A stretch of DNA of 52,467 nt. Source: a phage. The translations under genes and the position numbers were made by a program. The notes below the pieces were generated by a model. That model did not search any database. It was given only the letters and a program-made list of their open reading frames with translations, and had not been told where the DNA came from. Of this stretch, positions 1 to 52,467 are shown piece after piece. Within the stretch, counting starts at the first letter, position 1; every line of letters begins with the position of its first letter. The stretch lies in sequence record PZ379545.1; one strand, given 5' to 3'.

Positions 1-39
<39 letters not shown>

Positions 40-293
40 TTTTTTATTCTTAATTTGTTTCAATATTAATGAGACTAAAATTCGTAACAAAGCTACGAGA
101 CTCGACTTGTTACAATATTATAATTTTTATTTTTGGGTCGGCGGGGAGGGGAAGCCCAACATCCCTATCGGGATAAATACGGTCCCTTAACCAACTTTTT
201 CCAGCCTATCGGCTCAATTCCAAAACCATAGTAGGCGCTACGCTTATGAGTCAAGGTCAAGACAGCACGCTGTAAGAATGTGCTTATCTCTCC

Positions 294-310
294 ATTAGTT
301 GATTGTGAAT
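294..310 (+). promoter_or_regulatory. Candidate phage-type promoter motif (ATTAGTTGATTGTGAAT) upstream of the RNA polymerase gene
   Basis: Variant of a ~20 nt motif recurring in intergenic regions across the window. Confidence 0.35.
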
Positions 311-373
311 TGTGTAATGGCTACGCAAGCCTAATCCGTTTCAGTTAGAACTATACACAATTTGGAGACTATC

Positions 374-2488
374 GTGACTAATGAAGAATATCGTGCACTG
401 GCTGCTGATGGCGCTCGCTTGAAAGAAGAAGGCCACGGTTGGAAAGACGTGCTTGATACAATGGACCGTTGTAACCAGATGGTTGATGAAATCACCTCCG
501 CTACACAATCTGAAACTAAAACCGAAACTAAATTGGAGACTCGCAAAATGACAACTATCACAACTCAAACTATCAAATCCGTTGTTCCTGCTATCACCGC
601 TCTGGTATACCGTGCTAAAGAGAAACAGAATTACATGCAGCCTCAGACCTGTGCTATTGCTGCCCTTGCTATCTTCAAGATGCTGACCTCATTCACTCGT
701 GAAGATGTTGTACCAGCCATCGCTATGGTTGAACTGGCATCTGGTGCTATTGCTGATGCTAACCGTTACAACAACGACCTGAAAGCAATGCACTATGTTG
801 ACCCAGCTATCAACCTGATTGGTCTGGCTAAACACTTCGGTTTCATCACCATGAACGAAGATAAGTCATTCCAGTTGACCGAAGCATGGATTGAGCTGGT
901 CACAACTAAAGAGACTAGCATCCCGTTAACAGAACGTGTCACCACTGAAACTCGTCGTAAGCCTTTCGTTAAAGGTGGCAAGGTTAAGCCATCCAAGACT
1001 CTGAAAGCTGCAATCGAATTCCTGCAAGATACTGAGTATCATGTTGATGCTCAAATGGTTCAAGTTATTCAGTCCATGATTGAACAACGTACCTACGGTG
1101 GTTTGCAGATGCCAGAAGCTATCCAGACTGAACTTCATGTTTGGAACAATGCTGTAGCAATGGCTGGTCAGGATACTCTGTTCTCTGACTACTTTGCTGA
1201 TAACCGTGGTCGTCTGTATCATGTAGCATGTGCTGGTCCTAACCCACAATCATCTGACTTTGCTCGTTGCTTGTATTCTCACAATGTTGAGAACATCGTT
1301 AAGAAGTTTAACGAAGATGGTTCTACAACTCTGGCATACAACATGTTCATGGCTGAGCTGGAAGATATTTCTGGTGGAGACTGGTGTTCTGCTAAACGTT
1401 TAACTTATGTTGCTCAGAATCCTGCTGGTTCACTTGCTCGCATGATGAACATGCCTAAAGCTGAACGTCCTTCCAAGCCATTCACTTATGTTCGTCTGGC
1501 TCTGGATTGGTTCAAGTTTGAGACTACAGGTGAGTGCGATTCTCGTGTAGGCTTTGGCTTAGATGCTAAATGTTCTGGTACTCAATATCTGGCATTCATT
1601 GCAGGTAACATGGAAATGGCTCGTGCTACAGGTCTGGTTGATTCTGAGACTAAAGCATCTGACCCATACCAGTTGAGTCTCCGTGAACTGTTGAAGCTGC
1701 TGGACAAGTCTTCAATGAAACCTTCTGTTGAAATCATGGAAGAGTTCTTGAACCCTAAAGCTGGTCGTAAGTTTATCAAAACTCCATACATGGCTATTCA
1801 GTATGGTGGTGGTAAAGCTGCTTTAACTGGCTCTTCTGACTTTATCTCTTACATGACTGCATCTCTCCAGATTCCAGTTGAGAAAGCAGAAGCATTTGCT
1901 GAACTGTGTGTGGAAGCAATCCATAACGCATTGGGTGCTAAGATTAACATGTTCATTGAGAAAGCTGCTGATGCTGCATATCAACGTTGTGTTGAGCTTA
2001 ACAAGGAATACATCACCTATAAGCACACTGATGGCCAGGTTGTAATGAAGCCTTGCTTCCCATCTCGTGAAATCTGTGATGCATTCAGCATTCGTGTTGA
2101 CTCTCAAACTCGTGTTATCTTTGGTCAGATTCAGGAAGAGAAACCTTGGACCATTCGTGAATCCAATCCAACTAAAGAGGAATTCAAGCGTACTTTCGTA
2201 GTCAACTATATTCAAGGTATTGACGCATTGGTTGCTCGTACTGTTGCTGTTAAAGCTAAAGAAGCTGGTCTTCGTGGTTTCACTTCAATCCACGATTGTT
2301 TCCGTTGCTGCTTAGCTGATGCTCCACGTATGATGGAAGTTATTCGTGCAGCATATGTTGAAATCTTTGTAACCAACAATCAGTTTGAGAACTTGTCTAA
2401 GCAGATTGGTGGCATCAAGATGTATCATGAGAACATCGTAACTGAAGAGCTTCTGATGAGCGAACACGCTTACTACTTCTGTCAATGA
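374..2488 (+). CDS. T7-like single-subunit DNA-dependent RNA polymerase, short N-terminal region
   Basis: Translation carries the ssRNAP catalytic motifs as read against T7 RNAP from memory: DAKCSGTQY (motif A), RKFIKTPYMAIQYGGG (motif B), FTSIHDCF (motif C). GTG start at 374 with GGAG 6 nt upstream; the ORF track starts at TTG 362. Confidence 0.85.
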   Translation: MTNEEYRALAADGARLKEEGHGWKDVLDTMDRCNQMVDEITSATQSETKTETKLETRKMTTITTQTIKSVVPAITALVYRAKEKQNYMQPQTCAIAALAIFKMLTSFTREDVVPAIAMVELASGAIADANRYNNDLKAMHYVDPAINLIGLAKHFGFITMNEDKSFQLTEAWIELVTTKETSIPLTERVTTETRRKPFVKGGKVKPSKTLKAAIEFLQDTEYHVDAQMVQVIQSMIEQRTYGGLQMPEAIQTELHVWNNAVAMAGQDTLFSDYFADNRGRLYHVACAGPNPQSSDFARCLYSHNVENIVKKFNEDGSTTLAYNMFMAELEDISGGDWCSAKRLTYVAQNPAGSLARMMNMPKAERPSKPFTYVRLALDWFKFETTGECDSRVGFGLDAKCSGTQYLAFIAGNMEMARATGLVDSETKASDPYQLSLRELLKLLDKSSMKPSVEIMEEFLNPKAGRKFIKTPYMAIQYGGGKAALTGSSDFISYMTASLQIPVEKAEAFAELCVEAIHNALGAKINMFIEKAADAAYQRCVELNKEYITYKHTDGQVVMKPCFPSREICDAFSIRVDSQTRVIFGQIQEEKPWTIRESNPTKEEFKRTFVVNYIQGIDALVARTVAVKAKEAGLRGFTSIHDCFRCCLADAPRMMEVIRAAYVEIFVTNNQFENLSKQIGGIKMYHENIVTEELLMSEHAYYFCQ

Positions 2489-2529
2489 TATTAATTGGTC
2501 AAGGATGACCACAAACTTGGAGACTTATA

Positions 2530-2730
2530 ATGAATACCATGCAAATCAATCAAATCGAAAACTGTTTCAATCCTCATCACACCTGTGACATGAGTGATTT
2601 ATCTCGTCCTACAGTGGAGGAGACTAAAGACTTCTTAGAATTGTTGGCAGAATATAAACAAGAGTCGCATGTATTATTGCACGCATTCTTGCATAATTCT
2701 GGATACTTTGATACAGAGATACCGTTCTGA
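2530..2730 (+). CDS. Hypothetical small protein
   Basis: 66-aa ORF, ATG preceded by TTGGAGAC RBS-like motif; followed by a terminator hairpin. Confidence 0.55.
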   Translation: MNTMQINQIENCFNPHHTCDMSDLSRPTVEETKDFLELLAEYKQESHVLLHAFLHNSGYFDTEIPF

Positions 2731-2735
2731 TACTT

Positions 2736-2758
2736 GGGAGCTTCGGCTCCCTATTTTT
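2736..2758 (+). terminator. Rho-independent terminator (GGGAGC-UUCG-GCUCCC plus U tract)
   Basis: Perfect 6-bp GC-rich stem, UUCG tetraloop, then TATTTTT. Confidence 0.7.
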
Positions 2759-2806
2759 GTTCTAATTAATCTTAGAGCTGGCTTCAATATTGTAGCCATC
2801 TGTAAC

Positions 2807-2823
2807 ATTAGTTGGATGTGAAG
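2807..2823 (+). promoter_or_regulatory. Candidate phage-type promoter motif (ATTAGTTGGATGTGAAG)
   Basis: Best match to the recurring intergenic motif. Confidence 0.45.
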
Positions 2824-3264
2824 TAAAAGAATACGGAGAAATATTCCGCATGTCATGTTGAATCATTCTAGAAACATTCAGCATGTCAGCTTTGAGTTAC
2901 AGTGTTGTAATGATGTGGCAATCATTGAACTCCCTAGGTAGGCCACCTACAGTTCCAGCAACCATGGCAAAGAGTAGGATTATATACTTCGAAACTTGTA
3001 CTTCACCTATAGCATGTCTATTAGTTTCAATCTTGGTTCGCCACCTAGTAAAGTGCAATCTGGATTCAATCCTAGCTCAGTGCACAAAATAGCGGACAAC
3101 CTGTTACTCCTATTATCAAGGCCCACCCACAAGCCGGGAGATAACTTTTACAAGACTGGAACTTTTGGACATGCTTCTTCTTTTCGAAGTAAATTCGATA
3201 ACAGAGAAGAGTCGGAGCAAAGCCTCTCGTTTTCACGCAGAAGCCGCCCCGAATTTGAGCAACA

Positions 3265-3664
3265 AATATTGTGGCAATATTGCTACAGTATGGCATGTAA
3301 ATATTGCAACAAATCGGCATGTTAGAATGTGGCAGAATTGTTAGAGGACTAATCACCTCGAAGATACAATCGTCTACCAATCCGGCATGTAGATTTCGTT
3401 GCAGTATTTGTGCCAATTTAAGCATGTAATATTGTAACAGGTTCGTGCTAACCCGCATGAATACTGGCTTCCAGCCAAGCGAAGGCTTTATCATCGCATG
3501 TAATATTGTGACAATATTGGGATAAAACCCTTTATTTAATTAGTTTTATTATGCTGTACATGGTCGGTTTTCCGTACCTGCTTGCTCCAATCTTAATGTG
3601 CCAAATACATCAAGTATGGGAGTAAACCTGTAATTAATGATGCATGTTTAATTGTGACAAAATT
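3265..3664. repeat. Array of at least six AATATTG-N3-CAATATT-like palindromes, several preceded by GCATGT
   Basis: Perfect palindromes at 3265-3281 (spacer TGG) and 3502-3518 (spacer TGA); imperfect copies near 3276, 3301, 3428 and 3648; GCATGT at 3293, 3317, 3385, 3422, 3496, 3642. Region has no convincing ORF. Confidence 0.7.
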
Positions 3665-3712
3665 CGTCTATTTGGCAGATGAATTGGTTGCAATTAAGCA
3701 TGTCCATTTATC

Positions 3713-3729
3713 ATTAGTTGCATGTGAAT
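3713..3729 (+). promoter_or_regulatory. Candidate phage-type promoter motif (ATTAGTTGCATGTGAAT) ahead of the early gene block
   Basis: Motif match at the end of the non-coding repeat region. Confidence 0.4.
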
Positions 3730-4000
3730 AAGACCAAATCTCTGTAAATTCTGCTGAAATTGTGTGACAGATTTTAGAGAGATTATGTCTCCAAGCTAAT
3801 CATTGTAGTTTTCGGCACTTGTTGTGTCACATATAGTCTGTGCAAAAGGTGTGGTTTGCAGGAGTGCAAGAGCTTCGCAATACTAGGAAGTAACCGAGAG
3901 CAGCACACACAGAGATGCTATATAACTCCCTACAACTTTAAGGTGGATTGAGGTAAGACAAGACCTCCACAATCGTTCTGTAGGGAGTTTTCTTTTAACT

Positions 4001-4261
4001 TTGGAGAATAAAATGGATACTGTAATTAAAGCTGCTTGTTTTAAAGACCTGCCAGATGGTCAAATCTTCACTGTTCGTTCTGTGAAGTGGATTAAAGTAA
4101 ATGAGTCAGACAAGTACAATGCTGTAAAGTTCTTTGATTCAAGCAAAGCATGTACTTTTAGCGACAATATTGTTGTCAATATTGAAGTCGAATTAATTCC
4201 TGATGACGAAGATGTTGAAGTGACTCTTCGTAACACTGCTGGATATAATGAGGGATTCTAA
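4001..4261 (+). CDS. Hypothetical early protein with acidic C-terminus
   Basis: 86-aa ORF, first gene after the repeat region, GGAG RBS. Confidence 0.6.
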   Translation: MENKMDTVIKAACFKDLPDGQIFTVRSVKWIKVNESDKYNAVKFFDSSKACTFSDNIVVNIEVELIPDDEDVEVTLRNTAGYNEGF

Positions 4262-4504
4262 ATGAATTATGCACTATATCAATACATCAATCGTGATGGT
4301 GTTGTTTCTCATGCTTTGGTTAATACTAAGACCAGAGCAATAATGTTGGCAGACTTAATGACTGGTTCATCAATTTACGAAAACAAACTGGTGTGGAAGA
4401 ATGCCGCATATCCTGAATATGTTTGGCAAGCAATCCAGAACGACAAACATCACAAAGTTGTGGCAACTGCCGCACATCCAGACTTCCTGAAAGTAAGAGG
4501 CTAA
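4262..4504 (+). CDS. Hypothetical early protein
   Basis: 80-aa ORF immediately following the previous stop. Confidence 0.55.
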   Translation: MNYALYQYINRDGVVSHALVNTKTRAIMLADLMTGSSIYENKLVWKNAAYPEYVWQAIQNDKHHKVVATAAHPDFLKVRG

Positions 4505-4506
4505 TC

Positions 4507-4695
4507 ATGGACTTCATCGTCTTCTTCAAATTAAATGGTGTAGAGCAAAGGTTGTACTTCAATTCTTTACTTCGTTTACAGGAGTGGGCGGAGAAGTTTG
4601 TTGGTTACGACTTTGATTACATCAATGCATGTACAACTGACGAACATGAAGAAATCGTGTTCAGTGGATTAAATCAAATTCTGGAGGCAAGATGA
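4507..4695 (+). CDS. Hypothetical early protein
   Basis: ATG at 4507 directly after the upstream stop; 62 aa. Confidence 0.5.
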   Translation: MDFIVFFKLNGVEQRLYFNSLLRLQEWAEKFVGYDFDYINACTTDEHEEIVFSGLNQILEAR

Positions 4696-4925
4696 CACAG
4701 TTTAAATTAAAGGCTGACTTAATCGAGTTGGCCTCTTACGAAGAGAAAGTAGAATTCCTTCAAGAGAGAATTATTGTCAACTATTGTGGTTGGGCTGACA
4801 CTATTTTAAGTGAGCTTGTTGTTCGTATTAAAGACGAAGTTGGTATTGATATCACTTTCCAACAACTTAACGATGATGTTTTGACTGCCAAAGTGCTGGA
4901 AAATCTGGCAGCAAACTTCTATTGA
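4692..4925 (+). CDS. Hypothetical early protein
   Basis: 77-aa ORF with ATGA overlap to the upstream gene. Confidence 0.55.
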   Translation: MTQFKLKADLIELASYEEKVEFLQERIIVNYCGWADTILSELVVRIKDEVGIDITFQQLNDDVLTAKVLENLAANFY

Positions 4926-4933
4926 GGTTAACC

Positions 4934-5104
4934 ATGTTCGAAAATGAAGAAGTGAGTCTTTGGAGTTTCATGCAAGGTGTTAAGCAAGTTGCAGAAAATC
5001 CGAAAATCGAATCTGTTGTAATTTCTCGTGAAATGGCCCTATTCTTGGGCCAACACATCAATCTTCTTGAAGAACAGCTTGATGCTGCTCGGAGTGGAAA
5101 ATGA
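4934..5104 (+). CDS. Hypothetical early protein
   Basis: ATG at 4934 with GAGG RBS 5 nt upstream; 56 aa. Confidence 0.5.
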   Translation: MFENEEVSLWSFMQGVKQVAENPKIESVVISREMALFLGQHINLLEEQLDAARSGK

Positions 5105-5268
5105 AGAAGAAGCTCAAATATATGACCAAAACAGTTACATATATGGCTATGTATGGTGCTTCAAAGCGTAAGGCTAAGAAATTAGCAAGAGCTGCAAATC
5201 CTCGCATGCCAGCACGTAAGGTGGCTAAAATCGTAAATCTAGTATTCAGGAATTGGAGTATAAAATGA
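5101..5268 (+). CDS. Hypothetical small basic protein (55 aa, Lys/Arg-rich)
   Basis: ORF below the track cutoff, found by hand; ATGA overlaps with both neighbours. Confidence 0.4.
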   Translation: MKKKLKYMTKTVTYMAMYGASKRKAKKLARAANPRMPARKVAKIVNLVFRNWSIK

Positions 5269-5441
5269 ACGACCAGCAATTCAACACATTTCTGCAACAA
5301 ATGAATCATACTGAATTAATGAATCATTTGGAAGGCAAGACTAAACAGCAACAATATGTTCCTCGTGCTCGTGATAAGTATATGCCAACCATTATTGCAT
5401 GTGTTGGATTCCTGATTGTTCTCTACTTCCTGGTGAAATAA
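5265..5441 (+). CDS. Hypothetical small membrane protein with C-terminal hydrophobic helix
   Basis: ATG at 5265 after GGAG; C-terminus PTIIACVGFLIVLYFLVK. Confidence 0.5.
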   Translation: MNDQQFNTFLQQMNHTELMNHLEGKTKQQQYVPRARDKYMPTIIACVGFLIVLYFLVK

Positions 5442-5538
5442 ATGGATATTGTAAAGAAATTTGTATTCTGTATTCTGATGTTCCCACTTGTGTTCCTTGT
5501 TGTTGGCGCATTCATGTACTTTTAATATTGGAGTTATT

Positions 5539-5802
5539 ATGGCTACTAAAACTGGCATGATGCTCGTACCACGCCGTAATAACTCTTTGGCTGGTTTCGA
5601 GCCGTATAAGATTTACCGTGTTATATCTGGAACTGGTGAAGCAAACCTTTCAGAAGTCGCCTTGAAGATGGGCCGTATGGTCCATTCCGAAATGTCTTGT
5701 AACGTAGTTGATGATGAAGGTAAAATCCGATTTGTAACATTGGATTTCTTTCGCGAATTTAAACTTGAATCAGAATTAGGTGTTTTATACCATGAAATTT
5801 AA
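5539..5802 (+). CDS. Hypothetical early protein
   Basis: ATG at 5539 after TTGGAG RBS; 87 aa. Confidence 0.55.
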   Translation: MATKTGMMLVPRRNNSLAGFEPYKIYRVISGTGEANLSEVALKMGRMVHSEMSCNVVDDEGKIRFVTLDFFREFKLESELGVLYHEI

Positions 5803-6019
5803 ATGTGTTGCTTCAACCAAAGACTACGTTCCAGTTGGCTTAATCATTGAAGGTGAAGCTATTTCGCCTTTGGAATTTAAAGTGACTAAATCTGCTGAAA
5901 GCATTTCTCCAGCATTCCGTAAAGGTGCTGTCGTTCCTATGAATGGTGCATTCTGGACATGGCAGCGTGACCATCGTGCAGAATTTGCAGATATTTGTGA
6001 GCAAGGTGCATTACAATGA
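5792..6019 (+). CDS. Early paralog family member 1 (MKFKCV...WTW)
   Basis: Shares N-terminal KFKC(V/I), YVP.G.IIEGE and C-terminal P(M/L)NG..WTW motifs with the next two genes. Confidence 0.6.
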   Translation: MKFKCVASTKDYVPVGLIIEGEAISPLEFKVTKSAESISPAFRKGAVVPMNGAFWTWQRDHRAEFADICEQGALQ

Positions 6020-6246
6020 CAAAGTTTATATGTATAAAATCCTCTTCTTCATCCGAATATGCTCCTAAAGTTGGAGATGTGATTGAAGGAGAACTTGTAC
6101 AAATACAGCGAAAACATGGAATCGACACTCGAATAATTGTTTCGAATGTTGGGGACAGAGTGGCTGCCAATGGCAGACCCTACTGGAGCATTGGTGAAAG
6201 TGTCCCATTAAACGGAAGTATTTGGACTTGGAAAGAGGTTAAATAA
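6016..6246 (+). CDS. Early paralog family member 2 (MTKFICI...WTWKEVK)
   Basis: Same motif set as 5792-6019; ATGA overlap. Confidence 0.6.
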   Translation: MTKFICIKSSSSSEYAPKVGDVIEGELVQIQRKHGIDTRIIVSNVGDRVAANGRPYWSIGESVPLNGSIWTWKEVK

Positions 6247-6312
6247 TTTCCTCAACCACTTTTGTAGTGAGAGTGGTTGCTGAATATTATTAATTAACTT
6301 GGAGTATATGAA

Positions 6313-6798
6313 ATGGCCAAATTCAAATGTGTAAAGGGTTCTGAATACGTTCCAGAAGGAACAATTCTTGAGGGTGTCCAGAGAAAGGGCAGACTCATAC
6401 TTACCAAGCCGTCCGAGCTTCTTGGAATTGACGGAAATCCGAGATTCAGTGAAGGCGATGACCTGCCAATGGAAGGTGTTTTATGGACTTGGGAAGAGAT
6501 TAAAGAGAAAGTGAAACAACGTACTCGTTTACATCGTGACCCAGCCACAGGTCGCATGTTGCCAGCATATTTGAAAGTTGGTGATTTGGTTTACACTCGT
6601 GACTTTGCTTTTGATATTTGTCCTAGCAAAGTTTATGTTGTTCTTGCCACCAGCTTGTCTAAGCCTAAAGTGCTGTTTGGTGCACTTGAGCCAATTCAAT
6701 TAACCGGAACTCAATTTGTCATTAAAGATGAATCTGGTTGCAATCGCACCTTCAGTCTTGAAGGCGGATTATCTAAGTGGGAGAAAGTGAAGAAATGA
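6313..6798 (+). CDS. Early paralog family member 3 with about 85 aa C-terminal extension
   Basis: N-terminal 75 aa match the family motifs (MAKFKCV...LWTWEEIKEK); 161 aa in total. Confidence 0.65.
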   Translation: MAKFKCVKGSEYVPEGTILEGVQRKGRLILTKPSELLGIDGNPRFSEGDDLPMEGVLWTWEEIKEKVKQRTRLHRDPATGRMLPAYLKVGDLVYTRDFAFDICPSKVYVVLATSLSKPKVLFGALEPIQLTGTQFVIKDESGCNRTFSLEGGLSKWEKVKK

Positions 6799-7082
6799 AC
6801 AAGAATTCAATTTTGCGTTATGTTGGTAAAACAAATTACAACTTTACCAACGGTAAGAAGTATAAAATCGTCGCAGGTCGTGGTGACGGAGTTCCTCGCA
6901 ACAACGGTACACTCGGTGCGTATATTCAATCTCCTTTGGGTTTTGTCGTTAATGACGATAACCGTAATTTATCTTATCGTACATTCTCCGATAATTGGGA
7001 ACTTGTGAAAGATTCTGGTGAAGTTAGTTGGTATAAACCTGAATCAAACATGGACCCAATTCCTGTATCGAAGGTGATGTGA
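6795..7082 (+). CDS. Hypothetical early protein
   Basis: ATG at 6795 overlapping the upstream stop; 95 aa. Confidence 0.55.
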   Translation: MNKNSILRYVGKTNYNFTNGKKYKIVAGRGDGVPRNNGTLGAYIQSPLGFVVNDDNRNLSYRTFSDNWELVKDSGEVSWYKPESNMDPIPVSKVM

Positions 7083-7242
7083 GGATTGAATATTAAATAC
7101 CTAATACTGACACTTACTATTAGCGTTGTTATACTTACGATTGTTATAGGCTTTGCCAACCTGCTGCTATTACAAGCAGGAATATAAACTGGCGCGTTAA
7201 ATTAACAAGGAGCATTCATTGAGTGTTCCTGATTAATCTAAC

Positions 7243-7260
7243 ATTAGTTGGATGTGAGAG
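7243..7260 (+). promoter_or_regulatory. Candidate phage-type promoter motif (ATTAGTTGGATGTGAGAG)
   Basis: Motif match in the intergenic region upstream of the SSB-tip gene. Confidence 0.45.
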
Positions 7261-7332
7261 AGACAAAGCTATTCCGTGGTTAGCAATGTCACTGTAACTT
7301 AAACTGTAATTAACTTAATAGAGAAATTAATC

Positions 7333-7710
7333 ATGGCACAATATAACGATTTAAACACTGGCATCATTGGTGCAAACGGCTACAAGAAGCAAGACACTCA
7401 TCCTGATGTTCGTGGCCGCATTAACGTAGAGGGTATCTGGTATTGGGTATCTGGTTGGACCAAAAAGGCTGGTGACAATGAATTTACTTCATTGGCACTG
7501 ACCATCATGACTCAGGAACAAGTTGATGAAATGATGCGTAAGCGTGAAGAGAAAGCTAAAGCCAAAGCTCAACCTCAAGCTGCCGCTCAACAGCAACAGC
7601 CACGCCAGCAACCTTCTGCACAACAGCAAGCACCTGTTCAGCAACAGACGCAGAATAGTAACTACAACCCGAACGAGCCGAAAGACTTCGACGACGACAT
7701 TCCGTTCTAA
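7333..7710 (+). CDS. Small protein with Gln/Ala-rich linker and SSB-type C-terminal tip DFDDDIPF
   Basis: 125 aa: about 75-aa N-terminal domain, low-complexity QQQ/AAQ linker, last eight residues identical to the E. coli SSB C-terminal tip as I recall it. Confidence 0.7.
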   Translation: MAQYNDLNTGIIGANGYKKQDTHPDVRGRINVEGIWYWVSGWTKKAGDNEFTSLALTIMTQEQVDEMMRKREEKAKAKAQPQAAAQQQQPRQQPSAQQQAPVQQQTQNSNYNPNEPKDFDDDIPF

Positions 7711-7717
7711 TAGAGAT

Positions 7718-7747
7718 GCCCTATGAAAATCTTATGTTTTATAGGGC
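7718..7747 (+). terminator. Hairpin downstream of the SSB-tip gene, possible terminator
   Basis: GCCCTAT...ATAGGGC stem with inner AAAA/TTTT pairing; weak U tract. Confidence 0.35.
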
Positions 7748-7831
7748 TACATAATTGGGAAATTTCACACGAAAACGATTATGTAACCATTTGGGTGTGT
7801 AAGCACTGTTCAGCAATGCGTGAGGAATATC

Positions 7832-8557
7832 ATGGGAGCTAGAATCTTCGAAATTCCAGTAAATCTGGTTAAAAATGGTGATACGCTTTGGTATGCAGAT
7901 AAAGAGTACCCAATCGTAAATGTAGTCCGCCTACGAGACTGCACAACACTTAACTACTTATTGGGAAAAGACCGAAGCGGGTACTTTAACTTCGAAAACA
8001 GTCGAATTGTTAAACTTATTGACAAGCAAAACGAATTCAATGTTCCTTACACTGCGGTGTCACCAACAATTGAGTTTCCTAACCAAATAAATCCAGTATT
8101 CCTTCCTGTAGAAGAGTTTAATAAACAGGAAGTATCCGATGAAGAAGATGTTCTCGGAAAAGATGTGGAAGTTGGTGATGTTATTTGGGTAAATAACAAT
8201 TGGGCAACTGTAACAAACGTGTACAAACATCCACATTCGCCAGCCAATAAAGTAAATGTAGACTATGGAAACATTAAAGGTTTACAAGTACGGCTGGCAT
8301 TAACTGGAACATTCTCAAGAAAGGTAAGAGCAGCAATGGAAACATTAAATATTCAAAATGCAATTGAAGCACAACGTATTCTTCTGCAAAAGCTGGAGCA
8401 AATGCTCGACTTAACGCAGCTCCCACCAACAGAAGATGGCAGGATTGCAATTGGCAACTGCAACATTCGCGTGGACAAGGCAACAGTTGTTAAAGCCGCA
8501 CGCGATGAGATGAAAGCTGCCGCAAGCAAATCCGCAGAGCTTATCAAGAAACTGTAA
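7832..8557 (+). CDS. Hypothetical protein
   Basis: 241-aa ORF, ATG at 7832 with GAGG RBS. Confidence 0.6.
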   Translation: MGARIFEIPVNLVKNGDTLWYADKEYPIVNVVRLRDCTTLNYLLGKDRSGYFNFENSRIVKLIDKQNEFNVPYTAVSPTIEFPNQINPVFLPVEEFNKQEVSDEEDVLGKDVEVGDVIWVNNNWATVTNVYKHPHSPANKVNVDYGNIKGLQVRLALTGTFSRKVRAAMETLNIQNAIEAQRILLQKLEQMLDLTQLPPTEDGRIAIGNCNIRVDKATVVKAARDEMKAAASKSAELIKKL

Positions 8558-8609
8558 TTAACAGAGGTCATTCCACTTCGAGTGGCCTCGATTAATTACT
8601 GGAGGAATT

Positions 8610-8969
8610 ATGAAACTTAAGTACATCATTATTTATACTTTAGCATTAATTGTTTTGGCGTTCTTCAGCTTTGAGTCTAAAGCGTCAACAAAGAACTTCA
8701 AATGTGGAGCATATGCTCTTGTAATTGATAATATTGGAGATAGCCAACCTCTGATTGCGTCAATAATTCCTGAAGCTGGTGTTTGGATAGAGGTTCCAAG
8801 TGATGAACCCAATCCTGCAACAGTTTTGTTTTACAACATTAAAGATAGCAGGTTTGCTGCACTGTTTATAAATCATGAAGATAAACTTGTACTTCAGATT
8901 TTCCGTGACGGAGACTTCCTCAAAGCAAACTACCCTATCTTATCCACCAGCTGTACGGAGAAGAAATGA
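8610..8969 (+). CDS. Hypothetical secreted or membrane-anchored protein with N-terminal signal-like segment
   Basis: N-terminus MKLKYIIIYTLALIVLAFFSFESKAS is hydrophobic; GGAGG RBS. Confidence 0.6.
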   Translation: MKLKYIIIYTLALIVLAFFSFESKASTKNFKCGAYALVIDNIGDSQPLIASIIPEAGVWIEVPSDEPNPATVLFYNIKDSRFAALFINHEDKLVLQIFRDGDFLKANYPILSTSCTEKK

Positions 8970-9199
8970 CTTCAACCGAATTTACCATTGATGGGGTTCA
9001 ATACCTGCTGGAATCTGATTGCGAATATCGCCAGTGGGCAGTAATTCACGACCGAGTTGTAAAATACTTGGAACGTGTGGGGAAGGAAACTTCTAAATCT
9101 ATGTTGTTTGAGGCAACAGTTCTTGGGACAACCTCAATCAATAAAGAACTAGTATCCTTCAAATTAACCATTCACCCTAGTGGGAATAATTTTCAATGA
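8966..9199 (+). CDS. Hypothetical protein
   Basis: 77-aa ORF with ATGA coupling. Confidence 0.5.
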   Translation: MTSTEFTIDGVQYLLESDCEYRQWAVIHDRVVKYLERVGKETSKSMLFEATVLGTTSINKELVSFKLTIHPSGNNFQ

Positions 9200-9471
9200 T
9201 TTCAATAGACCAAGTTCCAGTTGAACTAGGTAAGGCAAAAGGTAAGCTAGATAATGCCAAATCCGACTTATCTGCCTTTGATTTAAATGCTCCAGTCGAT
9301 AAAGTTAAAGTTTTCATCGACTGTATTGACGGATGGGTGCTTGTTGAGCACGCAGTCCTTCGAGCATTACTTGTTGATGAAGTTACCAAGGCTCAGGCAT
9401 CATTTGATGAACTTGATAACCTCAACACACTGTTAAACAACACGTTAAACGATGCGTTAAAGGGTAAATAA
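9196..9471 (+). CDS. Hypothetical protein
   Basis: 91-aa ORF with ATGA coupling on both sides. Confidence 0.5.
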   Translation: MISIDQVPVELGKAKGKLDNAKSDLSAFDLNAPVDKVKVFIDCIDGWVLVEHAVLRALLVDEVTKAQASFDELDNLNTLLNNTLNDALKGK

Positions 9472-9884
9472 TGAATGTTAAGCTCGGTCAACGTTCTTTA
9501 GACCGACTTAAGGGAGTAAATCCTTCATTAGTTGCAGTATTCAAACGGGCATGTGAAACCATGCCTTTTGATGTAACTGTTTTAGAAGGTTTGCGCTCTT
9601 ATGAACGTCAACAAGAACTGTTAAAACAAGGTGCAACCAAAGTTTCAGTAAGCCGACACATGTCTGGTAACGCTTTGGACATTGCACCATATCCAATTGA
9701 CTGGAATGACCTCGAACGATTCAAAGTTTTAGCTCATCACATGTTCAAAGCTGCAAAAGAGCTTGGAATTACCATTCGTTGGGGTGGGAACTGGAGCCGT
9801 ATTGATGAAAATCAGCCGTATCCACCACTTGCACCAGGTAAGAAGAAGCTGATTGATATGCCGCACTTCGAACTTCCAGCATAA
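9471..9884 (+). CDS. Peptidase M15 (VanY-like) peptidoglycan peptidase, T5-endolysin-like
   Basis: 137 aa with SxHxxGxAxD ([10 protein letters not shown]) and a downstream His (MPHFELP); size and motif pattern resemble the T5 L-alanyl-D-glutamate peptidase endolysin as recalled. Confidence 0.7.
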
Positions 9885-9904
9885 CTTCATCAATGGAGAA
9901 TCCG

Positions 9905-10171
9905 ATGAATTATCAAGACATACCAGCAGAGATTCAGCATCACTATGCCCGTATAGATAAGGCAAAGAAAGAATTGCATCAAATGTCTGCGCTGAATCTA
10001 AGCGATGAAGTTCGATTAAATGCTTATATGGAGGTTGGAGAAACTTCCATGAAAATTAGCTTCAATGAGAAAGAAGCTATTATGCGGACGCTTATTAAAA
10101 ATAGCGAGGAAAGATTAGTAAAACTTCGTAAAATACATAGTGCATTAACTGACACAATGGAGAGCATATGA
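9905..10171 (+). CDS. Hypothetical protein
   Basis: ATG at 9905 with GGAG 6 nt upstream; an alternative ATG lies at 9893. Confidence 0.5.
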
Positions 10172-10710
10172 GCACCATTATCCAAGCAATAGAAAATCTT
10201 AAGTCCTGGCGTAGAGATGAAACCTTATTGGTTCGTTTCTACACAGGCGAAACTAATTCTGAATTTGTAGATGCGTGGATTGATGGCCTGTCTTGGCGTC
10301 ACTATGATTTCGACATGCGGGATTATTTGCATGAAGAATACGGCATCGAATACCCAAAAGATGGGACTTATGACATACTTGAATCAAGTGAAGCAGATGT
10401 AACAGAAGTTTGCTTTGCCAATGGCCTGTTCAGCATTCGCAAGTATGATAAGTTCAATGAGCTGCTTGTTGACACCGATTTGGATGTAATTCTTGCAGCA
10501 TTCCGCAGTGGTGATATTGATATTTTCACTGTGAATGATTTGAACGACATGTTCATTACTCGTTGCGATTCAATTGCAGACTACTTCAAGCAAAGTGAAG
10601 CACTGGATATTCCAGACCGCCTTGCACCATATATTGATTGGGAAGCAATTGTGAAAGACTTCGGCAGCGACTATATCTTCTCTGAAGGAGTATTATTCCT
10701 AAATGTCTGA
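10168..10710 (+). CDS. Hypothetical acidic protein
   Basis: 180-aa ORF with ATGA coupling. Confidence 0.6.
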
Positions 10711-10939
10711 TTTAAATATCAACTCAATCAAGCCAGAAGATATTCTCTTCCACCAGCCTCGTGGTCACTACTATCGAATTCTGTTTGCTACAAAGATTAA
10801 AACCCACTGCGGCAATTGGGTAGATGGGTTTGCTTACCAGGAAGTTAAGAAGTATGGAAATCATACTTTCTTGGGAATTAATTCGGTAATTTACACAAGA
10901 CCAAAGGAACTGTTTGATTCAGATTGGAAAGCAGTATAG
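10703..10939 (+). CDS. Hypothetical protein
   Basis: 78-aa ORF overlapping the upstream gene end. Confidence 0.5.
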   Translation: MSDLNINSIKPEDILFHQPRGHYYRILFATKIKTHCGNWVDGFAYQEVKKYGNHTFLGINSVIYTRPKELFDSDWKAV

Positions 10940-11009
10940 TTCCAGGCTGTTCCGTCGAAGTGCCAAGCGGGTTTTGTACTCGCATTGGCCTTCGGCTTAA
11001 TTCTGAAAC

Positions 11010-11026
11010 ATTAGTAGAATTTGATT
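11010..11026 (+). promoter_or_regulatory. Degenerate copy of the promoter-like motif (ATTAGTAGAATTTGATTC)
   Basis: Shares the CTGAAACATTAG prefix; core diverged. Confidence 0.25.
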
Positions 11027-11150
11027 CTGACCTCTTAGGGAAGAAAGGCATTATACACTTATCGCCAAATGGGTGTCAAGCACTTTCTTCATTTATTTAA
11101 TTTTATTCTTATTATTCTTTTTGTTTGGAATATTGGAATAATTCTGAAAC

Positions 11151-11170
11151 ATTAGTTGGAATTGAAGAGA
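11151..11170 (+). promoter_or_regulatory. Candidate phage-type promoter motif (ATTAGTTGGAATTGAAGAGA)
   Basis: Motif match preceded by the CTGAAAC prefix. Confidence 0.4.
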
Positions 11171-11817
11171 CAACATCATTGAAGTTCCTTCCATATCGTC
11201 TGGGTAGAAGCCCTGTGCACAAGGGTGGAGTGAAAGGTTCGAGTCCTTCCGATTGCGCGAGGGAACTTCAAGATGGAATGTTTCCATCATATACATTTAT
11301 CTTTTTAACATAGGCCAAAGGGCCGGAATACTTCTTCGCAGAAAAGCTATTCACTTGTTATAGGCGATGTATTGGGATGAATTGGAACTAAATAAGCAAG
11401 CTGTTAGGGCTGAATAATTAGAGGGTTGTGCCTCATGCTTATGTTAGTCATTCGAAAATAGGTTTGTGCCACAAGCTGCTGGTGCTCCGAGGAAGTCGGA
11501 CAAACAGGGCTTAGAGTGGCATAATCCGCACAAAACCGCACCACCAGCTATGCCAAAGCAGGTGGATTGGGTGAATGTATTGGGAAGGGTTGCAAAGCCT
11601 CTGTGAGCACGGTATCGCGTATAATAAGTGACGTCTGCGCTGCGTGTATCGCACCCTAACGGGAGTAACCCTTCGCCAATGCAGTTATCCAGAATTGACA
11701 CAAACGGTAGGCAGTGGCCCGATTTTCGGCCTTCCTGCGCTACTCTGTGGCCTGTTTCATGGGCCAAAAGATGAGAAGAGAAGTCACAAACACTGAATCG
11801 AAAATTGGAGAGTTCCT

Positions 11818-12135
11818 ATGATTCGCAAACATTCTGCCAAAGTTTTAACATTGAGAAATGTTAAAAGGGCTTTTAGTGACGATGTTGAGGAAACATTGCA
11901 CTTCGTACTTATTGGTGGTGTCTGGTGTTACAATGGAACATCGGATTTAAACTACTTAAGTAAGGCCAGTAAAGATGGGTTTTGGGAATATGATATTAAA
12001 TATATTCTCGAAGACAGTCCGAAATTTGATTACGACAGTATTATCGGAAGTTTCTACCACGGCCCAAACAAGTCCATGCAAATTGCGACGCGTGAGTGGA
12101 CGTCAAATCAACGAGTTTACGGAGAGCAGTATTAA
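11818..12135 (+). CDS. Hypothetical protein
   Basis: 105-aa ORF; ATG preceded by TTGGAGAG. Confidence 0.6.
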   Translation: MIRKHSAKVLTLRNVKRAFSDDVEETLHFVLIGGVWCYNGTSDLNYLSKASKDGFWEYDIKYILEDSPKFDYDSIIGSFYHGPNKSMQIATREWTSNQRVYGEQY

Positions 12136-12440
12136 TGGCTCGCAAAACATTGAAGCAAAAACTTCGCAAACAACTTCGCCAAGCCAAGGTGCAGTTGAAC
12201 GAAGAGCATAACCAAGCAGGGCATGTAATCAATTATGAATTACAGGCCATGCAAGCAGTTGCCTTAGCCCACGGCTTAATGGCAGCATTGATTTCTGCCA
12301 AGAATGTTTTGGGTGATGACCCACGTCTTAAAGAAATTGAAGAGCAGTGCCAAGCTCGTATTGCTCAGTGTTATTTGGCATTAGTTGAAATGGGATTCTC
12401 CCATGAAGATGCCAACGCTCGAATTATTAAAGGCCACTAA
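12135..12440 (+). CDS. Hypothetical basic helical protein
   Basis: ATG at 12135 in a TAATG overlap; 101 aa. Confidence 0.5.
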   Translation: MARKTLKQKLRKQLRQAKVQLNEEHNQAGHVINYELQAMQAVALAHGLMAALISAKNVLGDDPRLKEIEEQCQARIAQCYLALVEMGFSHEDANARIIKGH

Positions 12441-13112
12441 ATGTCACACTATGATGACTCTAACATTGCGTTAGAAACCTGCAAGCAGTGGCTCACTGAT
12501 AACGATGCAGTCTATCTAGCCAAGGAAGACGTCATCATTATGTGGGTGCACTTTAATCCAGAATCGAAACGAGGCGAGTGGCAGCGGTACAAGATGAAAG
12601 AGGCTTGCCGCATTATTAAAGCTACTCGCGCAGGGTTTGATGCAATGAAGTATATCAAACCCGAAATGCTTATGCTTGCTGCACAAGAAGAAGAACGTGC
12701 TTACAAGCAGGCTGTTAAATCTCGCTCAACTGTTCCTCCAGAATTCTTTAATCTGGAGCGCGCTGGACACTTCAACAATTTAGAAATGTTGACATTGTGC
12801 ATGTTGCAAGAATTAGTTGGAAGAGGAATGAACATTGAAGCTGTTTGCCTTGGGGAACTCATGAAAGAGTTGTTCTTGACAAAGGGCTTTGCTGTGCCTA
12901 ATCGCACACTTCGTTGGAAACTGCTTCGTGCTGTTGAAGAGGAAGCTGGTGTGATTATACGTGACCGAACCAACCGCATGACCGTAACAGGTGTGGGACG
13001 TTTTGTTGCGATTCAAATCGAGGGCATTGATGACTCGATAACAACTGAACTCACTGTCGCTGAGACAAAGGATTTAGTGATTAAATCAATCGAACGATTC
13101 AATATGTATTGA
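12441..13112 (+). CDS. Hypothetical protein
   Basis: 223-aa ORF starting right after the upstream stop. Confidence 0.65.
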   Translation: MSHYDDSNIALETCKQWLTDNDAVYLAKEDVIIMWVHFNPESKRGEWQRYKMKEACRIIKATRAGFDAMKYIKPEMLMLAAQEEERAYKQAVKSRSTVPPEFFNLERAGHFNNLEMLTLCMLQELVGRGMNIEAVCLGELMKELFLTKGFAVPNRTLRWKLLRAVEEEAGVIIRDRTNRMTVTGVGRFVAIQIEGIDDSITTELTVAETKDLVIKSIERFNMY

Positions 13113-13143
13113 GTTGTTTGTTAAATCAGAGCAGTTCTGAAGC

Positions 13144-13164
13144 ATTAGTTGAATGTGAAAAGAG
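13144..13164 (+). promoter_or_regulatory. Candidate phage-type promoter motif (ATTAGTTGAATGTGAAAAGAG)
   Basis: Motif match about 70 nt upstream of the strongly codon-biased gene at 13236. Confidence 0.45.
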
Positions 13165-13235
13165 AAAGGCTCTTTAATTTTATCTAAGTCACGTCACCGT
13201 GGCGTGCAAAACTATTTAACATAAGGTATATACAA

Positions 13236-13574
13236 ATGGCTAAGATTGTAACCGTAACTCAGTATGAAGCTAACGATGGTTCCCTGTTCCTGAGCGAAGC
13301 TGAATGTAACGCACACGATTTCAAACTGGAAAACGGTGCTAAAATCGACGCAGCTGTTGAAGCGTTCGCTAACACCATGAAACTGGCTGACCGTTCTCGC
13401 TCCATGCAGAGCAACACCGTTGCATCCTTCCTGGCATTCTACCTGCCGTGGGTTGAAGCTGGTTGCCCGGAAGTTGAACGTACTGTGTTCGACACTCCGA
13501 AAGAAGTTAAAGTTGCCGAAGCAGAAGTAGTTGAAGCTGTTGAAGCTGCTGTTGAAGAAGCTCCGGTATTCTAA
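13236..13574 (+). CDS. Hypothetical abundant small protein with acidic Glu/Ala/Val-rich C-terminus
   Basis: 112-aa ORF with markedly different codon choice from neighbours (CTG, CGT, CCG, GAA, AAA preferred); TAAGGT RBS. Confidence 0.7.
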   Translation: MAKIVTVTQYEANDGSLFLSEAECNAHDFKLENGAKIDAAVEAFANTMKLADRSRSMQSNTVASFLAFYLPWVEAGCPEVERTVFDTPKEVKVAEAEVVEAVEAAVEEAPVF

Positions 13575-14468
13575 GTTGCTGATGGCAAACTTGAGAGACT
13601 AAGCTAAATCGATCTGGCACGCACTGGAAGATTTCCGGTACTGCCTTGAACCCATTCCAGAGTGAGTGGGCTTCAATGAGCATTCTTGTGATTAGAGTTG
13701 GGAGGTAGGCCGATGCCCAAGCTCGTGGCCCAGACAAGAGTGTTCATTGAAGTAGTTTTCTGAGTCTTACGACGGGCCTAAGCTGCCTGAAGTTATTGCG
13801 ACTGTTTTATTCATTTAAAATAAATGCAAACGATTCTGAAATGCGAGTTGCAGCTTAATTAAATTTAAGTTCTCTCCGTGGTCTTCCAATCCCATGTAAC
13901 CAAATTTGGCGCATTGTGGCTTCGAGATGTGATTAATAAATCGGAGCAATAATTAATTTGTATTCTGCGATGCAAAGCAGGCTTAAGTCCTCCAGTGCGC
14001 GTGGGGATGTGACAGAGTACAAACTTAATTATGCAGTTGGATATTTCTAGAGGACGGACGAGCACACTGGAATGTCTTCAATTGGTTTAGTGTGAGAAGC
14101 TATGCTAATTTGAAACGTAACTCCTTGAGGAAGTGCTCCTCTGGATTTCCCTCCTCACAGGAATCTCAAACCTGTGGCAGCGACTTCGAAGCTGCACTGC
14201 GTAACCTTATTCGCTTTAAGTGAATTGCCCTGAGCATGGAAATAAACTGCTCAAACCAATGATGCCCATAACGATGGGATAAGTTAGGTTGCCTGTTGGT
14301 ACTTGGGTTCAACACCTGCTTGCACTCGCAAAGTAGTGCCTCGTACCTGAGATGAAGTGAGTCGGGACCATCAATCCCACGTTATGTCAAAACACAGTAG
14401 GCGACTCACAGATTCTACAAGCCTCGCAGTTCGGGAAAACCTGCGTTACCAAAACCCACACCCTATTC

Positions 14469-14564
14469 GGACGAGTAGCTCAGAAGGTCTGCTCCAGAGC
14501 TTAGTCAGGTAGAGCAATCTGTTAGACAGATGTGTCGTTGGTTCGAATCCAACCTTGTCCACCA
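14469..14564 (+). tRNA. tRNA-like element with encoded CCA; anticodon arm unresolved, possible pseudo-tRNA
   Basis: 7-bp acceptor stem (GGACGAG / CTTGTCC, one G-U), perfect T-arm (GTTGG-TTCGAAT-CCAAC), discriminator A and CCA. D-arm halves TAGCTCAG and GGTAGAGC are split by about 24 nt; best anticodon hairpin has a 5-nt loop. Confidence 0.4.
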
Positions 14565-14594
14565 GCTTTAATAACCCGCAACACTGGAGTCCTC

Positions 14595-14735
14595 ATGGAT
14601 TTTGATGCACTTGATAATTTAGACTTCGGTGCTGCCGAAGAAGCAATTGAAGAACTGAAGAAGAAGCAGGACGAAGAAGCAATCGTTCCTGGTGCTGGCG
14701 ACAACGACTGCTCAAGTGGTGCGTGCGCCATCTAA
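14595..14735 (+). CDS. Hypothetical small acidic protein
   Basis: 46-aa ORF, ATG 5 nt after GGAG. Confidence 0.4.
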   Translation: MDFDALDNLDFGAAEEAIEELKKKQDEEAIVPGAGDNDCSSGACAI

Positions 14736-14743
14736 GGTGATTC

Positions 14744-14980
14744 ATGCAACAGCTTAAATCAATCTTTCTTGGCGTCTTGACTGCATTGGGTATTCTCCTT
14801 GCAGTGTTCCTCAAAGGCAAAAGCTCAGGCAAAGCCGAGGAGCGTCAGGAAGCCAAAGAGAAGCAATTCGATTCCATTAAAGAATCTATCGAGATTAAAA
14901 CGCATGTTCAGAAAGAAGTGTCTAGCAGTTCTGATAGCAATGTCGATAGTGAGTTGCTCTCAAAGTGGGTTCGTAAGTGA
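14744..14980 (+). CDS. Putative i-spanin-like membrane protein
   Basis: 78 aa with N-terminal hydrophobic helix (IFLGVLTALGILLAVFL) then charged region; contains a nested lipoprotein ORF in another frame. Confidence 0.45.
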   Translation: MQQLKSIFLGVLTALGILLAVFLKGKSSGKAEERQEAKEKQFDSIKESIEIKTHVQKEVSSSSDSNVDSELLSKWVRK

Positions 14981-15113
14981 TTATTGCATGATTGCACAAC
15001 CAATCTATTTGGATGTTGCAGAAGTGAAAGTTTTGTCACGCGAAACCAAAACACAGATTTTAGTCCACAATGAAACGTGGGCACAAAAGTGTTCGAAACT
15101 TACCCGACAGTGA
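14904..15113 (+). CDS. Putative o-spanin-like lipoprotein, nested and overlapping the previous gene
   Basis: 69-aa ORF with lipobox-like LAVLIAMSIVSC; starts inside 14744-14980 in the +1 frame. Confidence 0.4.
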   Translation: MFRKKCLAVLIAMSIVSCSQSGFVSDYCMIAQPIYLDVAEVKVLSRETKTQILVHNETWAQKCSKLTRQ

Positions 15114-15496
15114 GTGAACATGGCCTAGCTAGTTGGTGGTGTAAAAGACTGACCAAGGTGACGACAGCCAAAGTATGGTCGAGTGGGATGCGCGACTTTA
15201 AATAACGTGAACCCAACCTTTCGAGGAAGTCGGTGAAAGCCCGCACGTTGCTCTGGGCATAACAATTGAAATTGCTGCCTCGCATTGAACGCGAGAAAGT
15301 TCAGGTGGTCACTTCCTAGAACAGTGTCCGAGAACACCCTCGCCAAAGTGCTTGAGAACGTTAGCTCTGTCTTGCCAGCATTAATGGCACGTTGGCCGCG
15401 TAAAGGCCACAGCGTCTGACCAACGTATCGGTTAAATCCGGTTCTAATTCAGGCTCCGGTGTATAAACAAAAGCCTACCAAATTCAATGGGATTTT

Positions 15497-15564
15497 CGTA
15501 TGTACGGGCTTGACCGTGGTGAAACGACCTGACTGGTTCGATTCCAGTGAATCCCCCGAACAAT
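15497..15564 (+). other. tRNA-like acceptor plus T-arm element without recognisable anticodon arm
   Basis: GGGATTT / GAATCCC acceptor pairing and perfect T-arm ACTGG-TTCGATT-CCAGT; the 36 nt between cannot be folded into D and anticodon arms by eye. Confidence 0.3.
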
Positions 15565-15983
15565 GGGTTCGTAGAGTTAAATTAAACCTGCACAATTGAG
15601 CGGGACAATAGTCCGAGGCCGACCGTGTAATTGTGAACGTGGAGTTCACCGAATCCACCACTTTCCTAACAGTTATGCCTCTGTTCAAAAGGCTCAAGAG
15701 AGCGTCTGGCATACCGTAGCGATACGGCTTAGTTGCGCTGATTGTGATGTGTCGAAAAGAAGTTCAGGCTTCTGATTGGAATCCTCCTTGTCCGATGTTA
15801 GCTGTATTCAAAATGCAGACTATGTTCCTATTCACATGAAATATGCAAGCCAAGGTTCTTAATGTTCAAACATGATGCGAGCATTAAGCGGGTTTTATTA
15901 CTTTTCCCCGAAAGTCCCTCATAAACAAGCGTGATTCACTTGGGCGGTTCGAATCAAACCTACTCAATTATCTGGAGAATCTT

Positions 15984-16253
15984 ATGGAAGCATATGTTAT
16001 TCCAATCAAAGACAATACCGAATTCGTTGTTGATGAAGTTGCTAAAGCAATCTTTAAAGACTTCATTGCATCAAACCTGAAGCCAGAAGACTTAGGTGCA
16101 GAACTTGGAGAAATCAAAACAGTTATGCGCGGGTTTGCTCGCTTGTCTTACGAAGCTGCGGAAGCACTTCAAGAAGTTAAATTGCATCGTGAATACGAAG
16201 CACAATCAGTTTTAAATGCGTCGCTAAAAGAAATACACGCGTCGTTAAAATAA
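15984..16253 (+). CDS. Hypothetical protein, first gene of the replication module
   Basis: 89-aa ORF; ATG after CTGGAGAAT RBS. Confidence 0.6.
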   Translation: MEAYVIPIKDNTEFVVDEVAKAIFKDFIASNLKPEDLGAELGEIKTVMRGFARLSYEAAEALQEVKLHREYEAQSVLNASLKEIHASLK

Positions 16254-16309
16254 GACCATTATAATGGTGCGGAGCTAATTAATCTCCCACCATATGAACC
16301 GGAGAGCAA

Positions 16310-16960
16310 ATGATTACTGCAACACTTGTTGACCACATGGGAAACGACCTGACAACTGTTAATGCTGCACGAGTTTCCTATGGTGCACAATCACTGTCTT
16401 TAACTATGCGCGACGAGAAGCTAATTGAGTTTCTTGCAAAGCATAAGCATATTACACCGTTCCGTCATGCACAGGTAACACTGCGCTGCAAAGCTCCAAT
16501 CTTCATTGCACGTCAGCTCGGCAAACATCAAACCGGCTTTAGTTGGAATGAGGTTAGCCGTCGATACAAAGATGGTGAGGCAATTGAAGTTGAATGCTTT
16601 GTTCCAGATAAAATCTTTGCACGACCTGATAAGCTGATGACTCAAACTGCTCAAGCTGTTGAGCCAGAAGTTGCCGATAATATTGCAACATATATTAAGA
16701 ACTTCAATGCTCGTGCAGTGCGTGAATATGAGGCATTAATTGGATTTGGTGTTGCACCAGAGCAAGCCCGAATGGTTCTTCCACAATCCATGATGACTGA
16801 ATGGGTTTGGACCGGCTCCCTCTACGGCTGGGCATCCATGTATAATCAACGTTCCTCCGAACATGCGCAATATGAAGTTCGCTTGTTTGCGGAAGAAGTG
16901 AATAAAATTATGTCAGAGTTGTTCCCAATTTGCTGGAAGGCTTTGACCAATCAGGAATAA
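16310..16960 (+). CDS. ThyX-family (flavin-dependent thymidylate synthase-like) protein with non-canonical active-site residues
   Basis: 216 aa; MGNDLTTVNAARVSY and KAPIFIARQ...SWNEVSRRY resemble ThyX, but the signature RHR position reads KHQ (QLGKHQ). Confidence 0.7.
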   Translation: MITATLVDHMGNDLTTVNAARVSYGAQSLSLTMRDEKLIEFLAKHKHITPFRHAQVTLRCKAPIFIARQLGKHQTGFSWNEVSRRYKDGEAIEVECFVPDKIFARPDKLMTQTAQAVEPEVADNIATYIKNFNARAVREYEALIGFGVAPEQARMVLPQSMMTEWVWTGSLYGWASMYNQRSSEHAQYEVRLFAEEVNKIMSELFPICWKALTNQE

Positions 16961-16964
16961 CTAA

Positions 16965-18728
16965 ATGAACGTCAAGCAATGTGTTGCCAAGATTAAACAC
17001 GATGTACCAGACTGTAAATCCACATCTGGCAAGTCTTTACAGGTTTGGTTGAATGTCGATGAAGCTGGTAATAAGAATTTCTCTGGTTACTGCTTTGCAT
17101 GTGGCGTTCTTGTACCAAATCCTTATGGCAATAATCCGGAGAACATTCCAGAGATTAAAGTCAAAACTCCAGAAGAAATTCAGGAAGAAATTGATGAAGT
17201 CACTGCTTGTCCTCCGTTTGATTTAGACCATCGCAGCATTGAGCCAGAATTTTGGAAAGCTGCTGGTGTCCGACTTCTGTATTCAGAGTATGATGGGAAG
17301 ACTCCAAATGCTCTGGCACATGGCTATACCAAAAATGGTAAACTTGTTCGTTGGAAGATTAAACTCCTGAACAAGAAAGTTATGTGGTCTGTTGGTGATA
17401 CACAAGGCAACGACCCATACAACTGGATGGCTGCAAAAGCAATTGGCGGTAAGACACTGTTCATCACAGAAGGTGAAGAAGATTGTATCGCATTGCGTCA
17501 AATCCTCAAGACTATGAACCGTGGTGGTGCATATGAAGATTTGGATTTTGCTGTAATTAGTTTGAGTGATGGAAGTGATTCCGTACACAAATGTTTGTCA
17601 CCAGTTGCAGAAGAAATTAAGCAACGTTGGGAGCAGGTTGTTATCGTATTTGATGATGATGAACCTGGACGTAAAGCTGCCAAAGAAGCGTGTCGTCTAT
17701 TGCCTGGTGCAATGATTGCAACTCTTCCAGCTAACGATGCCAACGACTGTCTGAAACGTGGCTTACTTAAAGCTACTCAGTCTGCTGTTGTATTCCGTGC
17801 TGCTCGTCCTTTGCCAACTGCACTCGTCAACAAAGAACTTCTTATGGAAGAACTTGATGATGAAGTTGAACAGGGTGTGGATTATCCTTGGACTAAGCTG
17901 ACCGACTTAATGTTTGGTCAACGTCGTGCCGAAGTTATCTCAATCGGTGGTGCAGAAGGTGGTGGTAAAACTACACTGTCTCGTCAGATTGTGCATCACA
18001 ACATTGTTCAGCATGATTGGGGTGTGTTTACTGCATACATGGAGGAAACTCCAGCGGAAACATTACGCCGTATGGCTGGCCTCAATGACAATTTACCATA
18101 TTGGGAACCTGCGTTTACACGCGAAGACCCTCGATATGATGAAGCTAAGTTCCGTCAAACTGCTGCGAAGATGCTTCGTAACATGGAGATTTGGGACCGC
18201 AAGCAAGCTGGAGAAGACCCTTATGAAACTTGGGATGGGTTAAAGACGATTCTTCGTCAGATTGGTCCAGACATTGATATGTTTGTTCTCGATAACTTAA
18301 CCTACTTATCGGAAGGGATTTCTGCGTCAGAGAAGAACGACTTTCTGGGCAAGCTGTATGCAGACATTACAAAGTTAGCAGACCAGTACCAGTTCCACGT
18401 TAATATTCTGTCGCACCTTAACCCTGTGGCAAAAGGTCAGCGACCTCATGAAGATGGTGGACGAATCAAGAAGTCAGACTTTACTGGCTCTCGTGCTGCT
18501 GCTAAATATTCTCATGGCATGTTTGGCTTTGAGCGTAATAGCCAGGCGGTAGACCCAAACTGCTCTATTATTCGTTCCATCAAAGCTCGTAAGAGTGGTA
18601 AAACAGAAGGTTTCAAGACGTACTATGATACCGACTCTGGTCGAATCATTCAACGCTCTTGGGAAGATTCACTGTTCGAAACTAAAGAGATTGTTCAACT
18701 TACTAAGAAGAACGGTCCACACCAATAA
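16965..18728 (+). CDS. Bifunctional DNA primase / replicative helicase (T7 gp4-like)
   Basis: 587 aa; N-terminal Cys cluster (CFACG), Toprim-like acidic motifs, Walker A GAEGGGKTT. Confidence 0.8.
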   Translation: MNVKQCVAKIKHDVPDCKSTSGKSLQVWLNVDEAGNKNFSGYCFACGVLVPNPYGNNPENIPEIKVKTPEEIQEEIDEVTACPPFDLDHRSIEPEFWKAAGVRLLYSEYDGKTPNALAHGYTKNGKLVRWKIKLLNKKVMWSVGDTQGNDPYNWMAAKAIGGKTLFITEGEEDCIALRQILKTMNRGGAYEDLDFAVISLSDGSDSVHKCLSPVAEEIKQRWEQVVIVFDDDEPGRKAAKEACRLLPGAMIATLPANDANDCLKRGLLKATQSAVVFRAARPLPTALVNKELLMEELDDEVEQGVDYPWTKLTDLMFGQRRAEVISIGGAEGGGKTTLSRQIVHHNIVQHDWGVFTAYMEETPAETLRRMAGLNDNLPYWEPAFTREDPRYDEAKFRQTAAKMLRNMEIWDRKQAGEDPYETWDGLKTILRQIGPDIDMFVLDNLTYLSEGISASEKNDFLGKLYADITKLADQYQFHVNILSHLNPVAKGQRPHEDGGRIKKSDFTGSRAAAKYSHGMFGFERNSQAVDPNCSIIRSIKARKSGKTEGFKTYYDTDSGRIIQRSWEDSLFETKEIVQLTKKNGPHQ

Positions 18729-18793
18729 CAGAGCTGCTGCGCTGCATGGTTCGCCCACCAGCGTAGCCCTCACCTATCCATTGGAGCCATACT

Positions 18794-20728
18794 GTGTTGT
18801 ATCCTTGGGAAAATATGTATGCCAGTGACATTGAAACAACTGGTCTGTTGGAGCAGATGGGGAAACAGGCTGCACCACGTCTTCACAACATTGGATACAT
18901 TGATGTTCAAACTCGTGAAGAAACTGTAATTGAGTGGACGAAACGAAAATCCATTCAGGACTTTCTGGACACAGGTCCAACACTAATCATGCACAACGGC
19001 GCAACCTTTGACTTTGAAGCACTGAAGTTCCTTGGTTACGACGTTTCAAAATGTACCCTTATTGATACCTTATTTATTAGTTGGTATCTCCAACCTCGTC
19101 GTGTTAAGCACGGCCTTGAAGGTTATGGTGAAGAGTTTGGTGTGCCGAAACCAGTCATTGATGATTGGGAAAACCAAACGCAAGAAGAGTACAACCATCG
19201 CGTACTGGAAGACTGCAAGATTCAGCACAAATTGTGGGAACAGCAATATATCCAGTTACTCAAGATTTATAAGACTCCATCTGAAGTTAGACGCTTCGTT
19301 GAATACTTGATGACGAAAGCTCGCCAGCAGGTTATCCAACAACGTACTCGTTGGAAGTTGAACATTGAGAAGGCATTGGCATTTAAAGCCAAGCTGGAGC
19401 CAATGATTAAAGAGAAGACGGACGCATTGGAAGCATCAATGCCACGTATTCCAGAATATGTAATCAAAACTCGTCCAGCTAAATGCCACAAGCTGAACGG
19501 ACAACTGTCTGCCACTGGCCTTAAGTGGAAAGCTGTTTGTGATGCAAATGGTTTAGACTGGAAAGACCCAGACTTGGCTATCAAAGTCTTGAAGGGTTAT
19601 AAGGAACCTAATGCTGGTTCTCATGTACAGATTAAAGATTGGTTGTTCAGCCTAGGTTGGGAACCAGAAACATTTAAGTTTGACCGCAATAAGGAAACAG
19701 GTGAAACTCGCCAGATTCCTCAAATCACTGTGAAGGATGAAGATGGCAATCCTGAAATATGTCCGAGCTTGCATAAGCTGGCAGAAAGAAACCCCGAATC
19801 TGGTATTCAACATCTTATTGGGTTGGGCGTGTATAAACACCGTCTCTCTGTTGTTAATGGTTTCCTTCGCGACGTCGATGAAGACGGATACCTTACTGCA
19901 CGATGTGGTGGCCTTACCAATACTTTACGCCTTAAACACCGCGAACTTGTTAACCTCCCTTCTATTCGTGTATTTGGCGGTGAAGAACTGCGTTCATTGT
20001 TGGAAGCGTTTCGCGAAGACTACGAACAGTTAGGTTCTGACTTGTGTTCTTTGGAAGACCGCTGTAAGCACCACTTCCAATGGATGTATGACCCTGAGTA
20101 TGTTAAGAAGCAGTTGGCACCAGATTATGATGCTCACCTTGCAATTGGCGTAATCGGTGGATTTATTACAGAGAAAGAATCTCAGGACCACAAAGACGGC
20201 ATACAGAAATGTAAGCAACGTCCAATGTTTAAGACCACAAACTATGCTTGTCAGTATGGTGCTGGTATTCCTACAGTTGCTCGTTCTGCTGACTGTGACC
20301 AGGCTACTGCTGCACGACTGCATAAAGCATATTGGGACTTGAACTGGTCTATTAAAGAAATTGCTGCTAACACTAAAGTTATCACAGTTGATGGTCAGAT
20401 GTGGCAACAGAATCCAGTAAACAAATTCTGGTATTCGTTGCGTACAGAGAAAGACCGCTTCTCCACATTGTGTCAGGGTACTGGTGCATATGTGTTTGAT
20501 ATTTGGTGTAACAACATTATTGCAATTTGCAACGAACGTTGGGGCTGTGACCCGCTTCTGTCTGGACAATTCCATGATGAATTGATTCTCCAAGTTAAGA
20601 AAGGTTTCCGTGATTTGTGGACGGACTTGCTTAATGAGGCAATGGACCGAACCAACAAAGAACTTAAACTTAACCGTGATTGTGCATGTGATGTGCAGTT
20701 CGGTGATAACTATGCGGAGATTCACTAA
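18794..20728 (+). CDS. Family A DNA polymerase with 3'-5' exonuclease domain
   Basis: Exo I-like MYASDIETTGL near N-terminus; motif B-like RPMFKTTNYACQYGAG. GTG start at 18794 has TTGGAG upstream; ATG at 18815 is an alternative. Confidence 0.85.
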   Translation: MLYPWENMYASDIETTGLLEQMGKQAAPRLHNIGYIDVQTREETVIEWTKRKSIQDFLDTGPTLIMHNGATFDFEALKFLGYDVSKCTLIDTLFISWYLQPRRVKHGLEGYGEEFGVPKPVIDDWENQTQEEYNHRVLEDCKIQHKLWEQQYIQLLKIYKTPSEVRRFVEYLMTKARQQVIQQRTRWKLNIEKALAFKAKLEPMIKEKTDALEASMPRIPEYVIKTRPAKCHKLNGQLSATGLKWKAVCDANGLDWKDPDLAIKVLKGYKEPNAGSHVQIKDWLFSLGWEPETFKFDRNKETGETRQIPQITVKDEDGNPEICPSLHKLAERNPESGIQHLIGLGVYKHRLSVVNGFLRDVDEDGYLTARCGGLTNTLRLKHRELVNLPSIRVFGGEELRSLLEAFREDYEQLGSDLCSLEDRCKHHFQWMYDPEYVKKQLAPDYDAHLAIGVIGGFITEKESQDHKDGIQKCKQRPMFKTTNYACQYGAGIPTVARSADCDQATAARLHKAYWDLNWSIKEIAANTKVITVDGQMWQQNPVNKFWYSLRTEKDRFSTLCQGTGAYVFDIWCNNIIAICNERWGCDPLLSGQFHDELILQVKKGFRDLWTDLLNEAMDRTNKELKLNRDCACDVQFGDNYAEIH

Positions 20729-20973
20729 TGCGTGTTCTAGCCTTGTACGACAAACAACAGATGGAACTCTATCAAGCGGCTGGAGATATTCCGGCCACAG
20801 AACTGGCGGTGTCTGCAATTGAGATGCACGCCTCGGCATTATTTGGAAGTGATTATCAGGGCGATATTACCTATGAAGGTGCCCTGAAAGCACTAAAGGA
20901 ATCGAAAGATTTCGCAGTAACACAATCTATCCTGTCCGACCTGGACATTGACTCTAACATTATTGAAATTTAA
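20728..20973 (+). CDS. Hypothetical protein
   Basis: 81-aa ORF with TAATG overlap to the polymerase. Confidence 0.55.
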   Translation: MRVLALYDKQQMELYQAAGDIPATELAVSAIEMHASALFGSDYQGDITYEGALKALKESKDFAVTQSILSDLDIDSNIIEI

Positions 20974-20984
20974 AGGTACTCAAA

Positions 20985-21851
20985 ATGGCATTTGCTGCTC
21001 CTACCCTGGCCTCGAACAAGACTCCTTCTGCTGCACCATTACTGGAAGCGGGTGGTTATCCTGCTCGTGTTTGCCGTATTATCGACCTGGGCTTACAGCC
21101 TGGTTCTGCTAAATATCCTACTCCATCTCTGAAACTTCTGGTGACTTTCGAACTGCTCGACGAGTACATGAAGGAAGTTGATGGTGAAGGCAAAATGGTC
21201 ATGGTTCAAGACCCTGACGAAGATGACGGCATCATGATGGCGAAGAATCTTGAAGACAAGCCACGTTGGTTTGACTTTGAGTTTACCTATAATGCTGACG
21301 GCTTCATGGGTGACAATTCGCACATCTACAAATTCGCTAAGGCGATTGATGCACTGGAAGTTAAACCTAACCTGGAACAAGCTATTCAAGGCCATCCGGC
21401 TAAGAACCTTCCAGATTGGTTGGGCGAACCCCTGGTTGTTGGCATTGTTCAATACACCAAGCAGTCCGGCAAGAATGCTGGCCAGGTTGCGAACAAAGTT
21501 GCTACCTTCTCTCCGATGAAGTCTAAAGAGAAGAAAGAAGCTAAAGCTCTGGTTAACCCGACCGTCTTCTTTGACATGTCTGAACCAGACCTGGAAGTAT
21601 TCAACAAGCTGCCTGGTGGCGAATCTCCGTATGCAATCAAGAACCGTATTACTTCCGGTGTTGATTTCTACAAGACCAAGCTGTCTGCACTGTTAGGCGG
21701 TAAGCCTGCTGATGCTGGTGCAGTACCGAATCAGGCTTCTGATGAAGAAGTCGATGCAGCTATGAAAGCTGAACTGGAAGCACAGGCTGCTGCGAAAGCA
21801 CAGCGTGAAGCTGAGGGTGGTGCTGCTGGCGGTACAGGTATGCCGTTCTAA
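20985..21851 (+). CDS. Hypothetical abundant protein, possibly ssDNA-binding or recombination-associated
   Basis: 288 aa with strongly biased codon usage, Ala/Gly-rich acidic C-terminal region ending MPF; followed by a strong terminator. Function is a guess from position. Confidence 0.6.
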   Translation: MAFAAPTLASNKTPSAAPLLEAGGYPARVCRIIDLGLQPGSAKYPTPSLKLLVTFELLDEYMKEVDGEGKMVMVQDPDEDDGIMMAKNLEDKPRWFDFEFTYNADGFMGDNSHIYKFAKAIDALEVKPNLEQAIQGHPAKNLPDWLGEPLVVGIVQYTKQSGKNAGQVANKVATFSPMKSKEKKEAKALVNPTVFFDMSEPDLEVFNKLPGGESPYAIKNRITSGVDFYKTKLSALLGGKPADAGAVPNQASDEEVDAAMKAELEAQAAAKAQREAEGGAAGGTGMPF

Positions 21852-21865
21852 TTGTTGAACAATAT

Positions 21866-21890
21866 GGCTCCTTCGGGAGCCTTTAATTTT
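21866..21890 (+). terminator. Rho-independent terminator (GGCUCC-UUCG-GGAGCC plus U-rich tract)
   Basis: Perfect 6-bp stem, UUCG tetraloop, followed by TTTAATTTT. Confidence 0.7.
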
Positions 21891-21903
21891 GGAGCTTACC
21901 AAA

Positions 21904-22926
21904 GTGAGTAAGAAACGAGTATTGTTGCTGGTTGACGGCGACATGGTTGCATTCAGTCACTGTGCTGCTGAAGAATACGGCAAAGATGCAGAAGATATTA
22001 ACTTTGCTAAGATTCAAATGTCAATGGATTCCAAGATGGAATTCCTTGCAAAACGTGCAGGAGCTACAGAAGTAATTACCTGCATTTCACCATCCAAAAC
22101 ATTGCGTAACGTTCTTGCCGAAGATTATAAAGGCAACCGTGATAATGTTTGGCGACCAGAGAACTTGAAGAATGCGAAAGCACATCTCATGGTTGCTTGG
22201 AATGGTGTGTGGATGAAAGGTCTGGAAGCAGATGACCTTCTCGCAGTATTCGCTCGTCATGAATATGAAATGACAATGGGTAAACGTAATGAGATTAAGA
22301 GCCTCACTCGTATTGGTCCGTGCACATATGATGAAGTCTGGATTGCATCGTTGGACAAAGACTTGCGCCAAATCGGGCAGAACGGTGGTGTTGGTCCAGT
22401 AATCAAACATTACCAATGGGAACGTGAAACCCAGGGTATTGGTGAGAAAATTGTAATCCCTAAAGATTATGGTGAACTCAAATTAATCATCAAGGATAAT
22501 GGCAAAACGAAGAAGAAAGAAGTTAAAGGCAATGGCCCTAAATTCTTCCTGCATCAATTGCTTATTGGCGACTCAACGGATAACGTTATGGGTTGCGGAG
22601 TTCTTGAAGAAAAGATTTACAAAACTGGTGCCAAAGCCGGAGAAACTTATTTCCGTCGTGATGGCGTTGGTGCAGTTGCTTCATTCGAGATGCTGGATGG
22701 TACAACCTCCTATGCAGAAGGTTTGAAGAAAGTTATTGGTGCATTTATTGTGCGCTTCGGGGATGGTTGGGAACAAGAACTGCTCAAAGTGGGTCGTCTT
22801 GTCTACATGCACCATCAAGTTGAAAAGGGAAATTGTGTTCGCTTGTGGCATTACAAGAACATCAACGAATACTTTGACCTTAAAGAGAATCGTATCCTCA
22901 CTCAAGAAGAGTACCTCCAGAAATAA
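21904..22926 (+). CDS. 5'-3' exonuclease / flap endonuclease (FEN family)
   Basis: N-terminal VLLLVDGDMVAF resembles the FEN/PIN acidic motif. GTG 21904 after GGAG; track start is TTG 21889. Confidence 0.7.
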   Translation: MSKKRVLLLVDGDMVAFSHCAAEEYGKDAEDINFAKIQMSMDSKMEFLAKRAGATEVITCISPSKTLRNVLAEDYKGNRDNVWRPENLKNAKAHLMVAWNGVWMKGLEADDLLAVFARHEYEMTMGKRNEIKSLTRIGPCTYDEVWIASLDKDLRQIGQNGGVGPVIKHYQWERETQGIGEKIVIPKDYGELKLIIKDNGKTKKKEVKGNGPKFFLHQLLIGDSTDNVMGCGVLEEKIYKTGAKAGETYFRRDGVGAVASFEMLDGTTSYAEGLKKVIGAFIVRFGDGWEQELLKVGRLVYMHHQVEKGNCVRLWHYKNINEYFDLKENRILTQEEYLQK

Positions 22927-22937
22927 TTGGAGTTGGA

Positions 22938-23462
22938 ATGGCTTACGGTTATTGTGGAACGGAAGCCAAGTTTGTATCTTGGCTCCAATCTGCTATTCGA
23001 AGTGTTTGGTCTAAACACCCAAGCAAACTTGCGCTTATACAATCACGTCGCATTGCATTGAAGGTAGGTGACTCAAAGAAACCAATCTTCCACATTCAAT
23101 GCTACCATTGCAAGAAGTTGTATAAGCTCAAAGAGATTGAAGTAAACCACAAAGTTCAAGTTGGTGGCCTCCTTAAGTTGGAGGATTTACACCGCTTTGT
23201 GGACAACTTACTACTGGTTCAGCCAGAAGATTTGGAATTGCTGTGTAAAGATTGTCACGGCATTATTACATATATGGAACGATATGGTGTATCACGACGT
23301 GATGCAGTCATTGAGAAGAAGTGTATTGCATTTGCCAAACTAACTGACGAAGAGCAAATTGCCAAGTGCAATCTTGCCAAGATAGAGCCAGTTCCTAAAA
23401 CCAAAATCGGACGCAAGAATGCTGTTCGAGAATACCTGAGAAAGAATCTTAATGTCTATTAA
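22938..23462 (+). CDS. HNH endonuclease
   Basis: CYHCKK ... EVNHKV ... CKDCHG forms an HNH zinc-finger nuclease motif; 174 aa. Confidence 0.7.
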   Translation: MAYGYCGTEAKFVSWLQSAIRSVWSKHPSKLALIQSRRIALKVGDSKKPIFHIQCYHCKKLYKLKEIEVNHKVQVGGLLKLEDLHRFVDNLLLVQPEDLELLCKDCHGIITYMERYGVSRRDAVIEKKCIAFAKLTDEEQIAKCNLAKIEPVPKTKIGRKNAVREYLRKNLNVY

Positions 23463-24207
23463 GCTCCTCGATGATGGTACACGCTACACAAAGGCCCACG
23501 CACATGATTGGGAAGACCCAGACTGTCTTATTCGTGGTCGATGTGAACTGTACATCAAAATTGACGGCATACGAGCGATTCGTAATGCTTCTGGTGAGGT
23601 ATGGAGCCGCAACTCTAAACCTCTCCCTCACTGCGACCATCTCGAATTTAAAGATGCAGAAATCTTTCGCGGTTCCTGGAACGAGACTTCATCTATCCTT
23701 GGGCGTATCGACCCTCCGACCGTACCGTTATCGCAAGAAAACGTTTACGAGTTGAGTGATGGTGCTGTTGACCCACGCCTGTACATCGGCTGGTGCAAAG
23801 ACCCAAGCAATGAAAACCTTAAGGCATTGATGGATAAATATCTGGCGCTTGGTCATGAAGGTATTATTGTCCGTGATGCAAAAGGTAAGTGGTGGAAGAT
23901 TGTACCATACAAATACGCCGATGTGAAGATTACCGGTATGAAAGAAGGTACTGGTGCTCTTAAAGGTATGTGTGGCTCCATTTCCTCAAACTACGGCAGT
24001 GCTGGTTCAATGGTGAAAGATTGTCTGGCAGACCACGGTATTCCAGAATCTAACACATTGATTCGTAAGTGGTTGTGGGAACATCGTCACGAGCTAGTTG
24101 GTTCGATTATGCAAGTGCGTTATCGTGAGAAAACAGAAGCTGGTAAGTTCCGGTTCCCGTCACTCGTCCGTTTACGTGCAGACAAGAGCGAGGAAAGTTT
24201 TGACTAA
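23452..24207 (+). CDS. ATP-dependent DNA ligase, minimal (251 aa)
   Basis: Motif I KIDGIR, motif IV-like EGIIVRD, motif V-like KWWKIV; starts 11 nt before the HNH stop. Confidence 0.7.
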   Translation: MSIKLLDDGTRYTKAHAHDWEDPDCLIRGRCELYIKIDGIRAIRNASGEVWSRNSKPLPHCDHLEFKDAEIFRGSWNETSSILGRIDPPTVPLSQENVYELSDGAVDPRLYIGWCKDPSNENLKALMDKYLALGHEGIIVRDAKGKWWKIVPYKYADVKITGMKEGTGALKGMCGSISSNYGSAGSMVKDCLADHGIPESNTLIRKWLWEHRHELVGSIMQVRYREKTEAGKFRFPSLVRLRADKSEESFD

Positions 24208-24832
24208 TCTTGCCGTAATTCTAAATGGCCCACCTGGTTGCGGGAAAGACACCATAGCCAACTTAATTGTAGAACGGTGCAACTCTCTCAATCCAGTCAT
24301 CAAACATCAATTTAAGGATGCGCTGTATGAGCACACTGCTAAACATTATCAAGTTGACTTGGATAAGTTTATCCATTTCGCCAGTGACCGCGAGCTTAAA
24401 GACTCCGTGTCGTTGGCTGGGCTGCACGGGAAAACCCCGCGTCAGGCACTCATTCATGTTAGCGAAGACATATACAAGCCTCGCTACGGCAATGATTACT
24501 TTGGCTCGGTTGAGGCTAATCGTATCCGCGAACTTAAGGGGCGTGTACGTGGCCCTATTAATGTCATTTATCCCGATGGTGGCTTTGGAGATGAAGTTCT
24601 CGCAATTGAGTCTGAGTTTGATTGTGTACTCATTGTGCGCCTTCATCGTGATGGTTATGATTTCACGGGCGATTCTCGTAATTACCTCAACCTGCCAAAC
24701 ACTAAAACACGTTGGTCAGTTGACGAACACCTTTTAAATAACAAAATCTTTGATGGAGTCTGGAAAGTTGAAAACTGGATGGACCGAATCAAATGGAGCA
24801 TCGAAAATGAGTTGCATCACCCAAGTTGTTAA
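24200..24832 (+). CDS. P-loop nucleotide kinase, dNMP kinase-like
   Basis: Walker A GPPGCGKDT near N-terminus. Proposed TTG start at 24200 with GAGGAAAG RBS; the track ORF extends to 24098 and would overlap the ligase. Confidence 0.6.
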   Translation: MTNLAVILNGPPGCGKDTIANLIVERCNSLNPVIKHQFKDALYEHTAKHYQVDLDKFIHFASDRELKDSVSLAGLHGKTPRQALIHVSEDIYKPRYGNDYFGSVEANRIRELKGRVRGPINVIYPDGGFGDEVLAIESEFDCVLIVRLHRDGYDFTGDSRNYLNLPNTKTRWSVDEHLLNNKIFDGVWKVENWMDRIKWSIENELHHPSC

Positions 24833-25259
24833 AGTCAAGCGAGTACATCCTAATGCGAAATTACCTGTATATGCTACCACTGGTGCCGCTGCTGCTGATG
24901 TTTGTACAGTATCCGATAGCACTGTTGTTATCAATCCCGGCTGCTCTGTTGCTTTCGATACTGGCCTCCAGTTCGAAGTACCAGTTGGATACGAACTCAA
25001 AGTACATAGCCGTTCTGGTCATGGTTTTAAGTCTGGCATTCGCCTCGCTAACTGCACAGGAATTCTGGATTCCGACTATCGCGGTAATCTTATGGTTAAG
25101 CTCCATAACGACTCCGATACAGCCTTTGTGGTTCAACCAGGCGAACGAATCTGTCAAGTCCAAGTTAGTAAAGCTACTCAACACCATTTCGTTGAAGCTG
25201 TAGAACTTGATGCCACAGAGCGTGGAACTTCTGGTTTCGGCTCTACTGGTCGAGTTTAG
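24807..25259 (+). CDS. dut: dUTP diphosphatase (dUTPase)
   Basis: Motifs RSGHGFKSGIRLANCTGILDSDYRGNLMV and C-terminal GFGSTGR; ATG 24807 gives an E. coli Dut-sized product (150 aa). Confidence 0.85.
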   Translation: MSCITQVVKVKRVHPNAKLPVYATTGAAAADVCTVSDSTVVINPGCSVAFDTGLQFEVPVGYELKVHSRSGHGFKSGIRLANCTGILDSDYRGNLMVKLHNDSDTAFVVQPGERICQVQVSKATQHHFVEAVELDATERGTSGFGSTGRV

Positions 25260-25303
25260 TAGATTGTGGAGAAACCACTCTAACTTATTGGAACCTAATT
25301 GAA

Positions 25304-25633
25304 ATGAAACTGTCCTCTCCTGTTGTAACAAATAACCGTAAAGTTAAATTTGCTTATTTGAAATCTACTGTCACCTCAACTGGTGGCGGTACTTATCTCA
25401 CTCGTGCCCTTGCAACCCGCAATGCCACTGGTGCAGATGTAATTGTTTTCATGCTTCCTCGTGGTGAAAACACAATCAAGAACGTCGAACGTATTAAGCG
25501 TGGGCGCGAAGATTTAATGTCGGCTGTGAAGCCGCTAATTCTACCATTTAAGATTGTGGTAGTGGTTGGGTCAACCCAAGCGTATCTCGAAGATTTCTAC
25601 AAAGATATGAATTGGAGTGATATTAAATATTAG
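25304..25633 (+). CDS. Hypothetical protein, possible small terminase subunit by position
   Basis: 109-aa ORF just upstream of the large terminase; no motif recognised. Confidence 0.5.
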   Translation: MKLSSPVVTNNRKVKFAYLKSTVTSTGGGTYLTRALATRNATGADVIVFMLPRGENTIKNVERIKRGREDLMSAVKPLILPFKIVVVVGSTQAYLEDFYKDMNWSDIKY

Positions 25634-25686
25634 TGTCCACTTATGTCGAGGGTCTATCCGGCCCTCTATCTAATTGGAATTACACT

Positions 25687-25872
25687 ATGCAAACAATATC
25701 ATGCCCACAATGCGGTCACTCAATAGCAGAGGACGACTTCATTACTCAACAGTGTCCGGTATGCGACAGCTATATGCGGTTGTCGCGTCTTGACACCAAG
25801 GCTCACCCAGACCTTGGGAAAATCATTCGCATCAATCCTGTGCAAACTTCAACATTAGTAGAACGGGATTAA
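25687..25872 (+). CDS. Small zinc-ribbon protein
   Basis: CPQCG ... CPVCD double CxxC; ATG 25687, or GTG 25633 if longer. Confidence 0.45.
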   Translation: MQTISCPQCGHSIAEDDFITQQCPVCDSYMRLSRLDTKAHPDLGKIIRINPVQTSTLVERD

Positions 25873-25891
25873 AAACAAAGAGAACGAATCA

Positions 25892-27910
25892 ATGTCAAAG
25901 ACTGAAGATTTGGGTCCAGAGTTTAACGAAACAGTTGCCAGCTATCTCGTTAAGAACTATGGAGACGTACTCAAAGTATCACGAGAGAGATTCTGTATTC
26001 TATCTTTGCCATTGCTCCGTCGCTATATTTCAGAAAATACTGAGATTGTTGATAGCTACGAAGAACAAATTCGTGGCGAGATGGAAGGTCAGGGTGTTGA
26101 CTCTGATGCCGTACTTCGCTCCGTGTTCCATGCCCAATTGGAGCGTCTCCGTTCAGGGGACAAGAAAGATTCAACTGCGTATGCCGACGAGTTGAAGAAA
26201 GGGATTCAAGCAGGTATCACCGACCGTGTAGCAGGCTCTACCTTAGAAGAGAGCACAGCAGAACACGATAACGTTAAAGAGCTTGTAGACAAGATTCTAC
26301 ACGACCCTCTGAACGTTGATGCTGCTTCCATTCCTAAGAAGGTTGCGGACGAAGTTCGTAAAATCCTAATGGGAAGTTTTAAAGTGTTTGGTAAATGGAC
26401 GTTCCATCTTCAGATGGGATTCCCGTTCCAAGCCCAGGACTTCCATGATGTAATATTCGACACAATTCAGCGAGTTGTTGATGGTGAGATTGACCGATTA
26501 ATTATCACCATTCCGCCACGACATTCGAAAACACAACTGTGTGCGATTGCTCTTCCTTTGTATTCATTCTGCCACAATGAAACAAGCCACAACATTATCA
26601 CTTCATATGCAGAAGACGTTGTACTGGAATCGAGCGGCTATATTCGTACAGTTATGTTGGACCCGATATTCCAGAAGATATTCCCGAAGGTTCGCATCGA
26701 CCCTAACAAACGTTCTCTTGAACGCTGGGGTACGACTAAACAGGGCGTAATGCACGCTGTTCCTACTGGTGGTAAGATGACTGGTAAAGGTGCTGGACTT
26801 CTTGTCCCGTCTTATGCCGGATGCTTTGTGGTTGATGACGTTATCAAACCAAAGGATGCATACTCCGACACAGTTCGAGCAGAAATTAACGACCGATATG
26901 ATAACACCTTTATGTCCCGTCTCGCCAATGACGGATGCGTGACCGATTCTCGTGGAAACGAAGTTAAGTGCGCACGTACACCAATGGTTGTAATCATGCA
27001 GCGGGTGCACGACCAAGATTTAGTTGGATACCTACTTCGTGGAGGTTCCTCTGATAAGTACCATTATCTCAACATTCCGGCAATCATTACCAAGGAAGTT
27101 GGGAGTGAGGCTTGGTACGACAAGCTAATGAAGAAGCAGGCATACACACATGCGTTGCCAATCTTGTTCGACTTAGGTCGCGGAGAGGGTGAATCTGCTT
27201 TGTGGTCTTCTCGTAAGAGCCTGGAATCACTTAAGGCAATGCAACTTGCTAACCCATATACATACAACTCTCAGTATGCTGGCGACCCTTCTGCACAAGG
27301 TCATGGCATGGTGAAAGAGGAATGGTGGCAAGAGTATGACCCTGAAACATTTGACCGTAAACGCATTATTCGCAGCTTAATCACTGCTGATACTGCATCA
27401 ACGGACAAAGAGTATTCCGACTACTCTGTTCTCAAGCATTGGGGCATAACCAAAGAAGGTGATGCAATCTGTTTAGATATAATGCTTGGCAAATTTGAAG
27501 TACCAGAATTGAAAGAAGCTGTTATTGATTTCTGGAATAAGTGCACCAAACTTGATATGCGCTGGCCTTCTTGTATTCCCCGTGCAGTATACATGGAAGA
27601 TAAATCTGCTGGTCAATTCCTTAACCAACAATTTATCAAAGATGGTAGCGTTCGTGTTATGCCTGTCCCTCGTGATGGAACTAATGCCAACAACAAAGTA
27701 ACACGATTCATGAACACCATTCCTTATTGGGCGCAGAAGAGATTCTACTTCCCAGCTGGACATAAGCACTTAGAGCATGTGAAACGAGAAGTCCTCGGAT
27801 TTACCTCACTAGGTTCTGGTACTGGTCATGATGACTGTGTTGATAATATATCAGACTTGGTAGCAATTGAATTTTCTGGCCTGAGTGCCAACTACTTAGC
27901 GTGGGTGTAA
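25892..27910 (+). CDS. Terminase large subunit
   Basis: 672 aa, position before the portal; ATPase-like segment ITIPPRHSKTQ and C-terminal acidic nuclease-like region. Confidence 0.75.
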   Translation: MSKTEDLGPEFNETVASYLVKNYGDVLKVSRERFCILSLPLLRRYISENTEIVDSYEEQIRGEMEGQGVDSDAVLRSVFHAQLERLRSGDKKDSTAYADELKKGIQAGITDRVAGSTLEESTAEHDNVKELVDKILHDPLNVDAASIPKKVADEVRKILMGSFKVFGKWTFHLQMGFPFQAQDFHDVIFDTIQRVVDGEIDRLIITIPPRHSKTQLCAIALPLYSFCHNETSHNIITSYAEDVVLESSGYIRTVMLDPIFQKIFPKVRIDPNKRSLERWGTTKQGVMHAVPTGGKMTGKGAGLLVPSYAGCFVVDDVIKPKDAYSDTVRAEINDRYDNTFMSRLANDGCVTDSRGNEVKCARTPMVVIMQRVHDQDLVGYLLRGGSSDKYHYLNIPAIITKEVGSEAWYDKLMKKQAYTHALPILFDLGRGEGESALWSSRKSLESLKAMQLANPYTYNSQYAGDPSAQGHGMVKEEWWQEYDPETFDRKRIIRSLITADTASTDKEYSDYSVLKHWGITKEGDAICLDIMLGKFEVPELKEAVIDFWNKCTKLDMRWPSCIPRAVYMEDKSAGQFLNQQFIKDGSVRVMPVPRDGTNANNKVTRFMNTIPYWAQKRFYFPAGHKHLEHVKREVLGFTSLGSGTGHDDCVDNISDLVAIEFSGLSANYLAWV

Positions 27911-27911
27911 T

Positions 27912-28127
27912 ATGTCTGTAATGACCCGTATTGACGCTCGCTCACAAAATAATAACTCCATCCAAGTCCATGATGCGGATGGAAACATTCTTGCTGTGAT
28001 TGAAGCGGTAAAATCTGTTGAAGAGAGCAACATTCCTAAACTCCGGAATGAAGCAAATCTTCGTGTAACAACTGCCGACGGCATTAAAATTGTCAAAGGC
28101 AATGGCGCAATCTTAAGGAAGAAGTAA
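27912..28127 (+). CDS. Hypothetical small protein between terminase and portal
   Basis: 71-aa ORF tightly packed between neighbours. Confidence 0.5.
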   Translation: MSVMTRIDARSQNNNSIQVHDADGNILAVIEAVKSVEESNIPKLRNEANLRVTTADGIKIVKGNGAILRKK

Positions 28128-29465
28128 ATGGCTTCTACCCAAGACTCACATGTTGGTCGGCACAAATCTCGTAAAGAGAAGAAGTTGGCAGACGGATTAG
28201 AGAACTTAGTATCCGGCATGGGGGGAATTGACGATAAGTCTTCTCACAACCGCTGGACATTCTCTAACAAGAACGCAAACTATCGTGAACTCATGAACCG
28301 CTACCGTGAGGATTGGGTTAGTCAGAAGGTTTGCGAAGTAGTTCCCCAAGATATGACGCGTAAATGGCGGCTCATTGATACCGAAGAAGGGCGACAAGCT
28401 GATGCCGAATTAGGTATTTGTGAACTCTTCAAGATGGGCTATCAGTGGGCGCGACTCTATGGAACATCGTTTGTTCTTCTGGACCTAAAAGGTACAGGTG
28501 CACTCAATACTCCATTGAATCTGGATAAGCTGAAGAAGGGATGTATCAAGTCCTTGAGGATTATCGACCGTTCACGCATGTATGCTGCCGGACCTGTAAT
28601 ACTTGATGCGTTGAGTCCTAATTATGGCCTACCAGAGTTTTACACTCTGTCTGGCTATTCTGGCATGATTCACCATACTCGTTTCTTGCGTTTCGAAGGT
28701 ACTGAACTCCCGTTGTTCGAATTCCAACGAAACATGTGGTATTCTGATTCAGTGTTGATACCGCTGCTGAAAACCATTGACCAATTCTACACAACTGCTG
28801 CTGCTGCAAGTAACCTTGCACAAGAAGCCACAGTAGATGTAGTCTCAGTCGCAGGGTTGCAAAGTCTATTGACCAACCCAGAAGGCGAACAAGCGGTCCT
28901 TAAACGATTCAAGCTCATGAAGTTAGCAAAGAGCATTTATAATGTTCTCATACTTGATGACAGTGAAAAGTACGACACGAAGTCCATTGCATTGTCAGGT
29001 GTTAAAGACCTGATTTGGGAATACCTCAAGATAGTAGCTGCTGCTGTCGGCATTCCTGCTACACGTTTCCTTTCTGCATCTCCAGACGGTATGAATGCTA
29101 CGGGTGAATCCGACCTCGTAAACTATATCGACAAACTGACAGGATTGCAGAACTCAGTCTTCCGTCCTCGATTAAAAATCATCGACAAGATTGTTCAAGC
29201 ACACTACGGAATTGCACCATATAAGTATGAGTGGCGGGATATATTCCCTGAATCAAACGTAGAACGTGCGAAGCGTGCTAAAGACTTGGCTGTTGCTGTT
29301 GACCTATTAGTTGATAATGGAACCATTACAACTGAAACAGCAAACTTAATCATGTGTCACTCCAAAGTATTTGGAGAGATTGAACTTGGTAAGCCAAACC
29401 CTAATCCACCAAACGCAAATACAGGTGCTTCAGATGCGAAATCTGGTTCCAGTAAGGTTAAGTGA
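28128..29465 (+). CDS. Portal protein
   Basis: 445 aa, follows terminase, precedes head genes. Confidence 0.7.
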   Translation: MASTQDSHVGRHKSRKEKKLADGLENLVSGMGGIDDKSSHNRWTFSNKNANYRELMNRYREDWVSQKVCEVVPQDMTRKWRLIDTEEGRQADAELGICELFKMGYQWARLYGTSFVLLDLKGTGALNTPLNLDKLKKGCIKSLRIIDRSRMYAAGPVILDALSPNYGLPEFYTLSGYSGMIHHTRFLRFEGTELPLFEFQRNMWYSDSVLIPLLKTIDQFYTTAAAASNLAQEATVDVVSVAGLQSLLTNPEGEQAVLKRFKLMKLAKSIYNVLILDDSEKYDTKSIALSGVKDLIWEYLKIVAAAVGIPATRFLSASPDGMNATGESDLVNYIDKLTGLQNSVFRPRLKIIDKIVQAHYGIAPYKYEWRDIFPESNVERAKRAKDLAVAVDLLVDNGTITTETANLIMCHSKVFGEIELGKPNPNPPNANTGASDAKSGSSKVK

Positions 29466-29490
29466 TGAAGAGTCTGTTGAGTCAGTAGTA

Positions 29491-30495
29491 ATGTTTGCTG
29501 ACCGCCAGACGATTCAATCAGCACGAGTGTTGCGCGATTCCGGAGAAATGATTGCTCCAGTAACAATCGCTCGCACTGGTTTAATGCAGTATTATGCCAA
29601 AGAGTTAGGTCCGCAATTTGCTGACTTACCTGCCAACCAAATTGTTATGGTTGATACTCCGGCATCTGTTCTGTTTGATGAAGCGACTATTGAGTTGTGT
29701 CGTTCGATGGCTGTTACTATTGGTCATCCTAAACAGGACGTAGATTTAACGAATAACAAAGAACTCCAGAAAGGCTTTGTTGAGGGTGTGCCTATGGCAG
29801 ATGGCTCTCACTTAAGCGGCTACATTGTACTGAACGACAAAGATGCTATTGCATTAGTTGATTCTGGCGTAGACCAAACTTCCTGGGGCCATGACGCAGT
29901 TCTGGAACGCGTCGAGAAAGATGGTGTTGTCTCTGCTGTTAAGACCAAGATTACTTCTGTTAATCACTTGGCGATTGTTCGCCGTGGTCGTGCACAGACT
30001 ACTCGTATCGGTGATTCCGGTGAAGAAATCGAAATCGTTGACAAGGCTAAGTTTGATGTAGTTGAAGCCGAGCGTGACAATGCTCTGGACAAGATTGCCA
30101 AGCTGGAAGCTAAACTGGCTGATGCCTCTGCTTCTAAATTGTCTGACGCCGATGTTCAAGCAATGGTTGATGAACGTGTTGTATCTCGTACAGCGTTGCT
30201 TATGGAAGTGGCCAAGCTGGGTGATGAATATGCCAAGATGGAATTCGCTGCCAAGACTGATGCCCAAATTCGTCGTGAAGTTGTTCAGAAGATTTACGAC
30301 AAGCAGTATGAAGACCGCAGTGATGATTACATCCTTGCTCGCTTTGAAGCTGCATTGGAAGATGCTGATACCGTAACTTTGGGTGACGCTCTTTCACAAT
30401 CTCTGGTTGATGCTGGTAAGAAAGAAAATACCAAGCGTGAACCTTCTCCTGACGAAGCTGCATACGCTCGTCGAATGGCTCGTTACAATAAATAA
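29491..30495 (+). CDS. Head scaffolding protein, possibly protease-scaffold fusion
   Basis: C-terminal half is charged and coiled-coil-like (AKLEAKLADASASKL...); lies between portal and capsid genes. First in-frame ATG after the portal stop is 29491. Confidence 0.55.
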   Translation: MFADRQTIQSARVLRDSGEMIAPVTIARTGLMQYYAKELGPQFADLPANQIVMVDTPASVLFDEATIELCRSMAVTIGHPKQDVDLTNNKELQKGFVEGVPMADGSHLSGYIVLNDKDAIALVDSGVDQTSWGHDAVLERVEKDGVVSAVKTKITSVNHLAIVRRGRAQTTRIGDSGEEIEIVDKAKFDVVEAERDNALDKIAKLEAKLADASASKLSDADVQAMVDERVVSRTALLMEVAKLGDEYAKMEFAAKTDAQIRREVVQKIYDKQYEDRSDDYILARFEAALEDADTVTLGDALSQSLVDAGKKENTKREPSPDEAAYARRMARYNK

Positions 30496-30504
30496 GGGTT
30501 TCAA

Positions 30505-30978
30505 ATGCCGGTACAAGAATGGCGTATTAATACTCGTGAAGCGTATGCTGGTGAACAGTATGGCCTTGCGACCACTAACTCTCAGCGTCTGACCTACAAT
30601 GCAGAAGAAGACATGCTGAACTTTGGCCTTGCAGTTGTTCAAGGCACTGCCGCAAATCAGGTTAAGCCTGGTATTGAGGCTGACGGCACTGTTCTGGGCA
30701 TTACTATGCGTCAGATTAACATCGAATCTGCTACCCGTCCTGGCAATGGCACTGTCAACATCAAAGCTGGCTGGCCTCTGGGTGTAATGATTTCTGGCCC
30801 AATCATGGTCAAACTGGTAACTGCAATCACTGACAAGAACATTGGCGTATCTGCCACTGGTCAATTTGGTGGCGTTGGTGCTGGCTATACTAAGGCAACC
30901 AACCTGACTGCACTTCGTTATCCGGCTGCTGCTGGTGATGTTGTTCCGGTCATGATTAACGTCCTCCCAAAGGCGTAA
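30505..30978 (+). CDS. Head decoration / minor capsid protein, zero-frame product
   Basis: 157-aa ORF with AAGGG RBS; ends in slippery heptamer C CCA AAG just before the stop. Confidence 0.65.
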   Translation: MPVQEWRINTREAYAGEQYGLATTNSQRLTYNAEEDMLNFGLAVVQGTAANQVKPGIEADGTVLGITMRQINIESATRPGNGTVNIKAGWPLGVMISGPIMVKLVTAITDKNIGVSATGQFGGVGAGYTKATNLTALRYPAAAGDVVPVMINVLPKA

Positions 30979-31271
30979 CGCCACCGCCAGCACCTACAGT
31001 ATCTGCTGTAGCTGCGGCTGTAACTGCGGATGCATCTTCTTCTGATGCTACTGTGACTGTGGATAAGTTATTTACATTCGGCAACTCTACAGCAACGGAC
31101 TATAATTTCGCTGTTACACCTGCTGTGACTGGTGTTTCTGTGGCGGCAAACGGCACTGTGACCGTCCTAAATGAGACAACCACTGCCACTTCTGCAACAA
31201 TTAAGGCAACAAACAAAACAGTACCTAGCGTAACTGCAACTAAAGAAATAGTTATTACGCCGAAGCCTTAA
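30505..31271 (+). CDS. Predicted -1 frameshift product: head protein with C-terminal Ig-like (Big_2-type) domain
   Basis: A -1 slip at CCCAAAG (30966-30972) joins the gene to the open -1 frame running to 31271, adding about 99 aa rich in T/V/A/S. Confidence 0.5.
30966..30972 (+). other. Putative -1 programmed ribosomal frameshift slippery site C_CCA_AAG
   Basis: X_XXY_YYZ heptamer in the zero frame, three codons before the stop; -1 frame open from 30960. Confidence 0.5.
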
Positions 31272-31278
31272 TTGTACT

Positions 31279-31299
31279 GGCGCAATTAATAGTTGCGCC
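31279..31299 (+). terminator. Hairpin GGCGCAA-N7-TTGCGCC after the frameshift extension
   Basis: Perfect 7-bp stem; no strong U tract. Confidence 0.35.
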
Positions 31300-31325
31300 T
31301 AATCAACCAATAACGGAATTAATTA

Positions 31326-32330
31326 ATGAAGATTATCAAACTGGCAGACGGTTCTGAATTCGAACTGCGTGACGCTATTGCAACCCTGCAAGACTCTGCC
31401 GCTGTTGTCTTAAGTGACGACGATGCAGTGTTCTTCCAACGTCAGCTTGAGTTCATTGAGGCTCAAACTTACGACACCCTGTATCCTGAACTGGAAGCTC
31501 GTGAAGCGTTCGGTACAGACACCACTGGTGGTGCTGGTATCAACACTCTGACCTACCGTTCATACAACCATGTTGGTAAAGCCCAGGTTATTAACGCCCG
31601 TGCTACCGACCTGCCGAAGTCCAGCATTTCTGGTATTGAAGTATCCATCGCTGTTAAGTCTGTCGGTACTGCATTCGACTACGACATTGATGAAGTTGCT
31701 TCTGCTGCTGTTACTGGCCTGCCGCTGGAAACTCGTAAAGCGAATGCTGCTACTCGTGGTTACGAGCAGTATGTTAACTCCGCTGCATGGTACGGCGATG
31801 CTGCAAACGGCTTCGTTGGCTTCTTCGAGAACCCGGATGTAACCAAAGCTACTGTAGCTGCTGGTACTGGCGGTTCTACCAAGTGGGCAGAGAAGACTCC
31901 GACCGAAGTTATTGCCGACCTGACCACTGCTGTGTCTGCAATGTATGCTTCTACTCTGAAGATTATGCGTCCTGACGAAATCTGGATGCCTGTTGAGCAT
32001 GAGCAGTACATCTTTAACACTGCACGTTCTGAACAGTCTGATAAGACTATCGGTGCATTCTTCATCGCCAACAACCAGTTCATCAACTCCCGCGATAAGA
32101 TTAAAGGTCTGAACGCAATCAAGGGTCATGGTGCATCTGGTGCAGATTGCTTCGTTGTTGTTGCACGTACCGCACAGGGTAACAAGACTTTCCGTCTGCG
32201 TGAACCTCTGCCGCTGACTTGGCAACCAGTACAGTTGCATGGTCTGGTGTACGAAGTACCTGGCCGTGGTCGTTTCGCTGGCTTCCAGGCAATGTATCCG
32301 GCTGCTATCAGCATCAACTCCGGCATCTAA
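31326..32330 (+). CDS. Major capsid protein
   Basis: 334 aa, strongly biased codon usage, positioned after scaffold and decoration genes, followed by a hairpin. Confidence 0.75.
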   Translation: MKIIKLADGSEFELRDAIATLQDSAAVVLSDDDAVFFQRQLEFIEAQTYDTLYPELEAREAFGTDTTGGAGINTLTYRSYNHVGKAQVINARATDLPKSSISGIEVSIAVKSVGTAFDYDIDEVASAAVTGLPLETRKANAATRGYEQYVNSAAWYGDAANGFVGFFENPDVTKATVAAGTGGSTKWAEKTPTEVIADLTTAVSAMYASTLKIMRPDEIWMPVEHEQYIFNTARSEQSDKTIGAFFIANNQFINSRDKIKGLNAIKGHGASGADCFVVVARTAQGNKTFRLREPLPLTWQPVQLHGLVYEVPGRGRFAGFQAMYPAAISINSGI

Positions 32331-32338
32331 GTGTAATC

Positions 32339-32358
32339 GGGCGGGAATCATCTCGCCC
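32339..32358 (+). terminator. Hairpin after the capsid gene (GGGCGGG...CTCGCCC)
   Basis: GC-rich stem directly after the capsid stop; weak U tract. Confidence 0.35.
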
Positions 32359-32375
32359 TTAACAAGAGAAAGAAA

Positions 32376-32819
32376 ATGCAACTTAAGAATACTAAATCTG
32401 GCAACATCCAACTGTTCTTCTACAAAACTCAGAAGGGTGTGAAAGAACCTGTTCTGGATTTTGTGCATATTCCTGGTGGCGCTACTGTTGAAATCGAAGA
32501 CTCTGTTTTCGAAGCATGTCGCAAATCCAAGACTCGCGTGCAGGGAATCAAACTGGTTGAAACTCAACTGGTTGAAGATGCCATTGGTGCACAGGTTCAG
32601 ACTGATAAGAAACCATTGGTCATTAAAGAATATTACGAGACTGGCGAATCACGCGAAGTAAGTCTGGTTGACGAAATGGTTAAAGATGGCACTCTGGTTA
32701 TTCTTCAGCGTGTTGCAGTATCTCAGGAACAAATTGATAAGTTCCTCAACGGTCAGGGCATCTCCATTAAAGACATGTCTGCTGAACAGAAACTGGCTCT
32801 CTACGACAAGTTGGCATAA
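32376..32819 (+). CDS. Hypothetical virion protein
   Basis: 147-aa ORF in the head-tail joining region. Confidence 0.6.
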   Translation: MQLKNTKSGNIQLFFYKTQKGVKEPVLDFVHIPGGATVEIEDSVFEACRKSKTRVQGIKLVETQLVEDAIGAQVQTDKKPLVIKEYYETGESREVSLVDEMVKDGTLVILQRVAVSQEQIDKFLNGQGISIKDMSAEQKLALYDKLA

Positions 32820-33196
32820 TGTTAACACTAACCGATTTGGTAAAGCGTTATCCTGCTATGGCTGAAATGACAGAAGGTCGTTTTGATATTCTGTTGGAAG
32901 ATGCCAAGCTAGTCATGGGAACAATTGAATCACGTTGGTTAGGTTTCTACAATCCAGCTATGGCATCACTGATTGCACATTGGTCTTCAACGATTGATGA
33001 CCTTCTGCCTGGTGATGCCCCGTTGCCTGCTCTTCCTGTAAGTCGTACAGATGTTGATGACGTACAGGTTGAGTTTAGCGACCGAATGATTTCAACTATT
33101 CCTTATCAAGAAGCTGACCTTATGTCTACGGTCTATGGTCAGGCTTATTTGCGCTGGCGTCGTATGGCATTCGCAGGTCCACGAGTTGCGTGGTAA
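32819..33196 (+). CDS. Head-tail connector / head completion protein (putative)
   Basis: 125-aa ORF, position and TAATG coupling. Confidence 0.5.
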   Translation: MLTLTDLVKRYPAMAEMTEGRFDILLEDAKLVMGTIESRWLGFYNPAMASLIAHWSSTIDDLLPGDAPLPALPVSRTDVDDVQVEFSDRMISTIPYQEADLMSTVYGQAYLRWRRMAFAGPRVAW

Positions 33197-33199
33197 TCT

Positions 33200-33565
33200 A
33201 TGATTAATCAGCGCCTAGCTTTTAACAGATATACAACCACTGGAAGACCAACACTTGCTGTATATGTGGAAGGGCATTACGACAACCTAAACAATTGGGT
33301 TGAAGATTCTTGGGAAACTCCTAAGAAGTTTCGATGCACACCTATCGCATATGGTGACAGGGATTCTGGTGTAGCTGGTCAACAGCTTAAAGCCACGGAT
33401 GTTGGTGAACGTCAACCTGCATTCATGAAGATTCATAGTCGTACTGAAATGCCGATGAAGTCCATCATCAATATTTATGGCATAGATTATAAAGTTATTG
33501 CAATAAACGATTATGAAGATGCCGGATTCTTCTCTGTAATTGCCGCTCGCGTATTGGAGAAGTAA
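33200..33565 (+). CDS. Head-tail joining protein (putative)
   Basis: 121-aa ORF, position. Confidence 0.5.
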   Translation: MINQRLAFNRYTTTGRPTLAVYVEGHYDNLNNWVEDSWETPKKFRCTPIAYGDRDSGVAGQQLKATDVGERQPAFMKIHSRTEMPMKSIINIYGIDYKVIAINDYEDAGFFSVIAARVLEK

Positions 33566-34080
33566 TGGATATTCGACTTGAAGAACTACAATCAATGAAA
33601 GAGATTGTAGATGTGTGTGTAGGTATTCCACAATTTACATACAACATGCAGATTAATGCTCCCAGACCACATGGAGAGTATGCAGCAATAAAATGCTTAT
33701 CCAGCATGAATCCGGGATTCGACGAGAACAGAGTAGTAACCATTGGTGGTGAAGAAATGTTCCGTACTCGTGGTGTTCGAATCCTAACATTTGCAATAAT
33801 GTTTTCTCGTGAGGGTGATGAATTTATCAAGTTTGATAATTCGTTTTACCGTCCCGATGTTCAAGCCAAATTGAAGCAGGAGAAGTTTGCTGCTCTTGGT
33901 AAAGAACCTTTAAATCTTGCCACCATACAAATGGAAACCAATTGGGAAGTTCGCCAAGCGGTTAAAATGCAATTCAATATTATTCGTGAAGACTTGAGTC
34001 CAATTGGTGTCATGTCTAACGCATATGTTGGTGGCAACTTCTATGATGGTAATACACTTATCACAACCAAAAAGGTTTAA
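33565..34080 (+). CDS. Tail completion / neck protein (putative)
   Basis: 171-aa ORF immediately upstream of the sheath gene. Confidence 0.5.
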   Translation: MDIRLEELQSMKEIVDVCVGIPQFTYNMQINAPRPHGEYAAIKCLSSMNPGFDENRVVTIGGEEMFRTRGVRILTFAIMFSREGDEFIKFDNSFYRPDVQAKLKQEKFAALGKEPLNLATIQMETNWEVRQAVKMQFNIIREDLSPIGVMSNAYVGGNFYDGNTLITTKKV

Positions 34081-34082
34081 TA

Positions 34083-35531
34083 ATGTCAATTCCAATTTCT
34101 GACTTAGTTCAGGTTGATATTGCAATCTCTCCGAACGCCATTGCTACTGATGGGTTTGGTCCGCTCCTGTTCATGAGCAAAGAGTTTGTTCCGACCGTTG
34201 ACGTGTATCCGGTCCGTTCGTATTCCAGCCTTAAAGAAGTTCTCGCAGACTTCCCAGGTGGCGAGATTGCCAAAGCTGCTACAGCATGGTATTCCCAGAA
34301 GCCGACTCCGAAGACTTTCCTGGTTGGTGCTATCAAGTACGATACTCTGACTCCGGCAACTCCTGCCACTGTAACTGCTGCAACTGCTGCTGTTCTGGCA
34401 ACCATTAAGCTGGAAACTGCTGCCACCCTGCAACTTAGTGTTAGCGGTGTTCAGTATGTTACTGACCCAATTGACTTCTCTGCTGCTGCTGACTTTGGCG
34501 AAGTTGCTACACTAGTAACTGGTGCATTAGCTGCTGTAGGTGCTGGCGTTACTGCAACTCAAGAGGCTGGCAAGTTTAAGCTGACTTCTTCTGCAACTGG
34601 TGTTAACGCAACCATTAGCAACATCGGTGGTAAAGTTGGTGAAGTCCTGAAGCTGCAGTCTTCCGACAATGCTGTTACTGTTAATGGCAAGAACGAACTG
34701 TCTATCTCCACCGACCTGGCAACTATTGCCGATGCTCCGTTCAACTTCTTCTACGTTGGTCTGGACCGTCAGTATCGTGGCAAGTCTACTCCGGTTGACA
34801 ACCAAATGTCTGTTGCTAAATGGTGTGAAGCCTCTGGCAAAGTATTTGGCTGGGCTGACAACGATGCAAACATTCTGATTGCTGGCACTAATAACAGCTT
34901 CCGTCGTGCGAAGAATCAGAACCTGCGTAACACCTTGTGTGTTTATGACGCATCTGTGAACGGCGACGAATATCCAGAAGTTTCTATCCTGGGTCGTGCA
35001 TCCACTGTTAACTTCAACGTTGCAAACTCCGTCCTTATTCTTGCATACAAGAAAGGTCCAGGCATCTCCACTGCTGACTTGTCTTCCGGTCAGGTAAGCG
35101 CACTGCTCGCTTGTGGTGGTAACGCATTTATCTCTGTTGCTGGCAACACCATGTTCTTCAACGGCCGTATGGCTGACGGGACTTGGTTCGATTCAGTACA
35201 GGGCGTTGAATGGCTGACTCAGAAAGTTCGCCTGAACGTGTTCAACTTGTTCTACACCTCCACTACCAAGATTCCTTGGACGGACACTGGTGTAGCAATG
35301 GTTAACCAACAAGTAACTCTGGCGCTTGAACTAGCTAAGACCAACGGCCTTATCGCTCCGGGCTATGATAACGAAGGCACCTTCTACCCAGAAGGCTACA
35401 AAGTTATCTCGACTCCGTTGGAACTCTTGCAGTCGCAGAAGGGTGAACGTATTTGGGAAGGTACTTCCTTTATTGCTATCGGTTCCGGTGCAATCCAGGG
35501 TGCTGTAATTACTGGCAACTTCATTCAGTAA
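34083..35531 (+). CDS. Tail sheath protein (contractile tail)
   Basis: 482 aa, Ala/Thr/Val/Gly-rich, followed by a 151-aa tube-like gene. Confidence 0.65.
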   Translation: MSIPISDLVQVDIAISPNAIATDGFGPLLFMSKEFVPTVDVYPVRSYSSLKEVLADFPGGEIAKAATAWYSQKPTPKTFLVGAIKYDTLTPATPATVTAATAAVLATIKLETAATLQLSVSGVQYVTDPIDFSAAADFGEVATLVTGALAAVGAGVTATQEAGKFKLTSSATGVNATISNIGGKVGEVLKLQSSDNAVTVNGKNELSISTDLATIADAPFNFFYVGLDRQYRGKSTPVDNQMSVAKWCEASGKVFGWADNDANILIAGTNNSFRRAKNQNLRNTLCVYDASVNGDEYPEVSILGRASTVNFNVANSVLILAYKKGPGISTADLSSGQVSALLACGGNAFISVAGNTMFFNGRMADGTWFDSVQGVEWLTQKVRLNVFNLFYTSTTKIPWTDTGVAMVNQQVTLALELAKTNGLIAPGYDNEGTFYPEGYKVISTPLELLQSQKGERIWEGTSFIAIGSGAIQGAVITGNFIQ

Positions 35532-35540
35532 GGGTGAACA

Positions 35541-35996
35541 GTGAAGCAATATTCGTTTTATAATACAGACCTCCTGATTGATGGTGCTCGTGTAGACGGC
35601 TTTCAGGCTGGGCAATCTGTTATTACGGCACGCTACAACGTGCCACAACACGTTCCTGTAATGGATGCATATGGCAAACTTGCTGTGGCAACCACGGCTG
35701 ACCAGTCTGGGGTAATTACTTTCCCTCTGCTGCAAACTGCTGACTGGAACGAAATTCTGTATCAACGTGCACAGCTTACTCGTGCAACTGGTTTGTCTGG
35801 TAACAAATCCTTGTGGGAACCTTTGCAGATTCAGTTGGTGGATAAGATGGGTGACGTTCTGGTTAACGGTGTTAACGGTGCAATCCTGCAACAGCCTGCC
35901 ATTGTTCGTGGTGTAACCTTTACATCCAACATGTGGGCTATCTTTGTAGAGCGCCTCACCATCGTAACTGGTCAGTATCCAGAAATCGGCGTATAA
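35541..35996 (+). CDS. Tail tube protein
   Basis: 151 aa, GTG start with AAGGGTG RBS, directly after the sheath gene. Confidence 0.6.
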   Translation: MKQYSFYNTDLLIDGARVDGFQAGQSVITARYNVPQHVPVMDAYGKLAVATTADQSGVITFPLLQTADWNEILYQRAQLTRATGLSGNKSLWEPLQIQLVDKMGDVLVNGVNGAILQQPAIVRGVTFTSNMWAIFVERLTIVTGQYPEIGV

Positions 35997-36011
35997 CATT
36001 AAGGTAAGAGC

Positions 36012-36470
36012 ATGGCTTGTGAACTTCGTCAACGCGAGTTACAGGCCGACTCTGGTGATGTAGTCTTGGTTGGTACTCGTCAATTGGGTGCCAGCCAAGC
36101 TCTTGACCTTCAAGTCGAGCTTGTTCAGAAACTCGGAACTTCAATCTTCCCATTCGTTGAGAATAAATATAACTTTGCAGACATTATTTATCTGATGCAG
36201 CAAGGTGGGACGAGCAATGAAGTAACAGAATTAATTAAACGTGTAGTGTGTATGGCAACCATTGATGGTGTCGAAGTTACTCCACGCACTATGCAGATGA
36301 AATACAACGGCAACTTGATGCTCATGCACCATGTGTTTGCATTTGTTTTGGAATCGAACTTCCTTGATTTTTTCAAGCAAGGGCTCGAACTCAACGAACG
36401 CAGACGATTGGAGGCGGTGGAAGCATCCAAGATGGCCGAGCAGAAGAATTCGAGTCCGGAAACGATTTAA
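36012..36470 (+). CDS. Tail assembly chaperone (putative)
   Basis: 152-aa ORF between tube and tape measure genes. Confidence 0.5.
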   Translation: MACELRQRELQADSGDVVLVGTRQLGASQALDLQVELVQKLGTSIFPFVENKYNFADIIYLMQQGGTSNEVTELIKRVVCMATIDGVEVTPRTMQMKYNGNLMLMHHVFAFVLESNFLDFFKQGLELNERRRLEAVEASKMAEQKNSSPETI

Positions 36471-36638
36471 CTGCAAAGTTCCCGGAAATAAGATACTTCT
36501 TGCACCGTCCTGTAATAGAGGACAGTTCACTCTGTTCTCTTAAAGAGTTACAAGATGGGACCTACTCTATTATGGATTTGTTGACCTTCCACGCAATACT
36601 TGATTTGCGTAATGAATTAAAACCTAAAGAAGAAGACA

Positions 36639-39600
36639 ATGGCTAATAACTTAAAAGATTTAATGAGAATGTCTGAAGCCGAATTGATTGGCTTGGGTGC
36701 TCAATATGGTCTGTCATTCAATCCAGGTATGCGCAAACGAGATATGGCACAGCAACTTGAATCAAGTGCTGCCTCTGGTTGGATGGAAACAAATTCACAG
36801 CTTATGGAAGAAACCTATACAGAAGATGATGGCATCTCTTATGGCACTTCCGACATGATTTCAGACTCAGCCCATATCGCACAAATGATTTCTGGTGCTG
36901 GGCTGACTGAAACATTTCATGCTGCAATGAACGGTCCAAGTCACCATGTAGAAGCTGTACATGCCTACATGGAGAAACTAGGTGTGTCCACCGATGATGT
37001 GTGGATGCACATGCCTAAAGCAAACCCAAACAAGCCGGAAGGGCATTGGGGAACGCTTAATGCGTACATGCGTGATACGCTGGCAGGTCATCAAGATATA
37101 ATGCCGGAACTTCCTGGACATTATACAGGTGACATTATGGGCGAATACTCTACAAACCGTGGAGATATTGCCAAATCTATGGGCTACCTTGCTCATATGT
37201 ATGTTGACCGTCAACAATATGACGACCCAGACCGCTATGCACGAGATGTTTATCGTGTAGCCAAACGTTTAGAATCAGAATTACCGCAAAACTTCCGTGA
37301 AGTTGCTGCCGTATCTGCAATGAATGTAGGTAATAAGTCGGGGCCGAGAGTTTCATACATGGATTCATTGCCGCAACTTGGCTCAGAATCTATTGTTGGT
37401 GATATTCAGCATCCTCGACAACCTCTTAACGCATCTGGCCTACCATTAGGTTCTATGGGTTCTGGCATTAAGCCCGAATATTCTTTATCTGCATCCCTTT
37501 CTGGTTCTCCAGGTTGGTCTGATGCAAGTAAATCGCTGTACCAAGATGTATCTGGTGTGGTTAAGTCTGCTGCACAGGTATATGCTGGTGGTTCAGAACG
37601 AGGAATGAATGCATATCGTACTCAATCCTCTGACCGAGATTTAATTCTTGACTCCGCTTCTCGTTATACAGACCTTGCAGATGCTCGCTCTGGTTATGAC
37701 AACCTCAAGAAAGATATTGGGGATGACCCTCGTTACTCTGGTGCATCAATTCGTAGTGTTCTTGAAAATGCTCACCAGTATAATGAGGCAGAAGTAAGCA
37801 AGACATTTGACCCTGCTGAACGTTTAAGAAATACTGGACCTACTGAACTCAGTACATCCAATGAGTTTACGGCAAATCTAAATGAACCGACAAGTTGGAA
37901 TTCTGCAAGGGATAGAAGAGAGTCTATTGCTATTGCAAATCTCGATAGTGCTGGTGCTGGACAGCCTAGTTCGGTTAAATACCACAATGCACTCGAACAA
38001 GGTACGCAGGAGTGGCTTGATTTTCGTAAGCAGTACGATATTACTGGCTCTACTATTGGTGATTATCTGGGCCACAACCCCGCAACCAATAATAGCCCAA
38101 TACATACAATGGGCGAGAAGATTGGCCTCACAGTAAGAAAGGATTCTCCACGAGCACGTGAGAACTTTGAGCGTGGTCATAGGCTGGAAGCATGGGCCAG
38201 GCCAAGAGTTGGTGAGAAGTACGGGGTTGAGATAACCGAAACTGGCGCAATCACTAACGATAACTATCCTGGCATGATGTACTCGCCAGATGGATTAATT
38301 GGTGATGACGCTCTGTGGGAACATAAGGCTCCAAACAACTTTAAAGATTTGGAATCAACTCCCAACTACATGGACCAGATGCAACTTGGTATGCATTTGA
38401 GTGGTCGTAGTCGTACCCTGTTTACCCAAACTGTTGGCGAAGAATCTCGTAGCCAGTGGGTCGATGCTGACCCAACGTGGTTCGAACGTAACAAGAATAA
38501 GATTGCATCCTCACAAGCACGCATGAATGCTGGTCGTGAGTTTATGGAAAGCTCTGACCTTGAAGGCAAAGACCTTATTAATGCAACTCGTGAAGTTATG
38601 TCCGGTGGTGGCATCTGGGGATACCAAACTCGTGACCACAGAGATGGTGAAGGGTACACGGCTGGTAAGCGTGGAATGGCAAAGTACAGTGCTGCTGCTG
38701 GCACTGATGATGACCCGTTCTTAAGAAACCGTACCGATGCTGGGATTGGTGCTGCTACAGCCTCTGCTGTTGGCGCTGATAGCACAACTGGCAATGACCT
38801 GATGGCTGTGTCGGTTAAGAAAGGTATCCTCGCAGCACAGGAAGAAAACAAACTTCGTGGTCAGGATGCAGATTTCGGTGGTGGCGACAGTGGGCGCTCA
38901 GGCGGCTTCTGGGACAACATTGATGCTAGTAGCTATGGTATTAGTGGTGGCGGTTCTGGTGGCGGTGGTGGACGTCGTGGGTGGCAAGCTGGTGGCAGCT
39001 TCGGTGATGACTTTGGTCGAATGGGTGGGGCATTAGCTGCTGGCGTAGCTGGTGGCAGTATTGGCTCTTTATCCAATGGCGCTATGAATGCCATGATGAT
39101 GACTCCGTGGGGTCGTGTCGCTGGTATGGCTATTGGAGCTACCCAAATTGGTAACGAAGCTCTGGAAGGTCTGAATGACTTCTATGGTAACTCGTTAGAT
39201 GCTGGTGTGAACAATCCTAACGCATACTCTTCCATGACTCAGGGCTTGGAGATGTTAGGACTCAATTCACAACAAGCCAACCGGCTGAATCAAACCACAC
39301 ATAGTGCCTACAATACCCTGCTAAATGGCGACCCCAGCGGCGCTGTGAACATTGTTCAGGGAACCCGTGGCCTTATCACAATTGGCGACATTCGTGCGGC
39401 ACAGGGCGACCCTGTGGCCTTAGCGCGGGTCATGCGTGAACGTGGTCAGGAACGGGGCTGGAGTCAGGCTCGTATAGCTGGTGCAATGCAAATGGCTGGC
39501 CTGGACGGTATGGCTCGTGCCTATGACCGTACAGAATACAGCATGGGCGAGGCTGAGGCGAACGTTCAGCGTGGGGCTGACTCAAACTATGCCGAAGGCG

Positions 39601-40328
39601 TTGCACAGCTAGGAATCGCGCAGACGGAGCGTGCTGGCGTACTGCCTGGTTACGCTGTTCCGCAAGCTGCAATCTCATACGGAAGCACCTTTATTGAGGC
39701 AGGCGGTGACGCAGCCAGAGTGATGCGTGTGGCCTCCAACGGTACAGCCGATGCAGCACGTAATGTTTACGACTTTATCGCAGGAGAAGAGTCAGGGAAC
39801 CGCGATTTGAACGCAGATGGTTCGGTGGTTACATCGCCAACTGGTGCTAAAGGTCGTATGCAGGTTCTTGATTCAACTTCCCGTGACCCTGGCTTTGGTG
39901 TTCGTCCTGCCAAAGATAACTCACTGGAAGAACGTGCTCGCGTTGGTCGTGACTACTATGATGCAATGCTCAAGCGATATAATGGTGACGCAGAGAAGGC
40001 TATGGCTGCGTATACTGATGGTGCCGGAACTGTTGATGATGCTATCAATAAGCACGGAACTGATTGGCTCAATGCTGTTCCTTTGCAGGCTCAGAATCGT
40101 GTCAAGAAATATCGTGAGTGGGCTAATCAGGGTGATGCAATTGTTGAGGGTGCTGCTGGCTTTACACGTAATGGATTGTCTTATGGACAAACACAACCAA
40201 CCGTGGTTAACGTGGAAGTTAAGGCAACCGTAAACAACAAGCAAGCCTCTGCAACCGTATCAACTCCAAATGGACAAACTGTTACCCAAACAATCAACAT
40301 GGGCAATGGTGCAATGGAACGCAGGTAA
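36639..40328 (+). CDS. Tail tape measure protein with Gly-rich segment and C-terminal lytic transglycosylase (SLT-like) domain
   Basis: 1229 aa; Gly-rich stretch (GGGSGGGGGRRGW...); SLT-like IAGEESGNRDL...GAKGRMQVLDSTSRDPGFG near the C-terminus. Confidence 0.7.
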   Translation: MANNLKDLMRMSEAELIGLGAQYGLSFNPGMRKRDMAQQLESSAASGWMETNSQLMEETYTEDDGISYGTSDMISDSAHIAQMISGAGLTETFHAAMNGPSHHVEAVHAYMEKLGVSTDDVWMHMPKANPNKPEGHWGTLNAYMRDTLAGHQDIMPELPGHYTGDIMGEYSTNRGDIAKSMGYLAHMYVDRQQYDDPDRYARDVYRVAKRLESELPQNFREVAAVSAMNVGNKSGPRVSYMDSLPQLGSESIVGDIQHPRQPLNASGLPLGSMGSGIKPEYSLSASLSGSPGWSDASKSLYQDVSGVVKSAAQVYAGGSERGMNAYRTQSSDRDLILDSASRYTDLADARSGYDNLKKDIGDDPRYSGASIRSVLENAHQYNEAEVSKTFDPAERLRNTGPTELSTSNEFTANLNEPTSWNSARDRRESIAIANLDSAGAGQPSSVKYHNALEQGTQEWLDFRKQYDITGSTIGDYLGHNPATNNSPIHTMGEKIGLTVRKDSPRARENFERGHRLEAWARPRVGEKYGVEITETGAITNDNYPGMMYSPDGLIGDDALWEHKAPNNFKDLESTPNYMDQMQLGMHLSGRSRTLFTQTVGEESRSQWVDADPTWFERNKNKIASSQARMNAGREFMESSDLEGKDLINATREVMSGGGIWGYQTRDHRDGEGYTAGKRGMAKYSAAAGTDDDPFLRNRTDAGIGAATASAVGADSTTGNDLMAVSVKKGILAAQEENKLRGQDADFGGGDSGRSGGFWDNIDASSYGISGGGSGGGGGRRGWQAGGSFGDDFGRMGGALAAGVAGGSIGSLSNGAMNAMMMTPWGRVAGMAIGATQIGNEALEGLNDFYGNSLDAGVNNPNAYSSMTQGLEMLGLNSQQANRLNQTTHSAYNTLLNGDPSGAVNIVQGTRGLITIGDIRAAQGDPVALARVMRERGQERGWSQARIAGAMQMAGLDGMARAYDRTEYSMGEAEANVQRGADSNYAEGVAQLGIAQTERAGVLPGYAVPQAAISYGSTFIEAGGDAARVMRVASNGTADAARNVYDFIAGEESGNRDLNADGSVVTSPTGAKGRMQVLDSTSRDPGFGVRPAKDNSLEERARVGRDYYDAMLKRYNGDAEKAMAAYTDGAGTVDDAINKHGTDWLNAVPLQAQNRVKKYREWANQGDAIVEGAAGFTRNGLSYGQTQPTVVNVEVKATVNNKQASATVSTPNGQTVTQTINMGNGAMERR

Positions 40329-40335
40329 GAATGGT

Positions 40336-40353
40336 GCCGGGATTCGTCTCGGC
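40336..40353 (+). terminator. Hairpin after the tape measure gene (GCCGGGA-N-TCTCGGC)
   Basis: GC-rich stem just past the stop; followed by a promoter-like motif. Confidence 0.4.
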
Positions 40354-40365
40354 TACCTCTTTAAT

Positions 40366-40380
40366 ATTAGTTGAACATGT
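40366..40380 (+). promoter_or_regulatory. Promoter-like motif variant (ATTAGTTGAACATGT) upstream of the baseplate genes
   Basis: Partial match to the recurring motif. Confidence 0.3.
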
Positions 40381-40403
40381 ATTAATTTCAATAGGTGTAT
40401 AAC

Positions 40404-41501
40404 ATGCCGTGGATGCGTGGTATAGAGATAGTTGTCTCTCGTAAGGATGACCCTGAAACTAAGTCTGTGTTTAAAGCACACAAGATTGATTTCACCATCC
40501 GGTCAACTGTTGGTTGGCCTGCTGACACTGCCGACATTACTCTATACAACCTGGGCGTTGATGAAGTGAAGTTCCTTCAAGACAAGTCCTATGGTGATAT
40601 GTATATTGAAATTCGTGCAGGATATTTCGAAGACGAGCGTGGAGTAAACGCTGGTCACAGTAAGTACCAAAGTCCAGAACAGGCTGATTCAGAAGTAAGG
40701 ATTGAAATTGGTCCTAAACTTCCTACAATCTTTTCTGGCATAGTTACAAACGCAGTTGGATTCAGACGTCCTCCAGAACATGTAACACAATTGTTTTGCA
40801 TTTCCAAAGCATATGGTGCATCAACCGAATTCACTCAAATGAATGATATTCCAAACGGTGCAACTCTTGAGGATGCTATTCGTTCAATGTGTGCTGATTA
40901 TGGGTTCTCTACAATTTCATCTTTTGGTGTTGAAGAATCTGTTTTCAAATCTGTTCTTAAACTTGGGCGTGTATTTCATGACACATTCTTGGAAGAGTTC
41001 AGAACCCTTCTTGGTGAATACAACCTTCTGTTCTCTGTAACCACTGGTGAGATTCAAATCTTCCCAGATACCTACGGAAATAAAGATGCCGTAGATAGAA
41101 TGTCGAAAGACCGTGAGCCAATCAAGCTGGATGCCAACCAAGTTATAGGCAACCCGATTGCTGGCATTGCAACATACTCATTGAACACATTCTTGAATGC
41201 AAGTTATCAACCAGGAATGATTCTCGATGTATCTCCACTGTTGGGAGAGCAACTGCTTGCAAATGGTGTAACATCTGTTACCGGAAAGGGTGTAGTTCTT
41301 AACACAGACCAGAGTGTATTCCGCTGGGCTATGGAAGATAAATACTTCATTACAGAAGTTGTTCATCATGGCTCAACCCATGAAACTGTCTTCCAGACTA
41401 CCATCACAGCAATGCTTGGTGGCAATACTGCAATGGGCGGTAAAGAAGCTGCCTGGCAGCAAATGTATTTAAACAGTGGAATGGCGATGGAGTCTTTCTA
41501 A
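40404..41501 (+). CDS. Tail / baseplate-associated protein (putative)
   Basis: 365 aa, ATG 40404 after AGGTG; first gene after the tape measure. Confidence 0.55.
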   Translation: MPWMRGIEIVVSRKDDPETKSVFKAHKIDFTIRSTVGWPADTADITLYNLGVDEVKFLQDKSYGDMYIEIRAGYFEDERGVNAGHSKYQSPEQADSEVRIEIGPKLPTIFSGIVTNAVGFRRPPEHVTQLFCISKAYGASTEFTQMNDIPNGATLEDAIRSMCADYGFSTISSFGVEESVFKSVLKLGRVFHDTFLEEFRTLLGEYNLLFSVTTGEIQIFPDTYGNKDAVDRMSKDREPIKLDANQVIGNPIAGIATYSLNTFLNASYQPGMILDVSPLLGEQLLANGVTSVTGKGVVLNTDQSVFRWAMEDKYFITEVVHHGSTHETVFQTTITAMLGGNTAMGGKEAAWQQMYLNSGMAMESF

Positions 41502-42403
41502 TGGCATTAATAGATACAAGTTTGTTGGGTGATGGAATCTCCGCACTCACAAAATCTTTTAGTTATGGACATAACCCGTCTGTAATTATGTGGTCAAATG
41601 GGCCAGTTGCACAGAAGGAAGATGAAGGACTGTTTGGCAAAGCCTTTGGTGGAATTGCCAAGACTCTCGAATCGTTGGTTACTTCCGATGCACCAGAAAG
41701 TTTCAACTCTTTCAAGTTTGATGCAATGGTTAGTGAAGAGCATGATGCGCAATCCACTGTTACAAAGTTCCCTGTAAGTTCTGGGTTCCTTGTCAGTGAC
41801 CACATCATAAAACATAACCGAGTCCTTAAGTTAACTGCTGTTGCTTCCAACATGCAGAACTCCTCCATGTGGACTGCATCGGTACAAGGTTTATCTGTTG
41901 CAACTGGTGCAATCTTTAATAACCCAATCATACCAATCTTAGGCTCTGCTGCTGGTGCTGTTGCTTCTGCATTCGAAACAAGCAACCGAATCCAGTCTAC
42001 CTACGAATTGTTCAATGGCTTTCGGGCAAACGGAACCAAGCTATACATCTCTACGATTGTTGGGCCTTATTTGAATTGCGTGGTTACAGGCATTCGAACC
42101 AAAACCGACAAGATGACTTCTGCAATATTGGCTGTTGAAATCACAGTAGAAGAGCTGCAAGTTATCGGAGAAGATACGCTCGCGATTGAAGCCCGTAAGG
42201 CAATGCAATCAATGACAGACTATTCAGAGTTTGCAAAGATTGCACAGAGTGCTGGAATAGGTGCTCTTGGTGGTGCTGGCATTTCTCTTCCTGGGTTGGG
42301 TGCTGTTGGTGCATCTGCCGTAAGTCAGCTTGGAACTTTGAAAGATAAGTTAGCCAAGTTGGATTCACCATTATCCTCGGTTAAAGGAAGATTGTTCAAA
42401 TGA
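41501..42403 (+). CDS. Tail / baseplate protein (putative)
   Basis: 300 aa with Gly/Ala-rich C-terminal region; TAATG coupling. Confidence 0.55.
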   Translation: MALIDTSLLGDGISALTKSFSYGHNPSVIMWSNGPVAQKEDEGLFGKAFGGIAKTLESLVTSDAPESFNSFKFDAMVSEEHDAQSTVTKFPVSSGFLVSDHIIKHNRVLKLTAVASNMQNSSMWTASVQGLSVATGAIFNNPIIPILGSAAGAVASAFETSNRIQSTYELFNGFRANGTKLYISTIVGPYLNCVVTGIRTKTDKMTSAILAVEITVEELQVIGEDTLAIEARKAMQSMTDYSEFAKIAQSAGIGALGGAGISLPGLGAVGASAVSQLGTLKDKLAKLDSPLSSVKGRLFK

Positions 42404-42762
42404 CAGAACAACAGGCAATGCAAGAAATCATGTCCCTACTTCCTCCGGGATATGTTAAGACAGTTCCGTTCGATATATCTAAAGATGTATCATTCGAATT
42501 CCGTGGCGTAACTGTCAAAATGTCTGCACTATATTTAAACGAGTATTTGAACTGCTACATGTTTGACCTCGCTTGGGGTTCTTCGAACAAGATTTATGGA
42601 ATCCCGATGCGAGGTGGTATTGATATTCTCAAGCAATATAAGACACCACTCCCAAACATGTATGTAACGAATACTGTAAGCCCAGGCGAAGAGATATATA
42701 CTTGGCGACAAATGTTTCTCTTCATTGTAGACGAGAGTGTACTAGAACGTGGCGAGTCATAA
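42400..42762 (+). CDS. Baseplate assembly protein (putative)
   Basis: 120-aa ORF with ATGA coupling. Confidence 0.5.
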   Translation: MTEQQAMQEIMSLLPPGYVKTVPFDISKDVSFEFRGVTVKMSALYLNEYLNCYMFDLAWGSSNKIYGIPMRGGIDILKQYKTPLPNMYVTNTVSPGEEIYTWRQMFLFIVDESVLERGES

Positions 42763-43525
42763 TAATGATGTAAAGTCTGCAACTGTTAATACAGGATACC
42801 CAGGCCATATATATAACTTCGATGCAGCAACTCAAACTTGTGAGGTGCAACTAGCTATCGAGAATCTCTTCACAGGTTACTCAGAAGCATACACGCTTGA
42901 GAAGAAGAAAAGAATCCGCAACGTTCCTGTTCAATTTATTCAGGGAGGTGGCTGGAGTCTTACGCATCCTGTGCCAGACGGAACACCATGCTATGTACAT
43001 TTTGCACAGCGTGGTATTGAGCATTGGCTGGCTGACAATAGTGATTCTGCCGGAATGATTGGTGGAAGACCTGCACCAGCATTTAGCCAACTGTTCTCCC
43101 ACAACTCTGCCGTATGTATCATCGGTACTCAACCTATTCCGGCTGCTATACCAGGATTCAATGGCGGTGTTGCAGAACTCCGCAATGCCACTCGTGACCA
43201 ACGTCTCACACTCCATGGTGATGGTAAAGTCGAATTAATAACTGGTGCTGCCAAGATTACAATCACGAAAGATTCGGAGATTCAAATTGAGGTTACAGCA
43301 CAAGCGACAGTTAAGGCACCGCAGATTACATTGGATGGCGACACGACAGTTACCAAGTCACTCACAGTGCTTGGGGGAATGTCTGTATCCGGTGGCTCCA
43401 GTGGTGGAACAATGTCAATCACAGGCGACATGGTTCAACAAGGTTCGTTCACCATTAACGGAATCAAAGTTGATGGACACGTTCACTCTAACCCAGAAGG
43501 CGGCAAAGTAGGGCCGATGGAATAA
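42749..43525 (+). CDS. Baseplate central spike (gpV-like, putative)
   Basis: 258 aa; C-terminal repetitive beta-rich segment (KITITKDSEIQIEVTAQATVKAPQITLDGDTTVTKSLTVLGG...); GTG start. Confidence 0.5.
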   Translation: MASHNNDVKSATVNTGYPGHIYNFDAATQTCEVQLAIENLFTGYSEAYTLEKKKRIRNVPVQFIQGGGWSLTHPVPDGTPCYVHFAQRGIEHWLADNSDSAGMIGGRPAPAFSQLFSHNSAVCIIGTQPIPAAIPGFNGGVAELRNATRDQRLTLHGDGKVELITGAAKITITKDSEIQIEVTAQATVKAPQITLDGDTTVTKSLTVLGGMSVSGGSSGGTMSITGDMVQQGSFTINGIKVDGHVHSNPEGGKVGPME

Positions 43526-43896
43526 TGGCTGGAAACTTACTCCTTGATTCTAACCACGACATAATTATTGGTCGTGGTGCTACCAGGGTGGGTGGTGTTG
43601 AAGAAGTTAGTCAAATCGTAAAGTGCAGACTCTTAACAGTGTTTGGTGAATGGAAACATGACACCTCTGTTGGTCTGCCTTGGTTTGACGGCATCTTCAC
43701 CAAAACCGTTCGAACTGCTGATATTGAGGCTGCTGTTGCCAATGTCATTCGAAGCACTCCTGGTGTACAACAACTTATCTCCATAACAATTGACACAGAC
43801 TTCCGTGAACGAGAGGTTCGAATATCTTTCGTAGCAATCTCAGATTATGGAAGCCTTGAGGATTACTTAACGTGGCAACAATCCAGTACGGCGTAA
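43525..43896 (+). CDS. Baseplate protein (gpW-like, putative)
   Basis: 123-aa ORF in the baseplate cluster. Confidence 0.45.
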   Translation: MAGNLLLDSNHDIIIGRGATRVGGVEEVSQIVKCRLLTVFGEWKHDTSVGLPWFDGIFTKTVRTADIEAAVANVIRSTPGVQQLISITIDTDFREREVRISFVAISDYGSLEDYLTWQQSSTA

Positions 43897-45026
43897 CTGA
43901 AAACGGGTTTGTCCAAAAGCCTGTTGAGGTAATCGTTAACCACATTAACAACCGATTCCTTAGTGTGTTTGGTTCCAACTTCGACATTAGTCCTGAAGGA
44001 CCAGATGGTCAGGTTATCGGAATCATCTCTGAAGAAATCTCCAAGTGTTGGCAGCAAGCTGAACAAGTGTTCAATGCCTACAGACCTGGCGCAATGCAGA
44101 AGGTTGGTTTGGATAACATCTGTGAACTCACCTTCACCAAACGATTAGTTGATTGGCCTTCTCGTGTAGGTCTTCGCTGTGAAGGGCAGGCTGGTACTCG
44201 TGTCCCTGCTGGTTCAGTTGCCAGTGATGGGACAATGCGATTCGTAACTCAATACGATGTAATCCTTCCAGGCGATGTTACCGCAGTTGCATCCGAGGTT
44301 GGTGAATACTATGTTGCCGCAAACACTGTTAACAAAATTGAAACTCCTGTCGCTGGTTGGGAAACAGTAAACAACCCAGAGATTGGACAAACTGGTGTTG
44401 ACTATGAATCTGACCCAGCACTTCGTATCCGTCGTGACAGAACGACTGCACACACAGGTTCAGCGTTTGTGGAAGCTATTTACGCTGCACTCGCTGACCT
44501 TAATCTTTCTTACATCCGTATTCGTGATAATGATACCGGCGCTCCTATTGGGACTCAGCCTTCGGGTACTGTCTTTGTTGTCGTAGAAGGTGGGACTGCT
44601 GACGAGATTGCTCGACGTATTTATTCTGCAAAGACTGGTGGTGTTCCGACTCATGGGACCACAACTGTTAGTATTTATGACAGTAGAGGTTATCCGCATA
44701 ATGTTAAGTTCAGTCGTCCAGAAGATGCAACCATTTATGTAAGTGGTACATTCAAACGTCGTCCTGGTTCAAACATTAGTTCTAACGATGCTGCTCGCCA
44801 ATTACAGGCAGCAATGATGAATTACATCAATTCATTAAATCCAGGTGATTCTGTTATCTGGTCTGAGTGCTTTAAGCCAATCATGGATGCCACCAATGGT
44901 GTTCAGGTTGACTCATTGTTTATCGGACTAAGTGCAAGTCCTACTGGAATTGCCACTATCGAACTTGATATTGATAAGAAAGCAGAAGCAACAGAAGCGT
45001 CTGTTATATTTACTGAATCCCCATAA
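43872..45026 (+). CDS. Baseplate wedge protein (gpJ-like, putative)
   Basis: 384 aa, GTG start overlapping the upstream gene. Confidence 0.5.
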   Translation: MATIQYGVTENGFVQKPVEVIVNHINNRFLSVFGSNFDISPEGPDGQVIGIISEEISKCWQQAEQVFNAYRPGAMQKVGLDNICELTFTKRLVDWPSRVGLRCEGQAGTRVPAGSVASDGTMRFVTQYDVILPGDVTAVASEVGEYYVAANTVNKIETPVAGWETVNNPEIGQTGVDYESDPALRIRRDRTTAHTGSAFVEAIYAALADLNLSYIRIRDNDTGAPIGTQPSGTVFVVVEGGTADEIARRIYSAKTGGVPTHGTTTVSIYDSRGYPHNVKFSRPEDATIYVSGTFKRRPGSNISSNDAARQLQAAMMNYINSLNPGDSVIWSECFKPIMDATNGVQVDSLFIGLSASPTGIATIELDIDKKAEATEASVIFTESP

Positions 45027-45034
45027 GGTTAATC

Positions 45035-45679
45035 ATGGCTGGTAAATCTGGTTTAGATATGCTGCTAATGCAGTATAGCGATTCTCCAAATCTAAGAGCT
45101 TACATCCAGATTTTCTTGGATGAATTAAAGCTCGTCCAAGATGCCCAAGAAGAGGCTATTAAATATCGCTACCTTGCCGATGCATTTGGCGTAATGGTGG
45201 ATGATATTGCATACCTTGTTGGTGCCAGCCGTACTATCTATGGTGCAGCACCACTTGGGTACTTTGGTTTCTACTCCGACCCAAGTGCATTCCCTGCTGG
45301 CGATGATAATAATCCTGGTGTTGGTGGTGTACTTAAATCCGACAGCGACCGTGACTCTGGCGACTTTGTTCGAACAGATACGCAGCTTAAAGATGCAATA
45401 CGTGCTCGCATAAGAAAGATTGTTGGTAGCTGTACGATAGAAGAACTTATCGTATACGTTGACCTTGTTCTTGGTCGTACTCTGAATCTCGAAATTATAG
45501 AGGGATTCCAGACGTTACACTACCAAATACACAATACACTTTCTGTTGCAGAGAAGGTGTTGTTGGCATACATGCTTCCAGACTTTAAGCCAGTTGGAAT
45601 CTCAATTTCTCTTGCAGACAATGGTGGTGCAATAGACCTACCTTACGTCTCTAAAGTTTATCCTCCGGAGAACCAATGA
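45035..45679 (+). CDS. Baseplate / tail fiber attachment protein (putative)
   Basis: 214-aa ORF immediately before the fiber genes. Confidence 0.5.
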   Translation: MAGKSGLDMLLMQYSDSPNLRAYIQIFLDELKLVQDAQEEAIKYRYLADAFGVMVDDIAYLVGASRTIYGAAPLGYFGFYSDPSAFPAGDDNNPGVGGVLKSDSDRDSGDFVRTDTQLKDAIRARIRKIVGSCTIEELIVYVDLVLGRTLNLEIIEGFQTLHYQIHNTLSVAEKVLLAYMLPDFKPVGISISLADNGGAIDLPYVSKVYPPENQ

Positions 45680-46875
45680 CAAAGCGTTTAAGTTATCCAG
45701 AGTATTGGGCGCAAGATGGTGTTGCACTTGACCCAGACTTAGATACAACAGCACCTTCCTATGTCCCAGACCGCTACGAAACTGTTGGCTGGGAGGCTGA
45801 AAAGCCGCCGGAACAGTGGCAGAACTTCCTTACTCAAATCGGTGATTTGAAGATTAAGGATATGCTCGAAGGTGGGATATTGCAATGGTGCGATACTGTT
45901 ACATACTCGCTTGGTGCTTTTGCCATAGTTGATGGTAAGATTTATAAGAAGCATGAAGAGGTTGCAGGAAACATTAATCCTTCTACGTCTGGAAGTGGTT
46001 GGCAGGAAGTTCTTGAAACAAACCTTGCTGCATATAATGAAAAAGTTCAGTATTTAAAGAACACATTCAATGCGCACATGGCAGAACAGAATCCTCACAA
46101 AGATACTGTCGATACAATTGTTGATGGAACCTACCTCCAAGAGTATGTGTACGACCGCTATGCAAGTGTCGATAGAATCACAACCATTGTGTACCACATG
46201 TCCAGAACTGGCGCTACCGTTCACCGTGTGACTCCAGCACAGCTTGGAACACTTCCAGTAGGAGGTGGTACTTTCACAGGTCCAGTAAGTTTCTTGGAAG
46301 AAGCATATGCTGGTAATGGTGTTTCTCAATATGCCCACCGCAATGATTCTACCGGCATCTTCGAACTTGTTAATGGTACGTTTGCCATTGGTGTTGATAG
46401 TGGTGGCCATGCCTGGTATGTAAGCTCAGCTGGCGCATTTGAGATTATTACCGAAGCAAACTACAACAACTTCAACATCAAGTATGGAAACTCTTTTGCA
46501 CTGCCAGTGCCAATGTTGTTTGCCAACTTCCGTGAAGACATTAACGATGCGGAATCTGTTGGTGTCTGGACTGTTGAAACAACGAACAACCCAGAATTTT
46601 GGTACGGAGGGTTCAAGATTACGGACAACGGCATAACAATGTTTGGTCCCATCCTTAATGTCGATGTAACCATTGTTGCTGCTGTGACTACGGATGAAGT
46701 TGATGTTGTTATGCGCAACGTAAGTGCATCTGGCTTTAACTATCCTGACGGTCTTAATCTTAAGGATTACATAGCCAATACATTGTTCCCAGACAAGAAC
46801 GTTGTGGCGCTTCGATACTTTGCCGTCTACCCAAGACTGTCAACTAACCAACTCTCAATGCTTGCGAGACGATAA
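45676..46875 (+). CDS. Tail fiber protein 1
   Basis: 399 aa; shares NPHK ... TPAQLG.LPVGGGTFTG motif with fiber 2. Confidence 0.6.
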   Translation: MTKRLSYPEYWAQDGVALDPDLDTTAPSYVPDRYETVGWEAEKPPEQWQNFLTQIGDLKIKDMLEGGILQWCDTVTYSLGAFAIVDGKIYKKHEEVAGNINPSTSGSGWQEVLETNLAAYNEKVQYLKNTFNAHMAEQNPHKDTVDTIVDGTYLQEYVYDRYASVDRITTIVYHMSRTGATVHRVTPAQLGTLPVGGGTFTGPVSFLEEAYAGNGVSQYAHRNDSTGIFELVNGTFAIGVDSGGHAWYVSSAGAFEIITEANYNNFNIKYGNSFALPVPMLFANFREDINDAESVGVWTVETTNNPEFWYGGFKITDNGITMFGPILNVDVTIVAAVTTDEVDVVMRNVSASGFNYPDGLNLKDYIANTLFPDKNVVALRYFAVYPRLSTNQLSMLARR

Positions 46876-48266
46876 TGTTAAGACCAAAACTTAATAGAAT
46901 CTGGACTTCAAACAATGCCAATTTACGGCGTGACCCAGGAGATGCCAAATATCTCCAGGGCTGGATTGCAGAAATCCCTACGTTCCAGGTTCTTAACTAT
47001 TTGCAGTACAAGGTTGATACTACGCTTCTGGCATTAGCAGAGCGTGGTGTCTTCGAGTGGGGGACCGATGTTCAATACGGACTCGGCTCTCTTGTGTGGG
47101 ATGATGCAACTAAGACTATTTATGTTGCAACTGTTGGTGCTCCAAGCCGTACACTGCGTCCTAGCCAAAACTTAGGCCAATGGGCTGCAAGTGCTATTCA
47201 GGTATCTCGTTACGACTACGATGATATTGTTGCGAAGATTTCGGCACACATTGCAGATGTAACGACCAACCCACACAAACTTACTGCCAACATGATTGGC
47301 GCATACAACAAGGCCCAGATTGATTCTTTAATCTTGCAGTATAACACCCTTGTTGCCAACCATGCTAATGACCGTAATAACCCTCACAAGGTTACTGCTG
47401 CTCAAGCTGGTGCTGTTCCAATCACAGGCGGTACTTACACTGGTGCAGTTACATTCCAACAGGGTATGTTGTTTGATGCAGCAGGTACAACTAAACTCTC
47501 CTTTGGTGAGCAGGGTTTCTACATGCAGTCGGGCGATACACGTATCGGACTTGATGCAAGTGGTGTACCTGTAATTGGTAATGCCTCAACAAATTCCAAT
47601 TCTCGAATCATTACTGACTCCACCTTCGCAGAAGTTAAGGCTCGTGAAGAACCTAAGTATGCAGTGCCTGAACCAAACTTCTGCCAGCATCTTATTGGTG
47701 ATTTTAATATTTACTATGGTAAGGGTGCAATCAACGCATCCGATAGTTTATATTTTAATAACGATTATGGTGGTGCTCTGTACAGAACTGCTGGACAAGA
47801 TGTTCGAGAAACTCTGTTCGAAGGTGATGGATATGGGTTTACTGATTGTACAATCTGTGTTGATATTCTTTCTAACACACCTCGTGCACCAAATAGCGAC
47901 GACTCTGTTGGCGTATACTTTGCCCTTAACGGTATTAACAACGAGAACATAGGCTTCTACTTGCAGAACAAAGGTCAACTCAATATTAACCGAAACTCTG
48001 CTGCTGGTTCCGATTGGATTTACTATGTTCTTCCAGGTCAGGTAAACAGATGGTACCGCATAGCTGCGACGCTAAGTACGACCACTGGACTTGAAATATA
48101 TGTCGATGGTGTACGTGTAGCATCTGATGCATCACAGAATGCTGCTGCTGCATGTGTTGGCAGGTATCCACAGATTCACTTCCAACCAACATCAAGAAAC
48201 TATGCTGTTCGCAACTTCCGAGTTTGGGATTTTAAAATGACCCCGAATCAGGTATCAACTTTATAA
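46875..48266 (+). CDS. Tail fiber protein 2 (paralog of fiber 1)
   Basis: 463 aa; NPHKLTA and NPHKVTAAQAGAVPITGGTYTG repeats. Confidence 0.6.
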   Translation: MLRPKLNRIWTSNNANLRRDPGDAKYLQGWIAEIPTFQVLNYLQYKVDTTLLALAERGVFEWGTDVQYGLGSLVWDDATKTIYVATVGAPSRTLRPSQNLGQWAASAIQVSRYDYDDIVAKISAHIADVTTNPHKLTANMIGAYNKAQIDSLILQYNTLVANHANDRNNPHKVTAAQAGAVPITGGTYTGAVTFQQGMLFDAAGTTKLSFGEQGFYMQSGDTRIGLDASGVPVIGNASTNSNSRIITDSTFAEVKAREEPKYAVPEPNFCQHLIGDFNIYYGKGAINASDSLYFNNDYGGALYRTAGQDVRETLFEGDGYGFTDCTICVDILSNTPRAPNSDDSVGVYFALNGINNENIGFYLQNKGQLNINRNSAAGSDWIYYVLPGQVNRWYRIAATLSTTTGLEIYVDGVRVASDASQNAAAACVGRYPQIHFQPTSRNYAVRNFRVWDFKMTPNQVSTL

Positions 48267-48275
48267 GGTAATGTA

Positions 48276-49628
48276 ATGGCTAAAGGTTGGTCATTTGGCG
48301 GCTTAGTTGCCGCCTTAAAGTCTGCTGCATTCTTAAATGCAGGTACTGCTCGTGGTGAAGTAATCACTGTTGGACAAAAGAATGCCCAGATTCCAACCAC
48401 AGCATTTGTAAGAAACTTCAACTTCAATACCTACACTTTTGTAAATGGCGAAGTTCTATACGTTGAAATGAACTCTGCCGTAAACGTTCCTCCAGAGTTA
48501 CAGAAGTGGGACCTATCTTCTGTAAGCGGTGCGTATATGATTATAACTGTTCTCGGTATATCTGATAACAGTAATGCGACAATCTTAGTATCGCATGGTC
48601 AAGCAGCACGACCTCCAATTATGTACTACTCGCAAGGTCCATCCGGTAGCAGGTCGTATACAGCACATGCTGTAATGACTTGCAAGAATGCCGGAAACAT
48701 GAACATTAACCTGCTTACAGGTGCGTCAGATGTTGGTGTTTACTATCAAGAGTCTGATGCTGTTGCTGGCTCTGCTGGTGGTTATCCGGCAGCAAATGCT
48801 GGTACACTGGAAGTTCTTCCATCTGCATATAATGTTCAACAACGCTACACATCAATATATGGAAACGTTTGGGTTCGCAGTCGTGTACTAGATTCCTCTC
48901 AGAATTGGGCCGATTGGAGAGAGCTTGCACGAGTAAATCAGCGCGACCGCATCACAGAAGTTGGTGCAATAGAGTTGTATAACAACACTCCATATATTGA
49001 CTTCCACTATGCAAACTCTGGCCTGGACTTTACTGCACGTTTTATTGCAGAGGGTTACAACCAACTTAAATTACTTGGCACTGGCCAAGACTTTAAGCTC
49101 CACTTGCTTGGTCAATATCGCGGCATAACTTGGGGTCGTGGCTGGGGACAAGAGGCAGATGGCAACGTCCCTTATGGTGTGTATAGTTGTGAAGTTGCCC
49201 CAGATTCCTGGGTTCCTCTTGCAACACTGAACACAATCACAACTGGTTATGGATATGGCTCTTGGATTTCCTTTGGTGCATACACCAGAACAAGCGACTT
49301 TTCAAGCCCAGTAATCTCCCGTCGGAGTGATAATGGTGCAGTGCATAACTGGATATTCGGTCTTGATGGTAACATCGACTACACTGGCAATGGTGGTCCA
49401 TTCCGATTTGCACGAGAGAATTGGGTTAACGCCTACTTCATGAGCGACATTCGATTGGCATCCTACCAAGAAAATGCTGCATGGCGTGGTCCTGGCTACC
49501 GTGATGAATCTGGTTGGGTAATTACATCATGCTATAACACAACTTCTGATGAATTTATTGACTACGTTGGTCGTCGTAAATTACAGAAATATATGAACGG
49601 AACATGGTATGACAGCTATTCTGTGTAA
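48276..49628 (+). CDS. Tail fiber protein 3, distal receptor-binding fiber (putative)
   Basis: 450 aa, Gly/Tyr/Trp-rich C-terminal half; followed by a fiber-assembly-like gene. Confidence 0.55.
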   Translation: MAKGWSFGGLVAALKSAAFLNAGTARGEVITVGQKNAQIPTTAFVRNFNFNTYTFVNGEVLYVEMNSAVNVPPELQKWDLSSVSGAYMIITVLGISDNSNATILVSHGQAARPPIMYYSQGPSGSRSYTAHAVMTCKNAGNMNINLLTGASDVGVYYQESDAVAGSAGGYPAANAGTLEVLPSAYNVQQRYTSIYGNVWVRSRVLDSSQNWADWRELARVNQRDRITEVGAIELYNNTPYIDFHYANSGLDFTARFIAEGYNQLKLLGTGQDFKLHLLGQYRGITWGRGWGQEADGNVPYGVYSCEVAPDSWVPLATLNTITTGYGYGSWISFGAYTRTSDFSSPVISRRSDNGAVHNWIFGLDGNIDYTGNGGPFRFARENWVNAYFMSDIRLASYQENAAWRGPGYRDESGWVITSCYNTTSDEFIDYVGRRKLQKYMNGTWYDSYSV

Positions 49629-50139
49629 CTATAAAGGGTTTGTTGAGAATACAAACTTAACTGAAAACCAGCAAGTGCTCAAGGACGAGCACAAAATTAT
49701 CTTCGGTTGTGACGAGAATGGTAAGTGCTGGTATAAGATTCGAAAGAGTCTTAAAGATGGAACTGCCAAGGTTGTGTATGAGAATGATGGCTCTATTCGT
49801 CATATCGACTTCGGACCTGGTGACACTGTGGCTACACCGCTCGGTGGAAACATAGTTGAATTGGATGCTCTGCCAGAAGGTGTTGCGGAAGAAATGCACT
49901 TCTGGAAGTTTGATGGTGAGAAGTTTGTTGAGCATAAAGAAAACCGTGTGAAATATAACGAGTTTATGCGTAAGAAGAAACTTGCACCATTGACGGAAGA
50001 AATCGGTATCCTCACCGACATGGTTGAGCTTGGCATGGCCAAGAAGTCTGACAACGAATTGTTGATTAGTCTCAAGAAGAAGCGTATCAAACTGTCTCAA
50101 CTTGACCCAACCGAAACAATCGACTGGAATGAATTCTAA
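49609..50139 (+). CDS. Tail fiber assembly chaperone (putative)
   Basis: 176-aa ORF directly after the last fiber gene. Confidence 0.5.
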   Translation: MTAILCNYKGFVENTNLTENQQVLKDEHKIIFGCDENGKCWYKIRKSLKDGTAKVVYENDGSIRHIDFGPGDTVATPLGGNIVELDALPEGVAEEMHFWKFDGEKFVEHKENRVKYNEFMRKKKLAPLTEEIGILTDMVELGMAKKSDNELLISLKKKRIKLSQLDPTETIDWNEF

Positions 50140-50480
50140 TGGATAGACAAACTTTCCAGATGGTATGGGAAGCAATGCACCAGTATGGAGTCCTTCATGG
50201 GCTTCTTGCTGGATTGACTGCACTTATTCGTGGAGCATACGAGAAGGAAGGCTTATTGAAGGCCATTCTCGATGCCCTATTATGTGTTGTCATTGGGACA
50301 TTCGTGTTCTCCCTCCCAGGTTTCGTAGACATATTCAAAGACGAGCCTCGCTATGCAACAATCGCTGCAATGGTGATTGGACTGATTGGGGCTAACCTAA
50401 TCATTACAACGATTCGTGATTGCTTCACTGCTGCAATCAAACAACTCAACCCACTAAATTGGTTTAAGAAGGCCAAATAA
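50139..50480 (+). CDS. Holin (putative)
   Basis: 113 aa with two or three hydrophobic helices and a charged C-terminus (NWFKKAK); immediately upstream of the endolysin. Confidence 0.6.
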   Translation: MDRQTFQMVWEAMHQYGVLHGLLAGLTALIRGAYEKEGLLKAILDALLCVVIGTFVFSLPGFVDIFKDEPRYATIAAMVIGLIGANLIITTIRDCFTAAIKQLNPLNWFKKAK

Positions 50481-50498
50481 TGCAAACAAGGAACTTCA

Positions 50499-51056
50499 AT
50501 GCTACAAGCACAAGTTCTTGCATTTCTGTTGGTGAGTATGTTTCACGCAAATGTCCCAGCTTCGGCTGGGGCAGTGAACACCACTATTACAGATTTTGCA
50601 AGTCACTCCTACTTAAATGGAACAACCAAACTATCTACTTCACAACGCAAAGATATAGAATGCTATGCAAAAGTAGTGTGGTATGAAGCTCGTGGTGAGA
50701 GCAAACATGGAAAGATTCTGGTAGCTAATGTCGTCCGTAATCGAATGAAATTCGGGAAGCCATTCGCTAACACCGTTTGCGATGTAGTATATCAACGCAA
50801 CCAGTTTGCCTGGACACGAGAGTCAAAGAAGAAACATGCACAATGGAAGTCAATAATGAAGACAAATTGGAAGACCGAATCTAAACAGGTTTGGGATACC
50901 TTGAATGTCGCCATTAACTTCGCTGTGCTCAATGCACCTGATGTAACTGATGCCACTCATTTCTGTACTGCTACAGAGAAATGCAACTTTAAGAGAGTTG
51001 AAGGCCGAGGCCAGTATGGTGGTCATAAATTTTATAAGTATTTAGGAAATAAATAA
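50499..51056 (+). CDS. Cell wall hydrolase, SleB-like, with N-terminal signal or SAR segment (endolysin)
   Basis: N-terminus [25 protein letters not shown] is hydrophobic; core [11 protein letters not shown]...ANVVRNRM resembles the SleB cell-wall-hydrolase family. Confidence 0.65.
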
Positions 51057-51058
51057 TA

Positions 51059-52159
51059 ATGGCATACACTACTTTTTCACAAACCAAGAATGACCAACTT
51101 AAGGAACCAATGTTCTTTGGTCAGAACGTTAACGTTGCACGATATGACCAGCAGAAATATGGTATCTTTGAGAAACTTATCGAGAAACAATTGTCATTCT
51201 TCTGGCGTCCTGAAGAAGTAGATGTTTCCCAAGACCGTATTGATTATGCTGGTCTTCCTGATTGTGAGAAGCACATCTTCACAAGCAACTTACGCTACCA
51301 AATCCTGCTTGATTCCATTCAGGGACGTGGACCAACTACAGTTTTATTACCAATTGTGAGCATTCCTGAACTGGAAACTTGGATTGAAACTTGGTCCTTC
51401 TCAGAGACAATTCACTCTCGTTCTTACACACATATTATTCGTAACATTGTTACAGACCCAAGTGTAATCTTCGATGAAATTGTTGAGAATGAGCATATCC
51501 GCACTCGTGCAATTGGCATCTCCCAATATTATGACGAGCTTCAGCACCTAACTTCTATGTGGCATCTGCATGAAGATGAAGTAGACCTCCGTGAACTCAA
51601 GAAGAAACTCTACTTATGCCTCATGTCCATCAATGCTCTGGAAGCAATCCGCTTCTATGTTAGCTTTGCTTGCTCATTTGCCTTCGCTGAACGCAAGTTA
51701 ATGGAAGGAAATGCCAAGATTATTCGTCTGATTGCTCGTGATGAAGCACTCCATTTGACAGGAACTCAGCACATGCTGAACCTTCTTGCAAGTGGTGTTG
51801 ATGACTCAGAAATGGCTGAAATTGCCAAAGAATGTCACCAAGAATGCCAAGAAATGTTCGAAAATGTGGCCCAACAAGAGAAAGATTGGGCTGATTATTT
51901 GTTCAAAGATGGCTCAATGATTGGCTTAAACAAGCAAATTCTGTCTGGATATGTCGAATATATTACAAATATTCGTATGCAAGCAGTTGGATTAGATGCT
52001 CCATTCAAAGGTGCAACTAACCCGATTCCGTGGATTAACGCATGGTTAAACTCGGATGCTGTACAGGTTGCTCCACAAGAAACAGAGATTAGTTCGTATC
52101 TTGTTGGGCAGATTGACGCTGAAGTTGACACCGATGCTCTGGGTGGATTTGAATTATGA
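51059..52159 (+). CDS. nrdB: Ribonucleotide reductase class Ia small (R2) subunit
   Basis: 366 aa; N-terminus [22 protein letters not shown] and diiron/tyrosyl-radical segment [17 protein letters not shown] match enterobacterial NrdB as recalled. No nrdA-like ORF in the window. Confidence 0.85.
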
Positions 52160-52276
52160 TTGGATACGGTGAAGGCTGACGTTTGTCAGTTATTATGCGA
52201 GAAGAGATTCGATGCGTTAGCGTCGTTTCTCTTTAAGCTAGAATAAAATAAGTAAGTTAAAATATTACTTATTCCC

Positions 52277-52293
52277 AATATTGCTACAATATC
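52277..52293. repeat. Isolated copy of the AATATTG-N3-CAATAT palindrome near the right end
   Basis: AATATTGCTACAATATC; nearly identical to AATATTGCTACAGTAT at 3276-3291. Confidence 0.6.
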
Positions 52294-52339
52294 AAGAGTA
52301 ATATTAGGAATGCGTAAAGTTCAAACCAAAATGGTACAT

Positions 52340-52395
52340 GGTCGGCCAACTGTACTTGGACCAATCTTCGTTCACGGTCGGTCGACTGTATCTAG
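52340..52395. repeat. Two direct 20-nt repeats (GGTCGGCCAACTGTACTTGG / GGTCGGTCGACTGTATCTAG) near the right terminus
   Basis: 15 of 20 positions identical, 36 nt apart; a GGTCGG core also occurs at 138-143. Confidence 0.5.
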
Positions 52396-52433
52396 CCGGA
52401 ATTTGTTCGAACAGAAGTCCGACTATGAATGAT

Positions 52434-52467
<34 letters not shown>

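What the first reader, a model, noticed from the sequence alone, without database searches (positions are those of the whole stretch)
14469..14564. tRNA-like gene with canonical acceptor, T-arm and CCA but aberrant D and anticodon regions
The element has a 7-bp acceptor stem, a perfect T-arm with loop TTCGAAT, a discriminator base and encoded CCA, and the canonical D-arm halves TAGCTCAG and GGTAGAGC. The D-arm halves are separated by about 24 extra nt and the best anticodon-position hairpin (ATCTG-TTAGA-CAGAT) has a 5-nt loop. It may be an unusual or interrupted tRNA, a pseudo-tRNA, or a tRNA mimic used for RNA processing or against tRNA-targeting host defences.
Basis: seen in the sequence. 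Interest (0 to 1): 0.6.

Follow-up and report, generated by a model that had tools for sequence, protein, structure and literature searches.

The report
Conserved aberrant tRNA-like gene in coliphage
This is a real, selectively maintained tRNA-derived gene of phiEcoM-GJ1-like E. coli phages (annotated elsewhere as "tRNA-Arg") that has a 24-base hairpin insert in its D-loop and a too-short, freely mutating anticodon loop, so it probably makes a tRNA-shaped RNA that does not read codons.

Summary
Window 14469-14564 (+) has a 7-bp acceptor stem, a perfect T arm, both D-arm halves separated by 24 extra bases, a 5-bp/5-nt hairpin where the anticodon arm should be, and an encoded CCA. ARAGORN and Rfam call no tRNA. 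The window is a Carltongylesvirus (Chaseviridae) genome. The element is the ortholog of phiEcoM-GJ1 "tRNA-Arg, may contain an intron".

Across 33 copies (15 alleles), 73 core positions (acceptor, D stem and consensus bases, anticodon stem, variable loop, T arm) show only 2 variable columns. The 5-nt loop shows 4 of 5 variable columns, with alleles TTCGA, TTAGA (window only), TTAGG, TAAGA and TCGAA. The middle of the insert and the flanks also vary freely. The tRNA body is therefore under purifying selection and the "anticodon" is not.

Some relatives lack exactly this element, so it is accessory. No splicing machinery is annotated.

Best reading (about 0.45): a tRNA-shaped, non-decoding RNA cut from a polycistronic phage transcript by host tRNA-processing enzymes. 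Its role is unproven; a decoy or a processing signal are the candidates. A non-canonical decoding tRNA is the main rival.

Similar D-loop-hairpin tRNA-like genes with odd anticodon loops occur in unrelated uncultured phage contigs.

The parts
14469..14564 (+). Whole tRNA-like element (96 nt), ortholog of phiEcoM-GJ1 gt01 'tRNA-Arg, may contain an intron'
14469..14475 (+). Acceptor stem, 5' strand GGACGAG
   Evidence: Pairs with 14554-14560. All 7 pairs are kept in all 15 alleles. Pair 5:68 alternates between G-C and G-U.
14554..14560 (+). Acceptor stem, 3' strand CTTGTCC
14478..14481 (+). D-stem 5' strand GCTC. It is preceded by U8 A9 and followed by A14 G15.
   Evidence: Invariant. Pairs with GAGC 14512-14515.
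14484..14507 (+). 24-nt insert in the D loop. Bases 14484-14502 can form the hairpin AAGGTCTG-CTC-CAGAGCTT. GCTT at 14499-14502 is a second possible D-stem 5' strand.
   Evidence: The insert alone folds at -5.8 kcal/mol. Its middle is variable, with three insert types. One compensatory pair (U-A to A-U) links 14493 and 14498. The alternative D stem is also 100% paired.
14508..14515 (+). GGTA (G18 G19 U20 A21 consensus) followed by the D-stem 3' strand GAGC
   Evidence: Invariant. Aligned to the D arm by the Rfam tRNA model.
14517..14531 (+). Anticodon-position hairpin: 5-bp stem ATCTG/CAGAT with 5-nt loop TTAGA (14522-14526). A at 14524 is a substitution private to this window; most relatives have C.
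   Evidence: The stem is invariant. The loop has 5 alleles and 4 of 5 columns vary. The Rfam alignment shows a loop 2 nt shorter than the model. ARAGORN parses the arm as a 4-bp stem plus an A.G mismatch with the 7-nt loop G-U-UAG-A-C.
14532..14536 (+). Variable loop GTGTC (G46 and C48 consensus)
   Evidence: Invariant
14537..14553 (+). T arm: GTTGG / TTCGAAT / CCAAC
   Evidence: The only variation is T or C at loop position 60.
14561..14564 (+). Discriminator A plus encoded CCA
   Evidence: Not conserved. Relatives have ACCC, GCCA or GCTC.

Best explanation
The element is a genuine, selectively maintained tRNA-derived gene, the Carltongylesvirus 'tRNA-Arg' locus. It carries a hairpin-forming expansion of about 24 nt in its D loop. 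Its anticodon arm is two nucleotides shorter than any canonical tRNA: either a 5-bp stem with a 5-nt loop, or equivalently a 4-bp stem with a Watson-Crick 32-38 pair.

Shown:
- The tRNA body is conserved far more than neutral sites.
- The loop and the tip of the insert evolve at about the neutral rate.
- The element is accessory. It is absent from PYps3T-like phages, and a terminator-like hairpin occupies the same slot in BSBP01.
- No sigma-70-type promoter, phage-promoter motif or intrinsic terminator was found for it.

Inferred:
- It is transcribed by the phage T7-like RNA polymerase as part of a long transcript starting at the promoter motif at 13144.
- Host RNase P cuts at its 5' end, and host 3' trimming and CCA enzymes finish its 3' end, releasing a stable tRNA-shaped RNA.
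- That RNA acts through its L-shaped body, not through codon reading.

My best guess for the role is competition for, or titration of, a host tRNA-binding factor such as a tRNA-targeting defence nuclease. Cutting the transcript just upstream of the small ORF and the spanin genes would be a possible second effect. In this window the anticodon-position triplet is UAG instead of the family's usual UCG.
For: - Identity: the window is a Carltongylesvirus genome and the element is orthologous to annotated tRNA-Arg genes.
- Selection on the core: 73 positions, pi 0-0.02, 2 variable columns. Comparators are the loop (pi 0.18, 4 of 5 columns), the insert middle (pi 0.14, 6 of 14), the flanking spacers (pi 0.20-0.30) and spanin third codon positions (16 of 55). 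Fisher p=5e-5 for loop versus core and 4e-5 for core versus third positions.
- All loop-variant lineages keep an intact core.
- All stems are 100% paired in 15 alleles.
- Every class-I tertiary-consensus base is present: U8, A14, G15/C48, GG, A21, G46, G53-C61 and the T loop TTCGAAT.
- No tRNA finder accepts the element as it stands. It is accepted once the insert is removed in silico.
- No sigma-70-like promoter and no + strand terminator lie in 13000-15500. The nearest phage-promoter motif upstream is at 13144.
- Precise absence in PYps3T and a different structured insert in BSBP01, also reported by Hammerl et al. 2022 (PMC8762354).
- No RNA ligase, polynucleotide kinase or splicing endonuclease is annotated in the well-annotated relative Mangalitsa.
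- Unrelated uncultured phage contigs carry tRNA-like genes of the same layout: a D-loop hairpin insert plus a non-7-nt anticodon loop. L084 has a 5-bp/5-nt arm and the identical T arm.
Against: - There is no expression, processing or binding data.
- The majority loop allele reads as anticodon UCG with U33 and A37. CGA makes up 14% of Arg codons in this phage, about twice the E. coli share as I recall it. An ordinary codon-supplement role for the ancestral allele therefore cannot be excluded.
- Covariation evidence is nearly nil because the stems never vary.
- Thermodynamic folding is not better than shuffled sequence (z -1.1 to -1.8).
- RNase P cleavage alone would not need a conserved D arm and anticodon stem, so 'punctuation' alone does not explain the conservation.
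- The decoy idea has no identified target.
Confidence: 0.45

Rival explanations
1. It is a working decoding tRNA with a tolerated D-loop expansion: tRNA-Arg(UCG) in most relatives, supplying the CGA codon. In this phage it would be retargeted to UAG (reading CUA/CUG) or inactivated by the C-to-A change at 14524.
For: tRNAscan-SE annotations as tRNA-Arg appear in several records. ARAGORN calls Arg(tcg) or Leu(tag) once the insert is removed. U33 and a purine at 37 are kept in all five loop alleles. CGA is 14% of Arg codons in the phage. Other phage D-loop-expanded genes score above the Rfam tRNA threshold and sit inside tRNA arrays.
Against: The anticodon-position loop is the fastest-evolving part, changing roughly 30 times faster per site than the core. 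This is the opposite of what orthologous decoders show. The alleles would read Arg, Leu, Leu and Ser codons on one unchanged body. ArgRS needs C35 (established knowledge). The 'Leu' alleles include G73 discriminators, although E. coli LeuRS needs A73 (established knowledge). The anticodon arm is one stacking layer short. Rfam and ARAGORN reject the intact sequence.
Confidence: 0.25
2. It is a dead relic. A tRNA gene was broken by a partial duplication or insertion in the D arm and a 2-nt loss in the anticodon loop, and it is carried along without function.
For: There are two structural lesions. Direct repeats flank the insert: GCTCAG...GCTCAG in the GJ1 type and GCTCAG...GCTTAG here. The element is dispensable in PYps3T-like phages. 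SA91KD carries a further 6-nt deletion.
Against: Only 2 of 73 core columns vary while the adjacent spacers, the insert tip and the loop vary freely. The binomial probability is 6e-9 at the third-position rate. The low diversity ends exactly at the tRNA borders, which a recent sweep of a larger block would not produce.
Confidence: 0.1
3. It is an intron-containing tRNA. The roughly 21-24-nt insert is removed at the RNA level to give a normal 75-nt tRNA, as the GJ1 record's note 'may contain an intron' suggests.
For: In-silico removal restores a D arm that ARAGORN accepts. Archaeal tRNAs do carry short introns in the D loop (PMC3241643).
Against: Bacterial and phage tRNA introns are self-splicing group I or II introns of hundreds of nucleotides, located in the anticodon loop (established knowledge). 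E. coli has no bulge-helix-bulge splicing endonuclease. No RNA ligase, kinase or splicing enzyme is annotated in the phage. The insert sequence is not conserved between types. Removal would still leave the short anticodon arm.
Confidence: 0.04
4. It is a class II tRNA-Leu(CAG). In this reading 'GCTYA-GTCAGGT-AGAGC' is the anticodon arm and the ATCTG/CAGAT hairpin is a long variable arm whose loop is free to vary. This is ARAGORN's call for the GJ1 copy.
For: ARAGORN calls GJ1 tRNA-Leu(cag), 95 nt, score 110. A variable-arm loop would explain the hypervariable 5-nt loop. GTCAGGT is invariant except in SA91KD.
Against: The D stem in that parse has only one Watson-Crick pair and one G.U pair in GJ1. 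No D stem at all can be drawn for the window-type insert, and ARAGORN does not call it. The anticodon stem ends in an A.A mismatch. Four to five nt follow the variable arm. 'AGTCAGGTAGAGC' fits the D-arm consensus and Rfam aligns it there. SA91KD deletes the supposed anticodon.
Confidence: 0.04
5. It acts at the DNA level, as an attachment, recombination or homing site, or it encodes a small protein.
For: Some records annotate small ORFs across it on either strand. HNH endonuclease genes lie nearby in some relatives.
Against: It has no similarity to any E. coli genome sequence, so it is not a host tRNA or att copy. The phages are virulent. The 1-nt and 6-nt indels between alleles break any reading frame. 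The conservation pattern follows tRNA structure.
Confidence: 0.03

Closest known systems
phiEcoM-GJ1 gt01 'tRNA-Arg, may contain an intron' (NC_010106 14456-14550); also the ST32 'tRNA-Arg of 95 bp' and the tRNAscan-SE tRNA-Arg calls in Ecp_YSF, Pel53 and Tiny
   Same: Same locus and same gene. It sits between the accessory region and the small ORF plus spanin genes, and the tRNA body is identical.
   Different: The window copy has TTAGA instead of TTCGA in the loop, a single private C-to-A change at 14524. It has the commoner insert type, whereas GJ1 and ST32 carry a different 23-nt insert. Annotation of this gene is inconsistent. Mangalitsa, whose copy differs from the window's only at that base, was published as having 0 tRNAs. 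Hammerl et al. speak of 'arginine or leucine'.
Ordinary phage-encoded tRNAs (T4, T5 and others), used for codon supplementation or to replace host tRNAs destroyed by defence nucleases (van den Berg 2023, PMC10264068; Azam 2024, PMC11555353; D-loop differences noted in PMC12475279)
   Same: It is a phage-borne, accessory, tRNA-shaped gene. CCA is not always encoded, as in T4 (from memory). It varies in regions that nucleases or synthetases contact.
   Different: Those tRNAs have a canonical cloverleaf, a conserved anticodon and a 7-nt loop. This one has a 30-nt D loop, a short anticodon arm and a drifting loop.
D-loop-hairpin tRNA-like genes in uncultured phage contigs (IMG/VR loci L044-L094, found here)
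   Same: The layout is the same: a 7-bp acceptor, TAGCTCAG-[16-40 nt, usually a hairpin]-GGTAGAGC, a non-canonical anticodon arm (loops of 4-10 nt, or a 6-bp stem) and a normal T arm. L084 has the same 5-bp/5-nt arm and the identical T arm GTTGG-TTCGAAT-CCAAC. The largest family shows covariation in the acceptor, T and D-loop-hairpin stems. Most of those tested score above the Rfam tRNA threshold and lie in tRNA arrays.
   Different: There is no sequence homology beyond tRNA consensus. Their insert hairpins are stronger (5-9 bp). In the largest family the loop motif YGAAA is conserved, whereas the Carltongylesvirus loop drifts. No match was found in cultured-phage GenBank records, and I found no paper describing them.
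tRNA-like RNAs released by tRNA-processing enzymes but not used for decoding, such as mascRNA from MALAT1 or T4 stable RNAs species 1 and 2 (from memory, not checked here)
   Same: It works like them in the proposed model. An acceptor/T-arm module directs RNase P and CCA processing, and the anticodon loop is poorly conserved.
   Different: Membership cannot be claimed. There is no homology and no processing data here.
Archaeal tRNAs with non-canonical introns in the D loop (PMC3241643)
   Same: A short extra segment interrupts the D region of an otherwise normal tRNA gene.
   Different: Those introns are bounded by bulge-helix-bulge motifs and removed by an archaeal splicing endonuclease, which is absent from E. 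coli and not annotated in the phage.

Membership tests
Canonical elongator tRNA (Rfam RF00005 cloverleaf) | 7-bp acceptor stem plus a discriminator base | tested here: met
   All 7 pairs are kept in 15 alleles, with pair 5:68 alternating G-C and G-U.
Canonical elongator tRNA (Rfam RF00005 cloverleaf) | T arm of 5 bp with a 7-nt loop UUCRANY and a G53-C61 pair | tested here: met
   GTTGG/TTCGAAT/CCAAC, aligned by the Rfam model.
Canonical elongator tRNA (Rfam RF00005 cloverleaf) | D arm with a 3-4-bp stem and a 7-11-nt loop | tested here: not met
   The stem and the consensus bases A14, G18 G19 and A21 are present, but the loop is 30 nt because of the 24-nt insert.
Canonical elongator tRNA (Rfam RF00005 cloverleaf) | Anticodon arm with a 5-bp stem and a 7-nt loop | tested here: not met
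   The arm is 5 bp with a 5-nt loop. The Rfam alignment shows 2 loop positions deleted. ARAGORN can only reach 7 nt by opening the G-C pair and accepting an A.G mismatch with no nucleotide 26.
Canonical elongator tRNA (Rfam RF00005 cloverleaf) | Score at or above the curated threshold, or detection by a tRNA finder | tested here: not met
   27.5 bits against a gathering score of 29, and only for model positions 9-63. ARAGORN finds 0 genes. tRNAscan-SE was not available to me.
Canonical elongator tRNA (Rfam RF00005 cloverleaf) | Anticodon conserved among orthologs | tested here: not met
   Five loop alleles occur in 33 copies; 4 of 5 loop columns vary against 2 of 73 in the core.
Canonical elongator tRNA (Rfam RF00005 cloverleaf) | Aminoacylation and use on the ribosome | not testable with these tools
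   Needs charged-tRNA sequencing or an acid-gel northern blot from infected cells.
Class II tRNA (Leu/Ser/Tyr type with a long variable arm) | A D stem of at least 3 pairs upstream of a separate anticodon arm, with the long variable arm next to the T arm | tested here: not met
   ARAGORN's GJ1 parse has only 1 Watson-Crick pair and 1 G.U pair in the D stem. The window type is not called.
tmRNA | tRNA-like domain plus an mRNA-like tag reading frame | tested here: not met
   ARAGORN and Rfam find no tmRNA. The element is only 96 nt.
Intron-containing tRNA (group I/II, or bulge-helix-bulge type) | A self-splicing intron fold, or a BHB motif plus a splicing endonuclease and ligase | tested here: not met
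   The 24-nt insert is too short for a group I or II intron. No Rfam intron hit. No ligase or endonuclease for RNA splicing is annotated in Mangalitsa. Splicing itself was not tested.
Phage attachment site / copy of a host tRNA gene end | Sequence identity to a host tRNA gene | tested here: not met
   No match in 5,426 complete E. coli genomes at E<=1.
D-loop-hairpin phage tRNA-like genes (informal group defined here) | An insert of 16 nt or more between A14-R15 and G18-G19 that can form a hairpin, together with a non-7-nt anticodon loop and otherwise canonical arms | tested here: met
   The window insert folds at -5.8 kcal/mol, compared with -2.3 to -14 in the other loci that carry a true insert. 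The loop is 5 nt, as in L084. The GJ1-type insert folds weakly (-0.8), so this feature is not met by all alleles.

The most novel reading that the evidence does not exclude
The element is the only cultured-phage, E. coli-tractable representative found here of an undescribed class of phage tRNA mimics. The class is defined by an L-shaped core kept by selection, a hairpin grafted onto the D loop at the tRNA elbow, and an anticodon arm of non-canonical length. These RNAs would not decode. They would act as decoys, inhibitors or sensors for tRNA-binding host factors such as anticodon nucleases or other tRNA-targeting defences. The drifting loop would then reflect either irrelevance or an arms race.
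Probability: 0.25. Interest if true: 0.75.

Novelty: new variant of a known kind. Interest (0 to 1): 0.45.

Why it matters
Phage tRNA genes are usually read as codon supplements or, more recently, as replacements for host tRNAs cut by defence nucleases. In this case the tRNA body is held constant by selection while the anticodon loop drifts and the D loop carries a hairpin. That points to a use of the tRNA shape that is independent of decoding.

Genome annotation currently calls this gene tRNA-Arg, tRNA-Leu or nothing, depending on the tool. The host is E. coli, and natural variants lacking the element exist, so the question can be tested directly at the bench.

The same layout recurs in uncultured phages, which suggests the case is not a one-off.

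Tried and rejected
1. Phage-promoter mimicry. The D-arm-like GCTTAGTCAGGTAGAGC resembles the phage promoter core ATTAGTTGGA, but it needs indels to align and no promoter match falls in the element. Rejected.
2. Class II tRNA-Leu(CAG) reading from ARAGORN's GJ1 call. Rejected for lack of a D stem, and because ARAGORN's own relaxed-threshold calls for the window are mutually inconsistent: ???(ctta), or Thr(agt) with a 7-nt 'intron'.
3. Covariation proof of the fold. It is underpowered. The stems are invariant, and the only double change is one pair in the insert mini-hairpin, a single event. The data cannot decide which GCTY strand pairs with GAGC.
4. Thermodynamic folding. The MFE structures break the tRNA arms and the z-scores are only -0.9 to -1.8. 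Uninformative.
5. Origin from a host tRNA. No E. coli match. Bacterial tRNAs sharing the 5' end are Val, Phe and Lys genes of unrelated phyla, so the similarity is generic.
6. More variants from metagenomes. Only two further contigs were found, both with the common TTCGA loop.
7. Protein-coding reading on either strand. Rejected because of frame-breaking indels between alleles.
8. Literature search for D-loop insertions in phage tRNAs. Nothing relevant in the held library.
9. GenBank cultured-phage homologs of the metagenomic D-loop-hairpin families. None.
10. A second D-arm consensus (TAGTTCAG...GGTAGAAC). Only 3 loci in IMG/VR, not examined further.

Full report
**What is there**

- GGACGAG (14469-14475) pairs with CTTGTCC (14554-14560).
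- U8 A9 are followed by GCTC-AG (14478-14483).
- A 24-nt insert, AAGGTCTGCTCCAGAGCTTAGTCA, occupies 14484-14507.
- GGTA-GAGC follows at 14508-14515, then A26 at 14516.
- The hairpin ATCTG-TTAGA-CAGAT lies at 14517-14531.
- Then come GTGTC (14532-14536), the T arm GTTGG-TTCGAAT-CCAAC (14537-14553), discriminator A (14561) and CCA (14562-14564).

ARAGORN finds no tRNA or tmRNA anywhere in the window. Rfam at gathering thresholds finds nothing. With permissive thresholds the Rfam tRNA model matches 14498-14553 at 27.5 bits (gathering score 29, E=0.0012). It covers model positions 9-63 only, uses the second D-arm copy, and shows an anticodon loop two positions short. So no standard cloverleaf was missed.

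**Where it comes from**

The window is a Carltongylesvirus (Chaseviridae, phiEcoM-GJ1-like) genome. The orthologous 95-nt stretch of phiEcoM-GJ1 is annotated 'tRNA-Arg, may contain an intron'. tRNAscan-SE-based records call a 71-nt tRNA-Arg in Ecp_YSF and Pel53. The ST32 paper reports a 'tRNA-Arg of 95 bp' (PMC6266442). The Mangalitsa paper, which used ARAGORN, reports 0 tRNAs (PMC6753284), although its copy differs from the window's by a single base. Hammerl et al. speak of 'tRNA for arginine or leucine' (PMC8762354). ARAGORN calls the GJ1 copy a class II tRNA-Leu(CAG). The gene is therefore known as an annotation, but it is inconsistently named and never analysed.

**Comparative evidence**

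I collected 33 copies from GenBank phages, IMG/VR and two metagenome contigs. They fall into 15 alleles.

| Region | Diversity (pi) | Variable columns |
|---|---|---|
| Core: element positions 1-20, 35-53, 59-92 | 0-0.02 | 2 of 73 |
| 5-nt loop | 0.18 | 4 of 5 |
| Middle of the insert | 0.14 | 6 of 14 |
| Flanking spacers | 0.20-0.30 | 25 of 45 |
| Spanin gene, third codon positions | 0.10 | 16 of 55 |

The two variable core columns are a C/U opposite G5, which keeps the pair, and T-loop position 60. The five loop alleles are TTCGA (most copies), TTAGA (this window only), TTAGG, TAAGA and TCGAA. The insert comes in three types.

Fisher tests give p=5e-5 for loop versus core and p=4e-5 for core versus third positions. 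The binomial probability of 2 or fewer variable columns out of 73 at the third-position rate is 6e-9.

The tRNA body is thus under purifying selection, while the 'anticodon' and the insert tip are not. Lineages with altered loops keep an untouched core. Stems are 100% paired in all alleles, but they never vary, so covariation cannot prove the fold or choose between the two possible D-stem 5' strands. The only compensatory change, U-A to A-U, lies in a 3-bp mini-hairpin inside the insert. It is a single event.

**Anatomy**

If the first GCTC pairs with GAGC, every class-I tertiary consensus base is in place: U8, A14, G15 with C48, GG, A21, G46 and G53-C61. The extra 24 nt then sit in the naturally length-variable part of the D loop, at the outside of the elbow.

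In the window-type insert, bases 14484-14502 can form a 7-bp hairpin with one G.G mismatch. The insert alone folds at -5.8 kcal/mol. The GJ1-type insert folds weakly, at -0.8 kcal/mol.

The anticodon arm is A26.G44, then five Watson-Crick pairs, then a 5-nt loop. Equivalently, it is a 4-bp stem with a G32-C38 pair closing U33-NNN-R37. Either way it is one stacking layer shorter than a canonical tRNA.

Deleting about 21 nt in silico makes ARAGORN call tRNA-Leu(tag) for the window and tRNA-Arg(tcg) for GJ1 at default settings. This shows that the insert is what blocks detection.

**Context**

- No sigma-70-like promoter and no + strand intrinsic terminator lie in 13000-15500.
- The phage-promoter motif ATTAGTTGGA occurs at 13144 upstream and not again before the element. 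The element is therefore presumably part of a long phage-polymerase transcript and needs processing to be released.
- An A/U-rich spacer, a GGAG ribosome-binding site and a conserved 46-codon ORF (14595-14735) follow, and then the spanin genes.
- PYps3T lacks exactly the element. BSBP01 has a terminator-like hairpin in the same slot. TH23 has an extra insertion just downstream. The element is accessory, and the slot is a hot spot for small structured inserts.
- Mangalitsa's curated annotation lists no RNA ligase, polynucleotide kinase or RNA-splicing endonuclease.
- The element matches nothing in 5,426 E. coli genomes.

**A wider pattern**

Scanning IMG/VR for TAGCTCAG-N16-40-GGTAGAGC-N18-30-GGTTCGAANCC gave 51 loci outside this genus. 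A few are a tRNA fragment followed by a normal tRNA.

Most are tRNA-like genes with a clear hairpin inserted in the D loop. They also have a non-canonical anticodon arm: an 8-nt loop in the largest family, loops of 4-10 nt in the others, and a 6-bp stem in L052. L084 has the same 5-bp/5-nt arm and the identical T arm as the window element.

Of the fourteen loci scanned with Rfam, most of the insert-bearing genes score above the tRNA gathering threshold as full-length matches with a long insertion, and several lie inside phage tRNA arrays that also contain a normal isoacceptor. The largest family shows compensatory changes in the acceptor, T, anticodon and D-loop-hairpin stems.

None of these families has a relative among cultured-phage GenBank records. 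I found no paper on D-loop insertions in phage tRNAs in the held library. This pattern is a lead, not a settled family.

**Interpretation**

A decaying pseudogene is hard to reconcile with the conservation pattern.

A standard decoder is hard to reconcile with three things: an anticodon loop that evolves roughly 30 times faster per site than the body; alleles that would read Arg, Leu and Ser codons on one body with mixed A/G discriminators; and a shortened anticodon arm.

Splicing has no known machinery in E. coli or in the phage.

I therefore favour, at about 0.45, a tRNA-shaped non-decoding RNA. Host RNase P and 3' trimming/CCA enzymes would cut it from the transcript, and it would act through its L-shaped body. 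The specific role is inferred, not shown. My best guess is competition for a tRNA-binding host factor such as a tRNA-targeting defence nuclease. This is in line with recent work on phage tRNAs and such defences (PMC10264068, PMC11555353, PMC12475279). Transcript punctuation upstream of the small ORF and the spanin genes is a possible additional or alternative effect.

The main rival, at about 0.25, is a non-canonical but working tRNA-Arg(UCG). CGA is 14% of Arg codons in this phage, about twice the E. coli share as I recall it. In that case the window copy, with UAG, would be retargeted or dead.

**Verdict**

- The gene is already annotated in relatives, but its nature is unresolved.
- It is best filed as a new variant of a known kind (phage-encoded tRNA or tRNA-like gene).
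- Interest is moderate, raised by experimental tractability in E. coli and by the recurrence of the layout in uncultured phages.

Noticed in passing
IMG/VR loci L044-L094 (e.g. L044 7875-7964, L053 8612-8706, L064 5919-6009, L084 4156-4269, L060 202-298 and 474-564): Unrelated, mostly large uncultured phage contigs carry tRNA-like genes with a 16-40-nt hairpin inserted in the D loop and non-canonical anticodon arms (loops of 4-10 nt, or a 6-bp stem). They often sit inside tRNA arrays beside a normal isoacceptor. The largest family (acceptor GGTATTR, loop AACGAAAG) shows covariation in the acceptor, T, anticodon and D-loop-hairpin stems. No cultured-phage homologs and no literature were found.
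   Followed up: partly
window 14418-14454: A 37-nt non-coding island (...CGCAGTTCGGGAAAACCTGCGTTACCAAAACCC, with a possible 5-bp stem CGCAG/CTGCG) lies just upstream of the element. It is almost invariant (pi 0.019) among highly variable flanks. It is kept even in phages that lack the tRNA-like element (PYps3T, BSBP01). It is unique in the window. Function unknown.
   Followed up: partly
L032 (BSBP01) about 400-500; L031 (PYps3T) about 600-640; L030 (TH23) downstream of the element: The slot between the conserved island and the small ORF is a hot spot. It is empty in PYps3T, 4T and 16T. It holds a terminator-like hairpin (AGCCCAG...CTGGGCT followed by a T run) in BSBP01. It carries an extra insertion of about 75 nt after the tRNA-like element in TH23, TH28 and TH33.
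   Followed up: partly
window 14033-14208, compared with L043 (Mangalitsa) 14018-14285: The window lacks the T4 Imm-like 'immunity to superinfection' gene that Mangalitsa carries upstream of the element. About 176 nt of unrelated sequence take its place, so this is another mosaic accessory slot.
   Followed up: partly
window 14595-14735 (+): A conserved 46-codon ORF follows the element, preceded by GGAG. Its product is MDFDALDNLDFGAAEEAIEELKKKQDEEAIVPGAGDNDCSSGACAI, very acidic with a Cys-containing C-terminus. It is present in all relatives, including those without the tRNA-like element, and is annotated only as hypothetical.
   Followed up: no
L064 4880-5286 and 3405-3816: One uncultured jumbo-phage contig (322 kb) with a D-loop-hairpin tRNA-like gene also encodes a GOLLD RNA (288 bits) and a tmRNA (62 bits), both within about 2.5 kb of it.
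   Followed up: no
window 2807, 7243, 11151, 12812 (exact) and 3713, 9527, 12380, 13144, 17556, 19076, 40366 (one mismatch), + strand: The phage-promoter core ATTAGTTGGA, as annotated in phiEcoM-GJ1, recurs on the + strand. It is usually followed by TGTGA/AGTGA-like bases. Matches with up to 2 mismatches exceed the count in every shuffle (85 observed, 57 expected).
   Followed up: partly
L038 (Saprospiraceae MAG) 3672-3760: A bacterial tRNA gene has the same 5' end as the element (GGACGAGTAGCTCAGTCGGTAGAGCA). It runs into non-tRNA sequence after the D arm and is not called by ARAGORN. It may carry an intron or be truncated.
   Followed up: no

Follow-up and report, generated by a model that had tools for sequence, protein, structure and literature searches.

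What does a tRNA-like sequence encode if it has an acceptor stem and a T arm but nothing with which to decode? The question is raised by the phage DNA of sequence record PZ379545.1, a stretch of 52,467 nucleotides that is referred to here, at its full length, as the window. An earlier note, made from the letters alone, had placed such an acceptor/T-arm element at positions 15497-15564, in a coding-poor region thought to encode structured RNAs rather than proteins. The placement was about 8 nt too far downstream: sequence, fold, a strict motif scan, and near-identical copies in other phages put the element at 15489-15556 on the plus strand. This element, which we call cassette 2, does exist, did not arise as a chance match, and derives from a tRNA. 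On balance, it is probably a non-decoding unit of a phage tRNA/tRNA-like array and is processed like a tRNA.

The 2.9 kb around cassette 2 show 88 to 92% identity to the phiEcoM-GJ1-like myophages (Chaseviridae, Carltongylesvirus), and, judged by its sequence, the window is a phage of this type; no identical phage is present in the phage database. The phiEcoM-GJ1-like phages are described as carrying their own T7-like RNA polymerase (PMC6872899), and in one of them, ST32, all 79 ORFs have a single orientation (PMC6266442). Plus-strand open frames also predominate across the window. The local layout, for which the annotated records of GJ1 and Mangalitsa and PHROG matches served as guides, includes a conserved gene of unknown function (13236-13574), noncoding DNA (13575-14468), a protein-coding island (14595-15113, plus strand) between the two RNA regions, more noncoding DNA (15114-15983), a small gene (15984-16253), and thyX (16310-16960). 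The island holds a 46-codon ORF and an i-spanin (14744-14980), for which PHROG 1026, an Rz-like spanin, is the match (E = 7.6e-19); overlapping the i-spanin is an o-spanin-like ORF that ends at 15113. The description of the region as coding-poor holds for 13572-14740 and 15111-15887, the two longest gaps in the genome without a plus-strand open frame of at least 70 codons, but not for 14595-15113, with its small ORF and spanins. The idea that the region encodes structured RNAs and not proteins is supported, both by the tRNAs that related phages have at this locus and by covariation in two of the RNAs described below, cassette 3 and the tag RNA; the exception is these ~520 nt of lysis genes. 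No GJ1-type phage promoter, no sigma-70-like promoter, and no plus-strand terminator were found inside 13575-15983; the nearest upstream match to a GJ1-type phage RNA polymerase promoter lies at 13140-13159 on the plus strand and has 3 mismatches to GJ1 “promoter 7.” With neither a promoter nor a terminator of its own, the array would be transcribed by the phage RNA polymerase reading through from the promoter near 13140.

Cassette 2 has a 7-bp acceptor stem, GGGAUUU (15489-15495) paired with GAAUCCC (15549-15555), with six Watson-Crick pairs and U7.G66, and a perfect T arm at 15532-15548 (ACUGG-UUCGAUU-CCAGU), with a 5-bp stem and a 7-nt loop in which every base of the consensus (UUCRANY) is present. 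Both had been read correctly in the earlier note. The T stem abuts the 3' strand of the acceptor in tRNA fashion, and the entire top half is intact, with 12 of 12 pairs, the T loop UUCGAUU, U8, G53, and C61. Also confirmed, from the sequence and from the minimum-energy fold, is the statement that no D arm or anticodon arm can be drawn. Where these arms would be, the 36-nt core (15496-15531) folds at minimum energy into one irregular, two-step hairpin of 9 bp (UCGU/ACGA plus UACGG-GCUUGA-CCGUG); a 7-nt anticodon loop is absent, and the sole hairpin loop, the 6-nt GCUUGA, stands at the wrong distance. The discriminator is C73 (15556), followed by CGA and not by CCA, which is thus unencoded; with G3:C70 and C73, cassette 2 lacks the alanine identity set of G3:U70, A73, and CCA. 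With the top half intact and nothing tRNA-like in the bottom half, random decay is a poorer fit than selection acting on the bottom half or its replacement in one step.

The strict motif scan required a TTCRANN loop on a stem of 5 bp, next to an acceptor pairing of 7 bp, and covered both strands of the whole window. It returned exactly two matches in 52 kb, at 14469-14560 and 15489-15555, both on the strand that is coding at this locus. The mean chance expectation from 50 shuffles is 0.08 per window, so that the matches exceed what chance would give. Standard tools see much less. ARAGORN reports 0 genes in the window and, over the window and 40 or more related loci, no tRNA at cassette 2 and no tmRNA anywhere. 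Rfam, proposed earlier as a check, yields nothing in the window at the gathering score and, at a lax threshold, matches to tRNA, tRNA-Sec, and tmRNA_permuted. The tRNA-Sec match is cassette 2 (17.4 bits, E = 5.9, gathering score 47); the tmRNA-family models give no match over 15489-15556, even at E <= 10. Taken alone, the folding energy of cassette 2 is unremarkable (z = -1.14).

The other strict-motif match is the element that the earlier note had listed at 14469. This cassette 1 (14469-14564, plus strand; strict scan, Rfam at a lax threshold, and GJ1 annotation) consists of an acceptor, a D arm, an anticodon-like arm, a canonical T arm, and an encoded ACCA, with an inserted hairpin of roughly 17 nt in the D loop. 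Its anticodon position reads UAG in the window versus UCG in relatives, and it scores 27.5 bits with the Rfam tRNA model, below the gathering score of 29. The GJ1 record labels it “tRNA-Arg, may contain an intron,” and ARAGORN calls it in GJ1 and ST32 but not in the window. Directly 3' of cassette 2 lies cassette 3 (15565-15660, plus strand; RNAalifold, folding z, and covariance model), with the sequence GGGUUCG...GUGAAC-GUGGA-GUUCAC-CGAAUCC-A-CCA, in which the gene itself supplies CCA; G3:U70 and A73 are found in the copy of the window. A long central arm replaces the anticodon arm, there is no anticodon loop, and a D-region-like segment is conserved. RNAalifold on 5 phages shows compensatory changes in 8 of 25 pairs, the folding z is -2.3 in the window and -3.4 in L008, a distant relative from IMG/VR, and a covariance model of cassette 3 (R1) matches the window, GJ1, Mangalitsa, PO103-1, Ecp_YSF, and L008. 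Cassettes 2 and 3 resemble each other at their ends. We dropped the idea that they are demonstrable paralogues because the covariance model of cassette 3 fails to score cassette 2 and only the ends are alike.

Anticodon-less cassettes are also found elsewhere. Phage N4 has an unannotated 62-nt gene, composed of an acceptor, a hairpin, a T arm, and ACCA, that sits inside its cluster of tRNA-Asn, tRNA-Ser, tRNA-Thr, and tRNA-Pro. This type of gene, identified at positions 1509-1574 of locus L115, is conserved across genera of Schitoviridae; it is present in Gamaleyavirus, IME11, and Klebsiella phage cp20, and its central hairpin has changed in a compensatory manner. In some records it goes under the name “tRNA-Undet” or “tRNA-OTHER.” Cassette 2 shares with the N4 gene a 7-bp acceptor, a single central hairpin, U at -1, a place in the tRNA cluster of a coliphage, and 14 of 17 T-arm bases, whereas the N4 gene differs in its encoded ACCA, its regular hairpin, and its conservation across genera with compensatory changes, and homology between the two is not demonstrable. 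Closer to home, the plan of cassette 2 recurs at the same locus, with G3:U70 and A73, in a contig from IMG/VR that is Chaseviridae-like (L010, 277-346). At least cassette 3 and the N4-type cassettes are under structural selection; in analogous cases, then, an architecture of acceptor, hairpin, and T arm is functional and can be kept up by selection. No tag frame of the kind described below was seen in the stretch of N4 that was read, so such cassettes need no tag RNA.

The site itself is a tRNA site. Just 5' of cassette 2 lies a conserved 47-nt element, block c (15434-15480, plus strand), which is 87 to 91% conserved in Proteus (Myduc and PA_03), Pectobacterium/Dickeya, and Erwinia phages and is absent from other E. 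coli relatives. Its sequence can be read as two interleaved pairings (CCGG at 15438-41 with 15456-59 and AGGCU at 15451-55 with AGCCU at 15472-76), for which covariation is almost nil, followed on the 3' side by ACCA at 15477-80. In Proteus phage Myduc, a genuine tRNA-Arg(CCU) lies directly 3' of block c, and in Pectobacterium phage PM1, the same intergenic region has a tRNA-Cys whose T arm is identical to that of cassette 2 and whose junction is likewise CCAAU-GGG, with the tRNA starting at GGG. The comparison with related phages that the earlier note had recommended thus reveals real tRNAs at this locus. Units are joined by the junction NCCA-AAUUCAAU-GG, in which the next unit starts at GG and which also precedes the tRNA-Cys of PM1; the form NCCA-AA(A/U)(U)CAAU-GG recurs family-wide. 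The Chaseviridae carry a head-to-tail array of tRNA and tRNA-like units between the lysis genes and thyX. A remnant of an integration site was ruled out, as the family profile describes Chaseviridae as lytic (PMC12842549) and cassette 2 carries both acceptor strands.

Cassette 2 has a narrow distribution. Of the 50,697 phage records searched, 85 match the region, and only three phages besides the window, flopper, PO103-1, and Ecp_YSF, carry this cassette, in copies that are 98 to 100% identical. Where it is missing, as in GJ1, ST32, and Mangalitsa, ...CACCAAATT runs straight into CAATGGATTCGTAGAG; the window and the three other carriers have 76 nt more here, a unit with a CAATGG direct repeat on either side (15485-15490 and 15561-15566, plus strand; seen in the alignment and as blast gaps). 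These repeats form the intercassette junction ...CCAAAUUCAAU-GG. Most close relatives do without cassette 2 and show no visible compensation. It is an accessory unit, and recombination between the CAAUGG repeats at the junctions appears to account for its gain or loss. Within IMG/VR, it was found in flopper only, and a metagenome scan returned no true copy and three unrelated chance matches. Its 3' half has no match in 185,579 bacterial species genomes; cassette 2 is therefore not an exact copy of any tRNA in those genomes. Since all copies are near-identical, they offer no covariation evidence and do not separate function from decay, and since the upstream flank is equally conserved, the conservation of cassette 2 is no argument for selection.

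The hairpin-rich stretch 13575-14468, which the earlier note had taken for structured RNA, turned out to hold an RNA that is conserved in several phage families (13675-13947 in the window; the “tag RNA”). At a lax Rfam threshold, the tmRNA_permuted model matches 13751-13858 with 22.1 bits (gathering score 47). This match and the homologues delimit a tmRNA-like tag reading frame of 10 codons (13826-13858, plus strand), ~1.6 kb upstream of cassette 2 on the same strand. The frame, with AAAUAAAU directly before it, reads GCA AAC GAT TCT GAA ATG CGA GTT GCA GCT TAA; it specifies ANDSEMRVAA and a stop, close to the E. coli tag ANDENYALAA. It opens with the resume codon GCA and, in the manner of tmRNA tags, which end in hydrophobic residues and AA or VA, closes with VAA before the stop codon. 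All 29 homologues examined, which comprise 14 distinct DNA versions, have exactly 10 codons and then a stop, with the peptides ANEEVYLAVA, ANEEMYLAVA, ANDDVVLMAA, ANDDVILMAA, ANDDAVLMAA, ANDDQFLAVA, ANDEQFLAVA, ANDTEFKAAA, ANDNEMRAAA, and ANDSEMRVAA. Entropy at the three codon positions is 0.52, 0.61, and 1.03 bits, the third being about twice either of the others, and the other two frames across the region are broken. In sequence comparison, the tag frame thus bears a strong coding signature.

The segment corresponding to 13817-13948 is conserved well beyond Chaseviridae, in unannotated DNA. It is found in Gamaleyavirus (Schitoviridae), in Klebsiella phage Magnus (Ackermannviridae), in Klebsiella phage VLCpiS13b (whose record gives no family), and in Aeromonas, Acinetobacter, and Salmonella phages of 46 to 49 kb, and a pattern scan of IMG/VR added 24 more loci. 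Three loci outside Chaseviridae (from Schitoviridae, Ackermannviridae, and VLCpiS13b) have subthreshold matches to tmRNA_permuted of 26.5 to 30.7 bits, as well as matches to the Alpha- and beta-tmRNA models with E values of 8e-4 to 7e-3. ARAGORN finds 0 tmRNAs in the window and 28 homologous extracts. Searches of 5,426 complete E. coli genomes and of the bacterial species set returned nothing that matches the tag RNA. On the 3' side of the tag, pair counts in 16 sequences from several phage families define a structured domain (13877-13947, plus strand). It comprises hairpin A (13877-81 with 13892-96), a pseudoknot between the loop of hairpin A (13886-89) and 13906-09 (CCRR with YYGG, in three covarying versions), and hairpin B (13919-25 with 13941-47), which encloses the invariant UGUGAUUAAUAA. 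Altogether, 95.2% of the cells are paired, and in 13 of the 20 pairs both partners have changed; none of 500 shuffles attains the observed level, and slid controls stay at or below 53%. A tag set among pseudoknots is a trait of tmRNA as well. A helix around the tag stop codon covaries in the members from outside Chaseviridae, with 82.8% of cells paired, a value lowered by misaligned Chaseviridae rows. On the 5' side, sequence reading and homologues suggest a 14-bp helix, AAUGAGCAUUCUUG with CAAGAGUGUUCAUU, around a variable insert (13675-13748); this is the window version of a GGUAAGAGCAUU...AGUGCUCUUUCC module found repeatedly across the family and, because of its G.U pairs, fits the plus strand only. 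In several phages, this module is found both before and after the tag, which explains the arrangement in the window better than a “permuted” order relative to L008, an idea that we abandoned.

At most tag loci, real tRNA genes lie no more than a few hundred nucleotides 3' of the tag. In the other families, a closed tRNA-like domain lies between the tag and these tRNAs, with the acceptor UGUGGUG/CACCACA, then a hairpin whose loop contains GG, an insert that varies, and a T-arm analogue, which in some phages has the canonical UUCGAUU loop; in other phages, a real tRNA uses the same UGUGGUG/CACCACA acceptor strand. In the window, the first tRNA-like element 3' of the tag is cassette 1, about 610 nt downstream. 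With the tag placed 5' of an entire tRNA-like domain, the order of parts differs both from that of standard tmRNA and from that of the known permuted form. In view of this odd topology and of the absence of G3:U70 and CCA from the closed domain 3' of the tag, we do not file the tag RNA as tmRNA. Two further arrangements were rejected: a canonical tRNA-like domain enclosing the tag, since the downstream copy is a better fit to the 3' strand than the upstream GGUGGUG/UGUGGUG (the upstream copy lies in the spacer of a sigma-70-like promoter), and a P2-like pairing of the 5' leader with the segment before the T-arm analogue, which was tentatively drawn at one locus (L088) and is not kept at another (L092). 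In the exhaustive tmRNA survey of Hudson, Lau, and Williams (2014, PMC4131195), the only phages given an ssrA are the Bxz1-like mycobacteriophages, Bacillus phage G, and DS6A, the last with the tRNA-like domain (TLD) only, and the literature searched yielded no description of the tag RNA or of these tRNA-like RNAs. The tag RNA resembles the coding part of bacterial tmRNA, is apparently undescribed, and is the most interesting lead at the locus.

For cassette 2 itself, the observations establish its anatomy, its nonchance occurrence, its position at a tRNA locus, and its context in an array. From these, we infer that it is transcribed and processed and that the released RNA may have a role. In the reading that we favor, cassette 2 is a gene for a small RNA that retains the top half of a tRNA, an acceptor stem stacked on a T arm, and is unable to decode. 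Host tRNA-processing enzymes would excise the cassettes from the read-through transcript, with RNase P cutting between U(-1) and G(+1); bacterial RNase P prefers U at -1. The 3' end would then be trimmed and CCA added, an addition that is proposed because CCA is not encoded. Cassette 2 would serve to mark the transcript for processing and so fix where the neighboring RNAs end, and its product would be a tRNA-like RNA of roughly 70 nt.

The same features could be those of a decaying, functionless tRNA gene, that is, a tRNA remnant or a duplicate of a neighbor whose core was scrambled or deleted in a recent event. Such a relic might well be rare and dispensable, as cassette 2 is, with three other carriers among 85 matching records; it might lack an encoded CCA and a cloverleaf and have C as its discriminator, its copies would show no sign of selection, and it would sit where other genera have real tRNAs. 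However, decay should strike the acceptor and the T arm as often as the core, and here all 12 top-half pairs and the T-loop consensus have survived next to a core that forms a neat two-step hairpin, while the analogous cassettes, cassette 3 and those of the N4 type, are under structural selection. We consider decay rather unlikely. Because even a dead cassette would probably still be cut by RNase P, decay and the favored reading differ mostly on how much cassette 2 matters to the phage. Chance resemblance in untranscribed or spacer DNA would agree with the nonsignificant folding z and with Rfam scores below any threshold; it is very improbable in view of the expectation of 0.08 motifs per window, the location on the coding strand directly 3' of the block that precedes a real tRNA in Myduc, and the use of the tRNA junction sequence of the family. 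Harder still to credit is a protein-coding function. Open frames do exist in this stretch, among them an 87-codon ORF on the minus strand (15449-15712) and small plus-strand ORFs of the kind that PHANOTATE-style annotation calls in relatives, and the records of Ecp_YSF and Mangalitsa annotate small hypothetical proteins here. Against them stand indels of 76 and 128 nt in close relatives, neither a multiple of three, that remove part of the ORF, the absence of coding-type conservation, the single orientation of all ST32 ORFs (PMC6266442), and the dominance of plus-strand frames in the window.

A role in phage trans-translation would make cassette 2 one of two things: the acceptor partner of the tag RNA, whose frame starts at 13826, or a decoy of the “TLD-only” sort, by which SmpB is titrated. 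The tag frame with its coding signature lies upstream on the same strand, in other families the tag RNA precedes a tRNA-like domain or a real tRNA, and the L010 cassette, with the same architecture and locus, has G3:U70 and A73. The tRNA-like domain of tmRNA likewise combines an acceptor and a T arm with a replacement of the anticodon arm. Mycobacteriophage DS6A is reported to carry little beyond this domain, and a TLD-only molecule to inhibit tmRNA (PMC4131195); like the DS6A gene, cassette 2 is phage encoded, and an RNA that encodes a tag lies nearby in the same direction of transcription. Unlike the tmRNA domain, with its G3:U70 and A73, cassette 2 has G3:C70, C73, and no CCA, and no tmRNA model matches it. 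It is also missing from most phages that have the tag RNA, pairing between cassette 2 and the tag RNA was not found, and the N4-type cassette occurs in N4, where no tag frame was seen in the stretch read. That cassette 2 takes part in a tmRNA-like system of the phage, be it as partner or as decoy, is improbable though possible, and for this element it is unsupported.

Among known RNAs, canonical tRNA (RF00005) is the obvious reference for the favored reading of cassette 2 as a non-decoding, tRNA-processed unit. The two share the 7-bp acceptor, the abutting 5-bp T stem with a UUCGAUU loop, U8, G53, and C61, and the setting in a phage tRNA cluster with the usual junction, where in Myduc a real tRNA follows block c. 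Cassette 2 departs from it in the absence of a D arm, an anticodon arm, and an encoded CCA, in its length of 67 nt versus about 73, in being missed by ARAGORN, and in scoring 17 bits with an Rfam tRNA-clan model. Non-decoding, tRNA-shaped modules are known from longer transcripts. In mascRNA at the 3' end of MALAT1, in the tRNA-like parts of the TMERs of murine gammaherpesvirus 68, and in the tRNA “punctuation” of mitochondrial transcripts, tRNA-like elements serve processing: RNase P and RNase Z cut, the ends of neighboring RNAs are made, and the product gets CCA. The likeness of these eukaryotic and organellar systems to cassette 2, whose processing is predicted, would be one of operation, with no sequence relationship. 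In phages, the stable RNAs C and D (species 1 and 2) of T4 belong to the T4 tRNA cluster, have no known function, are cotranscribed with the phage tRNAs, and are matured by the tRNA-processing machinery; likened to cassette 2 by description only, they are a lead.

Phage tRNA clusters are usually read as sets of decoding tRNAs. The present analysis suggests that they also hold non-decoding, tRNA-shaped genes, which gene finders skip or label “tRNA-Undet.” If these cassettes are processing marks, or decoys for host factors directed at tRNA, the annotation of “noncoding gaps” in phage genomes changes. The locus also led to the tag RNA. Its tag frame, which looks translated, is present in several families of well-known virulent coliphages; the survey cited above records phage ssrA from mycobacteriophages and Bacillus phage G only (PMC4131195). 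If the tag RNA is used, these phages manipulate ribosome rescue or protein tagging. One could go further and suppose, as a speculation that we think unlikely to hold, that the two RNA regions together encode an undescribed phage tmRNA system in which the tag domain (13826-13858 with its pseudoknot) is a separate module, 5' of the tRNA-like modules or apart from them, in a topology unlike that of standard or known permuted tmRNA, and cassettes of the cassette 2 type are interchangeable acceptor modules or decoys for SmpB and tmRNA. Were this true, virulent coliphages of several families (Chaseviridae, Schitoviridae, Ackermannviridae, and the 46- to 49-kb phages, some of them unassigned to a family) would tag stalled host or phage proteins with a degradation or nondegradation tag of their own.

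Upstream of the tRNA-like cassette #1, the window encodes a tmRNA-like RNA (the tag RNA, 13675-13947) that combines a 10-codon tag frame (13826-13858, ANDSEMRVAA) with a covarying pseudoknot. It is undetected by ARAGORN and at Rfam thresholds, and no description of it was found in the searchable literature. Chaseviridae, Schitoviridae (Gamaleyavirus), Ackermannviridae, and several 46- to 49-kb phages conserve the tag RNA in stretches that carry no annotation. Among the homologous loci that we extracted, it is found at 2007 in L086 (phage PGN829.1), 2010 in L087 (Klebsiella phage Magnus), 1951 in L088, 1449 in L008 (an IMG/VR sequence), and 903 in L085, as well as in L089 to L112. In this family, each locus contains two or three copies of a helix with the conserved arms GGUAAGAGCAUU ... 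AGUGCUCUUUCC, which surround highly variable inserts; the copies lie 5' of the tag leader and then 5' of the tRNA-like domain (L088 1815-2320, L110, L091, L112, and L087); the window version of this module is formed by 13675-13688 and 13735-13748. In the homologous phage loci, tRNA genes are usually located just downstream of the tag RNA. Directly 3' of it, ARAGORN calls tRNAs with an unusual AAU (Ile) anticodon in L112 (ext 631-704), L098, and L106, and the 5' acceptor strand of these phage tRNAs is the conserved UGUGGUG of the tag-RNA family.

Anticodon-less tRNA-like genes are also found in other phages. The tRNA cluster of phage N4 contains an unannotated one of 62 nt with an encoded ACCA (L115 1509-1574; NC_008720 ~32869-32934), and genes of this type are present at L086 2403-2468 and in L117 and L118. 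They are kept in different Schitoviridae genera, and their central hairpin shows compensatory changes; in PGN829.1 the gene is followed by a second tRNA-like element of 120 nt (L086 2471-2594). The locus of #2, the anticodon-less cassette of the window, is occupied in a Chaseviridae-like contig (IMGVR_UViG_3300018411_000080) by a 70-nt element (L010 277-346) that consists of an acceptor, a long hairpin, and a canonical T arm, with G3:U70 and A73. Among the elements seen here, this one is the best candidate for a tRNA-like domain of the tmRNA type that stands alone.

The minimal alanine identity set (G3:U70, A73, and an encoded CCA) is present only in the window copy of cassette #3 (15565-15660); position 3:70 is A3:U70 in the related phages GJ1, PO103-1, and Ecp_YSF. 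The D loop of #1 (14469-14564) holds a hairpin of ~17 nt, for which comparison with L001 (2672-2766), L002, L003, and L004 reveals a compensatory difference among phages (GCUC/GAGC versus GCA/UGC). The anticodon position of #1 reads UCG in four relatives but UAG in the window, which alters C35, an arginine identity base. The copies of GJ1 and ST32 are called tRNA-Leu(CAG) by ARAGORN but tRNA-Arg in the tRNAscan-based annotation. Phage Magnus contains a match to the STnc100 sRNA (L087 3805-4019; 52.9 bits versus an Rfam gathering score of 47), over which several hypothetical proteins of 30 to 70 codons are annotated.

Short islands of the non-coding DNA (window 14225-14254, 14418-14457, 15175-15217, 15300-15360, and 15822-15858), which may be RNA modules or regulatory sites, are 90 to 100% identical in distant Chaseviridae genera, whereas the DNA around them is unalignable, and the location of some islands differs from genus to genus. 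One such island, the hairpin AAGCCUCGCAG...CUGCGUUAYCAAAAC with ACCA after it, is found upstream of #1 in the window but downstream of the spanin genes in Proteus phage Myduc and L008. In block c, a 47-nt element just 5' of #2 (15434-15480), two pairings are interleaved and may form a pseudoknot; ACCA lies 3' of them. Missing from all other E. coli relatives in the database and common to Proteus, Pectobacterium, and Erwinia phages (L083 3001-3053, L084 3001-3048, and L085 3001-3033), block c looks like a small RNA cassette swapped between genera.

What the first reader, a model, noticed from the sequence alone, without database searches (positions are those of the whole stretch)
16310..16960. 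ThyX-family enzyme with substitutions at the RHR signature
The protein aligns by eye to flavin-dependent thymidylate synthase (MGNDL..V.AARVS, KAPIF.ARQ, S.RY, SEHAQ). At the position of the ThyX signature RHR-x7/8-S the sequence reads KHQ-x8-S, and a second arginine position recalled from bacterial ThyX appears to be Gly. These arginines hold the dUMP phosphate in canonical ThyX. The gene sits with a P-loop kinase, dUTPase and nrdB, so it may act on a different nucleotide (possible DNA base modification) or be a diverged thymidylate synthase.
Basis: partly seen in the sequence, partly recalled or inferred. Interest (0 to 1): 0.7.

Follow-up and report, generated by a model that had tools for sequence, protein, structure and literature searches.

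The report
Phage ThyX with variant signature motif
This coliphage gene is a flavin-dependent thymidylate synthase (ThyX) whose textbook R-H-R signature reads K-H-Q, but that variant is normal for a very large, mostly viral branch of the family and most likely still makes ordinary thymidylate.

Summary
The ORF at 16310-16960 (+), 216 aa, is real and is a full-length ThyX (Pfam Thy1 E=5e-43; AF2 model pLDDT 93, TM 0.80 to T. maritima ThyX). Tool alignment confirms K72-H73-Q74-x8-S83 where T. maritima has R78-H79-R80-x7-S88. The substitution is not peculiar to this phage. K-H-Q is present in 114 of 120 close homologues. Lys occupies the first position in 128 of 150 representatives at 50% clustering, and only 2 of those are RHR. 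No RHR was found in 159 relatives from bacterial genomes and viral contigs. Loss of the third Arg co-varies with a gained Arg next to the signature Ser (S-R-R-Y instead of S-[G/Q/A]-R-Y): 217+100 concordant versus 16 discordant among 333 sequences. Equivalents of Tm E86, S88, R90, Y91, E144, R147 and R174 are essentially invariant in relatives; R74, Q75 and H53 are kept in the query. Dependentiae genomes carry the same class (RHT, RHV, KHV) as a chromosomal thyX-dcd pair beside ribosomal and tRNA-synthetase genes. The phage also encodes dUTPase and a T5-type dNMP kinase and has no ThyA homologue. A relative's DNA cuts normally with NdeI and MbiI. Verdict: an ordinary, selected (dN/dS 0.18) thymidylate synthase of an uncharacterised motif class. 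A different substrate is unlikely.

The parts
16310..16960 (+). thyX coding sequence (216 aa, stop included): flavin-dependent thymidylate synthase of the 'S-R-R-Y' motif class
   Evidence: ORF list; Pfam Thy1 PF02511 E=5.2e-43, residues 5-206 over profile 1-190/191; PHROG_85 thymidylate synthase E=2.4e-70; PDB ThyX hits at about 1e-30; AF2 model pLDDT 93.1 and Foldseek TM 0.80 to T. maritima ThyX; dN/dS 0.176
16301..16305 (+). Shine-Dalgarno-like GGAGA, 5 nt before the ATG
   Evidence: Read directly from the sequence
16523..16531 (+). codons AAA CAT CAA = K72-H73-Q74, at the position of the canonical R-H-R (Tm R78-H79-R80)
   Evidence: Sequence; HMMER alignments; MAFFT column counts
16556..16567 (+). 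codons for S83-R84-R85-Y86. S83, R85 and Y86 are Tm S88, R90 and Y91. R84 is the extra Arg that co-varies with loss of the third motif Arg (Tm Gly89, PBCV-1 Gln89, PolB Ala97)
   Evidence: Sequence; co-variation table; position shown to line the dUMP phosphate pocket in PBCV-1 and PolB
16622..16651 (+). active-site loop R105-P-D-K-L-M-T-Q-T-A114. It is clade-specific but conserved, and it replaces the R-P-x-N-x-K-Q-G-S motif of the rest of the class. It lies about where PolB 'Loop 1' falls by residue spacing (my inference)
   Evidence: Alignment A1; per-position conservation 0.85-1.0 in 120 close homologues; PolB Loop 1 description
16769..16771 (+). codon for R154 (Tm R147), dUMP-binding Arg
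   Evidence: Arg in 332 of 333 sequences, the other gapped
16850..16852 (+). codon for R181 (Tm R174), the uracil-contacting Arg
   Evidence: Arg in 331 of 333 sequences, the other two gapped, and in 150 of 150 representatives
16965..18728 (+). primase/helicase gene starting 5 nt after the thyX stop, which places thyX in the replication module
   Evidence: ORF list; annotation of relatives
   Evidence: PHROG_139 dNMP kinase E=9.8e-42; tblastn to the flopper homologue
24807..25259 (+). dUTPase, which supplies dUMP
   Evidence: Pfam dUTPase E=5e-22, PHROG_135 E=1e-56
51059..52156 (+). ribonucleotide reductase small subunit NrdB
   Evidence: 96% identical to flopper NrdB by tblastn

Best explanation
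The gene encodes a working flavin-dependent thymidylate synthase. It methylates dUMP, supplied by the phage dUTPase, to dTMP, which the phage dNMP kinase then phosphorylates to feed the adjacent replication machinery. It belongs to a large, mostly viral ThyX class in which the R-H-R signature is replaced by [K/R]-[H/Y/S]-x-x-G and the residue after the signature Ser is Arg (S-R-R-Y). Shown here: family membership, fold, retention of the residues probed mechanistically in T. maritima, class-wide co-variation, purifying selection and pathway context. Inferred: that Lys72 keeps the ribose/flavin contact of the first Arg, that Gln74 keeps only a hydrogen bond to the flavin phosphates, and that Arg84, sitting at the dUMP phosphate pocket, supplies the lost positive charge.
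For: Membership and fold: Thy1 E=5e-43 over the whole profile; model pLDDT 93.1 and TM 0.80 to T. maritima ThyX. Residues: query H53, R68, Q69, E81, S83, R85, Y86, E151, R154 and R181 correspond to Tm H53, R74, Q75, E86, S88, R90, Y91, E144, R147 and R174. E81, R85, Y86, R154, R181 and Q187 are essentially invariant in 333 sequences of both classes; H53 and R68 are kept in 231 and 237 of them. Class-wide trait: KHQ in 114 of 120 close homologues; Lys first in 128 of 150 representatives, RHR in 2 of 150, Arg84 in 138 of 150; all 79 genome-derived and 80 viral relatives from the A2-seeded scans are non-RHR with S-R-R-Y. Co-variation: third position Arg with non-Arg at 84 = 100; non-Arg with Arg84 = 217; exceptions 16. 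Position 84 lines the phosphate pocket: the PBCV-1 Gln89 side chain can occupy it, and PolB Ser96'-Ala97'-Arg98' bind the phosphate (mapped). Cellular housekeeping use: in TM6/Dependentiae L054 an RHT...SRRY thyX overlaps dcd and sits beside rplS and a class II aaRS; the same thyX-dcd pair occurs in L039 (RHT), L069 (RHV) and L060 (KHV). Pathway context: dUTPase and dNMP kinase in the window, no ThyA homologue. Selection: dN/dS 0.176. Inteins inserted right at the motif in P0124 and P0248; inteins typically target functionally critical sites (general knowledge). PYps23T (ThyX 87% identical) DNA is cut by NdeI and MbiI as predicted.
Against: I found no member of the S-R-R-Y class that has been assayed or crystallised. 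All PDB relatives whose motif I could read are RHR-type or lack Arg at this position. The Chaseviridae clade has its own conserved version of the active-site loop (R-P-x-K-L-M-T-Q-x-A), and residues in the corresponding PolB loop affect catalysis and substrate preference. The compensation idea is not obligatory, because one viral clade (KHV...SGRY, 12 contigs) lacks both arginines. The co-variation count is not corrected for phylogeny and reflects only a handful of independent clades. I could not verify that Dependentiae lack ThyA. The restriction digests are on a relative, use two enzymes, and would miss subtle or partial modification.
Confidence: 0.8

Rival explanations
1. The substitutions are simply tolerated. 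The third motif Arg is dispensable for ThyX and Arg84 is a lineage marker, not a compensating residue. The enzyme is still a thymidylate synthase.
For: A viral clade with KHV...SGRY has neither arginine, and two S-N03-like contigs have RHK...SQRY. Two sequences have both arginines (RHR or KHR with SRRY), so the two states are not mutually exclusive. The third position is highly variable within the class (Q, K, T, V, M, S, I, E), as expected for a position under relaxed constraint.
Against: The near-complete association (317 concordant versus 16 discordant) holds across several distant lineages: Chaseviridae, Schitoviridae, Bacillus and Streptomyces phages, and Dependentiae. Position 84 lines the dUMP phosphate pocket in PBCV-1 and PolB.
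Confidence: 0.25
2. The enzyme acts on, or releases, something other than dUMP/dTMP (for example dCMP, UMP or 5-hydroxymethyl-dUMP) and starts a DNA base modification.
For: The signature is altered at nucleotide/flavin-contact residues. The clade-specific conserved active-site loop differs from the rest of the class, and a residue in the corresponding PolB loop (Tyr126) affects UMP methylation. ThyA homologues have repeatedly been recruited for modified bases, including a flavin-using dCMP hydroxylase, so there is precedent in the analogous family.
Against: Uracil-contacting R181 and R85 are invariant. The motif variant is shared with chromosomal thyX-dcd operons. No ThyA-like hydroxymethylase was found in the window, the kinase is a dNMP kinase, and no glycosyl- or aminoacyl-transferase is annotated in the relative flopper. 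PYps23T DNA digests as predicted. Flopper was sequenced from Nextera libraries without reported problems.
Confidence: 0.06
3. The protein is a catalytically dead ThyX relic kept for another role (structural, regulatory, or nucleotide binding only).
For: It departs from the published RHR-x7-S signature, and no assay exists for this class.
Against: All residues probed mechanistically in T. maritima are retained. dN/dS is 0.18. The class is used in a housekeeping operon in Dependentiae. Conservation is strongest at the active-site motifs in the 120 close homologues.
Confidence: 0.03

Closest known systems
Thermotoga maritima ThyX / FDTS (TM0449; PDB 1kq4, 1o26 and many mutants)
   Same: Same fold (TM 0.80, about 36% identity) and similar length. 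It also lacks the N-x-K-Q-G-S loop motif. H53, R74, Q75, E86, S88, R90, Y91, E144, R147 and R174 all have identical counterparts in the query.
   Different: R78-H79-R80-x7-S88-G89 versus K72-H73-Q74-x8-S83-R84: a Lys and a Gln replace the two motif arginines, there is one extra residue in the spacer, and an Arg replaces Gly89.
ThyX of other phages in the S-R-R-Y class (Chaseviridae such as phiEcoM-GJ1, flopper, Y2 and PYps23T; E. coli phage Bas92; Schitoviridae VBP32 and A38; Bacillus phage Eoghan; Streptomyces phage Elmer), all annotated 'thymidylate synthase'
   Same: Same class signature ([K]-[H/Y]-x ... S-R-R-Y) and same genomic role among replication or nucleotide-metabolism genes.
   Different: Only the Chaseviridae clade has the R-P-x-K-L-M-T-Q-x-A loop, and Bas92 has a related variant. 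Bacillus and Streptomyces phages have also replaced the motif His by Tyr. I found no biochemical characterisation of any of them.
Chromosomal ThyX of Dependentiae/TM6/Babeliales (loci L054, L039, L060, L069)
   Same: 38-44% identical. Same class: third motif Arg absent (RHT, RHV, KHV), the class Gly at the query G76 position, and S-R-R-Y.
   Different: Cellular, longer N-terminus, retains the K-Q-G-S loop motif, and forms an overlapping thyX-dcd gene pair next to rplS and an aminoacyl-tRNA synthetase.
PolB of Streptomyces cacaoi (PDB 4p5a-c), the ThyX-family UMP/dUMP C5-methylase of polyoxin biosynthesis
   Same: ThyX fold and flavin/folate-dependent C5 methylation. The contact map transfers residue for residue: PolB F79, R82, R86, E94, S96, R98 and Y99 correspond to query F65, R68, K72, E81, S83, R85 and Y86.
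   Different: PolB has Arg at the first motif position and Ala, not Arg, after the Ser. It has its own Loop 1 and Loop 2 with Tyr126 favouring UMP, and it sits in an antibiotic gene cluster.
Canonical RHR-type phage and viral ThyX (PBCV-1 A674R; cyanophage S-N03-like; Mycobacterium phage Bixzunavirus; Rhodobacter phage RcGingersnap)
   Same: Same family and presumed role in viral dTMP supply.
   Different: They keep R-H-R and have Gln, Gly or Ala, not Arg, after the signature Ser.

Membership tests
ThyX / flavin-dependent thymidylate synthase (Pfam Thy1, PF02511) | Full-length match to the family profile above the curated cut-off | tested here: met
   147.5 bits against a cut-off of 24.8, residues 5-206 on profile 1-190/191; PHROG_85 E=2.4e-70
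ThyX / flavin-dependent thymidylate synthase (Pfam Thy1, PF02511) | ThyX fold | tested here: met
   AF2 pLDDT 93.1, pTM 0.88. The 50 listed Foldseek PDB matches are all T. maritima ThyX chains, TM about 0.80, E about 1e-18
ThyX / flavin-dependent thymidylate synthase (Pfam Thy1, PF02511) | Literal ThyX signature R-H-R-x7-S (Myllykallio 2002, as used in PMC2826268) | tested here: not met
   The query reads K-H-Q-x8-S. The same is true of nearly the whole class: RHR in 2 of 150 representatives and in none of 159 A2-seeded loci. The literal signature therefore describes only part of the family
ThyX / flavin-dependent thymidylate synthase (Pfam Thy1, PF02511) | Residues shown by mutagenesis or structure to bind dUMP, folate or flavin in T. 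maritima (H53, R74, Q75, E86, S88, R90, Y91, E144, R147, R174) | tested here: met
   All are identical in the query (H53, R68, Q69, E81, S83, R85, Y86, E151, R154, R181). E81, R85, Y86, R154 and R181 are essentially invariant in 333 sequences; H53 and R68 are not (231 and 237 of 333)
ThyX / flavin-dependent thymidylate synthase (Pfam Thy1, PF02511) | Homotetramer with FAD bound and the active site formed by three subunits | not testable with these tools
   Only a monomer model could be made, and no ligand or multimer prediction was available
ThyX / flavin-dependent thymidylate synthase (Pfam Thy1, PF02511) | dUMP to dTMP activity with CH2H4folate and NAD(P)H; complementation of thyA | not testable with these tools
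   An experiment is required. I found no published assay of any S-R-R-Y-class member
ThyX / flavin-dependent thymidylate synthase (Pfam Thy1, PF02511) | Genomic context consistent with dTMP supply | tested here: met
   dUTPase and dNMP kinase are in the same genome, thyX abuts the primase/helicase, and there is no ThyA. Class relatives are in thyX-dcd operons
'S-R-R-Y' ThyX class (informal, defined here) | [K/R]-[H/Y/S]-x-x-G ... [N/S]-E-x-S-R-R-Y, with a non-Arg third motif residue | tested here: met
   K72-H73-Q74-T75-G76 ... N80-E81-V82-S83-R84-R85-Y86; class statistics
PolB-type UMP/dUMP methylase (nucleoside-antibiotic ThyX homologue) | PolB-specific Loop 1/Loop 2 with Tyr126, and location in a nucleoside antibiotic cluster | tested here: not met
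   The query loop is R-P-D-K-L-M-T-Q-T-A with no Tyr, and the gene is in a phage replication module. Whether UMP is accepted cannot be told from sequence
Phage thymidine/cytidine hypermodification pathways (ThyA-like hydroxymethylase or hydroxylase plus kinase/transferases) | A ThyA-family pyrimidine hydroxymethylase or hydroxylase is encoded | tested here: not met
A very divergent homologue could be missed
Phage thymidine/cytidine hypermodification pathways (ThyA-like hydroxymethylase or hydroxylase plus kinase/transferases) | A modification kinase or transferases accompany the synthase | tested here: not met
   The P-loop kinase matches PHROG_139 dNMP kinase, E=9.8e-42. No transferase is annotated in the relative flopper. 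Many small ORFs remain unassigned
Phage thymidine/cytidine hypermodification pathways (ThyA-like hydroxymethylase or hydroxylase plus kinase/transferases) | Virion DNA resists restriction enzymes or contains non-canonical nucleosides | tested here: inconclusive
   Literature only: PYps23T DNA gives the predicted MbiI and NdeI patterns apart from terminal-repeat fragments. No nucleoside analysis of any Chaseviridae phage was found

The most novel reading that the evidence does not exclude
The S-R-R-Y class, and within it the Chaseviridae clade with its own conserved active-site loop, binds the nucleotide and flavin in a different way from all crystallised ThyX enzymes. That difference could give an altered substrate or product spectrum (for example UMP as in PolB, or release of 5-hydroxymethyl-dUMP), so that some of these phages make a non-canonical pyrimidine. 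A milder version: the chemistry is the same but flavin or reductant handling differs, which would matter for ThyX inhibitor design and for motif-based annotation.
Probability: 0.07. Interest if true: 0.7.

Novelty: new member of a known kind. Interest (0 to 1): 0.25.

Why it matters
For this phage it matters little: it is the expected thymidylate-supply gene of a Chaseviridae coliphage, already annotated as such in relatives. The wider point is modest but useful. That class has a paired change (third Arg lost, Arg gained after the Ser), and I found no solved structure or assay for it. Studies that filter ThyX sequences by the literal signature (for example PMC2826268) would discard many of these sequences. 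Inhibitor work built on RHR-type active sites may not transfer to them.

Tried and rejected
- The 28-sequence alignment A1 was too diverse for the genome scan; I replaced it with the 8-sequence A2.
- Literature on mutagenesis of the RHR residues: Ulmer et al. 2008 (PMC2258874) is not held. A residue-number search returned only unrelated papers. PMC3352284 and PMC5954106 had no residue-level data.
- The 2026 NAR paper on 5-hydroxycytosine looked promising but concerns ThyA homologues, not ThyX. I kept it only as an analogy.
- The listing of cluster members gave no organism names for the representatives.
- Searches for Dependentiae thymidylate metabolism and for restriction or modification data on Carltongylesvirus beyond PYps23T found nothing useful.
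- My first hmmalign column table was shifted by two residues because of terminal trimming. I discarded it and recomputed it.
The coordinates show they correspond to Tm R74 and Q75, and PolB Arg86 is the first motif Arg. This is corrected in the report.
- I considered and rejected a pseudogene or relic (dN/dS 0.18, active-site motifs the most conserved) and a 5-HMUDK-type modification kinase for the P-loop protein (it matches dNMP kinase).

Full report
**1. What is there**

The ORF at 16310-16960 on the + strand encodes 216 aa. A GGAGA sits 5 nt before the ATG. The primase/helicase gene starts 5 nt after the thyX stop.

The window is a phiEcoM-GJ1-like Chaseviridae coliphage. Its closest records (DE15, flopper, Bp7, ST32, phiEcoM-GJ1) are about 89-93% identical in nucleotide sequence over 14-22 kb, and all annotate this gene as thymidylate synthase.

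The protein matches Pfam Thy1 over the entire profile (E=5.2e-43) and PHROG_85 'thymidylate synthase' (E=2.4e-70). Its best solved relatives are Thermus and T. maritima ThyX (E about 1e-30 to 1e-32). An AlphaFold2 model built on a 28-sequence alignment has mean pLDDT 93.1, and the 50 listed Foldseek PDB matches are all T. maritima ThyX chains with TM about 0.80.

**2. The observation**

HMMER places K72-H73-Q74 under T. maritima R78-H79-R80, with one extra residue in the spacer, so the signature is K-H-Q-x8-S instead of R-H-R-x7-S.

The claim that a second arginine is replaced by Gly could not be reproduced. Tm R74, R90, R147 and R174 are all present as R68, R85, R154 and R181. The nearby glycines, G71 and G76, align with non-Arg residues of the T. 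maritima enzyme. The query actually gains an arginine: R84 stands where T. maritima has Gly89.

The 'sits with' statement is loose. The dNMP kinase and dUTPase are 7-8 kb downstream, and nrdB is at 51.1-52.2 kb.

**3. The substitution is a class trait, not an oddity of this gene**

- K-H-Q is present in 114 of the 120 closest database clusters, which are 67-96% identical to the query.
- Among the 150 best representatives of a library clustered at 50% identity (39-56% identical to the query), the first position is Lys in 128, the motif is K-H-Q in 72, and only 2 read R-H-R. Position 84 is Arg in 138.
- A scan of one genome per species returned 80 loci. All 79 that could be parsed are non-RHR and carry S-R-R-Y.
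- Phage picks across the identity range show two states. The query, E. coli phage Bas92, Schitoviridae VBP32 and A38, Bacillus phage Eoghan, Streptomyces phage Elmer and a TM6 bacterium have KHQ, KHK, KYV, KYA or RHT together with S-R-R-Y. A Mycobacterium phage, a cyanophage, a Rhodobacter phage and T. maritima have R-H-R together with S-[G/Q/A]-R-Y.

I then seeded further viral scans from both types and aligned all hits to one HMM, which gave 333 sequences:

| Third motif position | Position 84 | Count |
|---|---|---|
| Arg | not Arg | 100 |
| not Arg | Arg | 217 |
| Arg | Arg | 2 |
| not Arg | not Arg | 14 |

Of the 14 with neither arginine, 12 belong to one KHV...SGRY viral clade. These sequences are related to each other, so the count reflects a handful of independent lineages and is not a probability.

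**4. What the substituted residues do**

- A review assigns the RHR motif mainly to hydrogen bonds with the AMP phosphate, ribityl and FMN phosphate of FAD. The first Arg also touches the isoalloxazine ring and dUMP.
- Basta et al. list Tm R78, R80, S88 and R90 as direct dUMP contacts. They also note that the PBCV-1 Gln89 side chain can occupy the dUMP phosphate pocket.
[quoted passage not shown] The ribose O3' is held by Glu94' and Arg86.

The coordinates of a fragment alignment (query 61-89 on PolB 75-102) give this map:

| PolB | Query | T. maritima |
|---|---|---|
| F79 | F65 | F71 |
| R82 | R68 | R74 |
| H83 | Q69 | Q75 |
| R86 | K72 | R78 |
| E94 | E81 | E86 |
| S96 | S83 | S88 |
| A97 | R84 | G89 |
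| R98 | R85 | R90 |
| Y99 | Y86 | Y91 |

Three points follow. The phosphate-clamping Arg of the first monomer (query R68) is retained. The first motif residue (query K72) is a ribose and flavin contact that a Lys can plausibly still make. The residue after the Ser (query R84) sits at the phosphate pocket.

My inference is that Arg84 replaces the positive charge lost at position 74. This is not shown, and the KHV...SGRY clade shows that it is not obligatory.

**5. Evidence that the class makes thymidylate**

(a) The residues probed mechanistically in T. maritima appear as mutant structures in the PDB lists: H53A/D, S88A, R90A, Y91F, E144R and R174A/K. All are conserved in the query. E81, R85, Y86, R154, R181 and Q187 are essentially invariant across both classes. 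H53 and R68 are kept in 231 and 237 of the 333 sequences. In particular the uracil-contacting arginines are unchanged. A switch to a cytosine substrate would be expected to alter them. That expectation is by analogy with ThyA versus dCMP hydroxymethylase and rests on established knowledge, not on a test here.

(b) In the TM6 bacterium GW2011_GWF2_37_49 (L054, a 124-kb contig), an RHT...SRRY thyX overlaps the start of dcd (dCTP deaminase, Pfam DCD E=2e-33). It lies next to ribosomal protein L19 and a class II aminoacyl-tRNA synthetase. The thyX-dcd pair recurs in L039 (RHT), L069 (RHV) and L060 (KHV). That is a housekeeping, dUMP-supplying context in cellular genomes.

(c) The phage itself encodes a dUTPase (Pfam E=5e-22) and a T5-type dNMP kinase (PHROG_139, E=1e-41). 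No ThyA homologue is detectable in the window.

(d) The gene is under purifying selection, with dN/dS 0.176 against flopper and against L082 at dS of about 0.65. The active-site motifs are the best-conserved parts of the protein.

(e) Two homologues, P0124 and P0248, carry an intein with an HNH-type domain inserted immediately after K-H-Q-x-G-F. Inteins typically target functionally critical sites; this is general knowledge.

(f) DNA of Yersinia phage PYps23T, whose ThyX is 87% identical to the query (P0015), gives the MbiI and NdeI patterns predicted in silico, apart from terminal-repeat fragments.

**6. What remains unusual**

I found no solved structure and no published assay for any S-R-R-Y-class enzyme.

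Within the class, the Chaseviridae clade has replaced the widely conserved loop motif R-P-x-N-x-K-Q-G-S with R-P-x-K-L-M-T-Q-x-A, and this version is conserved at 0.85-1.0 within the clade. By residue spacing, the loop corresponds roughly to PolB 'Loop 1'. That loop orders over the bound substrate, and its Tyr124 and Tyr126 affect catalysis and UMP preference. T. maritima ThyX lacks the K-Q-G-S motif altogether and is fully active, so its absence is not disqualifying. Still, this loop, rather than K-H-Q, is the feature that leaves most room for altered specificity.

**7. Verdict**

One detail (Arg to Gly) is not reproducible and the neighbourhood claim is loose. The 'different nucleotide / base modification' reading is unsupported. 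The 'diverged thymidylate synthase' reading is supported, with the refinement that the divergence defines a large, mostly viral ThyX class with a paired motif change.

| Reading | Confidence |
|---|---|
| Functional dUMP to dTMP synthase | about 0.8 |
| Altered substrate or product | about 0.06 |
| Dead relic | about 0.03 |

Whether Arg84 truly compensates for the lost Arg is open; the 'merely tolerated' alternative gets about 0.25. Interest is low to modest. The gene is an ordinary member of a known family. The class-level motif variant is worth a note for annotation and for ThyX enzymology.

Noticed in passing
homologues P0124 (480 aa) and P0248 (352 aa); insertion point corresponds to window about 16540 (after F77): Inteins carrying an HNH-type endonuclease domain are inserted in ThyX homologues directly after the K-H-Q-x-G-F motif, that is, inside the variant signature.
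   Followed up: partly
L054 3264-7265 (TM6 bacterium GW2011_GWF2_37_49); also L039, L060, L069: Dependentiae genomes have an overlapping thyX-dcd (dCTP deaminase) gene pair next to rplS and a class II aminoacyl-tRNA synthetase. Their ThyX lacks the third motif Arg (RHT, RHV, KHV) and has S-R-R-Y.
   Followed up: partly
L327-L331, L333-L337, L339, L341 (viral contigs found with the T. maritima seed): A viral ThyX clade reads K-H-V ... S-G-R-Y. It has neither the third motif Arg nor the extra Arg after the Ser, so the proposed compensation is not universal.
   Followed up: no
L164, L166, L272-L324 (Bacillus and Streptomyces phage ThyX): These ThyX proteins read K-Y-[I/V/A] ... S-R-R-Y, so the His of the R-H-R signature is also replaced (by Tyr).
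   Followed up: no
window 16622-16651 (R105-A114): The Chaseviridae clade has its own conserved active-site loop (R-P-x-K-L-M-T-Q-x-A) in place of the R-P-x-N-x-K-Q-G-S motif that is about 90% conserved in the rest of the class. E. coli phage Bas92 has an intermediate version (R-P-S-D-L-H-A-G-S-G).
   Followed up: partly
window 13600-16000: The stretch upstream of thyX has only short ORFs on the + strand. The 15000-17100 scan found no sigma-70-like promoter (3.7 expected by chance). There are no tRNA genes anywhere in the window. This fits transcription by the phage's own RNA polymerase (548-2485), but I did not examine it.
   Followed up: no
window 22938-23462: An HNH-endonuclease-like ORF (174 aa), annotated as HNH endonuclease in flopper, lies between the 5'-3' exonuclease and the DNA ligase. 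Relatives differ in the number of HNH genes in this replication module: DE15 has one and phiEcoM-GJ1 has two in the matched region.
   Followed up: no

Follow-up and report, generated by a model that had tools for sequence, protein, structure and literature searches.

We find that the capsid cement gene of a phiEcoM-GJ1-like myophage (Chaseviridae, Cleopatravirinae) is very likely decoded in two ways, with −1 frameshifting at a slippery C_CCA_AAG heptamer giving rise to a 255-aa protein in addition to the 157-aa cement protein. The genome was analyzed as one stretch of 52,467 nucleotides (sequence record PZ379545.1), which we refer to as the window. A sequence-only reading had proposed a programmed −1 frameshift at this position, and sequence comparison and structure prediction support that proposal through the anatomy of the site, its conservation at the nucleotide level, its co-occurrence with a downstream open reading frame (ORF), the constraint on that ORF as measured by dN/dS, the lack of an independent start and the predicted folds of both parts of the fusion.

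A slippery heptamer closes a capsid cement gene

The gene in question is flanked by a prohead protease/scaffold gene and the major capsid gene (Table 1). Its 157-aa product matches the Phage_cement family (Pfam accession PF22758) over residues 7–152 (E = 2.5e-16; 60.6 bits, against a cut-off of 27) and PHROG 563, a virion structural protein (1.3e-25). A sequence profile of the cement family returned no matches among PDB sequences, and the relation to proteins of known structure is seen by fold search. The AF2 model of the protein (pLDDT 83) matches, in Foldseek, chain G of the Pam3 capsid (8hdt_G, 4.4e-6) and the T1 capsid (9kzj_I, 1.7e-5), followed by the decoration proteins of XM1 (7kmx), TW1 (5wk1) and E217 (8frs); HFTV1, FCWL1 and the head-fibre base of phi29 gp8.5 also match. 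A homologue in phage 4HA13, 67% identical to the window's protein, has been found in virions, where it ranked among the top proteins and its peptides covered 100% of the sequence (PMC9699118, Table S2). The sequence-only reading had called the product a head protein. Family and fold make it, more specifically, a capsid cement/decoration protein, with a predicted location on the capsid.

The 3′ end of the cement ORF reads …GTC CTC CCA AAG GCG TAA, with AAG at 30970–30972, so that the heptamer lies in phase and one codon before the stop, at the position given in the sequence-only reading. Its X_XXY_YYZ phase is the one that lets both tRNAs re-pair in the −1 frame. The nearest upstream stop in the −1 frame lies at 30957–30959, no other stop interrupts that frame between 30960 and the TAA at 31269–31271, and its translation yields the 99 additional codons that had been anticipated. 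Over its full 52.5 kb, the window has a single CCCAAAG on the + strand. Just two in-phase X_XXA_AAG heptamers are present in the ~15,300 codons of + strand ORFs, and the one at the end of the cement gene alone sits within 5 codons of a stop. In two publications, C_CCA_AAG is reported to rank first in efficiency among −1 heptamers in E. coli (PMC4066793; PMC5009743). In reporters it reached 54% frameshifting with a pseudoknot and only ~0.3% without a stimulator, and the best tetramer in E. coli was A_AA.G (PMC4066793).

Table 1. Features of the cement locus, with positions in the window.
Feature	Position	Strand	Basis or remarks
Capsid cement/decoration gene	30505..30978	+	Pfam, PHROG, AF2/Foldseek; product 157 aa, 16.45 kDa
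−1-frame TAA closing the frame just upstream	30957..30959	+	…GAT TAA CGT CCT CCC AAA GGC…
Slippery heptamer C_CCA_AAG, in phase (P-site CCA, A-site AAG)	30966..30972	+	Sequence read
−1 extension, 99 codons + stop (putative)	30972..31271	+	Linker GVTPPPAP (Pro/Ala-rich), then predicted Ig-like beta-sandwich
0-frame stop TAA, one codon past the heptamer	30976..30978	+	Sequence read
Candidate stimulatory hairpin, interrupted stem	30983..31021	+	Core CUACAGU/GCUGUAG at 30994–31011

The slip site and the downstream ORF are conserved and lost together

We compared 26 distinct Cleopatravirinae-type sequences, from phages and metagenomes, in which the downstream ORF is present; the phages among them have hosts in Escherichia, Yersinia, Pectobacterium, Erwinia, Pantoea, Proteus and Aeromonas. 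All 26 carry an in-phase slippery site with the 0-frame stop 0 or 1 codon later, and all 26 carry an in-phase A_AAR slip codon. The site is C_CCA_AAG in 24 sequences, C_CCA_AAA in one (L047) and G_GCA_AAG in one (Myduc). In Loessnervirus the 0-frame stop directly abuts the heptamer, and in Myduc the site is followed at once by TAA, with a 111-aa −1 ORF still in place. Across the 26 sequences the wobble bases of the slip site stay fixed amid variable codons and amino acids on either side. The codon before CCA thus encodes seven different amino acids and yet ends in C in 25 of the 26 sequences, the proline codon is always CCA, and lysine is encoded by AAG in 25.

No such slippery site was present in any of 11 relatives that lack the ORF (the Nefertitivirinae L024–L027, together with L028, L031, L032, L048 and L055–L057). 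This group includes L028, which encodes the cement homologue nearest to the window's own among those obtained from the protein collection (94% at the amino acid level). L028 has lost the slippery site along with the ORF, and translation in its 0 frame now gives …SKGAATPGE, which corresponds to the former −1-frame linker. Among the relatives compared, the heptamer singled out in the sequence-only reading is therefore kept wherever the ORF is kept and gone wherever the ORF is gone. This comparative evidence strongly supports programmed −1 frameshifting.

The cement proteins themselves are uniform in length. Homologues retrieved from databases are all ~157 aa, save a few with short in-frame Ala/Pro/Gly tails, and PK or PKx is the C-terminal sequence in most of a set of 85. 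When the 255-aa sequence was searched against 5.8 billion proteins, 87 homologues were identified, none of which is a natural in-frame fusion of cement and Ig-like domains.

The −1 frame is under coding constraint and lacks a conserved start

A −1 slip at the heptamer would join residues 1–156 of the cement protein to 99 new residues, for a product of 255 aa and 26.1 kDa. A trypsin site lies exactly at the fusion junction, between …INVLPK and GVTPPP…, and the tryptic peptide GVTPPPAPTVSAVAAAVTADASSSDATVTVDK, which is coded upstream of every possible start, is diagnostic of the fusion. The virion proteome of 4HA13 lists only the 157-aa form, from a search database that lacked the fusion (PMC9699118).

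Across relatives the dN/dS of the extension is 0.07–0.2, indicative of purifying selection, and synonymous divergence is saturated. The 27 codons upstream of the first GTG give a dN/dS of 0.11–0.33 in the same frame. No ATG occurs in the ORF in the window or in relatives, except for one late in Myduc, and the position of the first candidate start (GTG or TTG) varies among relatives between codons 8 and 79 (for example, codon 51 in flopper, 57 in phiA050 and 79 in Fifi44). No Shine-Dalgarno sequence precedes 31053 or 31059 in the window (duplex energies of +0.6 and −1.0 kcal/mol, respectively). Among the relatives, GTG 31053 itself is unconserved, and neither a conserved start nor a conserved Shine-Dalgarno sequence was found for the ORF. 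A search with the extension alone retrieved only close relatives, in which it has been called as ORFs of 70–91 aa with arbitrary starts.

The extension is a predicted Ig-like domain that varies in sequence type

The AF2 model of the extension (pLDDT 92) contains nine strands that span about 30996 to 31259, and the predicted strands at extension residues 11–14 and 20–22 lie upstream of GTG 31053. The best PDB matches in Foldseek are the Ig-like domain of T5 pb6 and the phi29 gp8 capsid protein, with invasin also matched. In BFVD, the matches are capsid proteins and phage proteins described as 'Bacterial Ig-like domain' or BIG2 domain proteins (TM up to 0.76, 32% identity), and the extension further matches PHROG 13745, 'Ig domain containing protein' (1.3e-7). 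Searches of Pfam with extensions gave only sub-threshold matches, to Rpf1_C, GldM_3rd and Ig_3, and no Pfam family reaches threshold on the extension in the window. Big_2 (PF02368) is absent at E ≤ 1 from this extension and from those of five relatives. The predicted structure thus supports an Ig-like fold, and of the original description as an Ig-like (Big_2) domain the first half stands, whereas the Pfam family does not.

Different relatives fill this slot with Ig-like domains of at least four sequence types, and duplication, swapping and loss are all seen. In flopper and SA91KD the domain has been duplicated, and in Orgeat, Myduc and L045 other Ig-like domains have taken its place; the −1 frame is kept in every one of these cases. 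Orgeat and Y2 carry different Ig-like cassettes within one species. We give an even chance to a broader reading of this pattern, in which the slip site would be a fixed 'socket' across Cleopatravirinae, with unrelated Ig-like cassettes swapped, duplicated or deleted behind it, always in the −1 frame, and recoding would control a sub-stoichiometric surface display on the cement protein.

A candidate stimulatory hairpin is restricted to some lineages

The candidate hairpin downstream of the heptamer has a minimum free energy of −19.8 kcal/mol (z = −2.3). It begins 10 nt past the heptamer and its core 21 nt past, compared with a usual spacer of 5–9 nt. Two of its pairs covary through synonymous changes (A-U/C-G and A-U/U-A). 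The covariation score of 0.132 is reached in 1 of 500 shuffles and compares with values of at most 0.057 in slid controls, and synonymous divergence is lower across the hairpin stretch than in the remaining extension. The RNAalifold consensus consists of a 5-bp core only, and predictions for PP101, PM1, Orgeat and Myduc, all of which keep the slip site, show nothing comparable. We found no Shine-Dalgarno-like element upstream of the heptamer and no match to an Rfam frameshift element, even at permissive thresholds. The hairpin is annotated in SA91KD as a rho-independent terminator; in a terminator scan it is not terminator-like and has no T tail. Stimulation probably comes from the very shift-prone heptamer and the adjacent 0-frame stop, joined by the hairpin in Carltongylesvirus-like genera, and the proposed socket system may run on the heptamer and adjacent stop alone, without a universal RNA structure.

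Alternative explanations

We considered it highly improbable that the downstream ORF is a separate small gene, expressed from GTG 31053 or another GTG as a free Ig-like protein of ~72 aa. A 72-aa GTG ORF does exist at 31053–31271, and several GenBank records and metagenome gene callers annotate stand-alone ORFs here, but the annotated start differs in almost every record and the candidate starts are unconserved. Independent translation from GTG 31053, which the sequence-only reading had weighed against its own proposal, is implausible: Shine-Dalgarno sequences are missing ahead of both 31053 and 31059, and the codons upstream of the unconserved GTG are under purifying selection and form predicted strands of the domain. 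A separate gene would also leave unexplained the frozen wobble positions of the heptamer and the joint loss of heptamer and ORF. Three other routes to the extension were rejected. Termination-reinitiation would have to manage with start codons absent within 75 nt of the stop, stop-codon readthrough does not reach an extension that lies outside the 0 frame, and for transcriptional slippage the A run is just three bases long.

Recoding could also take a different form at the same place, either as a single-tRNA slip on A_AAG aided by the stop or as the slip of a hungry or terminating ribosome. Myduc, which keeps just G_GCA_AAG and an immediate TAA ahead of its −1 ORF, agrees with such a form, as do the abutting stop of Loessnervirus and the rank of A_AA.G among E. 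coli tetramers (PMC4066793). We nevertheless regard it as very unlikely, given that 25 of the 26 sequences have the same C at position 1 and the same CCA despite the varied preceding amino acid, which speaks for selection on the P-site half of the heptamer as well. It is extremely doubtful that the ORF is an untranslated remnant, or that faulty sequencing or assembly has introduced a frame break into what is truly an in-frame fusion gene. The region has been lost entirely in L028, L031, L032 and L048 and is therefore dispensable, and a T/A/V-rich composition keeps frames open more easily; but 26 genomes and contigs, each sequenced independently, share this frame arrangement, dN/dS stays well under 1 while synonymous divergence is saturated, the domain fold is confidently predicted, and duplications and swaps all stay in the −1 frame.

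Proposed decoding of the cement gene

On the favored reading of −1 frameshifting at C_CCA_AAG, the majority of ribosomes would read CTC CCA AAG GCG TAA and release the 157-aa cement protein. In a fraction of cases, tRNA-Pro and tRNA-Lys on C_CCA_AAG would slip back one base and re-pair on CCC_AAA, and the slipped ribosomes would bypass the stop and read 99 further codons in the −1 frame. The efficiency of this slippage is presumably such that the longer product is a minor isoform. In the resulting 255-aa transframe protein, the complete cement fold would be followed by a linker rich in proline and alanine and then by the Ig-like beta-sandwich. The cement fold is common to the short and the long form, so each should take a place in the capsid lattice and thereby enter the virion. 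The head would then carry a sub-stoichiometric number of Ig-like domains projecting from its surface, where they would probably serve as weak adhesins for carbohydrate-rich surfaces.

Database annotation and significance

Frameshifting of the −1 type is already a well-known viral trick, and its use in this cement gene is very probable. None of the database records inspected for Cleopatravirinae annotates a frameshift, and in 16 of 16 annotated GenBank/RefSeq records inspected the region is blank or holds an arbitrary small ORF. Records disagree on the start of the downstream ORF or leave a 350-nt gap empty, and stand-alone ORFs are annotated in ST32, Mangalitsa, PYps16N, PYps23T, Faunus, 4HA13, Y2, Myduc and SA91KD. 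The papers on ST32, PP101 and 4HA13 do not mention a frameshift, and the searchable literature yielded no experimental evidence for a transframe protein in Chaseviridae phages. In the portions of the literature covered by our searches, we found no report of capsid cement proteins as a class of frameshift carrier.

If the two-way decoding is real, the annotation of a whole phage subfamily would be corrected and a new 26-kDa cement-Ig protein of the virion surface would be recognized. The phages concerned are under development against E. coli, Erwinia, Pectobacterium and Yersinia, and the cement-Ig protein could affect adsorption, adherence to mucus and other surfaces, and immunogenicity. The locus would also provide a well-sampled natural case for asking how little signal a bacterial −1 frameshift needs and how Ig-like modules exchange behind a conserved recoding site. 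It could further offer phage engineering a ready-made low-copy display site, comparable to gene 10B of T7 and K1F.

Comparison with known systems

The slip site of Lactobacillus phage A2 is C_CCA_AAA with a downstream stem-loop, identical to the L047 variant and a member of the same heptamer family as the site described here. In A2 (gp5A/gp5B) and phage T3 (10A/10B), a −1 slip near the end of a head gene gives two products which, as here, share the assembly domain while the longer one carries an Ig-like domain, as described in a review (PMC5009743). The same review, with reference to Fraser et al., presents frameshift-made C-terminal Ig-like domains as an established phage theme, and the domains reviewed there are C-terminal on a virion protein, reached by frameshifting and promiscuously exchanged, much as we observe or propose for the cement locus (PMC5009743). 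In contrast to those reviewed domains, the window's domain matches no Pfam Ig family, and Phage_cement is absent as a carrier class from the passages of the review that match the terms searched (PMC5009743). The carriers in A2 and T3 are major capsid proteins of the HK97 fold, whereas the carrier here is a separate cement/decoration protein. In a further difference from A2 and T3, the candidate RNA stimulator here is weak and not universal.

E217 gp24 and Pam3 gp6 (PF22758) belong to the same HMM family as the window's cement protein and share its fold and its gene position between protease/scaffold and major capsid. We know of no cement/decoration protein of E217, Pam3, T1, XM1, TW1 or HFTV1 that has been described with a frameshift-encoded extension. 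In phi29 gp8.5, the same base fold is combined with a C-terminal projection, and the rest of the protein beyond the base forms the head fibre, an arrangement that fits an outward-facing C-terminus of the cement protein. phi29 gp8.5 is a single in-frame protein.

The slippery chemistry of the site, V_VVA_AAG, is that of dnaX (A_AAA_AAG) and of IS3/IS911, and the copA slip site is C_CCA_AAG itself. These sites have defined stimulators, in the form of an upstream Shine-Dalgarno-like element or a stem-loop or pseudoknot at 5–9 nt, whereas at the cement locus the Shine-Dalgarno-like element is missing and the hairpin is modest and lineage-restricted. E. coli has a single tRNA-Lys, which binds AAG only weakly and meets its cognate codon on re-pairing with AAA (PMC5009743; PMC4066793).

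The window contains a second −1 candidate, an in-phase T_TTT_TTC at 36368 with a 92-codon −1 ORF behind it that ends at the tape-measure gene, and these features suggest that the tail chaperone gene of this genome is subject to −1 frameshifting as well. The G/GT-type frameshift of tail assembly chaperones is likewise a conserved −1 shift in a phage structural module. It serves a different gene and role, that of an assembly chaperone, whereas the cement extension would be a domain of the virion surface.

The putatively extended gene encodes a capsid cement protein

The window belongs to a phiEcoM-GJ1-like myophage (Chaseviridae, Cleopatravirinae), with a best nucleotide match of ~90% over the head region. 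PP952070.1, recorded as Staphylococcus phage Pel53 with S. hyicus as listed host, has DNA 87.5% identical to the window's enterobacterial Chaseviridae head region; its host assignment looks doubtful. The called start of the DUF2213 gene is a TTG at 29371 that makes it overlap the portal gene by 95 nt, and starts annotated in relatives differ by more than 200 nt.

The sequence-only reading had proposed that a -1 frameshift extends a head protein, an identity that can now be made more specific. The 157-aa product matches the Pfam family Phage_cement (E217 gp24/Pam3 gp6) at 60.6 bits (cut-off 27). Its AF2 model (pLDDT 83), compared with solved structures, resembles the Pam3 cement protein, the decoration proteins of T1, FCWL1, XM1, TW1, HFTV1 and E217, and the base of the phi29 head fibre gp8.5. 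Peptides covering 100% of a homologue in phage 4HA13, 67% identical to the window's protein, were recovered from purified virions (PMC9699118 Table S2). The family match, fold and virion detection therefore identify a capsid cement/decoration protein. By analogy with the phi29 fibre, an extension at the C-terminus of this fold would probably face outward.

Coordinates of the cement locus and neighbouring head genes in the window
Feature	Coordinates	Strand	Remarks
Portal gene	28128-29465		Phage_portal_3
DUF2213 protease/scaffold gene	29371-30495		next after portal
Cement ORF	30505-30978	+	encodes 157 aa, 16.45 kDa
-1 frame TAA	30957-30959	+	closes -1 frame upstream of heptamer
Heptamer C_CCA_AAG	30966-30972	+	X_XXY_YYZ phase
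Candidate hairpin	30983-31021		-19.8 kcal/mol, z -2.3
Major capsid protein gene	31326-32330		follows cement gene after a gap of ~350 nt

Direct reading of the window confirmed both the in-phase heptamer near the cement stop and the open -1 frame. The gene ends ...GTC ATG ATT AAC GTC CTC CCA AAG GCG TAA, so that a single GCG codon separates the heptamer from the stop at 30976-30978, and the -1 frame is open from 30960 to a TAA at 31269-31271. A slip would join residues 1-156 to 99 new residues (GVTPPPAPTVSAV...ITPKP), giving a predicted fusion of 255 aa and 26.1 kDa versus the shorter unshifted protein. The + strand of the 52.5-kb window has a single CCCAAAG. The + strand ORFs (~15,300 codons) contain 36 in-phase XXXYYYZ heptamers, two of them of the X_XXA_AAG type, and the cement heptamer alone of this type lies within five codons of a stop.

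Elsewhere in the window, within 9459-9471, an in-phase A_AAG_GGT stands one codon ahead of the stop of ORF 9196-9471. Behind it the -1 frame runs on into gene 9471-9884, whose own ATG overlaps that stop (TAATG), an arrangement that is probably ordinary translational coupling. A T_TTT_TTC is in phase at 36368, inside a 152-aa gene (36012-36470) directly upstream of the tape-measure gene (36639-40328, 1229 aa). A 92-codon -1 ORF opens exactly at this heptamer and ends at 36646, and the region 36012-36646 looks like a classic tail assembly chaperone G/GT-type -1 frameshift.

The slip site is retained with the extension and absent without it

The loci compared come from 22 phages in GenBank and from various metagenomic contigs; these relatives are phylogenetically non-independent. 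An ORF of 92-193 codons follows the cement gene in 26 distinct sequences. In every one of them it lies in the -1 frame and is open from the slip site, and the 0-frame stop comes 0 or 1 codon after that site. C_CCA_AAG is in phase in 24 of these 26 non-independent sequences; C_CCA_AAA is found in one (L047) and G_GCA_AAG, followed directly by TAA, in Myduc. The codon ahead of CCA encodes any of seven amino acids (L, V, G, I, A, S and Q) but ends in C in 25/26; the proline codon is always CCA and the lysine codon is AAG in 25/26. Third positions two and three codons farther upstream vary freely. This pattern indicates that slip-site conservation acts at the nucleotide level.

Eleven relatives lack the ORF (Nefertitivirinae phages and loci L028, L031, L032, L048 and L055-L057), and their major capsid gene begins ~20-90 nt after the cement gene. 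The slip site is found in none of these 11, and the joint absence of ORF and site from several separate lineages fits repeated loss. Across related phages, then, the heptamer is present with the ORF and absent without it. Most of 85 cement homologues from the protein collection end in PK or PKx; longer-tailed homologues lack PK near the C-terminus, with one internal PK and one chance PK end.

The most telling ORF-less relative is L028, whose cement protein (94% identical to the window's) is the closest retrieved from the protein collection. Its DNA matches the window's exactly as far as ATGATT, after which comes AAC GTG TTT TCC AAA GGT GCA GCT ACA CCA GGC GAG TAA. The heptamer is gone, the Ig-coding part is deleted, and the 0 frame now holds the linker of the old -1 frame (K-G-x-x-T-P), ending …SKGAATPGE before the stop. 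This stretch (1956-2082 in L028, L029 and L030) is a natural "frame-corrected then truncated" derivative.

Exchangeable Ig-like domains occupy the extension

The AF2 model of the extension, built on a shallow alignment of 15 close relatives, is a nine-strand beta-sandwich (pLDDT 92). Its top solved fold matches are the Ig-like domain of the T5 tail tube protein pb6, the phi29 capsid protein gp8 and invasin. Among predicted viral structures, "Bacterial Ig-like domain" proteins of NJ01 and SGF2 rank highest (32% identity, TM ~0.75), with further matches to large capsid proteins of phages Paul and 7-11 and to BIG2-labelled proteins. PHROG 13745, "Ig domain containing protein", matches at 1.3e-7. 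A Pfam search of the extension returned no family at threshold and no match of any kind to Big_2. The modelled fold and the PHROG match support the Ig-like part of the original proposal, but not membership of Big_2.

The domain that follows the slip site varies between phages, the window's type being the commonest. In flopper (L008) and SA91KD (L013) this window-type domain occurs twice in tandem, the copies connected by a PKPPAPTVSAV linker (~1972-2549 of the locus; 193 codons, again in the -1 frame after an identical heptamer). Fifi44 and L046 have a distant version of the window-type domain, and PP101, PM1 and L047 a divergent form. Orgeat, L040 and L041 encode an I-set or Hoc-like Ig domain (PHROG 158 at 4.8e-26, Ig_3 at 2.3e-5), L045 a further variant, and Myduc another Ig-like sequence again. 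Orgeat (L021) and Y2 (L022), both of the species Loessnervirus Y2, bear unrelated Ig-like cassettes (~1985-2314): identity is 0.8-1.0 on both flanks and drops to 0.33-0.45 exactly across the extension. This variety and the Orgeat/Y2 swap argue that the recoding site is older and more stable than the domain behind it. The domain appears accessory because it has been repeatedly lost (L028, L031, L032, L048).

Frameshifting is favored over an independent start

The -1 ORF might instead be translated on its own from a GTG or TTG start, such as the GTG at 31053 named in the sequence-only reading. The window's -1 ORF contains no ATG, and its first GTG/TTG is codon 27, a position that in relatives ranges from codon 8 to codon 79 (flopper 51, 4HA13 55, phiA050 57, Fifi44 79). 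Shine-Dalgarno complementarity is essentially nil (+0.6 kcal/mol for GTG 31053, -1.0 for GTG 31059), against -1.8 to -6.9 kcal/mol for real genes of the window. Existing annotations disagree: the region is unannotated in phiEcoM-GJ1, SKA49, PP101, PM1, phiA050, Fifi44, Mauresque and Orgeat, whereas ORFs with differing starts are annotated in ST32, Mangalitsa, PYps16N, PYps23T, SA91KD, Faunus, 4HA13, Y2 and Myduc. None of these GenBank records annotates a frameshift at the cement gene. Most pairs have a -1 frame dN/dS of 0.07-0.20 when the full extension is taken; over the 27 codons ahead of the first GTG it is 0.11-0.33, a low value from which we infer that the pre-GTG stretch is translated. 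In the AF2 model, moreover, two strands (residues 11-14 and 20-22) are encoded ahead of GTG 31053, and a third finishes at this GTG. The missing Shine-Dalgarno pairing, unconserved starts and pre-GTG constraint speak against an independent start and for entry by frameshifting.

Candidate stimulators of frameshifting

Adjacent stop codons stimulate slippage according to older literature, and the 0-frame stop 0-1 codon after the slip site is a candidate stimulator. Another candidate is the downstream hairpin, whose interrupted stem begins 10 nt past the heptamer (core 21 nt). Two base pairs of the hairpin differ on both sides, through synonymous substitutions (A-U to C-G, A-U to U-A), in the Carltongylesvirus-like genera and in some others. 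Covariation is 0.132 versus ≤0.057 in slid controls, a comparison that favors the real position because the structure was derived from the window sequence. Synonymous divergence in the hairpin stretch is about half that of the remaining extension, and the RNAalifold consensus keeps 5 bp. No comparable structure was predicted after the slip site in PP101, PM1, Orgeat or Myduc, no Shine-Dalgarno-like element was found upstream of the heptamer, and an Rfam search gave no family match. Of the -1 heptamers measured in E. coli, C_CCA_AAG has the highest efficiency (PMC4066793; also PMC5009743), with 54% frameshifting in combination with the IS3 pseudoknot and ~0.3% when no stimulator is present (PMC4066793). 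The long form would likely be a minor isoform.

In the SA91KD record the post-heptamer hairpin is labelled a rho-independent terminator, and a sigma-70 promoter is annotated within the ORF. A separate 9-bp hairpin at 31279-31299 (GGCGCAAUU...AGUUGCGCC; -14 kcal/mol, z -2.3, without a T tail) follows the extension stop and precedes the major capsid gene. Its possible roles are termination or pausing of a phage RNAP, RNA processing or mRNA stabilization.

Comparison with known frameshifted structural proteins

A programmed -1 frameshift at the cement gene is solidly supported in silico by comparative sequence and modelling evidence. Both forms would keep the complete cement fold and so should sit at the same positions on the capsid; in the long form, an Ig-like domain would be displayed on a flexible Pro/Ala linker. 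This display would be held sub-stoichiometric by frameshifting, the explanation accepted for T3/T7 10B, for phage A2 gp5B and, more broadly, for Ig-like domains of phage structural proteins (PMC5009743). We found no paper or database record describing a cement frameshift in Chaseviridae. The case belongs to the known class in which programmed frameshifting adds an Ig-like domain to a phage structural protein; its carrier is unusual, being a cement/decoration protein and not a major capsid or tail tube protein.

What the first reader, a model, noticed from the sequence alone, without database searches (positions are those of the whole stretch)
51059..52159. Solitary host-like nrdB at the right end with no nrdA
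The product looks very close to enterobacterial NrdB (near-identical N-terminus, conserved iron ligands and tyrosyl-radical region, similar R1-binding tail), with an internal deletion near [13 protein letters not shown]. It starts 2 nt after the endolysin stop, which argues against a chimeric assembly. No R1-like ORF exists in the window, so the phage R2 would have to pair with host NrdA.
Basis: partly seen in the sequence, partly recalled or inferred. Interest (0 to 1): 0.65.

Follow-up and report, generated by a model that had tools for sequence, protein, structure and literature searches.

The report
Phage nrdB without a partner nrdA
This complete phiEcoM-GJ1-like coliphage genome carries an intact, strongly conserved copy of the small (radical-generating) subunit of ribonucleotide reductase but no large subunit, so it most likely borrows the host's NrdA to make DNA precursors; this lone gene was already noted in this phage group in 2013 but has never been tested.

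Summary
A 366-aa ORF at 51059-52159 (+) is a full-length E. coli-type class Ia NrdB (PDB E. coli R2, E=4e-198; 81.7% identity over aligned columns). It has a 10-residue deletion in the R2 beta-hairpin and starts 2 nt after the endolysin stop.

It is not host DNA. It is only ~71% nt identical to nrdB in all 5426 E. coli genomes, its GC3 is phage-like, and the gene sits at the same place in ~46 phage genomes.

The window is a closed, complete Carltongylesvirus-like genome (Chaseviridae). Four different NrdA queries find nothing in it.

All metal ligands, Y122, W48 and Y356 are conserved. dN/dS is 0.03-0.08, and the alpha-docking C-terminal tail is the most constrained part. The best explanation is therefore a functional phage beta2 that forms a hybrid reductase with host NrdA, as R2-only poxviruses do with host R1. 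This is inferred, not shown.

The feature is already known: it is annotated in phiEcoM-GJ1 and ST32, and Dwivedi et al. 2013 listed phiEcoM-GJ1 as "nrdB only".

Additions here:
- stepwise hairpin erosion (376 to 372 to 366 aa);
- absence of nrdB from sister genera, which marks it as a lineage-specific insertion;
- likely late-operon expression.

Interest is modest.

The parts
51059..52159 (+). nrdB: class Ia ribonucleotide reductase beta subunit (R2), 366 aa, intact
   Evidence: ORF; PF00268 E=1.5e-48; E. coli R2 structures E=4e-198, full length; all catalytic residues conserved; dN/dS 0.03-0.08 against phage orthologues.
51044..51047 (+). Shine-Dalgarno AGGA, 11 nt before the nrdB ATG, inside the end of the endolysin gene
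   Evidence: Read from the sequence. The ST32 paper lists the equivalent AGGAAAT SD for gp79.
51575..51580 (+). Junction (D173|E174) of the 10-residue deletion that removes the only beta-hairpin of E. coli-type R2 (E. coli residues about 171-185)
   Evidence: Alignments. phiEcoM-GJ1/PYps-type orthologues (372 aa) have a 4-residue deletion at the same place. All 18 cellular homologues aligned keep the hairpin.
52052..52156 (+). C-terminal tail (window residues 332-366 = E. coli 341-375) with Y347 (= Y356) and the NrdA-docking end ...[10 protein letters not shown]
   Evidence: 27/35 identical to E. coli K-12 (28/35 to strain CE10). pN/pS 0.023 against 0.127 for the core. In E. coli this tail makes 26 of the 44 direct alpha-beta contacts (PMC11482829).
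50499..51056 (+). Endolysin (Hydrolase_2 / SleB-like), immediately upstream; context
   Evidence: PF07486 E=8.9e-16; annotated as endolysin in relatives.
50139..50480 (+). Holin; context. Start of the lysis cassette that precedes nrdB
   Evidence: PF05106 E=3.7e-9.
52201..52235 (+). Conserved terminator-like hairpin with a T-rich tail that closes the transcription unit ending in nrdB; a second, variable hairpin lies at 52174-52191
   Evidence: Terminator scan hit 52210-52225 + TTTCTCTTT. RNA fold -32.6 kcal/mol, z=-4.5. Conserved in all six relatives aligned, while the reading frame is not.
25851..25868 (+). Nearest upstream copy of the phage promoter-like motif CATTAGTTGnATGTGA, 24 nt before terL; the putative start of the late unit that ends with nrdB
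   Evidence: 8 hits, all on the + strand, against 0.18 expected; none between 25868 and nrdB. Function as a promoter is inferred.

Best explanation
The gene encodes a catalytically competent class Ia RNR beta subunit with a diferric-tyrosyl-radical site. It was acquired long ago from a gammaproteobacterium by the ancestor of the phiEcoM-GJ1-like phages (Carltongylesvirus and close kin). It was inserted as an accessory gene between the endolysin and the terminator at the right end of the late operon. The phage encodes no alpha subunit, so the phage beta2 is proposed to dock through its conserved C-terminal tail onto host NrdA (alpha2) and deliver the Y122 radical over the W48-Y356 pathway. The result would be a hybrid reductase that raises or sustains dNTP supply after host nrdAB expression is shut off. 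It would work alongside the phage's ThyX and dUTPase. Shown here: gene integrity, conservation of all catalytic residues, purifying selection, absence of any nrdA from a complete genome, and lineage-specific presence. Inferred: physical pairing with host NrdA, benefit to dNTP supply, and late timing.
For: Full-length match to E. coli R2 (E=4e-198). D84, E115, H118, E204, E238, H241, Y122, W48, D237, E52, E350, Y356 and I297 are invariant in 9 phage orthologues. dN/dS is 0.03-0.08 at dS 0.4-1.0 among phage orthologues. The C-terminal tail has no known role other than alpha docking and radical transfer, and it is the most constrained region: pN/pS 0.023 against 0.127 in the core (contact counts from PMC11482829). 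No NrdA-like sequence was found with four divergent queries in a closed genome. The gene is kept at the same locus in about 46 phage records infecting E. coli or Yersinia. Composition is fully ameliorated: GC3 37% against the host's 63%. There is an experimental precedent for the strategy: most chordopoxviruses encode only R2, and it forms functional hybrids with host R1 through its C-terminus (PMC2900304).
Against: There is no experimental evidence for a phage-beta/host-alpha complex in any phage; a full-text search for 'host NrdA' plus 'phage' found nothing. Eight of 35 tail residues differ from E. coli K-12, four of them in the last seven residues (DDLSNFQL to DALGGFEL), so affinity for E. 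coli NrdA is unproven. The position at the end of a putative late operon, after the lysis genes, is unusual for a replication-supporting gene. The sister genus Sabourvirus, which also infects E. coli, does without the gene, so it is not essential for this phage type. Class Ia RNR needs O2, so the gene would be useless in anaerobic gut conditions.
Confidence: 0.72

Rival explanations
1. The phage beta2 pairs with host NrdA, but its selective value is regulatory rather than quantitative. For example, a hairpin-less beta2 with 45 fixed surface or core substitutions might disfavour the dATP-induced inactive alpha4beta4 ring, or escape another host control. Host RNR would then stay on when dNTPs are high.
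For: The only beta-hairpin of R2 is eroded stepwise in this clade (376 to 372 to 366 aa) but kept in every cellular homologue aligned. Fixed substitutions R292K, D302Q and Q306G flank I297, the beta residue that plugs into the NrdA cone domain in the alpha4beta4 ring (PMC11447812). That interface is only about 525 A2, and single alpha substitutions abolish the ring.
Against: I297 itself and its GSMIGLNK context are invariant. Hairpin loss also occurs in phage NrdBs that travel with their own NrdA (VAP7) and in several other phage lineages, so it is not tied to the solitary state. I could not map the hairpin or the substitutions on coordinates with these tools.
Confidence: 0.1
2. The protein has an alpha-independent role, such as a ferritin-like oxidase or iron-handling protein, or a radical or electron partner for another enzyme. 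Alternatively it mainly forms mixed dimers with host NrdB.
For: No cognate alpha is encoded. R2-like proteins with non-RNR functions exist (general knowledge of R2lox proteins). At about 80% identity to host NrdB, heterodimers are conceivable.
Against: The flexible tail that serves only alpha docking and Y356 radical transfer is the most strongly conserved segment. Every residue of the radical-transfer path is kept.
Confidence: 0.07
3. It is a dominant-negative decoy that sequesters host NrdA, for example to block host DNA synthesis.
For: A catalytically dead poxvirus R2 that still binds R1 is dominant negative (PMC2900304), so tail-mediated sequestration is mechanistically possible.
Against: All iron ligands, Y122 and its hydrophobic pocket (F208, F212, I234) are invariant under strong purifying selection. 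A decoy would need only the tail. The phage itself needs dNTPs.
Confidence: 0.03
4. It is a non-functional relic of a former nrdAB operon, or an assembly or host-contamination artefact.
For: The missing partner gene is the only argument.
Against: dN/dS is 0.03-0.08 over dS up to 1.0. The ORF is intact in all relatives. It is 70.7% nt identical to E. coli with a phage-like GC3. The same junction is seen in dozens of independently sequenced isolates.
Confidence: 0.02

Closest known systems
NrdB of phiEcoM-GJ1 (gp75, YP_001595470) and ST32 (gp79), and the same gene in Mangalitsa, flopper, Bp7 and the PYps phages (Chaseviridae, Carltongylesvirus and kin)
   Same: Orthologues: 97% aa identity to ST32 and 90-91% to GJ1/PYps. 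The position is the same, as the last gene after holin and endolysin, and there is no nrdA. phiEcoM-GJ1 was listed as one of two 'nrdB only' phages by Dwivedi et al. 2013.
   Different: The window is a divergent genome: only 83-86% nt identity at this end and 70-78% in the structural module against Mangalitsa. It is mosaic, with a PYps4T/TH25-type endolysin (88%) joined to an ST32-type 366-aa NrdB. It has D11 and K14 like E. coli where the other phages have N and L.
E. coli NrdB (R2, class Ia; PDB 1RIB, 1MXR, 6W4X and others)
   Same: Same length class, fold family, metal ligands, Y122, radical-transfer residues and tail architecture. 81.7% identity over aligned columns.
   Different: 10-residue deletion of the beta-hairpin. 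45 substitutions are fixed across the phage clade. The last eight residues are DALGGFEL instead of DDLSNFQL. There is no nrdA upstream and no yfaE downstream. Only 70.7% nt identity, with a phage codon composition.
R2-only chordopoxviruses; vaccinia F4 forming hybrids with host R1 (Gammon et al. 2010, PMC2900304)
   Same: A virus keeps only the small, radical-generating subunit, which is closely similar to the host's and retains the C-terminal R1-binding motif. This is the proposed working model here.
   Different: That system is eukaryotic, and hybrid formation and its requirement for replication are shown experimentally there. Here nothing has been tested. The rationale there, cell-cycle-limited host R2, does not carry over directly to bacteria.
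Complete phage class Ia RNRs (T4 nrdA-nrdB; Privateer, VAP7)
   Same: Same enzyme family, used as an auxiliary dNTP-supply function. Some of them (VAP7, PCH45 and others) have also lost the R2 hairpin.
   Different: Those examined here for an adjacent nrdA (T4-like F25, Privateer, VAP7) encode their own NrdA beside nrdB. T4-type NrdB is only about 51% identical and has a different tail.

Membership tests
Class Ia RNR beta subunit (NrdB / R2, E. coli type) | Ferritin-like R2 sequence family (Pfam PF00268) over the full length | tested here: met
   PF00268 E=1.5e-48, residues 32-322. End-to-end alignment to E. coli R2 structures, E=4e-198.
Class Ia RNR beta subunit (NrdB / R2, E. coli type) | Six di-iron ligands (D84, E115, H118, E204, E238, H241) and the radical tyrosine Y122 (not F, as in class Ic) | tested here: met
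   All are present and invariant in 9 phage orthologues and in a 25-sequence alignment.
Class Ia RNR beta subunit (NrdB / R2, E. coli type) | Radical-transfer residues W48 and Y356, plus E52, D237 and E350 | tested here: met
   All conserved.
Class Ia RNR beta subunit (NrdB / R2, E. coli type) | C-terminal tail able to dock on NrdA | tested here: inconclusive
   The tail is 27/35 identical to E. coli K-12 (28/35 to strain CE10) and under the strongest constraint, but four of the last seven residues differ and binding was not measured.
Class Ia RNR beta subunit (NrdB / R2, E. coli type) | Cognate nrdA encoded with it (nrdAB operon) | tested here: not met
   No NrdA-like sequence in the complete genome with four queries. 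None is annotated in Mangalitsa.
Class Ia RNR beta subunit (NrdB / R2, E. coli type) | Assembles a tyrosyl radical and supports NDP reduction | not testable with these tools
   Needs EPR or UV-vis spectroscopy and an activity assay.
Virus-encoded solitary R2 that uses host R1 (poxvirus F4-type strategy) | Complete viral genome with R2 but no R1 | tested here: met
   Closed genome with T31 overlap and end-to-end colinearity; no NrdA.
Virus-encoded solitary R2 that uses host R1 (poxvirus F4-type strategy) | Physical and functional complex with the host large subunit | not testable with these tools
   Only indirect support from constraint on the tail. The precedent is PMC2900304.
Lineage-specific accessory gene ('moron'-like insertion) in a phage late operon | Present in one lineage, absent at the same locus in sister lineages, with conserved flanks | tested here: met
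   Sabourvirus 4HA13 and Suwonvirus PM1 go from endolysin straight to the right-end region that carries the same CAATATTGCTACAATAT and GGTCGGTCAACTG elements. No other roughly 50-55 kb Chaseviridae genome appears among the 60 listed of 118 NrdB hits.
Lineage-specific accessory gene ('moron'-like insertion) in a phage late operon | Own promoter and terminator | tested here: inconclusive
   A conserved terminator-like hairpin follows the gene. No convincing promoter lies between the terL-proximal motif at 25851 and nrdB.

The most novel reading that the evidence does not exclude
The hairpin-less phage beta2 does more than add capacity. By replacing host beta2 on host NrdA it forms a hybrid reductase that escapes the dATP-driven alpha4beta4 off-state, or another host control of RNR. 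It would act as a phage-encoded 'deregulator' of a host enzyme, and the recurrent loss of the R2 hairpin in unrelated phage NrdBs would reflect the same pressure.
Probability: 0.1. Interest if true: 0.7.

Novelty: already known. Interest (0 to 1): 0.3.

Why it matters
Solitary RNR subunits in phages were flagged as of unknown functionality more than ten years ago and nobody has followed them up. This clade is a clean, tractable test case. The phages are lytic coliphages that can be handled genetically. The partner, E. coli NrdA, is the best-characterised RNR alpha subunit, and in vitro assays and structures are ready to use. Showing a phage-beta/host-alpha hybrid would establish in bacteria the strategy proven for poxviruses. 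It would also show which step of dNTP synthesis limits phage replication. The natural hairpin-deletion series (376, 372, 366 aa) offers a free structure-function experiment on a part of R2 for which I know of no assigned function. As a sequence finding, though, it is an ordinary, already annotated gene.

Tried and rejected
(1) A yfaE relic downstream of nrdB. The frame after the stop reads ...CQLLCEKRFDALASFLF..., which is reminiscent of YfaE's TQLLCQDEHPSLLAALES. I rejected this. The conserved part (52201-52235) is an RNA hairpin with a T-rich tail. Its reading frame differs among relatives. The upstream 28 nt is an indel that is present in some relatives and absent in others. tblastn with YfaE returned no hit at E<=0.05.

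(2) Recent gene conversion from E. coli, to explain the E. coli-identical N-terminus (D11, K14 against N, L in the other phages). Rejected: five of seven surrounding codons differ at synonymous sites.

(3) Host DNA or a chimeric assembly. Rejected.

(4) An nrdA just outside the window. Rejected, because the genome is closed.

(5) Mapping the hairpin and the 45 fixed substitutions onto the alpha4beta4 or alpha2beta2 interfaces. This was not possible: no coordinates were available, and Chen et al. 2018 is not held. Only I297 could be checked, and it is conserved.

(6) An AlphaFold2 model from a 25-sequence alignment gave mean pLDDT 53. The alignment was too shallow, so I did not use the model for fold search. 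Family assignment rests on about 80% identity to solved structures.

(7) Rfam and tRNA scans of the whole window found nothing.

(8) An IMG/VR scan for intermediate relatives, such as one with an adjacent nrdA or a full hairpin, found only Mangalitsa, GJ1, E. coli's own nrdAB-yfaE region and distant phage RNRs.

(9) The NJ tree could not name a donor. The phage clade (100% bootstrap) branches outside the sampled Enterobacterales/Vibrionaceae/Pasteurellaceae cluster (85% bootstrap for the node joining it to that cluster), and its position may be affected by its long branch.

Full report
**What is there**

The window holds an ATG-initiated 366-codon ORF at 51059-52159 on the + strand. The endolysin stop (TAA, 51054-51056) is followed by 'TA' and then the ATG. 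An AGGA Shine-Dalgarno sits 11 nt upstream.

The product matches Pfam Ribonuc_red_sm (E=1.5e-48). It aligns end to end with the crystal and cryo-EM sequences of E. coli NrdB (E=4e-198). Identity is 79.5% counting gaps and 81.7% over aligned columns.

The only length difference is a 10-residue gap: WHLHED|EVDL against E. coli [20 protein letters not shown]. From my recollection of the E. coli R2 structure, this region is its single beta-hairpin.

In E. coli numbering, D84, E115, H118, E204, E238, H241, Y122, W48, D237, E52, E350, Y356 and the Y122 pocket residues are all present. Upstream lie a tail-fibre assembly protein, a holin and a Hydrolase_2 endolysin.

**What the window is**

The right end is 83-86% nt identical to about 50 GenBank phage records that show the same holin-endolysin-nrdB order. 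These are phiEcoM-GJ1-like myophages with a T7-like RNA polymerase: Chaseviridae, Cleopatravirinae, Carltongylesvirus and unclassified kin.

The window is colinear with phage Mangalitsa from base 175 to base 52464. Both ends of the window are the same run of 31 T. Joining end to start reproduces the contiguous sequence seen in flopper, the PYps phages and Mangalitsa. The window is therefore a complete, circularly closed assembly cut inside a poly-T tract.

In the virion these genomes carry 2.3-3.2 kb direct terminal repeats that contain the RNA polymerase gene (PMC8762354). What physically follows nrdB is therefore the repeat with the polymerase gene, as the PYps23T record shows, and not an nrdA.

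**No alpha subunit**

tblastn of E. coli, T4-like, Proteus phage Privateer and Vibrio phage VAP7 NrdA against all six frames of the window gives no hit at E<=0.05. The best E. coli NrdA hit is 20 residues at E=0.31.

The ORFs of 587 aa or more are colinear with Mangalitsa genes annotated as RNA polymerase, primase-helicase, DNA polymerase, terminase and tape measure. The fully annotated Mangalitsa genome has no nrdA.

**Not host DNA, not a relic**

Every one of 5426 complete E. coli genomes matches the gene at no more than about 71% nt identity. Against E. coli, pS is 0.86, which is saturated. GC3 is 37%, like the phage polymerase, terminase and endolysin genes (37-42%), against 63% for E. coli nrdB.

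Among nine phage orthologues dS reaches 0.4-1.0 while dN/dS is 0.03-0.08. The gene has been resident in phages for a long time and is under strong purifying selection.

Split by region, pN/pS is 0.127 for the core (E. coli residues 34-339). It is 0.023 for the C-terminal tail (340-375) and 0.033 for the last 20 residues.

In E. coli that tail is flexible. It carries Y356 and makes 26 of the 44 direct alpha-beta contacts in the active complex (PMC11482829). To my knowledge it has no function other than docking on NrdA and radical transfer. Its extreme conservation in a genome without nrdA is the strongest argument here that the phage protein works with a host NrdA.

**Origin and distribution**

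The phage sequences form a 100%-supported clade. It branches outside the sampled Enterobacterales, Vibrionaceae and Pasteurellaceae NrdBs in an NJ tree, which may be a long-branch effect. The closest cellular protein is E. coli's at 81.7%; other Enterobacterales are at 79.5% or less. No donor can be named.

The gene is lineage-specific:
- E. coli phage 4HA13 (Sabourvirus) and Pectobacterium phage PM1 (Suwonvirus) go from the endolysin directly into the right-end region, which carries the same conserved elements found after nrdB here.
- Among the 60 listed of the 118 phage records with a NrdB at least 60% identical, the only roughly 50-55 kb genomes are the Carltongylesvirus-like ones.

nrdB therefore looks like an accessory insertion between the endolysin and the terminator.

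The junction is also a recombination point. The window joins a PYps4T/TH25-type endolysin (88% identity, against 73-74% to ST32) to an ST32-type NrdB (97%, against 90% to the PYps phages).

**The hairpin**

All cellular homologues aligned keep the GEGxHxVxGKxVxV hairpin. The GJ1/PYps subclade (372 aa) has lost four residues of it, and the ST32/window subclade (366 aa) has lost ten.

Shortened or missing hairpins also occur in unrelated phage NrdBs. Serratia phage PCH45 and Vibrio phage VAP7 show this in the alignment. Judging from match lengths, henriette-like vibriophages, Pseudoalteromonas phage PH357 and the roughly 142-kb Escherichia phage A73 group do too. VAP7 has its own nrdA next door.

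Hairpin loss is therefore a recurrent phage trait and is not specific to solitary NrdBs. Its meaning is open.

I297, the beta residue that inserts into the NrdA cone domain in the dATP-inhibited alpha4beta4 ring (PMC11447812), is conserved, although R292K, D302Q and Q306G are fixed nearby. I could not map these changes on coordinates.

**Expression context (inferred)**

A motif CATTAGTTGnATGTGA occurs eight times, always on the + strand, against 0.18 expected. Its copies lie before the polymerase gene, through the early and middle region, and 24 nt before terL at 25851. None lies between there and nrdB.

A conserved hairpin with a T-rich tail follows nrdB (52201-52235). nrdB is thus probably the last cistron of the late unit, which is unexpected for a nucleotide-supply gene and should be checked by RNA-seq.

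**Mechanism proposed**

Phage beta2 assembles its own diferric-Y122 radical cofactor and binds host NrdA through the conserved tail. This supplies radical-loaded small subunit when host nrdAB transcription has stopped. It complements the phage's ThyX and dUTPase, which are annotated in Mangalitsa.

The strategy is proven for poxviruses. Most chordopoxviruses keep only R2, and it forms functional hybrids with host R1 via its C-terminus (PMC2900304).

I put the hybrid model at about 0.7. Alternatives are a regulatory 'deregulator' variant of it (0.1), an alpha-independent role (0.07), a decoy (0.03) and a relic or artefact (0.02).

**What is known**

The gene is annotated in phiEcoM-GJ1 (gp75) and ST32 (gp79). 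The ST32 paper remarks that it is the last ORF in both genomes (PMC6266442). Dwivedi et al. 2013 list phiEcoM-GJ1 as one of only two phages with class Ia nrdB alone, the other being Campylobacter phage CPt10. They state that it is unknown whether such incomplete sets are functional (PMC3653736).

I found no later paper that addresses it.

**Verdict**

The finding is real and correctly interpreted, but it is an already recorded feature of a known phage genus. New details here are:
- proof that the genome is closed;
- the constraint profile pointing to alpha binding;
- the stepwise hairpin erosion;
- the lineage-specific insertion.

Interest is 0.3. It would be higher only if the hybrid enzyme proves to be deregulated.

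Noticed in passing
window 52280-52294, 54-68, 106-120 (+); 2785-2799, 3264-3278, 3427-3441, 3501-3519 (-/+): A 17-bp palindrome-like element (AATATTGCTACAATATT; searched as ATTGYTACAATATTA) gives 8 hits against 0.34 expected. It clusters at the genome ends and near the likely terminal-repeat boundary. It is also conserved after the endolysin in the nrdB-less phages 4HA13 and PM1. It looks like an operator or early-promoter element.
   Followed up: partly
window 291, 2804, 3710, 7240, 11007, 11148, 13141, 25851 (all + strand): The motif CATTAGTTGnATGTGA gives 8 hits against 0.18 expected, always upstream of gene blocks. The last copy is 24 nt before terL. These are likely promoters of the phage's T7-like RNA polymerase.
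   Followed up: partly
window 1-31 and 52437-52467: Both ends are an identical run of 31 T. The assembly is circular and was cut inside a poly-T tract, which is also long in phage Bp7. The true tract length is uncertain.
   Followed up: yes
window 52310-52432: A 40-aa ORF is annotated as 'hypothetical protein' in several relatives, but its frame is broken by 1-nt and 7-nt indels in flopper and Bp7. It is probably non-coding. It contains two copies of GGTCGGyCrACTGTA, a sequence also present in 4HA13 and PM1.
   Followed up: partly
window 50499-52159 against relatives: There is a mosaic junction. The endolysin is of the PYps4T/TH25 type (88% aa, against 73-74% to ST32/Mangalitsa). The adjacent NrdB is of the ST32/Mangalitsa type (97%, against 90% to the PYps phages). 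This implies recombination at or near the endolysin/nrdB boundary.
   Followed up: partly
window 51089-51103 (codons 11-15): This genome, and a 99%-identical metagenomic cluster (P0001), has D11 and K14 as in E. coli, where all other phage orthologues have N and L. Synonymous differences rule out recent gene conversion, so this is either convergence or an old polymorphism.
   Followed up: partly
GenBank PP952070 (hit H116), 'Staphylococcus phage Pel53': This is a 53.7-kb Carltongylesvirus-like genome with the same E. coli-type NrdB (89% identity). It is labelled as infecting Staphylococcus hyicus, and the host label looks doubtful.
   Followed up: no
L012 (Serratia phage PCH45), L014 (Vibrio phage VAP7); match lengths: The R2 beta-hairpin is shortened or absent in several unrelated phage NrdBs but kept in all cellular homologues aligned. 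PCH45 nrdB has no nrdA within 3 kb on either side. L021, a 77.7-kb IMG/VR contig, likewise has none within 3 kb.
   Followed up: partly
plasmid collection; E. coli plasmid hits: About 700 non-mobilizable plasmids, about 107-113 kb among the rows listed, from Klebsiella, Escherichia, Enterobacter and Yersinia carry a class Ia nrdB about 58% identical to this one. From their size and non-mobilizable typing I take them to be probable SSU5-like phage-plasmids.
   Followed up: no
protein P0004: A 494-aa 'NrdB' in the protein database contains repeated VSYTHLDVYKRQ segments. This looks like translated sequencing-adapter sequence, so it is an assembly artefact and not a real variant.
   Followed up: no
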